The notes under the pieces: generated by a model
Told to the model about the DNA's origin: nothing
Database searches by the model: none
Seen by the model: the letters and a program-made list of their open reading frames with translations, nothing else
Part shown: one piece after another, positions 1-32,000 of the stretch
How positions within the stretch are numbered: the stretch's first letter is position 1
Layout of the letters: each line of letters begins with the position of its first letter
Assembly: GCA_041494705.1 (NCBI GenBank)
Contig: JBGQBI010000002.1
Coordinates: forward strand, 210,001-242,000
Reading direction: 5' to 3'
Source: Candidatus Methanoperedens sp.
GTDB lineage: Archaea; Halobacteriota; Methanosarcinia; Methanosarcinales; Methanoperedenaceae
Length of the DNA stretch: 32,000 bases
Program-made: the position numbers and the translations under genes

Positions 1-1
1 T

Positions 2-490
2 ATGGAAGGATTGATGAAGAACCGCTATATAGGGCGGACTTTCATCATGCCCGGCCAGGATATGAGGGAGACTGCGGTCAGATTGAAACTCAATACAATA
101 AAGCCAAATATAGAAGGCAAACGCGTTGTGCTCATCGACGACAGCATTGTGCGCGGGACAACCTCGCGGCGGATAATAGATTTGATTCGTAAAGCAGGAA
201 CGAAGGAGATCCACATGAGGGTTGCCAGCCCGCCGATTATTTCACCGTGTTATCTGGGGATTGACATGGCTACAAGAGAGGAACTTGTGGCTGCTTATAA
301 GTCGGTGAAAGGTGTTGAGGCTTTGATTAATGCCGATTCGCTGGGGTATTTGAGCATTGAAGGGCTTGTGAGCTCTATCGGGATTCCCATGGATGACCTG
401 TGCGTGGGTTGTCTGAGCGGTGTTTATCCTGTTGAGATTCCTGGCGAGAAGTGTTCAAGAAGGCAGTTGAAGTTGTCGGAGTTTGATTAA
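2..490 (+). CDS. purF: Amidophosphoribosyltransferase (PurF), C-terminal fragment; the 5' end lies outside the window
   Basis: ORF is open to the left edge. It has the PRTase motif [14 protein letters not shown] followed by a PurF-type C-terminal region ([25 protein letters not shown]). Confidence 0.9.
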
Positions 491-573
491 TTTCAAAAGA
501 ATGCATATCATTGGTTTTTCAAAATTAAGGGAAAACTAAAAAAGAGAGAACTGATATTAAACAATGAGGCATA

Positions 574-1212
574 ATGACTATGGGCATAATAAAAAGGCTG
601 GGGCTGAACTTTAAGTGGATAAAACGGTTATTCAAGAAAAGGAAAGCGAGGATTGGAATATACGGTCCTCCCAATGCGGGGAAGACTACGCTTGCGAACA
701 GGATTGTTAGGGACTGGACCGGCGATGCCATGGGTTCGGTATCCCATATCCCTCATGAAACCCGCAGGGCGAGAAGGCGCGAAGGTGTGACCATCGAATG
801 CAACGGCTCGTCTGTGACTCTGGATATAATTGATACGCCCGGACTTGCCACCAAAATCGATTTCCATGATTTCATGGCTTTTGGCCTGACTGAAGAAGAA
901 TCGAAACGGCGGGCAAAAGAAGCGACTGAAGGTGTGATTGAAGCTGTTAAATGGCTGGATGACCTTGATGGTGTGATACTTGTTATGGATGCGACAGAAG
1001 ACCCATATACGCAGGTGAATGTGACCGTGATAGGCAATATGGAAGCGCGGAAGCTTCCGCTTTTGATAGCAGCCAATAAGATCGACCTTCCCACCTCATC
1101 CCCTGCAAGGATTCACAGCGCGTTCCCGCAGCACCCCCTCGTGCCCATATCCGCTCTTGAAGGGCAGAACATAGATGCACTGTACCAACAAATTGCTGAC
1201 CACTTCGGGTGA
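574..1212 (+). CDS. Small GTP-binding protein (Era/HSR1-like P-loop GTPase) with a basic amphipathic N-terminal extension
   Basis: G1 GPPNAGKT, G3 DTPG, G4 NKID, G5 SAL. The N-terminus is GIIKRLGLNFKWIKRLFKKRKA. The start could be 574 or 580. Confidence 0.8.
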   Translation: MTMGIIKRLGLNFKWIKRLFKKRKARIGIYGPPNAGKTTLANRIVRDWTGDAMGSVSHIPHETRRARRREGVTIECNGSSVTLDIIDTPGLATKIDFHDFMAFGLTEEESKRRAKEATEGVIEAVKWLDDLDGVILVMDATEDPYTQVNVTVIGNMEARKLPLLIAANKIDLPTSSPARIHSAFPQHPLVPISALEGQNIDALYQQIADHFG

Positions 1213-1260
1213 TTATTATGAAAAACTTTATGAACGCTTTATCAAAAACTGTTGCGTCAG

Positions 1261-1441
1261 TTTACACCGCACACACGTATAGCTTCGCTATACGTGGATA
1301 CCGCAAAACCGTCGCGCCGCTTTACTTCGCAGATACGTATGGCTTTGCCATACGTGGACACTGCGTAAACCGAAGTTTCGGTTTTCAAACGACAGGTATG
1401 CAAAGCATACCTGAACACCGCATAAAACGAGGTGTCGCTTT
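1261..1441 (+). repeat. Three tandem ~60-nt units, each with a perfect 9-10 bp hairpin, plus one extra 8-bp hairpin; lies between the GTPase and DUF2073-like genes
   Basis: Stems: 1274-1283/1287-1296 (CACGTATAGC/GCTATACGTG), 1335-1343/1347-1355 (ACGTATGGC/GCCATACGT), 1393-1401/1405-1413 (CAGGTATGC/GCATACCTG). Extra hairpin at 1367-1374/1377-1384 (AAACCGAA/TTCGGTTT). Units 1 and 2 each start TTTAC..CGCA and end their hairpin in GTGGA. Confidence 0.85.
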
Positions 1442-1804
1442 ATGATTAAAGGAATTCAAATGGATTTAATATCAGAGGATAAACTCGATTCCATGACCTC
1501 GATGGAAAAGGTGCGGTTAATCCTGGATGAGGTAAGAAACGGGAAAATCCTTATACTTGAGAAAGGGCTCACCCCGAATGAGCAGACAAAACTTATAGAG
1601 CTAACCATGACAGAGATAGCGCCAGACGATTTCTCAGGGATTGAGATCGAGAGTTACCCTGTAAAACATGATAGCAATATACTGGGTAAACTGTTCGGGA
1701 AAACCACTGTGAAGACAAGGCTTACAGTAATAGGTCCTGCAGACCAGCTAAAGACGATAAAAAAGGACAGGGACCTGATAAGCGCCCTTGTTTCAGCACC
1801 ATAG
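1442..1804 (+). CDS. Conserved archaeal protein of unknown function (resembles the family I recall as DUF2073)
   Basis: 120-aa ORF. Its ATG overlaps the stop of the repeat-spanning ORF (ATGA at 1442-1445). An alternative start is 1460 (MDLISEDK). It sits in the GTPase/Zn-ribbon neighbourhood typical of Euryarchaeota. Confidence 0.7.
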   Translation: MIKGIQMDLISEDKLDSMTSMEKVRLILDEVRNGKILILEKGLTPNEQTKLIELTMTEIAPDDFSGIEIESYPVKHDSNILGKLFGKTTVKTRLTVIGPADQLKTIKKDRDLISALVSAP

Positions 1805-1808
1805 TTTT

Positions 1809-2228
1809 ATGCCACATAAATGTACGCGATGCGAGGGTATTTTCAAGGACGGCGCTGCAATAATACTTAACGGCTGCCCGAAATGCGGCTGGAATAAGTT
1901 CCTGTATGTGAAAGACGCAGATGAACCCCATTCCGAAACCAGAATAAAGGAGGCAGTTCCCCCCGCTGCCTCAAGATTTATCAAAGAGGTTGATGAGATT
2001 CTTGGAAACAAGGTAGCGCAGCCCGAATCAAATGAAGTGAAAGCGGAACCGAAACCTGAAATAGGCGAGCGGGTAGAATCCGTGAGAATAGTATCCCCCG
2101 GTTCATATGAATTAAATCTAGAATCGCTCTTGGAAAGAGATGAAATCGTAATGGCGCTTAAAGAAGACGGGACATACATTGTCCATTTGCCCTCGGTCTT
2201 CCAGAAAAAGAAACATCATGAGCGGTAA
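1809..2228 (+). CDS. Zn-ribbon protein of unknown function (resembles archaeal DUF2072 family)
   Basis: MPHKCTRCEG...NGCPKCGW gives a CxxC...CxxC ribbon at the N-terminus. The ATG at 1809 lies 4 nt after the upstream stop (1802-1804). The track ORF extends to 1788, but that stretch overlaps the upstream gene. Confidence 0.75.
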   Translation: MPHKCTRCEGIFKDGAAIILNGCPKCGWNKFLYVKDADEPHSETRIKEAVPPAASRFIKEVDEILGNKVAQPESNEVKAEPKPEIGERVESVRIVSPGSYELNLESLLERDEIVMALKEDGTYIVHLPSVFQKKKHHER

Positions 2229-2656
2229 AATGTGTCGGGTGTTGAATTAAGATTGGAGTATTCCTTTGCGCGGGGCGAGTCTGGGGTGGAAACGAAGATG
2301 GAATTTATACTGGCTCCAAGCTTGCGTGAATCGTGCAAATAAAATCCCTTTTCAGGCCGCGAGATATTTTTCACGTTGAGAATTGTTTCGTCCTGGTTCA
2401 TTTTCACAATATCATAATCAAAATTCGAGAAGAGTTCTCTTATTTTAGGTTCAATGCTTTTACTTCCGAATAGAAGAATATACATTTTTGGAATTTTACC
2501 AAGGTCATAATTCACTATGAATGTGGCATTGGTTTTATCAAAATTAATTGTGAGTGAAGTAATTTCAAAAGTATGATTTGCAGACGTCCCTTCTGAGATT
2601 GGAAGTATTGATGCGAAAACCAATACAATGAAAATTACCATGATTGATTTTTTCAT
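2216..2656 (-). CDS. Hypothetical secreted protein with an N-terminal signal/anchor
   Basis: MKKSIMVIFIVLVFASILPISEG signal-like N-terminus and several N-x-S/T sequons. No recognisable family. Its 3' end overlaps the convergent Zn-ribbon gene by 13 nt. Confidence 0.55.
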   Translation of the reverse strand: MKKSIMVIFIVLVFASILPISEGTSANHTFEITSLTINFDKTNATFIVNYDLGKIPKMYILLFGSKSIEPKIRELFSNFDYDIVKMNQDETILNVKNISRPEKGFYLHDSRKLGASINSIFVSTPDSPRAKEYSNLNSTPDTFYRS

Positions 2657-2895
2657 CTTGGAATTACCATGTACTCTTCGAATATATCTTTTTGCATCGT
2701 TTTGTTAACTGCCGCTTTTCTGCAAAAACCAGATTTGGTAATGTTTCTTTGCCCATTCCGAATTTACTTTTCCATTAATAATACCTTGCAGTGACTCAAT
2801 ATTATTTTCCATATTTTTTTGAAGACCGTATTTTATTCATCCAGCATACCCTAAAAAGAAAGTTATTTGATATATTAAATCATTACTTGGGTATC

Positions 2896-3081
2896 ATGGA
2901 AAAAAATAGTCCTTTTTTTACAGCTTCTATGGCAACAATTTTGTATTTTATCATTCTCGTCATGCTAAAATATTTCCTGCAACATAAAACCGTGGATTGG
3001 CAGGACGTACTGGTTGCAATAGGTTTCTGGATTGTTATTTTTCTTGTACATCAATTCCTTAATAGACGTTACGGAAGTTAG
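2896..3081 (+). CDS. Hypothetical small membrane protein (2 predicted TM helices)
   Basis: ATG at 2896 (MEKNSPFF...). Hydrophobic segments ILYFIILVML and VAIGFWIVIFLV. AT-rich context. The track ORF begins at a GTG at 2791. Confidence 0.3.
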   Translation: MEKNSPFFTASMATILYFIILVMLKYFLQHKTVDWQDVLVAIGFWIVIFLVHQFLNRRYGS

Positions 3082-3096
3082 TTTTATATTTTTATA

Positions 3097-3240
3097 TCAC
3101 AATGCTTTTTTTAAAAATAAATACACGATATAAGCGATTATCAAAACTGCTAAGAGCCATAAAAGCTTGAATACTATCCCTATTAAAATAAATGCAATAA
3201 CCAGAGCAATTATCGCAATCATAATATCTGTAAGTTTCAT
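3097..3240 (-). CDS. Hypothetical small membrane protein
   Basis: ATG at 3240 (MKLTDIMIAIIALVIAFILIGIVFKLLWLLAVLIIAYIVYLF). The track ORF starts at a TTG at 3282. No known family. Confidence 0.3.
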   Translation of the reverse strand: MKLTDIMIAIIALVIAFILIGIVFKLLWLLAVLIIAYIVYLFLKKAL

Positions 3241-3349
3241 AGTTAAAGATTTCTTTTTGGTACTTAAATCTTTATCCTGCAAAAAATCAATGAATGAATA
3301 GCATGCGCATAGGAATCATCCATCAAAATTCCGCCGCGTAACATTAAAC

Positions 3350-3928
3350 TTAGCCTTTAAATTGTTTCAGTTTTAAAAAATTCTCCACAATCCTCAACCC
3401 TTCCGGCGTGAGCACTGACTCGGGATGGAACTGCAAGCCGAATATCGGTCTCTTCCTGTGCTTCACTCCCATAATTATGCCATCTTTCGTCTTAGCCGTA
3501 ATCTCAAGCTCTTGCGGCAGCCTTGTTATGGCAAGGGAATGGTACCGTCCTCCCACCACAGGGTTGGGCAGGCCCTGATAAATGCCGTCGCCGTTGTGGT
3601 ATATCTGCGAAGTTTTCCCGTGGAGGGGTCCTGATGGCGAGTGGCTCACCTCGCCGCCGAAAGCAACCGCTATCGCCTGATGACCGAGGCACACGCCAAG
3701 CAGGGGAACACTCGATTCCCTGATAATCTCAAGGCAGGTTCCAATATCCTTCGGGTTTGCCGGATGCCCCGGACCGGGCGATATCACAATTGCATCAGGA
3801 TTGATTTCCTTAACTTCCCTGAGTGAAATGGTATTTGGAACAACAATTGTATCAGGCTCGAATATCGAAACGTAATCCACAAGGTTCCAGACAAAAGAGT
3901 CCTTATTGTTAACGAATAAGACCTTCAT
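3350..3928 (-). CDS. trpG: Anthranilate synthase component II (glutamine amidotransferase)
   Basis: Class-I GATase triad context GVCLGHQAI ... FHPES. ATGA overlap with the trpE stop (3925-3928). Confidence 0.9.
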   Translation of the reverse strand: MKVLFVNNKDSFVWNLVDYVSIFEPDTIVVPNTISLREVKEINPDAIVISPGPGHPANPKDIGTCLEIIRESSVPLLGVCLGHQAIAVAFGGEVSHSPSGPLHGKTSQIYHNGDGIYQGLPNPVVGGRYHSLAITRLPQELEITAKTKDGIIMGVKHRKRPIFGLQFHPESVLTPEGLRIVENFLKLKQFKG

Positions 3929-5451
3929 GGCAACCCTCCAATCGCCTTAATCATCGCCGCCATCTTGCGCTCTGTCTCGTTATACTCGTATTCGGGGTCA
4001 GAATCAGCCACAATCCCGGCGCCCGCCTGCACTACTGCCGTTCTGCCGTTCTTGATTATCGTCCTTATCACGATGGCAAAATCCGCATCCCCGTTCCAGG
4101 AATAATAGCCCACGCCACCGCCGTAGATTCCTCTTGCATCTTTCTCAAGGTCGTGTATTATCTCCATTGCCCGAATCTTGGGCGCGCCCGAAAGCGTACC
4201 AGCCGGGAATATGGCGCGTGTGGCATCGAACTGGTCGCATTCATCGCGCAGCTCGCCGGAAACGGTGCTCTCTATATGCTGGATATGGGAGTATTTCAGG
4301 ACTGACATGAAATCATCCACTTTCACAGAGCCCCCTTTTGAGACCATCCGCACATCGTTGCGCCCGAGGTCAACGAGCATCACATGCTCAGCCCGCTCTT
4401 TTTCGCTTTCCAGCATCTCCTTTGCGTATGCTTCATCCTCGGCTTTAGAATTCCCGCGCGGGCATGAGCCGGCTATCGGGTTGATTATAACCTTCCGTTT
4501 ATGGACAGAAAGCAAAGTCTCCGGGCTTGCGCCTATGATACTTGTGCCGTTAAACTCAAAAAGATACATGTAAGGGCTTGGATTGACGCTGCGGAGCACT
4601 GTGTATAGTTCAAGCGGCGTCTGGTCTGTTGTTACCTCGTACCTGCGTGATAGTACCACCTGGAAAATGTCGCCGTCGATAATGTGTTTTTTTGCCTTCC
4701 TCACAGCATCTTCGTATTCTTCTTTTCCCATATTGCATGTTATTTGCGCCGGCTTGTTTTTCTTTGAAACATGCGCATTGGCGTTGCTTATCACTATTGC
4801 AAGCTTTTCAGCATCCGCTTTAGCACTTTGATATACAGCCTCTGGATTATCTCCCTTCATGACGAACGGTGTAACCACTATATACGTCTCATTGGTCATG
4901 TGGTCAAAAACCACGGTTTTTGTGGTGAGTGCAAACTGCGCGTCAGGAGTATTGCTCTTCTTTGGCGGGATATCCAGCCAGCAATCATACACCATATCAT
5001 AAGCGCAAAAGCCGATAGCTCCGCCAAGAAAGGTTTGCCTGTCAAAACTTTTGCCGATAAATTTAACTTTTGAGGCTGCAAAAGCCGCCCTTATGGCATC
5101 CATCGTATCAAATCCAGCTTTAAGCTTGCTTTCCCTTCCCTTTCCGGAATCGCAAACTTCCGAAAGCGAGGACTCGATTAGCTTAATCAGGTTTGTCCTG
5201 TGCGTGTAATCAAGCGTTAACATCCGGTTCTTTATTGTAATGACCGCATCTGGCAATGCCCCGACGAAGGAGAAACGGGCATGCTTTTTTTCCTTCTCCA
5301 CTGATTCAAGAAGGTATGCGCATTTTTTATCCATCGCTGCGTAAAGGTCAAGAGGGGAGCATTCGGTCTGTACCTTCGCCATAAGCTGGATAATGACAGG
5401 CTTTTCCTCTGCAAGGCTTATGAAATCCGGTTCACTTATATCAAATTCCAT
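3925..5451 (-). CDS. trpE: Anthranilate synthase component I
   Basis: Chorismate-binding C-terminal region (LSRRYE, GIYGGGVGY, GAGIVADSDPEYEYNET). The likely start is the ATG at 5451 (MEFDISEP); the track ORF extends to 5463. Confidence 0.92.
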   Translation of the reverse strand: MEFDISEPDFISLAEEKPVIIQLMAKVQTECSPLDLYAAMDKKCAYLLESVEKEKKHARFSFVGALPDAVITIKNRMLTLDYTHRTNLIKLIESSLSEVCDSGKGRESKLKAGFDTMDAIRAAFAASKVKFIGKSFDRQTFLGGAIGFCAYDMVYDCWLDIPPKKSNTPDAQFALTTKTVVFDHMTNETYIVVTPFVMKGDNPEAVYQSAKADAEKLAIVISNANAHVSKKNKPAQITCNMGKEEYEDAVRKAKKHIIDGDIFQVVLSRRYEVTTDQTPLELYTVLRSVNPSPYMYLFEFNGTSIIGASPETLLSVHKRKVIINPIAGSCPRGNSKAEDEAYAKEMLESEKERAEHVMLVDLGRNDVRMVSKGGSVKVDDFMSVLKYSHIQHIESTVSGELRDECDQFDATRAIFPAGTLSGAPKIRAMEIIHDLEKDARGIYGGGVGYYSWNGDADFAIVIRTIIKNGRTAVVQAGAGIVADSDPEYEYNETERKMAAMIKAIGGLP

Positions 5452-6091
5452 GCATCCTCGCATTATTGATAAAAGCCATCACTTTCTTTTCGTCTTTTTT
5501 CCCATCCGTTTCCACGCCCGAAGCCGTATCGACCGCATACGGGCGCACGCTTCTGACCGCTTCCTTGACATTTTCAGGATTCAAACCGCCTGCCAGTATT
5601 ACAGGCATGCCTGCATGAAGAACTACTTCTGAACTTATCCCCCAGTCATGCTGCGCTCCCGTTCCGCCGGTTTTCCCATCAATCGCGGTATCGAGAAGAA
5701 CGGCATCTGCTATTCCTGAAAGATCACTAATCTGTTTTATCAGAGTTCCGACTTTCGAATCCCGGGATACCGGGATTGTTTTAATGAGCTTTACCCCGGT
5801 TTCCTTTATTTGTTTAAGTTCAGAAATCGCCATTGCATTATGTACCTGAACCGCACCCGGTCTTGCAGTCTTTATCATCTGGATTGCCTGCTCGGCTGTT
5901 TCCGGCATTATTACAAGCACCGAAGTCATAAAAACAGGTACTTTTGAAATCAGCCTTGATGCCTCGGAAATACTGATTTTCCTGGGTGAATCCACGGGTA
6001 CTTCGGTTATGAATCCCACAGCGTCAGCCCCTGCATTTATTGCCATGTTAAGGTCGCGGTCTGCTTTTATGCCGCATATTTTTACTTTCAT
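5441..6091 (-). CDS. trpF: Phosphoribosylanthranilate isomerase
   Basis: MKVKICGIKADRDLNMAINAGADAVGFI N-terminus is typical of PRAI. The ATG at 6091 lies 10 nt after the trpD stop and is preceded by GAGAGAAAAG. Confidence 0.9.
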   Translation of the reverse strand: MKVKICGIKADRDLNMAINAGADAVGFITEVPVDSPRKISISEASRLISKVPVFMTSVLVIMPETAEQAIQMIKTARPGAVQVHNAMAISELKQIKETGVKLIKTIPVSRDSKVGTLIKQISDLSGIADAVLLDTAIDGKTGGTGAQHDWGISSEVVLHAGMPVILAGGLNPENVKEAVRSVRPYAVDTASGVETDGKKDEKKVMAFINNARMHGI

Positions 6092-6101
6092 TCTTTTCTC
6101 T

Positions 6102-7130
6102 CTACAAAAACCGCGCAAGCTTTCCGGGGTCGCCTGCCGCGTTCACGAAGTCTTTCAATTTATCCATGGCTGCGCCGCTGTCAATAGACCGGTTCGCCAA
6201 TACAATGCCGGATTCGATGGTATCAGCCTTACCGCTGACGAACAGGGCTGCTCCTGCATTTATTGCTATGATATCCCTCTTTGGACCTTTTTTCCCTTTT
6301 AGCACTTCCACGATATCCCGCGCATTGTCCTCAGGGGTTCCGCCTGCGATTTCACTGGCCGTGGCGCGCCTGATGCCAAGCTTTTCCGGCGTCAGGGTAT
6401 ATTTTGTTATCCTGCCCCTATTCAATTCTGCTACCCGGGTTTCGCCTGTATTTGATATCTCATCCATGCCGCTGCCGTGGACAACGAGCGCCCTTTCAGT
6501 CCCGAGTATGTTAAGGACGTTAGCCATGGGTTCGCACAGGGAGCCGTCAAAAACACCTATCAACTGCGCCTTTGCATTCGCTGGGTTCGTAAGCGGCCCG
6601 AGGATATTGAACACAGTCCTGAAACCCAGGTCCCGCCTTATCTGCGCCACTCGTTTCATCGAGGGGTGAAATACAGGAGCGAGCATGAACCCTATTCCCG
6701 TTTTTTCTATAGTCTTTTGGACATCCTGCGGTGATGAGTCAATCTTTACGCCGAGTTCCTTGAGTACATCGGCGCTTCCTGATTTTGAAGTGATTGAATA
6801 GTTGCCGTGCTTTGCTACAAAAACACCGCATGCAGCGGTCACTATGGCTGCTCCCGTACTTACATTGATTGTGCCTGTCGAATCTCCGCCGGTGCCGCAG
6901 GTATCGATAAGTGTGCCGGCAACCTTCGGGGAAATAATATTGGCGGCTTTCTTCATGCCAAGCGCCAGCCCCGCTATCTCAGCAGGCGTTTCACCCTTCA
7001 TCTTCAGGGCTGTCAGGAATGCAGCTATCTGCGCATCGGTCGCCTCGCTGAATATCTTGGTTATTGCAAGTCCCGCCTCTTCTGTAGTCAGACTCTGGTT
7101 CTGTATGAGTTTCAGGATATATTCTTTCAT
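6102..7130 (-). CDS. trpD: Anthranilate phosphoribosyltransferase
   Basis: GTGGDSTGTINVSTGAAIV and KHGN motifs. It is the first gene of the minus-strand trpD-F-E-G string. Confidence 0.92.
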   Translation of the reverse strand: MKEYILKLIQNQSLTTEEAGLAITKIFSEATDAQIAAFLTALKMKGETPAEIAGLALGMKKAANIISPKVAGTLIDTCGTGGDSTGTINVSTGAAIVTAACGVFVAKHGNYSITSKSGSADVLKELGVKIDSSPQDVQKTIEKTGIGFMLAPVFHPSMKRVAQIRRDLGFRTVFNILGPLTNPANAKAQLIGVFDGSLCEPMANVLNILGTERALVVHGSGMDEISNTGETRVAELNRGRITKYTLTPEKLGIRRATASEIAGGTPEDNARDIVEVLKGKKGPKRDIIAINAGAALFVSGKADTIESGIVLANRSIDSGAAMDKLKDFVNAAGDPGKLARFL

Positions 7131-7140
7131 AATATTTCAC

Positions 7141-7183
7141 TGTACAATCTTGTACAATGATGTATAAATGAGTACATTGTATA
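7141..7183. promoter_or_regulatory. Phased array of TGTACA-type boxes (TRP-box-like) overlapping TATA-like elements in the trpD/7230 divergent promoter region
   Basis: TGTACA at 7141-7146 and 7151-7156, TGTATA at 7161-7166, AGTACA at 7171-7176, TGTATA at 7178-7183. The first four starts are spaced 10 nt apart. The array lies 11-53 nt upstream of the trpD ATG (7130). Confidence 0.45.
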
Positions 7184-7229
7184 TAAAAGTTACGTGATGC
7201 TTTAATATAAGAAAAGCATAAGAGGGGGC

Positions 7230-8123
7230 ATGAAGCAGCAGGATGCATACAAATTACTCGCCGCATTTATGATTTTAATCATGATTATCGTGCCCGTGGC
7301 TTATGTCATAACAAGCCCGAGAAGCGACACGTCATTGCAGACATCCGCTCAGCAATCGCAGCAGGACAAATACAATCCCGAATTCTGGAATGTCGACCAG
7401 CCGTTCTATTCAATTGCAGATGCTCTCAACATGACACCTTACGGGGCAATCACAGCGGATTTTGTTGATATTGATGGTATGACGCCTCAGATGAAACAGG
7501 CGGTTTTACAATATTCTCCAGAAATAAGCGGATTGATAAATGACCTGGACAACAGGATTTACAAATCAAATACCACAAAAATGTATTTTGCAACCCTGCC
7601 AAGTATCCAGCAAGGAGTACCAAACTTCCTTCTGCTGAGTACGATGGACCCTGATAGGAATGATTTTGAATATATTGTGATCCCCAACACAACTGATATC
7701 CTCAGAAGACAGGATACAGGCGCAATAAACATAATGGGAAACCCTGTTATTTATGCCCCACACGATGAAACCGCGAGTGAGGTTTTGGCAATCATGTACG
7801 GTCTGAATAAAACAAAAACTTCGTATGATTTATATGATGGACTGCTCAATAAAGTTGAGCCTGCACAGTATCAAACAATAAGTTCAAACGTGACCTTTGC
7901 AAAACAATTTTATATTGGTGTCCGGACAACCAATGGGAGTTATGAAAGGACCACCGCATACATGGATGTGAACTCAAGCACTCTGAAAAAACTCAATAGC
8001 TTAAAAGTCAACAGCACAAAAAATGGTTTCGAACGATATAACCTGACAACAAGCGGAAATTATACTTATGTCAGGATAGTATCACTTGATATTTTCAGAG
8101 TATTTAACGAAGAGATTTATTAG
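7230..8123 (+). CDS. Hypothetical membrane-anchored extracellular protein, rich in N-glycosylation sequons
   Basis: N-terminal TM segment LLAAFMILIMIIVPVAYVI. About 10 N-x-S/T sequons (NMT, NTT, NKT, NVT, NGS, NSS, NST, NLT, NYT). No recognisable family. Confidence 0.6.
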   Translation: MKQQDAYKLLAAFMILIMIIVPVAYVITSPRSDTSLQTSAQQSQQDKYNPEFWNVDQPFYSIADALNMTPYGAITADFVDIDGMTPQMKQAVLQYSPEISGLINDLDNRIYKSNTTKMYFATLPSIQQGVPNFLLLSTMDPDRNDFEYIVIPNTTDILRRQDTGAINIMGNPVIYAPHDETASEVLAIMYGLNKTKTSYDLYDGLLNKVEPAQYQTISSNVTFAKQFYIGVRTTNGSYERTTAYMDVNSSTLKKLNSLKVNSTKNGFERYNLTTSGNYTYVRIVSLDIFRVFNEEIY

Positions 8124-8126
8124 CGC

Positions 8127-8136
8127 AAAATATATA
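8127..8136 (+). promoter_or_regulatory. Candidate archaeal TATA box upstream of rpl7ae
   Basis: AAAATATATA lies 80 nt upstream of the rpl7ae ATG. This would put the TSS near 8160 and give a ~55-nt leader. Confidence 0.3.
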
Positions 8137-8204
8137 CCTCTTGATGATGTAGAGAAGCCGATACTTTTTAATCGGATGAATGATGAAGGATTAAATCCTG
8201 AAGG
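8137..8204 (+). promoter_or_regulatory. Box C/D-like (K-turn) motifs in the rpl7ae upstream region and leader
   Basis: UGAUGA at 8142-8147, AUGAUGA at 8180-8186, CUGA at 8198-8201. Hairpin AGGAU(8187-8191)/AUCCU(8195-8199) is flanked on both sides by GA. CCU(8137-8139)/AGG(8202-8204) could form a C-stem. Confidence 0.35.
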
Positions 8205-8215
8205 AAGTAATTAAA

Positions 8216-8584
8216 ATGGCACAAACATATATCAAATTTGAAGTTCCCGCCGAGTTATCCAATAAAGCATTAGAAGCTCTGGAGATGGCACGGGATACAG
8301 GAAAGATTAAGAAAGGAACAAACGAAGCCACAAAAGCAATCGAGCGTGGAATTGCAAAACTTGTAATAATCGGCGAAGACGTGAACCCGCCTGAAATTGT
8401 AATGCATCTGCCCGCACTTTGCGAGGAAAAGAATACACCATACATCTATGTCAAAAAACAGGTAGAACTCGGCGCAGCTGCCGGATTGAGCGTGGGCAGC
8501 GGAGCGGCGGCGATAGTTGAACCTGGAAAAGGCAAAGAGCTGGTTGATGAAGTGGCGCAGAAAGTCCAGGCCCTGAAGAAGTGA
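8216..8584 (+). CDS. rpl7ae: Ribosomal protein L7Ae (K-turn binding)
   Basis: [48 protein letters not shown] is the hallmark L7Ae/L30e core. Confidence 0.95.
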
Positions 8585-8588
8585 GAGC

Positions 8589-8804
8589 ATGGCAGACGAA
8601 GACGCGGGATATCCCGCTGAAATAATTGAAGTCGTCGGTAAGACCGGCATGCATGGTGAAGCCATGCAGATACAGTGCCGGGTATTGGACGGCAGGGATA
8701 AAGGCAGGATTATCACCCGCAATGTTGTCGGACCGGTGAAGCGCGGAGATATCCTGATTTTGCTTGAGACTTCAAGGGAAGCAAAGAAATTAATGTCAAG
8801 GTGA
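8589..8804 (+). CDS. rps28e: Ribosomal protein S28e
   Basis: [52 protein letters not shown]. Confidence 0.95.
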
Positions 8805-8808
8805 AATC

Positions 8809-9000
8809 ATGGAAAAAAGGAAATGTTCTTTCTGCGGAGGCGCTATTGAGCCCGGCACCGGCAAGCTTTATGCCAAAAAGGACGGGACTGTCTTCTATTT
8901 TTGTTCATCCAAATGCCAGGGGAATTTAAACCTTGGCAGGATTCCACGCAAGGTCAGATGGACAGAGGCGGGACGTAAAGCAAGAGGAAAAACAGCATAA
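8809..9000 (+). CDS. rpl24e: Ribosomal protein L24e
   Basis: [31 protein letters not shown] zinc-ribbon typical of L24e. Confidence 0.95.
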
Positions 9001-9012
9001 AAGGTGGGAACC

Positions 9013-9465
9013 GTGGAACGCACTTACGTGATGGTTAAACCCGACGGCGTACAGCGGGGGCTGGTCGGGGAGGTCATAAGCCGGATAGAGCGGCGGGGGC
9101 TTAAAATAGTGGCCATGCGCATGAATACGATTTCCACGGACATTGCCAAAAAACATTATGCTGAACATGCCCAAAAACCTTTTTTTAATTCCCTGATCAG
9201 TTTTATTACATCAGGGCCCTCGGTTTCAATGGTGGTTGAAGGCAAGAATTCGGTTTCTGTAATGCGCGCCATAAATGGGGCTACCAACCCTGTAAATGCT
9301 GCTACGGGTTCTATAAGAGGGGATCTTGCTCTTGATACTGGGCGCAATATCGTCCATGCCAGCGACTCACCGGATTCGGCAAAAATGGAAATAAGCATCC
9401 ATTTCAAGGATTCAGAGATAGCAGGATATTCCAGAGTTGACGAAGCCTGGATATACGAAAATTAA
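9013..9465 (+). CDS. ndk: Nucleoside diphosphate kinase
   Basis: (M)[38 protein letters not shown] at 9013 gives the canonical NDK N-terminus and is preceded by AGGTGG (9002-9007). The track ORF starts at a GTG at 9004. Confidence 0.92.
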
Positions 9466-9506
9466 AGGCATATTTTCAAGTGAATTCTATTGTTGAAGGT
9501 GAGAAA

Positions 9507-9995
9507 TTGAGCGCAAAAATCTGGTTTGTAATTCTGGGAATTGCGATATTGATCATAAGCGGATGTGTGCAATCGCCGGAAAAAAAAGAGCCGGTAAGCA
9601 CGAATATATCCAACGCTACTCCTGTTCCCACAATAGAAATAACGACGCCAAAGGTAACACAACCAATACCCAAAGAATTGCCGCCTAATACAATCTTTGT
9701 CTCGGCGCGGATGCTGAAACCCGTTGACTGGGGCAACGGGAAATTAGAACTCGTATCAATGAAAATCCAAATCTATAACCAGCGAAATACCCCGCTCTCC
9801 ATAAAAGCACAAATAATAAACGATAACATGGTTCTTGAAGAAAAATCTTTTGTTCTTGCGGGGGAGGGCAGCAATACCGGGTTTACAAATGAAAACAGAC
9901 ATTTTATAAATAGTACTAATATAAAACTACGACTGCTGGTTCAGGATTATAAGCCAATTGAATACGATGTTGTGGAGGCTGGAAGTATCAGTTAA
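9507..9995 (+). CDS. Hypothetical lipoprotein or secreted protein
   Basis: A TTG at 9507, preceded by GGTGA (9499-9503), gives (M)SAKIWFVILGIAILIISGC, a lipobox-like signal. The track ORF starts at a GTG at 9480. No recognisable family. Confidence 0.5.
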   Translation: MSAKIWFVILGIAILIISGCVQSPEKKEPVSTNISNATPVPTIEITTPKVTQPIPKELPPNTIFVSARMLKPVDWGNGKLELVSMKIQIYNQRNTPLSIKAQIINDNMVLEEKSFVLAGEGSNTGFTNENRHFINSTNIKLRLLVQDYKPIEYDVVEAGSIS

Positions 9996-10068
9996 TTCAA
10001 GACCAGCCTGAACTATTGATAGTGAAATTAACAGAAAGTGTATAATAACTCAGTACAATCTATAGGGT

Positions 10069-11832
10069 ATGGAAAATAATCTGCGCACTCCTATCGTGTG
10101 TGTGATGGGGCATGTCGACCACGGCAAAACTTCGCTGCTTGACAGGATAAGGGGCACCACTATTGCAGAGAGGGAAGCGGGTCTCATAACGCAGCATATA
10201 GGTGCGACAGAAGTGCCGCTTGAGATTATAAAACGCGTATGCGGGCCGGTTTTTAAGGGAGATACAAAAGTCCCGGGGCTGCTCTTTATCGATACTCCGG
10301 GGCACAGGGCATTTACAACGCTTCGGGCAAGAGGCGGCGCGCTTGCTGACCTTGCTATACTGGTTGTTGATGTTAATGAAGGATTCCAGCCCCAGACAAT
10401 AGAAGCAGTCGAGATACTTAAAAGATTCAAGACACCGTTTGTGGTAGCGGCGACCAAGATAGACAAAGTTACAGGCTGGAACCCGCAATCCGGGCAGCCG
10501 TTCATAATCTCATATCCCGAACAGCCGGAACATACAAAGGTCGCACTTGATGAAAAAATATATGTAATAATCGGCAAACTCTATGAAATGGGTTTCAGCT
10601 CTGACAGGTACGACCGTGTGCGGGATTTCCAGCGCAATATTGGCGTGGTACCGATTAGCGCAAAGACCGGGGAAGGCATACCCGACCTCCTCATGATATT
10701 AATGGGGCTGGCGCAAAAGTTCCTTGAAAAAGACCTTGAATACAGGGCAGTCGGTCCGGGCACGGGAACAGTCCTTGAAGTAAAGGAAGAAGTGGGTCTT
10801 GGAACTACGCTTGATGTGATATTATATGACGGCGAGCTAAACGTGGGCGATACCATAGTCGTGGGTAGCAGGGGAGAGCCGATTGCCACGAAAATCCGCG
10901 CCCTCTTGAAACCGCGCCCGCTTTCCGAGATTCGCGCAGAAGAGAAATTCAAGCAGGTAAAGAAAGTGGTCGCAGCGTCGGGTGTTAAAATCGCGGCGCC
11001 CCAGCTTGAAGGAGCGCTTGCCGGCTCGCAGGTCCGCGCCGTTTTTGGCAATATCGAGGAAGTGGCGGCTGCGATAAAATCCGAGATAGACGCGGTGAGG
11101 ATAGAAACCGAATCAAACGGGATTCTTATCAAGGCTGATACGATAGGTTCTCTTGAAGCTCTTGTGAACGAACTGAAAAAGGAGAACATACCGATACGCA
11201 AGGCTGATATCGGCGATGTTTCAAAACGCGATGTTGCGGAAGTAAAAACAATAAAAGACCCGCTATTCTCGGCAATCCTGGGTTTTGAAGTGGATGTCCT
11301 GCCTGATGCCAGGGAAGAACTCATGGGTTCTGACATCAAGCTGTTCGTCAACAATGTCATCTACCGGCTTATCGAGGATTACAAGAAATGGGTGGTCGAA
11401 CAAAAACAGGTCATGGAGAAAAAGCGCTATGAGACTATTATAAAGCCCGGGAGGTTCAAGATATTGCCCGATTGCACGTTCAGGCAGAGCAAGCCCGCCG
11501 TAGTGGGTGTGCGAGTGCTTGGCGGAGTTATTAAGACAAATCTTGAATTGATGAAGGACAACGGCGTGATTGTGGGGACAATAAAAGGAATCCAGGAAAA
11601 TAGCGAGAATATAGGCGAGGCTGGCGCGGGCAAGGAGGTTGCTGTGGCTATCGATGGACCCACAGTCGGGCGGCAGATAAAAGAGGGGGATACGCTTTAC
11701 ATAGATGTGCCCGAAAAACATGCGAAAATCGCTGAACAGGAGCTTTTTGAGGCTATGAAAATCGAGGATAAGGAAACGCTCATGGCATTTATGGAGATAA
11801 AGCGCAGGGGAAATCCTTTCTGGGGAAAATAA
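10069..11832 (+). CDS. infB: Translation initiation factor aIF5B (IF2 homologue)
   Basis: PIVCVMGHVDHGKTSLLDRIRGT, FIDTPGH, ATKIDK. The 587-aa length is typical of intein-free aIF5B. Confidence 0.95.
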   Translation: MENNLRTPIVCVMGHVDHGKTSLLDRIRGTTIAEREAGLITQHIGATEVPLEIIKRVCGPVFKGDTKVPGLLFIDTPGHRAFTTLRARGGALADLAILVVDVNEGFQPQTIEAVEILKRFKTPFVVAATKIDKVTGWNPQSGQPFIISYPEQPEHTKVALDEKIYVIIGKLYEMGFSSDRYDRVRDFQRNIGVVPISAKTGEGIPDLLMILMGLAQKFLEKDLEYRAVGPGTGTVLEVKEEVGLGTTLDVILYDGELNVGDTIVVGSRGEPIATKIRALLKPRPLSEIRAEEKFKQVKKVVAASGVKIAAPQLEGALAGSQVRAVFGNIEEVAAAIKSEIDAVRIETESNGILIKADTIGSLEALVNELKKENIPIRKADIGDVSKRDVAEVKTIKDPLFSAILGFEVDVLPDAREELMGSDIKLFVNNVIYRLIEDYKKWVVEQKQVMEKKRYETIIKPGRFKILPDCTFRQSKPAVVGVRVLGGVIKTNLELMKDNGVIVGTIKGIQENSENIGEAGAGKEVAVAIDGPTVGRQIKEGDTLYIDVPEKHAKIAEQELFEAMKIEDKETLMAFMEIKRRGNPFWGK

Positions 11833-11930
11833 TCTCTCAATAATTAGCAATCAAGGGACATTACACCACGTTTTACACAATAAGAATTATATAAGAGTTA
11901 TAACAATATTATATATTACGAGGGTACATT

Positions 11931-12293
11931 ATGTCAATACTAGATGTAACTGAGGATCAAATCTTCCAGACCTTAGGCAAAGGAAGAGATCCCAATTTCA
12001 AGCCTATAGAAAAGGTCAGGCCTGTAATAGTCAAACCAAAGAAAACATATACGCTCAACAACATCAAAACGACGCAAAGCGTGAAAACCGTGCAGCCGCA
12101 AGTTCAAGCCGTATCTCAACCGGTGATATCAGTCCCTTCACAGCAGGTAGATGACTCGGTAAGGAAGCTCACAGAGGATTTGAACGAATTGAACAACCGT
12201 GTAGCGGGAATCCAAAAAATGGTAAAATGGTATATAGTGCCGCAATTTGTGGTTATTATTGTGCTGGTCCTGGCTTTTGTAGTGAAAAGTTAA
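11931..12293 (+). CDS. Hypothetical tail-anchored protein (coiled-coil segment plus extreme C-terminal TM)
   Basis: LTEDLNELNNRVAGIQKMVKW is followed by IVPQFVVIIVLVLAFVV at the C-terminus. No signal peptide. Confidence 0.5.
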   Translation: MSILDVTEDQIFQTLGKGRDPNFKPIEKVRPVIVKPKKTYTLNNIKTTQSVKTVQPQVQAVSQPVISVPSQQVDDSVRKLTEDLNELNNRVAGIQKMVKWYIVPQFVVIIVLVLAFVVKS

Positions 12294-12391
12294 TATTTCA
12301 ATTTTTGAGAATTCAGCGTAACTTTTCATATCGCATATCTGACGGATTTTAACCGAAATTATCTTGTATATGCTTCTCTTTAGTGGGCGGT

Positions 12392-13567
12392 ATGAAATAT
12401 ATCGTTCTCGTAGGAGATGGAATGGCAGACTATCCTCTCCCTGAACTTGGCGGTCTTACGCCTTTAGAGGCTGCCGATACTCCCAACATGGATTTTATCG
12501 CTAAGCACGGAAAATGCGGCGTTGCGAAAACCGTGCCTGACAATATGCCCGCAGGCAGCGATGTTGCAAATCTTTCCATAATGGGCTATGACCCGGTAAG
12601 ATATTATTCCGGGCGCGGCCCTCTTGAGGCTGCAAGTATCGGGGTAGCTCTTGATAAAGATGATATCGCTTTCAGGTGCAACCTGATAACTGAGAAAGAT
12701 GGCTTGATTGCAGATTACAGCGCAGGACATATTTCAAGCGAAGAGGCAGGGGTCTTAATCGAAGCAGTGGATAATGAACTGGGTAACGACTGCAAATTCC
12801 ATGCAGGCGTGAGTTACAGGCATTTGCTTGTGATGAAACATGGTGAAAAAGCACAGTGCACTCCTCCTCACGATGTAGTGGGGCAACCTGTTAATGATGT
12901 CCTGCCGCGCGGGGACGGCTCGAAACTCCTGATTAATCTCATCAAAGCCTCAAAGCCAATTCTGGATAAACATGAAATCAATATGAAAAGAAGAAAGGAC
13001 GGAAAGAACATCGCGAACCTTATCTGGCCGTGGGGTCAGGGCAAAGCGCCGTCTATGCCTCTTTTTAAAGACATGCATGGCGTTTCCGGTTCTATAATTT
13101 CGGCAGTGGATTTGCTAAAAGGCATCGGGAAGTATGCCGGTCTTGATATTATTGATGTCCCCGGGGCCACGGGTTATCTGGACACCAACTTCGGAGGTAA
13201 AGCTGCATATGCGCTTGAATCATTGAACAACCATGATTTTGTGCTTGTGCATGTCGAGGCGCCTGATGAAGCCGGGCATATGGGAAATCTTGAAGCCAAG
13301 ATAAAGGCAATATCGGATTTTGATGAGAAAGTGGTGGGAGGCATGCTGAACGAACTTGGCGGGTTCGGAGATTTCCGGATTATGGTGCTGCCTGACCATC
13401 CCACGCCAATATCTCTGAGAACGCATACAAGAGAGCCTGTTCCTTTTGCGATTTATTCTTCGACCGAGAGCGCGGATTATGTGGAAAGGTTCGATGAGGC
13501 TGCTGCAAAGGAAGGCATTTTCGGGCTTGTGGAAGGTCATAAGTTGATGAATTTGCTGATTAAGTGA
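12392..13567 (+). CDS. apgM: Cofactor-independent phosphoglycerate mutase, archaeal type
   Basis: [16 protein letters not shown]...TPL..A.TPNMD N-terminus and [10 protein letters not shown] metal-binding region. ATG at 12392; the track ORF begins at a GTG at 12383. Confidence 0.9.
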
Positions 13568-13583
13568 TGGAGATTTCAAAAAT

Positions 13584-13844
13584 ATGGAATGGTATGATTT
13601 GATAGGAATCGGGGGGGCGCTTCTTACGACTTTCGGGTTTGTGCCCCAGATTATAAAAATGCACAGGACAAAATCGGCGAGGGATATCAGCCCTGTTACA
13701 TTATTGCAATTCAGCGCCGGCACAATCCTGTGGGCATTGTATGGTTATTATATCGAGAAGCCAATCATTATTTCAGCCAATGTTATATCTTTTATAACCC
13801 TGGTCGTCGCAATAATCCTGTATAATTCTTATAGTCGAAAATAA
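13584..13844 (+). CDS. PQ-loop / SemiSWEET-like 3-TM transporter
   Basis: 86 aa with three hydrophobic helices and a PQ motif after TM1 (FGFVPQIIKMHRTKSARDIS). Confidence 0.7.
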   Translation: MEWYDLIGIGGALLTTFGFVPQIIKMHRTKSARDISPVTLLQFSAGTILWALYGYYIEKPIIISANVISFITLVVAIILYNSYSRK

Positions 13845-13916
13845 ATTTGCTCATCCGTTCTTTTCCGGGGCAACTATAAAAAGAACTAAGTATTTACCAA
13901 ACATGGTAAAGCCATA

Positions 13917-14807
13917 ATGCTCTCACTCACTTTAACAGGACTCAAACTCAAAAACCCACTCATGCTCGCCGCGGGCATCATGGGCACTACAGGCGGCTCG
14001 CTTAAAAGAATAGCCGAAAGCGGGGCGGGGGCTGTCGTTACAAAATCCATTGGCTTAGAGCCAAAAGGCGGGCACAGCAATCCGAGCATGGTGGAAGTGG
14101 ACTGCGGTTACCTGAATGCGATGGGTCTCCCCAACCCGTCGTATAAGAATTTCCAGGGCGAGATAGATATTGCAAAAGAAGCCGGAGTTCCTGTAATCGC
14201 AAGCATCTTCGGCGGCTGCTCTCTTGATTTTTCAGAAATCGCCGGGGCGCTTCGCGCCGATGCGTTCGAGCTTAACGTGAGCTGCCCGCATGCGCACGGG
14301 TATGGCGCTGAAATCGGGAAAGACCCGGAGCTTGTGGAAGATATCACCAGAACCGTCAAACGCGTCGCAGATGTGCCTGTCTGGGTGAAACTTACGCCAA
14401 ATGTTACGAATATAAAAGATATAGGACTGGCTGCACAGCGCGGCGGGGCGGATGCAGTGGTCGCTATAAATACTGTTCGGGGAATGGCCATTGATATCGA
14501 AAGCGGGTATCCCATACTGGGTAATAAATTCGGTGGGCTTTCAGGCAGGGCTATTAAGCCTGTGGCTATAAAATGCGTCTTTGACCTCTATGAAGCCCTT
14601 GATATACCGGTGATTGGCGTTGGCGGGATTTCAGAAGCATCGGACGTTATTGAATTCATGATGGCTGGCGCGCAGGCTGTTGAGATTGGTTCTGCTGTTG
14701 GTAATAATATTAATATTTTCAATGATATTTCTTCATGTATGCAGGAATTTCTTGAAGAAAAGGAATGGACTCTTGAGGACATACACGGGATGGCGCACAG
14801 AGTATGA
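13917..14807 (+). CDS. pyrD: Dihydroorotate dehydrogenase, catalytic subunit (class 1B)
   Basis: LKNPLMLAAG, GAVVTKSI, NVSCPH, GGLSGRAIKP, IGVGGI motifs. Confidence 0.92.
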   Translation: MLSLTLTGLKLKNPLMLAAGIMGTTGGSLKRIAESGAGAVVTKSIGLEPKGGHSNPSMVEVDCGYLNAMGLPNPSYKNFQGEIDIAKEAGVPVIASIFGGCSLDFSEIAGALRADAFELNVSCPHAHGYGAEIGKDPELVEDITRTVKRVADVPVWVKLTPNVTNIKDIGLAAQRGGADAVVAINTVRGMAIDIESGYPILGNKFGGLSGRAIKPVAIKCVFDLYEALDIPVIGVGGISEASDVIEFMMAGAQAVEIGSAVGNNINIFNDISSCMQEFLEEKEWTLEDIHGMAHRV

Positions 14808-15550
14808 AACCGGTTAATGCGGTAATCACAAAAGTTGTAGATGAGACCCCTACCATCAGGACTTTTTATTTTGATACCTCTTTTGAGCTAATCCCGGGTC
14901 AGTTCGTGATGGTCTGGATTCGGGGCGTGGATGAGCTCCCGATGGCGCTTTCCTGCGAGAATGCCATAACTGTCCAGAAAGTAGGACCTGCTACATCCGC
15001 GTTATTTGAACTTGGGGTGTGCGATTCCGTGGGCATCCGCGGGCCTTTCGGCAACGGGTTTGATATCAAGAAGGGGCGCATTTTGCTGGTCGCAGGAGGC
15101 GTCGGCGTGGCTCCCCTTGCGCCGCTGGCTGAAAAAGCGGCGGCATCAGGAAACAAGGTAACAACGCTTCTGGGCGCCAAAACAAAAGAAGAATTGCTGT
15201 TCAGGGAGCGATTTGAAGCCGCTGGCGAAGTGCTGGTTGCCACCGATGACGGCTCAGAAGGGAAGCATGGGTACGTGACCCAGTTGCTCGATGATGAGAA
15301 AAAATTCAGTCAAATATACTGCTGCGGCCCTGAAATCATGATGAAAAAGGTTCTCGATAACGTCGCTCCGTCAAAAGCTCAGTTCAGCCTACACAGATAT
15401 ATCAAATGCGGCCTGGGGATATGCGGGGCGTGCTGCGTGGACGGGCTGCGGGTGTGCAGGGACGGGCCTGTGTTTACAGGGGACGTTTTGAAAAAGACGG
15501 AGTTCGGGGTTTACAGGAGGAATGAGTGCGGGGAGAGAGTGAAAGTATAA
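14804..15550 (+). CDS. pyrK: Dihydroorotate dehydrogenase electron-transfer subunit
   Basis: ATGA overlap with pyrD. FNR-like fold (GPFGNGF, LVAGGVGVAP) and a C-terminal 2Fe-2S cluster motif CGLGICGACCV. Confidence 0.9.
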   Translation: MKPVNAVITKVVDETPTIRTFYFDTSFELIPGQFVMVWIRGVDELPMALSCENAITVQKVGPATSALFELGVCDSVGIRGPFGNGFDIKKGRILLVAGGVGVAPLAPLAEKAAASGNKVTTLLGAKTKEELLFRERFEAAGEVLVATDDGSEGKHGYVTQLLDDEKKFSQIYCCGPEIMMKKVLDNVAPSKAQFSLHRYIKCGLGICGACCVDGLRVCRDGPVFTGDVLKKTEFGVYRRNECGERVKV

Positions 15551-15560
15551 ACTCTTTGAT

Positions 15561-16904
15561 TCACTTCCCCTTCCCAAGCTTCCTCACCGCAAAATCTGCC
15601 GCCTTATTCAGCGCATCATAATTCTCTGCAACCATCGGGCAGTAAGCCATTTCGGTTGAGCTGAGGGCATAAACATCCATACCTGCTTTAATCGCAAGAG
15701 AGAGAACGTTTATTCGCGCCCCTGCACCCTCCTCACCCACGACCTGTCCTCCCAGCACCCTGCCTGTTTTTGCATCCGCTATTATCTTGACCGTAATATC
15801 CTTAGAGCCTGGATAATACTCGGGCTTGGTCTTCCCGCGCGCCTTGCCTGATATTACTTCATATCCTGCGGATTCGGCAAAGAACTCATTAAAACCACTC
15901 GCTCCGACCTCCAGGCTGCCTATAAGAGAAACGAATGTGCCAAGCGCACCTTCATATATATCGTACCCGCCTGCCGCATTCCTGCCCGCCACCATCCCCT
16001 GCCTGTAAGCAGCCGAGGAAAGTTGCATCATCGTCGGCCTGTGGTTTATCAGGCTCACAGTCTCGATACAGTCCCCGATAGCATAAATGCCCTTAATATT
16101 GGTCTCCATCCTTGCGTTTGTCCTTATGCCCCATTTCCCTATCTCTATGCCCGCATTCTTCGCCATTTCAAGGTTCGCCCTGACGCCAGAGGCAAGAACC
16201 ACCATATCGGTAACTATCACTTCATCCCCGACCGAGACCGACTCAACAGGCGCACCGTTTATACTGCTCACGCTTTTATTCATCAGCAATTTTATCCCGC
16301 GCTCAATAAGTGAGTCTTCCACCGTTCTCGCCATATCCCTGTCAAGGGCTCGGGGAAGTGCATAAGAGAGCATCTCTATCACTGTCACATCAAGCCCTTT
16401 TGCCCGCAAAGCCACGGCGATTTCAAGACCTATAGGACCCGCGCCGACCACCGCTGCCCTCTTTGCTTTTCCGCAATGTTCTATGATTTTCCGTGCGCTC
16501 TCAATGTCATGCAGCACAAAGACCCCTTTATCAAGAGCTTCCTTCGCCCCTTTTATTGGAGGAATAAAAGGCTCTGCGCCCGGTGCGAAGATGAGAGAAT
16601 CGTATGGCACTGAAATGTTCTCCCCGGTTTTCAGGTTCTTTACAGCCACGTTTTTTCCAGCGGGATTTATTGCCAGTGCCTCAGACAAGAGCAGCTTTGA
16701 AATCTGTTTATCCTCAGGCAGGGAGAACCGGAGTTTATCAAGACCGACTATACCCTCTATCGCAAAAGGCATTCCACACGGGGAAAACATCTCATAAGGT
16801 CTTTTTTCTATAATTGTGATTGATGCTTCAGGGTCAGTCCTGCGTATTGCAAGGGAAGCTGCAAAACCCCCGCTTCCAAGACCTATTATTACGATTTTTG
16901 ACAT
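15561..16904 (-). CDS. FAD-dependent pyridine nucleotide-disulfide oxidoreductase (CoA-disulfide reductase / NADH oxidase family)
   Basis: IVIIGLGSGGFAAS dinucleotide fold, single redox Cys in FSPCGMP, second GxGxxG (VVGAGPIGLE), GDC motif (AIGDCIE). Confidence 0.85.
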   Translation of the reverse strand: MSKIVIIGLGSGGFAASLAIRRTDPEASITIIEKRPYEMFSPCGMPFAIEGIVGLDKLRFSLPEDKQISKLLLSEALAINPAGKNVAVKNLKTGENISVPYDSLIFAPGAEPFIPPIKGAKEALDKGVFVLHDIESARKIIEHCGKAKRAAVVGAGPIGLEIAVALRAKGLDVTVIEMLSYALPRALDRDMARTVEDSLIERGIKLLMNKSVSSINGAPVESVSVGDEVIVTDMVVLASGVRANLEMAKNAGIEIGKWGIRTNARMETNIKGIYAIGDCIETVSLINHRPTMMQLSSAAYRQGMVAGRNAAGGYDIYEGALGTFVSLIGSLEVGASGFNEFFAESAGYEVISGKARGKTKPEYYPGSKDITVKIIADAKTGRVLGGQVVGEEGAGARINVLSLAIKAGMDVYALSSTEMAYCPMVAENYDALNKAADFAVRKLGKGK

Positions 16905-16972
16905 GGTTAATCCAGTTTATTAATTGCAAGCTAGTTATAACTTTTTGACAGGTAATTTAGTTAGGTTAGTAT

Positions 16973-16983
16973 TTATATATATC
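16973..16983 (+). promoter_or_regulatory. Candidate TATA box for the KaiC-like/GTPase/Roadblock operon
   Basis: TTATATATATA lies 33-43 nt upstream of the ATG at 17016, in a 111-nt divergent intergenic region. Confidence 0.3.
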
Positions 16984-17015
16984 AAAATCTAAATAGTCTT
17001 ATCAATACGATAACC

Positions 17016-17720
17016 ATGAGTGATTATTCCATCGGCATCAAGGAACTGGACGACGCCATCGGCGGCATAAAAAAAGGTTCGAATATAATGTTAATCGGGC
17101 CTCCTATGAGTGGAAAGGAGTCTATCCTGAAACTCATCGCTTACCATGGCGCCGTGGATAATGAAAATGCAATTATTATAGTTACAACACGTGAATCCGC
17201 GACTAATATCCTGGAATGGTTCAAGGAGAACAAGCTGGCTCTGCCGTTATCAAAAATAGCCATAGTGGATTGCGTCACAAAAACACTGGGCGGTGCCGCT
17301 CTGGAAAATGAGAACATTAAAATTGCAAGCAGCCCTGTCGACCTGACTGGAATAGGGGTTAAAATCAGCCAGTTTTTCGAGGATTTCTTCATGAAAAAGA
17401 ATAACCGGAAAATCCAGCTTCATATCAATTCCCTGTCTACAATATTGATGTATTCCAATATCCAGACGGTTTTCAGGTTCCTTCATGTATTTACAGGACG
17501 AATCAAAGCTGCCGGAGCCCTTGGGATATATGTAATTGAAAGCGGCATGCATGATGAACAGGCTATCGCAACCTTAAAACAGCTTTTCGATGGTATGATA
17601 GAAATTAAAATTGAAAATGATAAGAATTTTTTAAGGGTGACCGGTCTTTCTTCAAAACCTACGCCATGGTTTGAATATGAGCTTGAGGGAGCAAATTTAA
17701 AGATATCGGGGGGAAAATAA
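17016..17720 (+). CDS. KaiC/RecA-superfamily protein with non-canonical Walker motifs
   Basis: GIKELDDAIGGIKKGSNIMLIGPPMSGKES has a KaiC/RadA-type N-terminus. Walker A is GPPMSGKE (Glu in place of Ser/Thr). The Walker B-equivalent strand is IQLHINSLS (Asn in place of Asp). Confidence 0.8.
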   Translation: MSDYSIGIKELDDAIGGIKKGSNIMLIGPPMSGKESILKLIAYHGAVDNENAIIIVTTRESATNILEWFKENKLALPLSKIAIVDCVTKTLGGAALENENIKIASSPVDLTGIGVKISQFFEDFFMKKNNRKIQLHINSLSTILMYSNIQTVFRFLHVFTGRIKAAGALGIYVIESGMHDEQAIATLKQLFDGMIEIKIENDKNFLRVTGLSSKPTPWFEYELEGANLKISGGK

Positions 17721-18890
17721 ATGGTAGAAACCGGCATCCCCAGGCTTGACGAAATCCTTGGCGGCGGTATACCGAAAGGCAAAAGTCTTGTTTATTATAG
17801 CCAGCCAGGTGTGGAAGGCGAAGTTTTCGGGATGCAGACTGTTTATAATACCCTGAAATCCGGTGGGAACTGCGTTTTTGTAGTTTCAAGCACCATTCCT
17901 GACATCATGAGGGGACTTTTCAAGGAATATGGCTGGGACATTGATGAGTACAGGGACAGGTTATGTCTGGTAGATGCGTATAATCCGCTGATTGGCGCTC
18001 CTTCAGACGAAAAATACATAGTCACCAATCCTGATAGCATCGAGAGTTTCAATAAAATAATCATAGACTTAATAAAAGAATTGCCTCCAAGCACCATAGT
18101 ATTCGGGTCACTGTCAACAATCATGGATTTATGCGGCGAGAAGGAAACTATAGAAGCTGTCAGGAACTGGAATAAAATGGCTATGGTCTATGACCATGTT
18201 ATTGTTTATAATTTTACGGTATGGCCATATTCAAATCAAACTTTGCATTTAATAAAAGAAGAATTATTCAATGCCGTTATTTCAATCGGGAGCATAGCCG
18301 AGCGTGTCATTTTTGGCCAGTATTTCGGGATACTCAAATCAGACTGGGCAAAAGAAACCAAAACATCCATGCTTTTCAGGGTATTGCGACCCGGGGGAAT
18401 AAAGTTATTCATACCGAAGATTCTCGTAACCGGGCCTTTTGATGCCGGAAAGTCGACGTTCGTGCATGCGCTTTCAACGCGGGCGATATCTGTTGACAGG
18501 CTCGGGACAACAATTGCCCTCGACCATGGCCACGTCGATTATAAGGGTTTTAGCGCTGATATTTTCGGAACGCCAGGCCAGGAACGGTTTGACCCCATTA
18601 TCAAGCTATTGAGCGGTGAATCGATGGGTGTCTTCCTCGTAGTGGATTCTACAAATCCTGCGGATTTTGTTCGCGCAAAATACATGCTTGAGATTACAAC
18701 ATCTTACGGGCTGCCATATGTTATTGTTGCAAACAAACAGGATATGCCGGGCGCACTCACACCTGAAGAAATAAGGGGGCAATTTAACCTGCCCGACGAT
18801 GTTCCTGTTGTTCCCGCTGTTGCGAAGGATAAGGTCGGTGTGTTTGAGGCATTTGAAGTGCTGATAAATAATATTACCGGGGGAAAATAA
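17721..18890 (+). CDS. Fusion protein: degenerate KaiC/RecA-like domain (about aa 1-230) plus MglA-like small GTPase domain (about aa 233-389)
   Basis: N-terminal GIPRLDEILGGGIPKGKSLVYYSQPGVEGEV has no P-loop Lys, and the Walker B position reads TIVFGSLS. C-terminal domain: G1 GPFDAGKS, G2 LGTT, G3 FGTPGQ, G4 NKQD, G5-like VAK. Confidence 0.8.
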   Translation: MVETGIPRLDEILGGGIPKGKSLVYYSQPGVEGEVFGMQTVYNTLKSGGNCVFVVSSTIPDIMRGLFKEYGWDIDEYRDRLCLVDAYNPLIGAPSDEKYIVTNPDSIESFNKIIIDLIKELPPSTIVFGSLSTIMDLCGEKETIEAVRNWNKMAMVYDHVIVYNFTVWPYSNQTLHLIKEELFNAVISIGSIAERVIFGQYFGILKSDWAKETKTSMLFRVLRPGGIKLFIPKILVTGPFDAGKSTFVHALSTRAISVDRLGTTIALDHGHVDYKGFSADIFGTPGQERFDPIIKLLSGESMGVFLVVDSTNPADFVRAKYMLEITTSYGLPYVIVANKQDMPGALTPEEIRGQFNLPDDVPVVPAVAKDKVGVFEAFEVLINNITGGK

Positions 18891-19258
18891 TGGTTGATAC
18901 CATTGATATGGTGGATAAATTACTGGCCGATTTAAAGAACATCGGAGGAGTGGAAGCCAGTATTGCTGCAAGCCGTGACGGGTTGCTTATACGCGCCAAT
19001 ATGCCAAAAGAAAAATTTTTGGCATCTCTTGCCGCCATGTCTGCCACCATGCTCGGAGCTGCCGAGACTGCGACTACACAAGTGGAAAAGGGCTTACCCA
19101 CTAGGGTTATTGTGGAATCTGAATATGGGAGATTGATAATTGTCGGCGCAGGACCCAAAGCGCTTTTGATTATTCTTGCAAATTCGAATTCTTCATTGGG
19201 TTTAATCCTGATCGAACTTGATAAATCAGCCAAAATGCTGAAAGAGTTATTAAAATGA
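18890..19258 (+). CDS. Roadblock/LC7 (MglB-like) domain protein
   Basis: GVEASIAASRDGLLI...SLAAMSATMLGAAE...VIVESEYGRLIIV pattern. The ATG overlaps the upstream TAA (TAATG). Confidence 0.85.
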   Translation: MVDTIDMVDKLLADLKNIGGVEASIAASRDGLLIRANMPKEKFLASLAAMSATMLGAAETATTQVEKGLPTRVIVESEYGRLIIVGAGPKALLIILANSNSSLGLILIELDKSAKMLKELLK

Positions 19259-19509
19259 ATAAACAAAAAAATAAGGCAGAAGCAACGCTTCTTGAACCCA
19301 CGCTCCATGTCGGCAAATCCGGTATAGAGCCCGTGGTCGGGGAGCTTCGAACCCAGTTAAAAAACAGGACTATGGTAAAAGTAAAATTCCTCAAGACCGC
19401 TTTTATCGAAACCGGAAAAAAAGAAATATCAGAAAAACTCGCAGAACTTACAGATTCGGAACTTATTGAAATCAGGGGTAATACAGCAGTTTTTCGCCGA
19501 AAAAGGTAA
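19255..19509 (+). CDS. CRM-domain (YhbY/CRS1 family) RNA-binding protein
   Basis: LEPTLHVGKSGIEPVVGELRTQLKNRTMVKVKFL matches the YhbY GxxG/KVK pattern. ATGA overlap with the Roadblock gene. Confidence 0.8.
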   Translation: MNKQKNKAEATLLEPTLHVGKSGIEPVVGELRTQLKNRTMVKVKFLKTAFIETGKKEISEKLAELTDSELIEIRGNTAVFRRKR

Positions 19510-19625
19510 ATACTATCCGACAAATAAGACCCTTGAAAGATTCCCGAATACCCCATGTTAATCCTGGGGATATTATGGGATTGCCTCTTCATTACGTATT
19601 AAGATAATTTTACGGAGGATCAACA

Positions 19626-20075
19626 TTGACAACAGTATATGACGTGCCCGCAGAAATGCTCATAAATAATGTGGCACAGAAATTGAAAACTGATGAGAAA
19701 GCAAAGCCCCCTGAGTGGGCAAGTTATGCAAAGACCGGTGCTCATAAAGAGCTTTCGCCTGATAATGCCGACTGGTGGTTTGTGAGATGCGCTTCGATAT
19801 TGAGACGCGTCTATATAGACGGGCCTGTCGGGATTTCACGCCTTAGGAGTTTCTATGGCGGGCGGCACAGGAATGGAGTAAGACCCACACACTTTTCAAA
19901 GGGAAGCGGCTCCATTGCAAGAGAAGCGCTGCAGCAGCTTGAGAAAGCCGGATTTGTTAAAGCCCAGAAAACCGGCAGGATGATTTCACCGCATGGACAG
20001 TCGTTTTTGGATAATGCGGCAAACGAAGTAAAAATCGAACTCATCAAATCCAATCCTGCACTTGCTAAATATTAG
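19626..20075 (+). CDS. rps19e: Ribosomal protein S19e
   Basis: VYDVPAEMLINNVAQKLK...PPEWASYAKTGAHKELSP...WWFVRCASILRRVY. TTG start, preceded by GGAGGA (19614-19619). Confidence 0.93.
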   Translation: MTTVYDVPAEMLINNVAQKLKTDEKAKPPEWASYAKTGAHKELSPDNADWWFVRCASILRRVYIDGPVGISRLRSFYGGRHRNGVRPTHFSKGSGSIAREALQQLEKAGFVKAQKTGRMISPHGQSFLDNAANEVKIELIKSNPALAKY

Positions 20076-20124
20076 ATTGACGAGGACTCCCGGAATTCCC
20101 TGAATTAGACTCCTTAATATCAGT

Positions 20125-20144
20125 CCCCTGAATTAATTCAGGGG
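20125..20144. promoter_or_regulatory. Perfect 20-bp palindrome abutting a TATA-like box upstream of the PDCD5-like gene
   Basis: CCCCTGAATTAATTCAGGGG (20125-20144) is followed directly by TATAAA (20145-20150). An extra half-site CCCTGAATTA lies at 20098-20107. Confidence 0.4.
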
Positions 20145-20175
20145 TATAAAGAGACTAAAAGGGGAACAGGGATTG

Positions 20176-20520
20176 ATGAATATGGACGAAGATCTCGAAG
20201 AGATAAAAAGGCGCAAGCTTGAGCAGTTACAGCAGCAGCAATACAGCGCCCAGGGGCAGGCAGCCCAGCAGGAACAGGCCCGCGCCGAGTATGAATCAAA
20301 GAAGGCGGCAATCATGCGCCAGATACTCACGCCTGAAGCAAGGGAGAGGCTAAATACCCTCAAGATGACAAAACCCGAGCTTGTGGCGAGTGTTGAGGCG
20401 CAGTTGGTTACTCTTGCGCAGAGTGGAAGGCTTGCCACAAAGATAGACGATGCAAAGCTAAAGGCATTGCTGCTCCAGTTGCAGCCCAAGAAGCATGAGA
20501 TGCAGATTAGAAGGATGTAA
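20176..20520 (+). CDS. PDCD5/TFAR19-like double-stranded DNA-binding protein
   Basis: [37 protein letters not shown] is the conserved core. It is the usual archaeal neighbour of rps19e. The start could be 20173 (TTG), 20176 or 20182. Confidence 0.85.
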
Positions 20521-21724
20521 ATAATTCTAACCCGAGTATCGAGTCAAATATCCTGAATGTATCAATTATCTCCGCAGAAGCTTTTTTATCTGGATTTATA
20601 CTCTTAACCTCACCTGTAAACTCTTCCAGCACCTTTAACGCCTTCCCTGTATTCAGGTTATCATCCATCGCCCTCTCAAATTTTTTCCTGGCTTTCTTTA
20701 CAATTTTTTCCGTGTCGTCAGTGCCGTTTGCTTTTTTCATTATTTCAATTATATCGCAGATTTTTTCAATTTTTTTTGCTGCTTCCCGAAGCCCCGGAAA
20801 TGTGAAATTAAGCCTTCTCCTGTAACTTGCCGTGAGTAAAAGGTACTTTATCGCCATTGGTTCATACCCCATCCCGATAAGGTCGCGCAGGGTATAGAAA
20901 TTACCCGCAGATTTTGACATCTTCCTGCCATCAATCATTAGATGCCTGCAATGGAGCCAGTATTTTGACGGGTTTTTACCGAACGCCCCGAAATTCTGGG
21001 CTATCACGTTCTCATGATGCGGGAAAATATTATCCACGCCGCCTATATGTATGTCAAATCGCGTGCCAAGATGCTTTGAACACATGGCTGAGCACTCGAT
21101 ATGCCAGCCGGGGCGACCTTTTCCAAGCTCGGTTTCCCAGAACACATCGCCGTCCTCTTTCTCGTATGATTTCCACAGCGCAAAATCCGAAACAATAGAG
21201 GTATCTTCCCCCCATTCGTCGCGTTTTATTTTCTTTTTCCCCATCCGAAGCTTAAGATGCGAGAGCTTCCCATAATCCCGGAACTTTGATACGTCATAAT
21301 AAATCGAGCCGTCTTTCCCCCGATAGGCAAAACCCCTTTCCATCATTTTATTTATTATGTCAATTATCTCAGGCACATGTTCTGTTGCCCTCGGGAAAAC
21401 ATCCGCGTCAAGGAGAGTGAGTGTTTTCATATCCTCAAAAAACACCTTTGAATAATATCCGGTCAATTCCCGAAGCGTCTTTCCTTCTTTTCTTGCTGTT
21501 TCGATGGCTTTATCCTCCAAATCCGTGAGGTTCATCACCCGTTTTACTTTATAACCCCTGAAACGCAGATATCTCACGAGCACATCTTCGAATATAAAAG
21601 TCCTGAAATTCCCGATATGCGCATACTGGTAAACCGAGGGACCGCAGGTGTATATCCCCACAACTTCGGAAAGAGGCTCAAATTTTTCTTTTTCCCGCGT
21701 GAGCGTATTAAAAAGCTTTAGCAT
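20507..21724 (-). CDS. cysS: Cysteinyl-tRNA synthetase (short, 405 aa)
   Basis: CGPSVY..HIGN (HIGH), [25 protein letters not shown] at aa 268-272. Its ATG lies 1 nt after the ABC permease stop. Confidence 0.9.
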
Positions 21725-21725
21725 A

Positions 21726-22484
21726 TCACATTCTCCTGAAACTCAGGACACCGGCTCCCATCGCTAAAAGAGCAAAAAGAAGCATTATTGCGACGTCATA
21801 ATAAATCGGGAAATGGTTTATGCCAAGAATAATGCCCCGCATCGCATCCACACCATAGGTCAACGGGTTAACATAAGTGGCCCTCTCAAGCCATGAAGGG
21901 AGGTTGCCGACCGGGAAAAGTGCGCCGCTAAAGAAGAACATTGGCCACATTACAAAATTTATCACGAGACTGAAACCTTCGGGGCTGTTGAGATTGGCGC
22001 CAATCACAAGCCCGATGCTCACCATGGCAATGGATATCAAAAGGAGCATTAAAAACGCCTGAATGAGAACCAGCGGCGTTAGAGGAACCCCGATAAATAA
22101 ACCGATTATCAGAAGGAATATGCCCTGAACCATCGCATCCGTTGCCCCTCCGAGCACTTTTCCTGCAAATACGCTCGCTCTTGATACGGGCGCGACAAGA
22201 ACTTCTTTTAAGAAATCAAGTTTCCTGTCCCATATAATATATACGCCGTAGAAAAGGGATGTGAAAAGGATTGCCATCACCGCTATCCCCGGATAAATGA
22301 AAACCTGGTAAGAAAAGCCGCTAATATCATTGACAGCCGAGCCAACTCCTGCCCCAAAAGCAAATATCCAGAGAAGCGGCGAGATTACAGAGGAAATGAG
22401 GCGTTCCTTCTCCCGAACATATATTTTAGCCTCGCGCAGCCACACTGCATAAATGCCTTCAATCTCGCTGAAAAAATTGCTCAT
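21726..22484 (-). CDS. ABC-2 type transporter permease
   Basis: About 6 TM helices in an ABC-2 family layout. 4-nt overlap with the upstream ATPase gene. Confidence 0.85.
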   Translation of the reverse strand: MSNFFSEIEGIYAVWLREAKIYVREKERLISSVISPLLWIFAFGAGVGSAVNDISGFSYQVFIYPGIAVMAILFTSLFYGVYIIWDRKLDFLKEVLVAPVSRASVFAGKVLGGATDAMVQGIFLLIIGLFIGVPLTPLVLIQAFLMLLLISIAMVSIGLVIGANLNSPEGFSLVINFVMWPMFFFSGALFPVGNLPSWLERATYVNPLTYGVDAMRGIILGINHFPIYYDVAIMLLFALLAMGAGVLSFRRM

Positions 22485-23434
22485 CTTTTCATCATCCTTT
22501 CCCAGAAACCGCCTTCAGCTTCGGATTCCCGTATCTCCCTTCCTGTATAATAGAGGAATACATCATTAAGCGTCCCGCTTCTCACTTCCACAAAATCTAT
22601 TGGACCCGTATGGGTAAGAAGGTCCTGAAGATGTTTGCTTGCGTCTTTAATCGAAAGGTAGAGCAAACCGTCTTTTTCCTGCACACTCTTCACGTAATCA
22701 AGCTTTTTTATTGTTTCTATATCGCGAACCTTTTGTTTAATTTTGACCACATCACCCGCTATCTTATTCTTAAGCGTCTCAGGCGAATCAAGAGCAACTA
22801 TTTTCCCATAATCGATTATTGCAACCCTGTCGCATAATTGTTCCGCCTCTTCCATATAATGCGTGGTGAGCATGACGGTCATGCACTCTTTTTCAGCAAG
22901 GTCAACGATATATTCCCAGATATGTTCCCTTGTCTGGGGGTCAAGGCCAAGCGTAGGCTCATCCAAAAAGAGGATTTTGGGATGGTGCATTATCCCGCGC
23001 GCCAGTTCAAGGCGTCGCCGCATCCCGCCTGAATAAGTATTAACAAGGTCGTCAGCCCTCTTTTCCAGGTTCACAATCGAGAGGACTTCATCTATACGCT
23101 GTTTCCTGATGCTTCTTGGAACACCGAACAGGAGATTGTGCATGGCAAGATTCTCGCGTCCTGTAAGCAGGTCGTCCACGCTTGGCGCTTGGAATACTAT
23201 TCCAATGGATTTCCTGACCTTCCCTGATTCCTTTACGATATCAAAGCCATTTACCCATGCCCTTCCCGAAGTGGGTTTCAAAATGGTGCAGAGCATTGAA
23301 ATAAGCGTCGTCTTGCCCGCGCCGTTAGGGCCGAGGAGACCGAAAATCTCACCTTCTTCAACTTCAAGGTTTAAGCCTTCAACGGCTGTTATTTTTCCGT
23401 ACTTTTTAGTAAGACCCTCGGTTTTGATGACCAT
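22481..23434 (-). CDS. ABC transporter ATP-binding protein (DrrA/ABC-2 exporter type)
   Basis: Walker A GPNGAGKTT, signature SGGMRRR, Walker B ILFLDEPT, H-loop TTHYM, and a C-terminal accessory domain. Confidence 0.92.
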   Translation of the reverse strand: MVIKTEGLTKKYGKITAVEGLNLEVEEGEIFGLLGPNGAGKTTLISMLCTILKPTSGRAWVNGFDIVKESGKVRKSIGIVFQAPSVDDLLTGRENLAMHNLLFGVPRSIRKQRIDEVLSIVNLEKRADDLVNTYSGGMRRRLELARGIMHHPKILFLDEPTLGLDPQTREHIWEYIVDLAEKECMTVMLTTHYMEEAEQLCDRVAIIDYGKIVALDSPETLKNKIAGDVVKIKQKVRDIETIKKLDYVKSVQEKDGLLYLSIKDASKHLQDLLTHTGPIDFVEVRSGTLNDVFLYYTGREIRESEAEGGFWERMMKR

Positions 23435-23474
23435 GATATCAAATATGAATGTGAAGGATAAAAATCTGATGGAA

Positions 23475-23834
23475 TCAATTTACCTGAACTACATCCTTTG
23501 CGCTCTCAACCACAATTTCACTTTTATTGTTAAATTCTGAAACCTTACCGGTAATCCTTACCATGTCCCCGGTTTTTACCGCATTATACACTTCTTTAGC
23601 ACCATTATCTTTTTTTATAAAAACATTGAGATTTGAGAGCTTAAGAATTAGATTATCACCAGTTTTGGTCATCTGTTTGGAAAGTACAGTTCCTTCCACA
23701 TACACGCGTTCGCCAATCTTTGAATCCGATGAATACGCGTTTGTTTGCGGGGCAAAACCGAAATATGCGATAATAAGTGAAAGTACTGCCACCACCAGCA
23801 GTACCACAACGATTTTTTCCTCTTTCTGCATCAT
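23475..23834 (-). CDS. Membrane-anchored OB-fold protein
   Basis: N-terminal TM VVVLLVVAVLSLIIAYF, then a beta-rich segment (VYVEGTVLS...ILKLSN...VRITGKVSEF) resembling a tRNA_anti-type OB fold. The start abuts the FKBP stop. Confidence 0.5.
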   Translation of the reverse strand: MMQKEEKIVVVLLVVAVLSLIIAYFGFAPQTNAYSSDSKIGERVYVEGTVLSKQMTKTGDNLILKLSNLNVFIKKDNGAKEVYNAVKTGDMVRITGKVSEFNNKSEIVVESAKDVVQVN

Positions 23835-24704
23835 CTATTTATTAATAGACACTAGAGTGACATTGAAGACCAATGTCTTGCCCGCAAGTTCCGGGTTCTT
23901 GTCCAGTATTATGGATGTCTCATTAAAACTGAGCTTCATCGGAATCATTTGACCGAGCATGTTCTGGATTGGGATCATAGTATCAGGAATGGCATTATGT
24001 CTCAGTGTGATATTAACATTATTCAAACCAATCACGGTAGTGTTCCATGGGGCACCTTGTAGCTGGACAATTTCGTTTTTGCTAACATTAGCTTTTATTG
24101 TAATGTTTTTTTCATCAATTTTTACTACAGTCTCATTCCATGGCACCCATGACTCCCAAATCTCTCCGCCTACTTTAAGATTATAGGATAATGACACCTT
24201 GGAAGTAATATTCAGGATTGTCACATTAATATTCGTATCAGGTATTTTTACGATTTCACCGATACTGTGGTTTGGACCTAATGTTCCCTCAAACTGGTTA
24301 AGCGGAACATCAAAAACCTTTGGTATTTCTCTTGTTGCAGAGACATTTTCTATTCTTGGCATTGCCTGGATTAGCATAGGATTAATTAAACCGTAACCCT
24401 TTTCAGGCGGAATCGTTATTATTTTAGAATCCCCTACCTTCATTCCCAGCACGCCTTCATCAAATCCCCGGATAACTTTCTTAGTCCCGACAACGAATTG
24501 AAGTGGAATATAATTTTTTTCTGGATTGAACAAATTATTTTCTTTTGCCACTGTCTCAATATTGGTATCAAACACCTTCCCATCCGGGAGGCGTCCGATA
24601 TAATTAACAGAAATATTGTCCCCGTTTTTAACTGCTGCTTTCTGACCAACGCAGCCACTGAGTAATATCAGGGCTGCAAGTAAAAGAATTACGAATTTTT
24701 TCAT
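23835..24704 (-). CDS. FKBP-type peptidyl-prolyl cis-trans isomerase, lipoprotein-like, with a long C-terminal extension
   Basis: Signal/lipobox LLAALILLSGC. FKBP core VNYIGRLPDGKVFDT...VVGTKKVIRGFDEGVLGMKVGDSKIITIPPEKGYG. The C-terminal ~170 aa are sequon-rich. Confidence 0.8.
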   Translation of the reverse strand: MKKFVILLLAALILLSGCVGQKAAVKNGDNISVNYIGRLPDGKVFDTNIETVAKENNLFNPEKNYIPLQFVVGTKKVIRGFDEGVLGMKVGDSKIITIPPEKGYGLINPMLIQAMPRIENVSATREIPKVFDVPLNQFEGTLGPNHSIGEIVKIPDTNINVTILNITSKVSLSYNLKVGGEIWESWVPWNETVVKIDEKNITIKANVSKNEIVQLQGAPWNTTVIGLNNVNITLRHNAIPDTMIPIQNMLGQMIPMKLSFNETSIILDKNPELAGKTLVFNVTLVSINK

Positions 24705-24819
24705 ATTATCACGCTACCGCTCAAAGAGCGATGATAATGTATAAGTAATTTGTGATATGTGAACCGCAATTCTGTCATATAGAAAGATATTTTAGATAGT
24801 CCCTTCATCAAAGCCATCT

Positions 24820-25854
24820 ATGCAAATTCAGGATTTCATACTGCCACTAATCATCCTAACCTCAGGTTTTGTCATCGCCAATATCCTTAATTTTGTGCTC
24901 GAAACACTCAGGAAAAAAGCCGAAACGACAGAAACGAAATTAGATGACATTATAATACATGCCCTCGGGAGACCCCTGTATATCCTGGTTATTGTAATAG
25001 GCATTTATTATGCGATCCATCAAACGCCGTATTTAGGGGATATGATAAATCGTTTTGATGAAGGATACAGGTACAGGCACTTTATTCTTACTATTTTCGG
25101 GACGTGGATAGTCGCTTCCCTTGTAAAAAATATAATCAGGGAGTATGGTTATGAATTAGCCGCCCGGACTGAAGGTCATCTGGATGACAGGCTTGTAGCC
25201 CTTGCCGATATGTCGGCAACGTACGTAATCTGGCTGATAGGCATCATGATTGCCCTTGGCGCTGTTGGCATCGAGATAACGCCTCTGATAACAGGTATGG
25301 GCATCGCAGGTCTTGCAATCGCCCTGGCAGCCCAGAACCTGCTTTCAAACGTGTTCGGGGGAGTGACAATCACCCTTGACCAGCTCTATAAGGTCGGAGA
25401 CAGGATTGAACTCAGCGGGGTTTATGGCGATGTCTATGAGATTAAACCCAGGTATACGAGGATAAGAACGCTGGATAATATGATTATCACCATCCCTAAT
25501 TCCAGGGTGATTAATGAGAAGATAATCAATTACGCTGACCCGGATACAACCGTGAGGGTGAAAATACCGATAAGCGTTGCTTACGGGACAGACCCGAAAA
25601 AAGTGGATGAACTGCTGCTTGATATAGCAGCGAAAACACCCCATGTCATGAAAAACCCAAGACCATCTGTCCGCTTTACTGAATATGCAACTTCCTCACA
25701 GAATTTTGAACTTCTTGTCTGGATAAGGCATTATGATGACAGGCATCCTGTGCTTGATTCGATTTTCAGGGAGATGTTTGCCCGATTCAAGAAAGAAGGA
25801 ATAGAGATGCCCTTTAACCAGATGGATGTCCATATAAAGAAAGATCAAAAATGA
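24820..25854 (+). CDS. Small-conductance mechanosensitive channel (MscS family)
   Basis: GIAGLAIALAAQNLLSNVFGGVTITLDQLYKVGDRIEL...IRTLDNMIITIPNS. Confidence 0.9.
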   Translation: MQIQDFILPLIILTSGFVIANILNFVLETLRKKAETTETKLDDIIIHALGRPLYILVIVIGIYYAIHQTPYLGDMINRFDEGYRYRHFILTIFGTWIVASLVKNIIREYGYELAARTEGHLDDRLVALADMSATYVIWLIGIMIALGAVGIEITPLITGMGIAGLAIALAAQNLLSNVFGGVTITLDQLYKVGDRIELSGVYGDVYEIKPRYTRIRTLDNMIITIPNSRVINEKIINYADPDTTVRVKIPISVAYGTDPKKVDELLLDIAAKTPHVMKNPRPSVRFTEYATSSQNFELLVWIRHYDDRHPVLDSIFREMFARFKKEGIEMPFNQMDVHIKKDQK

Positions 25855-26267
25855 ACATTGACAAAAAATCAATCATCTCATCTGCATGCGGTTTCGTCCT
25901 CGCGATGGGGCTGGTTGTTATTCTGGTTATTACGACGATGCCATTGGTGTCTCATTTTTCTTTGGGGATTCAAAGGAGCTACTCGCTTTTTATTTTCTTT
26001 TTTTCTTTATTGGTAGTAGTCCCTCTTGTTTCACGGAGATTGAACCGTCTTCCCGATATTAAAAAAATACTGGGCTGGACGTTCATAGGGCTCGGGGCGG
26101 AATTTTTCATTTTTCCTGTTACAATCCTATTTCTTGTTTTGAGCTCCCGCTCGATTGGTTTTTTGCTTCTTGGAGGAATGACCTTCGCGCTTTCGGTTGT
26201 TTTTGGCATACCTGCAAGTTTGATAAGCTTTATTATGGGAATTTCGCTTGTTAAAAGCAAGAGATAA
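25851..26267 (+). CDS. Hypothetical integral membrane protein (about 4 TM)
   Basis: ATGA overlap with the MscS stop. Four hydrophobic helices. No recognisable family. Confidence 0.5.
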   Translation: MNIDKKSIISSACGFVLAMGLVVILVITTMPLVSHFSLGIQRSYSLFIFFFSLLVVVPLVSRRLNRLPDIKKILGWTFIGLGAEFFIFPVTILFLVLSSRSIGFLLLGGMTFALSVVFGIPASLISFIMGISLVKSKR

Positions 26268-26268
26268 T

Positions 26269-26607
26269 ATGGCCGAAGACGATGAACTTGCACTGATAAA
26301 AAAGAAGAAACTTGAAGAATTGATGAAACGCCGGCAGGATATTCTGACCCCTAAACCGCCTGCCGTCATAGAAGTGTTCACCTCCCCGACATGCCCGCAC
26401 TGTCCGAGGGCGCTTGAAATGGCAAAGCAGCTTGCGATGGAAATGCCCGGCATACAGGTTGTGGAGCAATCAACAGCCACGCCTCAGGGTTTTGCCAGGG
26501 CTGCATTTTATGGCGTGCAGGCGGTTCCCACCGTATTCATTAATGGCAAACGCGCTTTCGTTGGAGCGCCGCCTTCTATCGAGGCATTGAGGCAGGCGGT
26601 GAAGTGA
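26269..26607 (+). CDS. Thioredoxin-fold (glutaredoxin-like) protein with a charged N-terminal extension
   Basis: CPHC active site in VIEVFTSPTCPHCPRA, and cis-Pro region VPTVFING. The ATG at 26269 lies 1 nt after the upstream stop. Confidence 0.8.
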   Translation: MAEDDELALIKKKKLEELMKRRQDILTPKPPAVIEVFTSPTCPHCPRALEMAKQLAMEMPGIQVVEQSTATPQGFARAAFYGVQAVPTVFINGKRAFVGAPPSIEALRQAVK

Positions 26608-26650
26608 TTATAGTTGAGATCCTAATTTTTCAAACAAATTCTTAAGAATA

Positions 26651-26716
26651 CTTTGCGTACTTGGCGCCTTTGCGGTGTGCGATTTTATTCACCGCAGAGA
26701 CGCAAAGGTCGCAAAG
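26651..26716. repeat. Long imperfect inverted repeat (27-nt arms, 12-nt spacer) between convergent genes
   Basis: Arms 26651-26677 (CTTTGCGTACTTGGCGCCTTTGCGGTG) and 26690-26716 (CACCGCAGAGACGCAAAGGTCGCAAAG). By my hand alignment, 22 of 27 positions are complementary. Confidence 0.75.
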
Positions 26717-26754
26717 ATAGTTTTAATTGTTTGGTTTTTAACTATAATTTATTT

Positions 26755-27231
26755 TTATTTTAAAGTTTTCAGATATTCCAGGAGGTCGTTTTGGTCTTCA
26801 TCCGACATCTGCCACACAGGCATTGGCGGCTTAAGCCTCTTTCCTTCTGAATCAAGACCTTCCGTTATCGCTCTTTTTATAAGCTCGTCCGTGTACGGTT
26901 TTTCACCCTCGATACCCGATGCCAGCGAGGAATACCTGATATCAGAAGCATTGAAAGTCCACATCATCATTCGTCCCCGCCCTCCTTTTCCATCAGCCCC
27001 GTGGCAAGCGGCACAGCTCATCATCCCGCCGCGCATTGTCATAGCTCCTATCGATGAAATTATTGGTTTACCTGAATTTGAAGTAGCAGTGAAATAAATC
27101 CGTTCCCCGTTGCTTTGAAAATCTGATGAGCTTATAGTGTACCTGCTGTAAGACTGCGAATAGAAGTTCACAGCAAAAAGACCTATCACTCCCACTGCAA
27201 TAAGAATTATTGCAATTTTGAGGTTTTTCAT
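26755..27231 (-). CDS. Membrane-anchored mono-haem c-type cytochrome
   Basis: N-terminal TM IAIILIAVGVIGLFAV, a single CxxCH motif (CAACH), and a candidate distal Met in PPMPVW. Confidence 0.8.
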   Translation of the reverse strand: MKNLKIAIILIAVGVIGLFAVNFYSQSYSRYTISSSDFQSNGERIYFTATSNSGKPIISSIGAMTMRGGMMSCAACHGADGKGGRGRMMMWTFNASDIRYSSLASGIEGEKPYTDELIKRAITEGLDSEGKRLKPPMPVWQMSDEDQNDLLEYLKTLK

Positions 27232-27452
27232 ACAATGTCTTTCTTTTTCTCTTCGAATTCTTCTTTGCTTATTTCCCCGTTTGCGTATCTTTTCTTCAGG
27301 ATTTCAAGTGCAGACTCATTTTCAGCTTTAGCGCCGCCGTGTTCCCACAGGTACTTAATCAGCAGCACAATCCCGATGAACAGCAGTATCCAGAATATAA
27401 ACCCAAGTATCCACCAGCCGCCGTATCCATAGTCCATCATTCCATATTGCAT
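27228..27452 (-). CDS. SHOCT-domain small membrane protein
   Basis: The ATG at 27452 is preceded by GGAGGT. Gly/Tyr/Trp-rich TM (GGWWILGFIFWILLFIGIVLLI) and a C-terminal LEILKKRYANGEISKEEFEEKKKDI SHOCT pattern. ATGA overlap with the cytochrome c gene. Confidence 0.75.
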   Translation of the reverse strand: MQYGMMDYGYGGWWILGFIFWILLFIGIVLLIKYLWEHGGAKAENESALEILKKRYANGEISKEEFEEKKKDIV

Positions 27453-27508
27453 ATTATACCTCCACAAATAATAATTAGTTTTTGCACTATAAAAAGAAAG
27501 CGGTTGAT

Positions 27509-27540
27509 AAAAAATAAAAAAAGTTTGGGCTCTCGCCCAA
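27509..27540 (-). terminator. Hairpin plus oligo-T tract downstream of thi4
   Basis: The minus strand reads TTGGGC-GAGA-GCCCAA, then AC-TTTTTTT-A-TTTTTT. It begins 17 nt after the thi4 stop. Confidence 0.45.
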
Positions 27541-27556
27541 TGCTGTTGAGTTAAAA

Positions 27557-28405
27557 TTATTCTGTCACAAGTACATCGGGCGCACGGTGGCTAATTTTTA
27601 TGCCTTTGCCCACACCTTTCACTTTGACGCCCATGATTTTATCGTAAGCAAGCTCTGCCGCTTTCTGCCCTGCAAGGAGCATGCCGCCAAATATCGGTCC
27701 CATGCGCGGCGCGCCGTATGTAGAAGTGGCTGCCATGCCTGCGACAATGAGACCCGGATAAATCTCGTGGGTAAGTTCAACAGTCTGTTTCTCGGCTTCG
27801 TCCACCCAAAGGGAGCCGCAGCCTTTCGGAACCGGGATTCCAGACCTCTGCTCGCTCAGGCGCTTGACAAGTACAGAGTCATGTCCCGTGGCATCAATTA
27901 CTACTTTTGACCTTATCGCTATCGGGTCCATGCATGTCATGAACGGCGGCATCTGTTTTGCAGGGAACCACTGGATAACTACACCTTCAACATGGTCTTC
28001 TTTAAGAATAATATCATCAACATTCGTAGAGTTAAGCAATTTCACACCTGCATCACATGCGCTTGCAAGCATCTTTGAGACCATCTCAAAAGAATCGCAA
28101 ACGTAAAGTCCATTTCCGGCGTCTTTGAGATTTACGCCGCACTCTTCGAGTATCTTGTTAGCCGGAGCCCCGACAGTGTTTTTAGGCATAAGATAGCCAC
28201 CCTGCCACATACCTCCACCGCCGTAGATGTTTCTTTCTATCATGACGGTCTTAAGACCTTTCTCTGCACAGTATTTTGCAGCCGCGACACCGCAGGGTCC
28301 TGAGCCAACAACAACAACATCGCTGTCAAGAATATTCTGTAAGAAATCATCTAGGAATTCATTAACTATCGTTTTTGTAACATGTATCTCGCTGATATTT
28401 GTCAT
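27557..28405 (-). CDS. thi4: Thiazole synthase Thi4 (ADP-thiazole synthase), Cys-type active site
   Basis: VVVVGSGPCGVAAA FAD/NAD fold, GGGMWQGG, VIDATGHD, GAPRMGPIFGGMLLAGQKAA. TCMDP occupies the position of HIDP in M. jannaschii-type enzymes. Confidence 0.92.
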   Translation of the reverse strand: MTNISEIHVTKTIVNEFLDDFLQNILDSDVVVVGSGPCGVAAAKYCAEKGLKTVMIERNIYGGGGMWQGGYLMPKNTVGAPANKILEECGVNLKDAGNGLYVCDSFEMVSKMLASACDAGVKLLNSTNVDDIILKEDHVEGVVIQWFPAKQMPPFMTCMDPIAIRSKVVIDATGHDSVLVKRLSEQRSGIPVPKGCGSLWVDEAEKQTVELTHEIYPGLIVAGMAATSTYGAPRMGPIFGGMLLAGQKAAELAYDKIMGVKVKGVGKGIKISHRAPDVLVTE

Positions 28406-28510
28406 AATTTCACCCTGAGTTAATAGGGCTTCCGCCGACTATAAACTTTTCGAAGCAAAGACAACAAGATTTATGCTCATTGAAATAAATTATCGTTGGA
28501 GGAACAACCA

Positions 28511-28870
28511 ATGGCTTATTTCTTCTTAAATATGATACTTATGAGCAGTTCTGTAATACTTGCTCTTATCGGGCTCTATTTTGTAGTCCGGATATGGATA
28601 AAATGGAGAAATATCGATATGGATATACTTAAGGCAAGGGTTTTTCTTAATAAAAAGTTCTTGGAAACGAACTGGAGATATGTTTTCCTCTCAGGTGCTT
28701 CATTAACAGCCCATCAGTTCATGGGTTTCCTGATACAATTAAATTTTATCACAGGCGATTTAATATCTTCACTATCAGAAATTTTAAATTTTATGGCGCT
28801 TGTGTTCCTTTTGATCCTTGCCTACGAATGGCTTGTTTTGATTTCCGCAAAAAAGAATCGATTTTTATGA
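28511..28870 (+). CDS. Hypothetical integral membrane protein (about 3-4 TM)
   Basis: The ATG at 28511 is preceded by GGAGGA (28498-28503). Several hydrophobic helices. No recognisable family. Confidence 0.45.
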   Translation: MAYFFLNMILMSSSVILALIGLYFVVRIWIKWRNIDMDILKARVFLNKKFLETNWRYVFLSGASLTAHQFMGFLIQLNFITGDLISSLSEILNFMALVFLLILAYEWLVLISAKKNRFL

Positions 28871-28871
28871 A

Positions 28872-31430
28872 TTAACGCATAATAACTATTATAGCAGTAC
28901 CTACCTCAAGAACATCCACCGCTTTTCCTTTCAGGAGCCTTTCTTTTTCAACTGTAAAATATGATTGGTCAAGAGTAACATCCTCCTCATCCACATGGAT
29001 TGTGATGCTTCCCGATTCAGCGGCTTTTGCATCTGCTTTCATAAGGGCTTCGGCTATGGGTTTTGCCCTGCTCCTGAATGTTTTACCAAGAACCTTCATA
29101 TTGGGCTTGATACCGATGGGAACCATCTCAAAATCCGGCGCTCCGGTGTTGAGTTTAATTGCAGAATTAGCAGCCCCTGCAATATCCGATGCATCCGGGA
29201 TAGATGAATAAATCTCTATGTCCTTTAGCGGTGTATTTAGGGCCATGCCGTGTTCGGATTTGTATCGCCTGATAGCAGCAGTTATCTCTTTTATCAATTC
29301 ACCTGTTGCCTCCACATCTTCATCGATCAGTGATTCATCCGCGTCTGGCCACGGCTGAAGATGTACGCTTTCCTGCTTTATATGGGAATAGATTTCTTCG
29401 GTGAAATAAGGTAAAAACGGCGCAAGGAGCCGGGAAAGGGTTTCAATTGCCACATAAAGGGTATATTGTGCAGCCTGTTTTCTCTCTCCTTCCTCTCCAT
29501 ATAACCTTGATTTTATAAGCTCGATATAATTATCTGCCAGGATATCCCAGGTAAATCCCCGGATAGCTTTGAAAGTCTCGTCAAACTGGTAGGCATCCAT
29601 TTTTTCAGTTGCATCTTTTACCAGCCTGTTCAACTTGCTGAGGAGCCAGAGGTCAATAGGCGCATACGGCGCGGGAGTATCTGAAATATGGGGCATCGAG
29701 AAACGCACAATGCTCCATAGTTTCTGCAAAAACCGCGAGCCTGCGACAACATCTTTCCATGAGAAAATGATATCCGAGCCAGTGGTTCCGCCAATGGCAG
29801 CCCACTGCCTGAACGCATCGGCGCCGTGCTGCTTGATAACTTCTTCAGGTATGACGAAGTTATTGCGGGACTTGCTCATCTTGTGGCCGTCTTCGCCAAG
29901 TACCATCCCGTTAAGCAGTATGGTATCCCAGGGCTTTTTATCGAGCATTGCTTTTGACCGAAGTATTGTGTAAAAAGCCCATGTGCGGATAATGTCATAA
30001 CCCTGCGGGCGAAGCTGGGCAGGCAAAAGCAGCGGATGGTCGCTTAGCCAGCCTGAGACATGAAGAGCAGATATTGATGAATCCATCCAGGTATCAAGGA
30101 CATCCTCTTCCCCTCTCCACTCCGTAGAGCCGCATTCACATGCTTCAGGCGGCTTTTTCTGCGTCGGGTCAAGCGGCAGCCACTCTTCTTTTGCCACTTT
30201 TGTCTTGCCGCACTTTTTGCAGTACCATGCCGGAATCGGTGTTGCAAAAATCCTCTGCCTTGATATGCACCAGTCCCATTCCATAGTCCCTGTCCAGTTC
30301 TCAAGCCTCACTTTCATATAGTCTGGAACCCAGGCGACCTGGTTTGCGGTATTGAGTATATCATCGTGGATTATCCTGACAAACCACTGCCGCTCCGAGA
30401 GGATTTCAATGGGCGTCTTGCATCTCCAGCAAAGACCAACGTTCTGCGGCAGCTCTTCCTGTTTGTAAAGGATTCCGGCATTTTTCATGTCCCCGATTAT
30501 TGCTTTCTTGCATTCTTCAGTGCTTAAGCCAGAATATTTGCCTGCAAGCTCTGTCATCTTTCCGGTTTTGTCAATCGCTTTTCGAAGGGGGAGGGAGTGC
30601 TCGACCCACCATCTCACATCCTGCTTATCGCCAAACGTGCATATCATGACAACGCCCGTGCCAAAGGCAGGGTCAACATTCTTGTCAGCTATGACCAAGA
30701 CTTTATGACCGAAAACGGGGACTTTTACTTCGGTGTTCACATACTCGCCGTATCTCTCGTCATCAGGATTAACAGCGACCGCAACGCAGGCTGCAAGCAG
30801 TTCGGGTCTTGTTGTTGCAATCTTGAGTTTGTCAAAATTAAGGTAATTAAGAAGGGTGCTTCGCGAATCGTATTCGACCTCCGCGAACGCAATCGCAGTT
30901 TCGCAGCGCGGGCACCAGTTTACCGGGTGGTTTTGCTGGTATATCATGCCGCTTTCATGCATCTTAACGAAAGACCGCTGCGTTTTGCCATAGTATGCGG
31001 GTTCCATGGTGATGTATTCGTTGCTCCAGTCGATGGAAAACCCAAGGCGGCGCAGGCTTTTTCTCATTCGTCCGATATTCGTTTCGGTCAATTCCACGCA
31101 CATGCGGCGAAACTCCTCGCGCGAAACCTGACTCTTGGTTATGCCGTGTTTTTCTTCAACTTTCACTTCAGTTGGGAGCCCGTGGCAGTCCCAGCCTTCG
31201 GGGAACATCACGTTGTAGCCGCGCATCCTTTTGTAGCGCGCCACAAAATCGATGTAGCACCAGTTAAGCGCATTGCCGATATGGAAATTGCCTGTGGGGT
31301 AGGGAGGCGGCGTATCGATTATGAACTGGGGTTTTTGTGAATCCCAGTCGAAATAATACATGGAGTCCTGCCATGTATCCAGCCATTTTTCTTCGATAGC
31401 GTTAGAATCGTATTCTTTGGGGAGTTCCAT
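28872..31430 (-). CDS. valS: Valyl-tRNA synthetase
   Basis: [14 protein letters not shown] (HIGH variant), [22 protein letters not shown]. The ~850-aa size fits archaeal ValRS rather than IleRS or LeuRS. The likely start is the ATG at 31430 (MELPKEYD); the track ORF begins at a TTG at 31484. Confidence 0.87.
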
Positions 31431-31740
31431 ATTGCCGCTGTGATTACCTGCATGATTAATAGAATTATCGGTTTTCGGAAGCAATTTGAGTTTAAGGTTT
31501 TAGGATTTACAAAACATCTGAATTAATGAGAGTTATAATTCGTGTTGGTAGTTAGGTTAATGTGCAACACTTGCTACTAACCACCAAAAAAAAGAAACGC
31601 CAAACCTTCCCAAATCTTCCCTATTGGAAGCTTTATAACGCCCCCTATGAGTTATGGCTTAAAAGTTATACCAATACTAGCCTGCATTTCTGTTGGTTTA
31701 CCAGATTTTATATCTTGAATCTTAAAGAATTAGGTGATTT

Positions 31741-32000
31741 TTATCTTCTTCTCTCTAACCTTCTTAAAGCTGCTAATGAAATCAAAGTCTTATGATCTCC
31801 AATGTTAGCAACTACAACCCAAGCCCCATGAACTCCAGATCCCGTAATCCTGATAGGCAATCCTTCAACGTTAAACATTTTGTAACGCTCAGGTATGGGT
31901 TCATCGGGATATCTACATATTCTCTCTCCAACATTTCCAGGAACCTTGATTTCCGATAGTACTTCGCCAGATTTTTCAAAATCATCAGTGCCTACGAACT
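31741..32000 (-). CDS. Hypothetical protein, C-terminal 85 aa; the ORF runs off the right edge and is not in the supplied track
   Basis: My hand translation of the reverse strand is open from 31998 to a TAA at 31743-31741: FVGTDDFEKSGEVLSEIKVPGNVGERICRYPDEPIPERYKMFNVEGLPIRITGSGVHGAWVVVANIGDHKTLISLAALRRLERRR. No recognisable family. Confidence 0.45.
   Translation of the reverse strand, partial: FVGTDDFEKSGEVLSEIKVPGNVGERICRYPDEPIPERYKMFNVEGLPIRITGSGVHGAWVVVANIGDHKTLISLAALRRLERRR

What the first reader, a model, noticed from the sequence alone, without database searches (positions are those of the whole stretch)
17016..19509. Translationally coupled module: two degenerate KaiC/RecA-like proteins (one fused to an MglA-like GTPase), Roadblock/LC7 and a CRM/YhbY RNA-binding protein
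Seen in sequence: four genes are joined without gaps. TAA|ATG abut at 17720/17721, TAATG overlaps at 18890, and ATGA overlaps at 19255-19258. Protein A has a KaiC/RadA-like fold signature, but its Walker A reads GPPMSGKE and its Walker B strand reads LHINS. Protein B's N-terminal paralogous domain has lost the P-loop Lys (QPGVEGEV) and the Walker B Asp (VFGS). Its C-terminal ~155 aa keep all G1-G5 GTPase motifs. Protein C is a Roadblock/LC7 domain. Established knowledge: Roadblock/LC7 proteins act as regulators (GAP/GEF platforms) of small GTPases (MglB-MglA, Ragulator-Rag). Their operonic link with small GTPases in archaea was predicted by comparative genomics. KaiC-like ATPases have been proposed as archaeal signalling hubs. 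Inference: a probably catalytically dead hetero-oligomeric KaiC-like scaffold is physically tethered to a GTPase switch and its Roadblock partner. To my knowledge no member of this architecture has been studied experimentally. Coupling to a CRM RNA-binding protein, and the adjacent rps19e, hints at a link to ribosome assembly or translation.
Basis: partly seen in the sequence, partly recalled or inferred. Interest (0 to 1): 0.7.

Follow-up and report, generated by a model that had tools for sequence, protein, structure and literature searches.

The report
Archaeal G-protein switch on KaiC-like scaffold
Three tightly joined genes in this Methanoperedens genome encode a small Ras-like GTPase permanently fused to a dead KaiC-like ATPase domain, a second KaiC-like protein and a Roadblock regulator; the trio is conserved across many archaeal phyla and I found no experimental study of it, while the neighbouring RNA-binding YhbY gene is only a lineage-specific passenger.

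Summary
Four ORFs (A 17016-17720, B 17721-18890, C 18890-19258, D 19255-19509) abut or overlap exactly as described, and every quoted motif is present. A and the N-terminal 225 aa of B are paralogous KaiC-like domains. Both models superpose on the hexameric archaeal KaiC-like ATPase PH0284. B's KaiC-like domain lacks the P-loop Lys in all 82 orthologues. In this window it has also lost the Walker A Thr, both catalytic Glu and the Walker B Asp. B's C-terminal domain is an MglA-family GTPase with near-invariant motifs, including the GTPGQ signature of MglA Groups 2-5. C is an MglB/CvnB-type Roadblock protein. The A+B+C trio recurs in 79 species-level genomes from more than ten archaeal lineages, in two gene orders, with tight junctions and co-diverging sequences. 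A keeps its P-loop Lys family-wide and has canonical Walker motifs in other lineages, so it probably still binds nucleotide. The YhbY gene joins the trio only in Methanosarcinales, ANME-2 and Methanoperedens, so a ribosome link is not a core feature. Most likely this is an MglA/MglB-type switch mounted on a KaiC-like platform. I found no description of it in the searchable literature.

The parts
16970..16982 (+). AT-rich TATA-like box (TATTTATATATAT), 34-46 nt upstream of A's ATG; putative archaeal promoter of the operon
   Evidence: Read directly from the sequence. Inferred only: the promoter scan available models sigma-70 promoters and is not informative for archaea.
17016..17720 (+). Gene A: stand-alone KaiC-like (DUF7504) protein, 234 aa. 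The P-loop Lys34 is kept, Walker A Ser/Thr is Glu35, one catalytic Glu is kept (Arg59-Glu60), and Walker B Asp is Asn138.
   Evidence: Pfam DUF7504 2.8e-25 and KaiC 5.9e-9. Motif register against KaiC. AF2 model pLDDT 91.8, best PDB match PH0284 with TM 0.82. Family motif table.
17097..17120 (+). A's variant Walker A, GPPMSGKE (aa 28-35)
17721..18395 (+). Gene B, N-terminal inactivated KaiC-like domain (aa 1-225). The pseudo-P-loop is SQPGVEGE (Lys replaced by Gly33, Thr by Glu34), the catalytic Glu-Glu pair is Ser57-Thr58, and Walker B Asp is Gly129.
   Evidence: Pfam KaiC 6e-18. Gap-free alignment to PH0284. Foldseek match to PH0284 with TMt 0.85 and rmsd 2.3 A. Lys absent in 82 of 82 orthologues, with a conserved P-G-V-E-x-[ED]-x-F-G motif.
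18396..18890 (+). Gene B, C-terminal MglA-family small GTPase domain (aa 226-389): G1 GPFDAGKS (238-245), G2 Thr264, G3 FGTPGQ (282-287), G4 NKQD (338-341), G5 VAK. It joins the KaiC-like domain through a conserved P-G-G hinge with no linker.
   Evidence: TIGR00231 1.7e-13 and Arf 4.5e-11. PDB matches to Arl/Arf at 3e-8 and MglA at 4e-7. Motifs invariant or nearly so in 82 orthologues. GTPGQ and the G2 Thr are the MglA Group 2-5 signature (PMC4316618). Whole-protein model pLDDT 94.5, pTM 0.89.
18890..19258 (+). Gene C: Roadblock/LC7 protein of the MglB/CvnB type, 122 aa, with the conserved Arg29-Asp30-Gly31 motif
   Evidence: Pfam Robl_LC7 6.8e-13. PDB matches: Asgard Roadblock 7f8m at 7.6e-17 and CvnB5 3leq at 2e-6. 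D/E-G conserved in 82-83 of 83 orthologues. Adjacent to B in 74 of 81 cases.
19255..19509 (+). Gene D: YhbY/CRM RNA-binding protein, 84 aa. It is co-oriented and overlaps C by ATGA. It is a lineage-specific neighbour, not part of the conserved module.
   Evidence: Pfam CRS1_YhbY 1.3e-15. Present after C in 21 of 79 loci, all Methanosarcinales/ANME-2/Methanoperedens. Next to Rpr2 elsewhere.
17709..17723 (+). A/B junction: GGGGGAAAATAA followed by ATG. A G-rich Shine-Dalgarno-like stretch lies within the last Gly-Gly-Lys codons of A.
   Evidence: The exact 12-mer occurs twice in the window against 0.01 expected. The G-rich design is kept in L001 and L003, but not the exact 12-mer.
18879..18892 (+). 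B/C junction: the same 12-mer GGGGGAAAATAA, overlapping C's ATG by one base

Best explanation
A, B and C encode a three-component archaeal G-protein switch.

Shown:
- B is a rigid two-domain protein. A complete KaiC-like domain that can no longer bind or hydrolyse nucleotide in the canonical way is joined, without a linker, to an intact MglA-family GTPase of the GTPGQ type.
- C is the cognate Roadblock (MglB/CvnB-type) protein.
- A is a paralogous stand-alone KaiC-like protein. It retains the phosphate-binding Lys.

Inferred:
- The C dimer binds the GTPase face of B and sets its GTP/GDP state, acting as a GAP and/or GEF like MglB.
- A and B's KaiC-like domain assemble side by side, as RecA/KaiC-fold proteins do, possibly as a mixed ring like hexameric PH0284. 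The only P-loops in that ring that retain the phosphate-binding Lys belong to A.
- Nucleotide occupancy of A, or binding of an upstream partner to the KaiC-like platform, is coupled to the GTPase switch, or the reverse.
- The output is unknown. By analogy with MglA/MglB, the conservons and KaiC-like signalling hubs, it is most likely signalling or spatial regulation rather than metabolism.

D (YhbY) is co-transcribed in this lineage but belongs functionally with the adjacent translation genes.
For: - Domain identities.
- Structures: the B model has pLDDT 94.5 and pTM 0.89, which implies a fixed inter-domain arrangement. The A model has pLDDT 91.8. Both KaiC-like domains are closest to hexameric PH0284 (TM 0.82-0.85) and to Sso2452.
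- Purifying selection on the GTPase: G1, G3 and G4 residues are invariant or nearly so in 82 orthologues spanning 38-96% identity.
- MglA-family signatures: GTPGQ, the G2 Thr, the Roadblock D-G pair and gene adjacency all match the published definition.
- Family-wide loss of the Lys in B's pseudo-P-loop, with a conserved acidic replacement motif.
- Retention of the Lys in A in 83 of 88 members.
- Conservation of the trio: at least 79 species-level genomes across Methanosarcinales, Methanocellales, Archaeoglobi, Alkanophaga, Hydrothermarchaeales, Thermoplasmata, Methanobacteriaceae, Altiarchaeota, several DPANN groups and Bathyarchaeota. C is adjacent in 74 of 81 cases, A in 67 of 81, and most junctions are <=10 nt.
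- Breadth of the fusion family: roughly 75-100 full-length fusion clusters at 50% identity.
- Co-divergence: Pearson r is 0.92 for A versus B, 0.91 for B versus C and 0.86 for A versus C. A tracks B's KaiC-like domain (0.918) better than its GTPase domain (0.847).
- Two paralogous module types coexist in one ANME-2 MAG (L011 and L068). This argues for cognate partner sets.
- One natural KaiC-GTPase-Roadblock triple fusion exists, P0128.
Against: - No physical interaction, oligomeric state, nucleotide binding or GAP activity has been measured or modelled.
- Co-divergence is confounded by shared phylogeny.
- The triple fusion is a singleton on a 1.8-kb contig. A frameshift at the overlapping stop/start could produce it.
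- In this clade A carries Glu35 for Ser/Thr and Asn138 for Asp, so it may not bind Mg-nucleotide at all.
- No effector or input domain is identifiable in the window.
- No conserved catalytic residue in MglB partners of GTPGQ-type GTPases has been identified. The GAP role of C is therefore by analogy.
Confidence: 0.6

Rival explanations
1. The module is a ribosome-assembly or translation regulator. The GTPase switch acts with the YhbY/CRM RNA-binding protein (D) and the adjacent rps19e.
For: D overlaps C by ATGA with no room for its own promoter. C-D adjacency is kept in 21 of 22 Methanosarcinales/ANME-2/Methanoperedens loci, down to about 61% B identity, and overlaps are also seen in ANME-2c. 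S19e and a PDCD5-like gene follow in 9-10 loci. In one Thermoplasmatota locus (L036) S19e and PDCD5 lie within 2.5 kb on the other strand. The window is rich in translation genes.
Against: D is absent from the module in the other 57 loci, which cover all other lineages. In L007-L014 a gap of 25-110 nt separates C and D. Outside this clade YhbY sits next to Rpr2 with no module genes nearby. No other ribosome-biogenesis domain is present in A, B or C. The recurrent extra neighbours elsewhere are V4R, TPR and small membrane proteins, not translation genes.
Confidence: 0.12
2. The module controls cell-surface machinery, motility or polarity (type IV pili or archaella). This parallels MglA/MglB in Myxococcus and the KaiC-like ArlH/FlaH. 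It would be a specific output of the switch rather than a different mechanism.
For: MglA/MglB regulate T4P-dependent motility and polarity (abstracts). KaiC-family ATPases and arCOG02603 Roadblock proteins are reported to be frequent in archaeal T4P loci (PMC4858521). A gives weak FlaH/ArlH hits and its model matches FlaH 4yds. Methanobacteriaceae type-II loci carry small proteins with an N-terminal hydrophobic helix next to the module. The closest stand-alone GTPase sits in an operon with a ParA/MinD-type ATPase.
Against: No pilin, archaellin, ATPase/TadC or chemotaxis genes occur in this window or in most loci. The FlaH scores are far below the family cutoffs (29 against 194 bits). The pilin-like nature of the Methanobacteriaceae neighbours is unverified, as they have no Pfam hit.
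Confidence: 0.15
3. A and B are RadA/Rad55-type recombination mediators, as public annotations suggest ('recombinase RecA', 'RAD55 family ATPase'), and the GTPase is accessory.
For: Source names in the protein database. Weak NCBIfam RadA/RadB hits and PHROG UvsX-like hits. The RecA-superfamily fold.
Against: RadA and RadB scores are 13-17 bits against cutoffs of 172-403. There is no N-terminal DNA-binding domain. The ATPase residues essential for strand exchange are lost. The best structural matches are KaiC-like proteins, not RadA/Rad51. The obligate partners are a GTPase and a Roadblock protein.
Confidence: 0.03
4. The trio is an anti-phage defence or mobile-element-associated NTPase system.
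For: Many defence systems combine degenerate P-loop NTPases. There are weak PADLOC hits to mad8 (2.8e-5, P-loop region only).
Against: The PADLOC hits cover only the P-loop segment. The PHROG hits are a family of unknown function and weak generic RecA-type families. The module lies in a housekeeping, syntenic region and appears vertically inherited, with co-diverging parts. No integrase, transposase or nuclease is nearby.
Confidence: 0.03

Closest known systems
MglA-MglB polarity switch (Myxococcus xanthus, Thermus thermophilus)
   Same: A small Ras-superfamily GTPase lacking the G3 Asp is encoded next to a Roadblock/LC7 protein that acts on it. B's GTPase domain matches MglA structures at 4e-7, and gene coupling is as in the family definition.
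   Different: G3 is GTPGQ, not TVPGQ. G2 carries Thr where Group 1 MglA has the intrinsic Arg finger, so the catalytic mechanism is probably different. The bacterial G1-G2 insertion is absent. The GTPase is fused to a KaiC-like domain and accompanied by a second KaiC-like protein.
Actinobacterial conservons (CvnA-D)
   Same: [quoted passage not shown] It is a G-protein system whose biochemistry is only now being worked out (PMC13343842 abstract; PMC4316618).
   Different: The partner is a membrane histidine-kinase-like sensor, not a KaiC-like protein. CvnC (DUF742) has no counterpart here. There is no fusion. Conservons are bacterial.
Archaeal Group 4 MglA GTPases with Roadblock partners (Wuichet and Sogaard-Andersen 2014)
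   Same: Archaeal, of the GTPGQ type, and coupled to Roadblock genes. Stand-alone relatives share 41-49% identity with B's GTPase domain. They occur as GTPase-Roadblock pairs (L087/L088).
   Different: That study excluded proteins longer than 240 aa and reported no conserved neighbours for Group 4. The KaiC-fused form and its A partner therefore fall outside what it described.
Single-domain archaeal KaiC-like ATPases (PH0284, Sso2452, ArlH/FlaH) and 'iKaiC' inactivated KaiC domains
   Same: The same fold (TM 0.82-0.85). Inactivated KaiC-like domains fused to signalling domains (REC, HalOD1) are documented (PMC5847659). KaiC-like proteins have been proposed as archaeal signalling hubs (Makarova 2017, cited).
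   Different: Here the fusion partner is a GTPase. B's domain lacks the P-loop Lys and, in this window, every other canonical catalytic residue. A shows an unusual GK[ED] Walker A. I could not read Makarova 2017, so I cannot say whether this architecture is listed there.
Eukaryotic Roadblock/longin GTPase platforms (Ragulator-Rag, TRAPP)
   Same: The logic of a small GTPase held on, and regulated by, a Roadblock-fold platform. V4R (TRAPPC3-like fold) proteins recur next to the module in some lineages (PMC10933270).
   Different: No KaiC-like component exists in the eukaryotic systems. The relationship is an analogy of design, and homology is limited to the Roadblock and GTPase folds.

Membership tests
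MglA family of prokaryotic small GTPases (Wuichet and Sogaard-Andersen 2014) | Complete G1-G5 nucleotide-binding motifs | tested here: met
   G1 GPFDAGKS, G2 Thr264, G3 FGTPGQ, G4 NKQD and G5 VAK are present. G1, G3 and G4 are invariant or nearly so in 82 orthologues.
MglA family of prokaryotic small GTPases (Wuichet and Sogaard-Andersen 2014) | G3 lacks the universal Asp (TVPGQ in Group 1, GTPGQ in Groups 2-5), with Thr in G2 for Groups 2-5 | tested here: met
   Gly283 aligns with the Arf/Arl G3 Asp. The GTPGQ residues are kept in 75-82 of 82 orthologues, and the G2 Thr in 81 of 82. The definition is quoted.
MglA family of prokaryotic small GTPases (Wuichet and Sogaard-Andersen 2014) | Gene lies within four genes of an mglB (Roadblock) homologue | tested here: met
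   C directly follows B in the window. Across loci C is adjacent in 74 of 81 cases.
MglA family of prokaryotic small GTPases (Wuichet and Sogaard-Andersen 2014) | Single-domain protein of about 150-240 aa | tested here: not met
   B is 389 aa with an N-terminal KaiC-like domain. The published census excluded such proteins.
MglA family of prokaryotic small GTPases (Wuichet and Sogaard-Andersen 2014) | Phylogenetic placement inside the MglA clade (Group 4) | not tested
   No reference set of classified MglA and Rup sequences was available. By single-sequence phmmer, Arf/Arl score slightly better than MglA.
Roadblock/LC7 (MglB/CvnB type) | Robl_LC7 domain above the curated threshold | tested here: met
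   48.6 bits against a cutoff of 23. Matches solved Roadblock proteins 7f8m, 9jue, 7yh1 and CvnB5.
Roadblock/LC7 (MglB/CvnB type) | Conserved Asp-Gly pair reported for MglB partners of GTPGQ-type MglA | tested here: met
   Asp30-Gly31 in the window. D/E in 82 of 83 and Gly in 83 of 83 orthologues. The feature is described.
Roadblock/LC7 (MglB/CvnB type) | Homodimer that binds the GTPase and alters hydrolysis or exchange | not testable with these tools
   Requires biochemistry or multimer modelling.
KaiC family, active ATPase/autokinase | RecA/KaiC-like fold | tested here: met
   A has TM 0.82 and B's N-domain TMt 0.85 to PH0284. KaiC CI is also matched.
KaiC family, active ATPase/autokinase | Walker A GxxxxGK[ST] | tested here: not met
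   B has SQPGVEGE, with no Lys in 82 of 82 orthologues. A has GPPMSGKE, with Lys kept and Ser/Thr replaced by Glu.
KaiC family, active ATPase/autokinase | Catalytic Glu pair after strand 2, and Walker B hhhhD | tested here: not met
   B has Ser57-Thr58 and Gly129. A has Arg59-Glu60 and Asn138.
KaiC family, active ATPase/autokinase | Duplicated CI-CII domains with Ser/Thr phosphosites (bona fide clock KaiC) | tested here: not met
   A has a single KaiC-like domain. B's second domain is a Ras-like GTPase. NCBIfam KaiC scores are 21-30 against cutoffs of 408-546.
YhbY/CRM RNA-binding proteins (gene D), and D as part of the module | CRS1_YhbY domain | tested here: met
   Pfam 57.9 bits against a cutoff of 27. 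The bacterial equivalog TIGR00253 scores 51.3, below its cutoff of 78.5.
YhbY/CRM RNA-binding proteins (gene D), and D as part of the module | Conserved linkage of D with A-B-C across the module's range | tested here: not met
   D is present in 21 of 79 loci, all from one clade. YhbY is found next to Rpr2 elsewhere.
RadA/RadB/Rad55 recombinases (the public annotation of A) | Equivalog-level sequence match and intact ATPase core | tested here: not met
   RadA scores 17.4 against 403 and RadB 17.0 against 278. The Walker residues are altered.

The most novel reading that the evidence does not exclude
A and B assemble into a mixed KaiC-like ring. In that ring only A's sites can still sense adenine nucleotide, through a non-canonical GK[ED]/hhhhN pocket. 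B's dead sites and conserved acidic pseudo-P-loop transmit that state to the six-fold-displayed MglA-type GTPase domains, which the Roadblock dimer resets. This would be a previously unrecognised class of archaeal signal-transduction machine: a pseudo-ATPase ring coupled to a G-protein switch, conserved in more than ten archaeal lineages. With V4R partners in some lineages, it would be a prokaryotic counterpart of the eukaryotic platform-bound GTPases (Ragulator-Rag, TRAPP-Rab).
Probability: 0.2. Interest if true: 0.8.

Novelty: new variant of a known kind. Interest (0 to 1): 0.58.

Why it matters
Archaea encode many small GTPases, Roadblock proteins and KaiC-like proteins. I found no experimental study in an archaeon of this fused module or of any archaeal MglA-type GTPase in the library I searched. 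The role of the widespread inactivated KaiC domains is only a comparative-genomics proposal.

This module physically joins all three families in one tightly linked gene set. The set is conserved from DPANN and Bathyarchaeota to methanogens and methane-oxidising ANME. That gives a compact, defined system of three soluble proteins with confident models. It could be used to test:
- how GTPGQ-type MglA GTPases are activated;
- what dead KaiC-like domains do;
- whether platform-bound GTPase regulation pre-dates eukaryotes.

It also corrects public annotations ('recombinase RecA', 'RAD55 family ATPase', 'hypothetical protein') that would mislead metabolic or DNA-repair reconstructions of Methanoperedens and ANME genomes.

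Tried and rejected
1. A genome scan with the 49-sequence alignment A1 failed because no stretch was conserved enough. A 14-sequence alignment worked.
2. I built a linked A+B+C+C paired alignment to model the complex. No interface model exists.
3. The afdb50 fold library was unavailable, so I could not list UniProt or cultured-organism counterparts by structure.
4. Makarova et al. 2017 (mBio 8:e01959-17) is the paper most likely to mention this architecture. It is not held, by DOI or by PMC id. Eight literature searches found no description of a KaiC-GTPase fusion.
5. Defence-system and viral-family scans gave no convincing match: P-loop-only hits in PADLOC, and an unknown-function family plus weak RecA-type families in PHROGs.
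6. Rfam and tRNA scans of the window were empty.
7. The sigma-70 promoter and terminator scan is not meaningful for an archaeon, and I did not use it.
8. I considered the apparent Walker A Ser-to-Glu/Asp and Walker B Asp-to-Asn pairing in A as a compensatory swap. All GK[ED]+N cases lie in one clade, so it counts as a single event and is not evidence of covariation.
9. The triple-fusion protein P0128 looked like a Rosetta stone. It is a singleton on a 1.8-kb contig, so I weighted it lightly.
10. The identical 12-mer at both junctions is not conserved in close relatives. Only the G-rich design is kept.

Full report
**What is in the sequence**

The window comes from a *Candidatus* Methanoperedens (ANME-2d) genome. 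Proteins 81-96% identical to B carry that name in public records.

- A, 17016-17720, 234 aa
- B, 17721-18890, 389 aa
- C, 18890-19258, 122 aa
- D, 19255-19509, 84 aa

The junctions are TAA|ATG, TAATG and ATGA. All quoted motifs are present. Such overlaps are routine in archaeal operons and mean little on their own.

An AT-rich TATA-like box lies 34-46 nt upstream of A. D has no room for a promoter of its own. A 116-nt spacer separates D from rps19e (19626-20075), which is followed by a PDCD5-like DNA-binding protein gene (20173-20520).

**Identity of the parts**

Pfam and NCBIfam support every domain call:

| Protein | Match |
|---|---|
| A | DUF7504 at 2.8e-25, DUF7090 at 4e-13, KaiC at 5.9e-9 (above the gathering cutoff) |
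| B, aa 2-143 | KaiC at 6e-18 |
| B, aa 232-385 | Arf, Ras and TIGR00231 small_GTP, 1e-9 to 2e-13 |
| C | Robl_LC7 at 6.8e-13 |
| D | CRS1_YhbY at 1.3e-15 |

A profile-profile comparison aligns the A family with the N-terminal 230 columns of the B family (probability 99.9%, E 3e-32). The two KaiC-like domains are therefore paralogues.

AlphaFold2 models are confident:
- B has pLDDT 94.5 and pTM 0.89.
- A has pLDDT 91.8 and pTM 0.90.

Both KaiC-like domains are closest to the hexameric single-domain archaeal ATPase PH0284 (2dr3). TM is 0.85 at rmsd 2.3 A for B's domain and 0.82 for A. Next come Sso2452, the KaiC CI domain and FlaH.

The high pTM of the two-domain B model indicates a fixed arrangement. 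So does the absence of any linker: a conserved P-G-G hinge leads straight into GTPase strand 1.

**State of the nucleotide sites**

A gap-free alignment of B to PH0284 places:
- GGPGTGKT opposite SQPGVEGE (Lys to Gly33, Thr to Glu34)
- the catalytic Glu-Glu opposite Ser57-Thr58
- the Walker B Asp opposite Gly129

Across 82 orthologues the Lys is never present. The replacement motif P-G-V-E-x-[E/D]-x-F-G is itself conserved. This points to a new, selected role rather than drift. The wider family often keeps D, E or N at the Walker B position; this clade has Gly.

A aligns to KaiC with:
- GPPMSGKE opposite GTPGTGKT (Lys34 kept, Thr to Glu35)
- Arg59-Glu60 opposite Glu-Glu
- Asn138 opposite the Walker B Asp

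Among 88 A-family proteins from the fetched loci:
- the Lys is kept in 83;
- 39 have canonical GK[ST] plus hhhhD;
- 16 have GK[ED] plus D;
- 21 have GK[ED] plus N, all from Methanosarcinales, ANME and Methanoperedens.

B's domain is thus dead family-wide. A is a nucleotide-site-bearing partner whose site is altered in this lineage.

**The GTPase and its Roadblock partner**

B's C-terminal domain keeps these motifs:

| Motif | Sequence | Conservation in 82 orthologues |
|---|---|---|
| G1 | GPxxAGK[ST] | Gly and Lys in 82 |
| G2 | Thr264 | 81 |
| G3 | FGTPGQxRF | F, G, G, Q, R and F in 82 |
| G4 | NKxD | N and K in 82 |

The residue aligned with the universal G3 Asp of Arf/Arl is Gly.

Wuichet and Sogaard-Andersen define the MglA family by three features: loss of this Asp, coupling to mglB, and, for Groups 2-5, a GTPGQ G3 with Thr in G2. 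They note a conserved Asp-Gly pair in the cognate MglB proteins. All of these are met here. C carries Arg29-Asp30-Gly31, with D/E in 82 of 83 and Gly in 83 of 83 orthologues.

C's nearest solved relatives are Roadblock/LC7-domain proteins (7f8m at 7.6e-17, 9jue at 2e-15), another Roadblock/LC7 protein (7yh1) and the conservon protein CvnB5 (3leq).

That study excluded proteins longer than 240 aa. It also reported no conserved neighbours for archaeal Group 4 mglA. The fused form lies outside what it covered.

**Conservation**

An exhaustive search of 1.84 billion cluster representatives found 122 clusters at E<1e-30. Roughly 75-100 of them are full-length 370-415 aa fusions, down to about 27% identity.

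A scan of one genome per species returned 79 loci with full-length matches. They come from:
- Methanoperedens, ANME-2a/b/c and Methanosarcinaceae
- Methanocellales (including a cultured Methanocella)
- Archaeoglobaceae, Alkanophaga and Hydrothermarchaeales
- Thermoplasmata and Methanobacteriaceae
- Altiarchaeota
- Woese-, Micr-, Parv- and Nanoarchaeota
- Bathyarchaeota

Searching the ORFs of these loci with the window proteins gave the following for 81 B genes:
- a Roadblock gene is adjacent in 74;
- an A-type gene is adjacent in 67;
- both are adjacent in 62.

There are two arrangements. A-B-C (type I) occurs in 36 cases. C-B-A, often with a second A paralogue (type II), occurs in 26.

Junctions are tight. 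A-B is <=10 nt in 54 of 62 trios and B-C is <=10 nt in 59 of 62.

Pairwise identities of the three proteins co-vary across loci. Pearson r is 0.92 for A versus B, 0.91 for B versus C and 0.86 for A versus C. A follows B's KaiC-like domain (0.918) more closely than its GTPase domain (0.847). This is suggestive, but it is confounded by phylogeny.

Type I and type II modules coexist in one ANME-2 MAG (L011 and L068). They are therefore paralogous systems with their own partner sets.

**The YhbY gene**

D follows C in 21 of the 79 loci, all within L001-L022 (Methanosarcinales, ANME-2 and Methanoperedens). It overlaps C in Methanoperedens and ANME-2c. A 25-110 nt gap separates them in L007-L014.

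In a haloarchaeon and another archaeal lineage, YhbY lies next to the RNase P subunit Rpr2, with no KaiC-like, GTPase or Roadblock genes nearby.

The window as a whole is a housekeeping, translation-rich region: L7Ae, NDK, aIF5B, S19e, cysS and valS.

I conclude that D is a housekeeping gene captured into the operon in one lineage. A functional link to ribosome assembly cannot be excluded for that lineage, but it is not a property of the module.

**Most likely mechanism**

*Shown:* an intact MglA-type GTPase is rigidly built onto a dead KaiC-like domain. It is always accompanied by a Roadblock protein and, nearly always, by a second KaiC-like protein that retains a P-loop Lys.

*Inferred:*
- The Roadblock dimer regulates the GTPase cycle, as MglB does for MglA.
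- A and B's N-domain associate through the canonical RecA/KaiC side-by-side interface, possibly as a mixed ring. In that ring only A's P-loops retain the phosphate-binding Lys.
- The state of the platform and the state of the GTPase are coupled.

The output is unknown. Recurrent neighbours in other lineages point to signalling or spatial regulation:
- a V4R-domain protein directly after the Roadblock gene in Archaeoglobaceae;
- a ParA/MinD - V4R - Roadblock - GTPase operon around the closest stand-alone GTPase;
- TPR and small membrane proteins in Methanobacteriaceae.

**Rivals**

| Rival | Weight | Main reason |
|---|---|---|
| Ribosome-assembly role via YhbY | about 0.12 | See the YhbY section above |
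| Surface-structure or polarity output | about 0.15 | Compatible with the main model, but unsupported in this window |
| Recombination mediator (the public annotation) | about 0.03 | Scores far below family cutoffs; catalytic residues lost |
| Defence system | about 0.03 | No real PADLOC or PHROG signal; housekeeping synteny |

**Novelty**

Each ingredient is known:
- Roadblock-GTPase operons (Koonin and Aravind 2000; Wuichet 2014)
- inactivated KaiC-like domains as proposed archaeal signalling hubs (Makarova 2017, as cited)
- multi-component MglA-type systems such as conservons

The specific architecture is a dead KaiC-like domain fused to an MglA-type GTPase, plus a KaiC-like partner and a Roadblock protein. 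I did not find it described in any paper I could search. Public records call these proteins 'hypothetical', 'GTP-binding protein', 'recombinase RecA' or 'RAD55 family ATPase'.

I could not read Makarova 2017. From memory, it catalogues many KaiC-linked domains, so the architecture may be listed there without study.

I therefore rate this a new variant of a known kind. Interest is moderate to high (0.58) because of its breadth, its clean definition and its direct testability.

Noticed in passing
L030:7510-8112 (also L024, L031, L032, L034, L036); L083:2060-4573 (also L084, L085): A V4R-domain protein (Pfam V4R 1.3e-11) lies directly downstream of the Roadblock gene in Archaeoglobaceae-type modules. 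The closest stand-alone GTPase (49% identical to B's GTPase domain) sits in a ParA/MinD-like ATPase - V4R - Roadblock - GTPase operon. V4R shares the TRAPPC3/Bet3 fold, and TRAPP is a Rab GEF, so V4R proteins may be a recurrent fourth component.
   Followed up: partly
L036-L074 (for example L042:5621-8626, L053:2248-4504); L011 and L068 come from the same MAG: A second, paralogous module type has the order Roadblock - fusion - KaiC-like (often with two KaiC-like genes). Its stand-alone KaiC-like partner has canonical Walker A (GPPKTGKS) and Walker B (hhhhD). It coexists with the A-B-C type in one ANME-2 genome.
   Followed up: partly
Protein P0128 (527 aa): A natural triple fusion of KaiC-like, small GTPase and Roadblock/LC7 domains (Pfam). 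It is seen only once, on a 1.8-kb contig. It could be a frameshift artefact at the overlapping stop/start.
   Followed up: partly
window 17709-17720 and 18879-18890: The identical 12-mer GGGGGAAAATAA ends both A and B (both proteins end in Gly-Gly-Lys) and immediately precedes the next start codon (ATGGTA / ATGGTT). There are two copies against 0.01 expected by chance. Close relatives keep a G-rich Shine-Dalgarno-like stretch but not the exact 12-mer.
   Followed up: yes
window 574-2228: A GTPase (574-1212) is followed by OapB (1442-1804, 9.6e-47) and OapC (1788-2228, 1.7e-47), both 'origin-associated proteins'. This suggests a replication origin may be nearby. No ORB-like repeat family was found in 2150-3450.
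   Followed up: partly
L080:3601-4246; L081 and L082:3682-4246: Outside the Methanosarcinales lineage, the YhbY gene is immediately preceded by Rpr2 (RNase P subunit Rpp21). This hints at a conserved Rpr2-YhbY pair in other archaea.
   Followed up: no
L042, L045, L048-L062 (for example L049:4185-5138, L051:3840-4328, L058:4748-5404): Methanobacteriaceae modules are flanked by a conserved TPR protein. They also carry small proteins with an N-terminal hydrophobic helix and no Pfam match. These might be pilin-like or membrane partners.
   Followed up: no
L008 (JAIWAT010000091.1): A contig binned as 'Anaerolineales bacterium' carries the archaeal A-B-C-D module in the same arrangement as the Methanosarcinales contig L007, and both B proteins are 67% identical to the window's B. 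This is probably a mis-binned archaeal contig.
   Followed up: no
L024:2470-8637 and L027:1647-7532: Two 'Halobacteriota archaeon' MAGs from a tar biofilm carry two fusion genes and three to four Roadblock genes in tandem within about 6 kb. This looks like a local duplication of the module.
   Followed up: no
window 8216-11832: The archaeal translation cluster L7Ae (8216-8584), NDK (9004-9465) and aIF5B/IF-2 (10069-11832) lies 5 kb upstream. The short ORFs between 8584 and 9004, and the 171-aa ORF at 9480-9995 (no Pfam hit), were not examined further.
   Followed up: no
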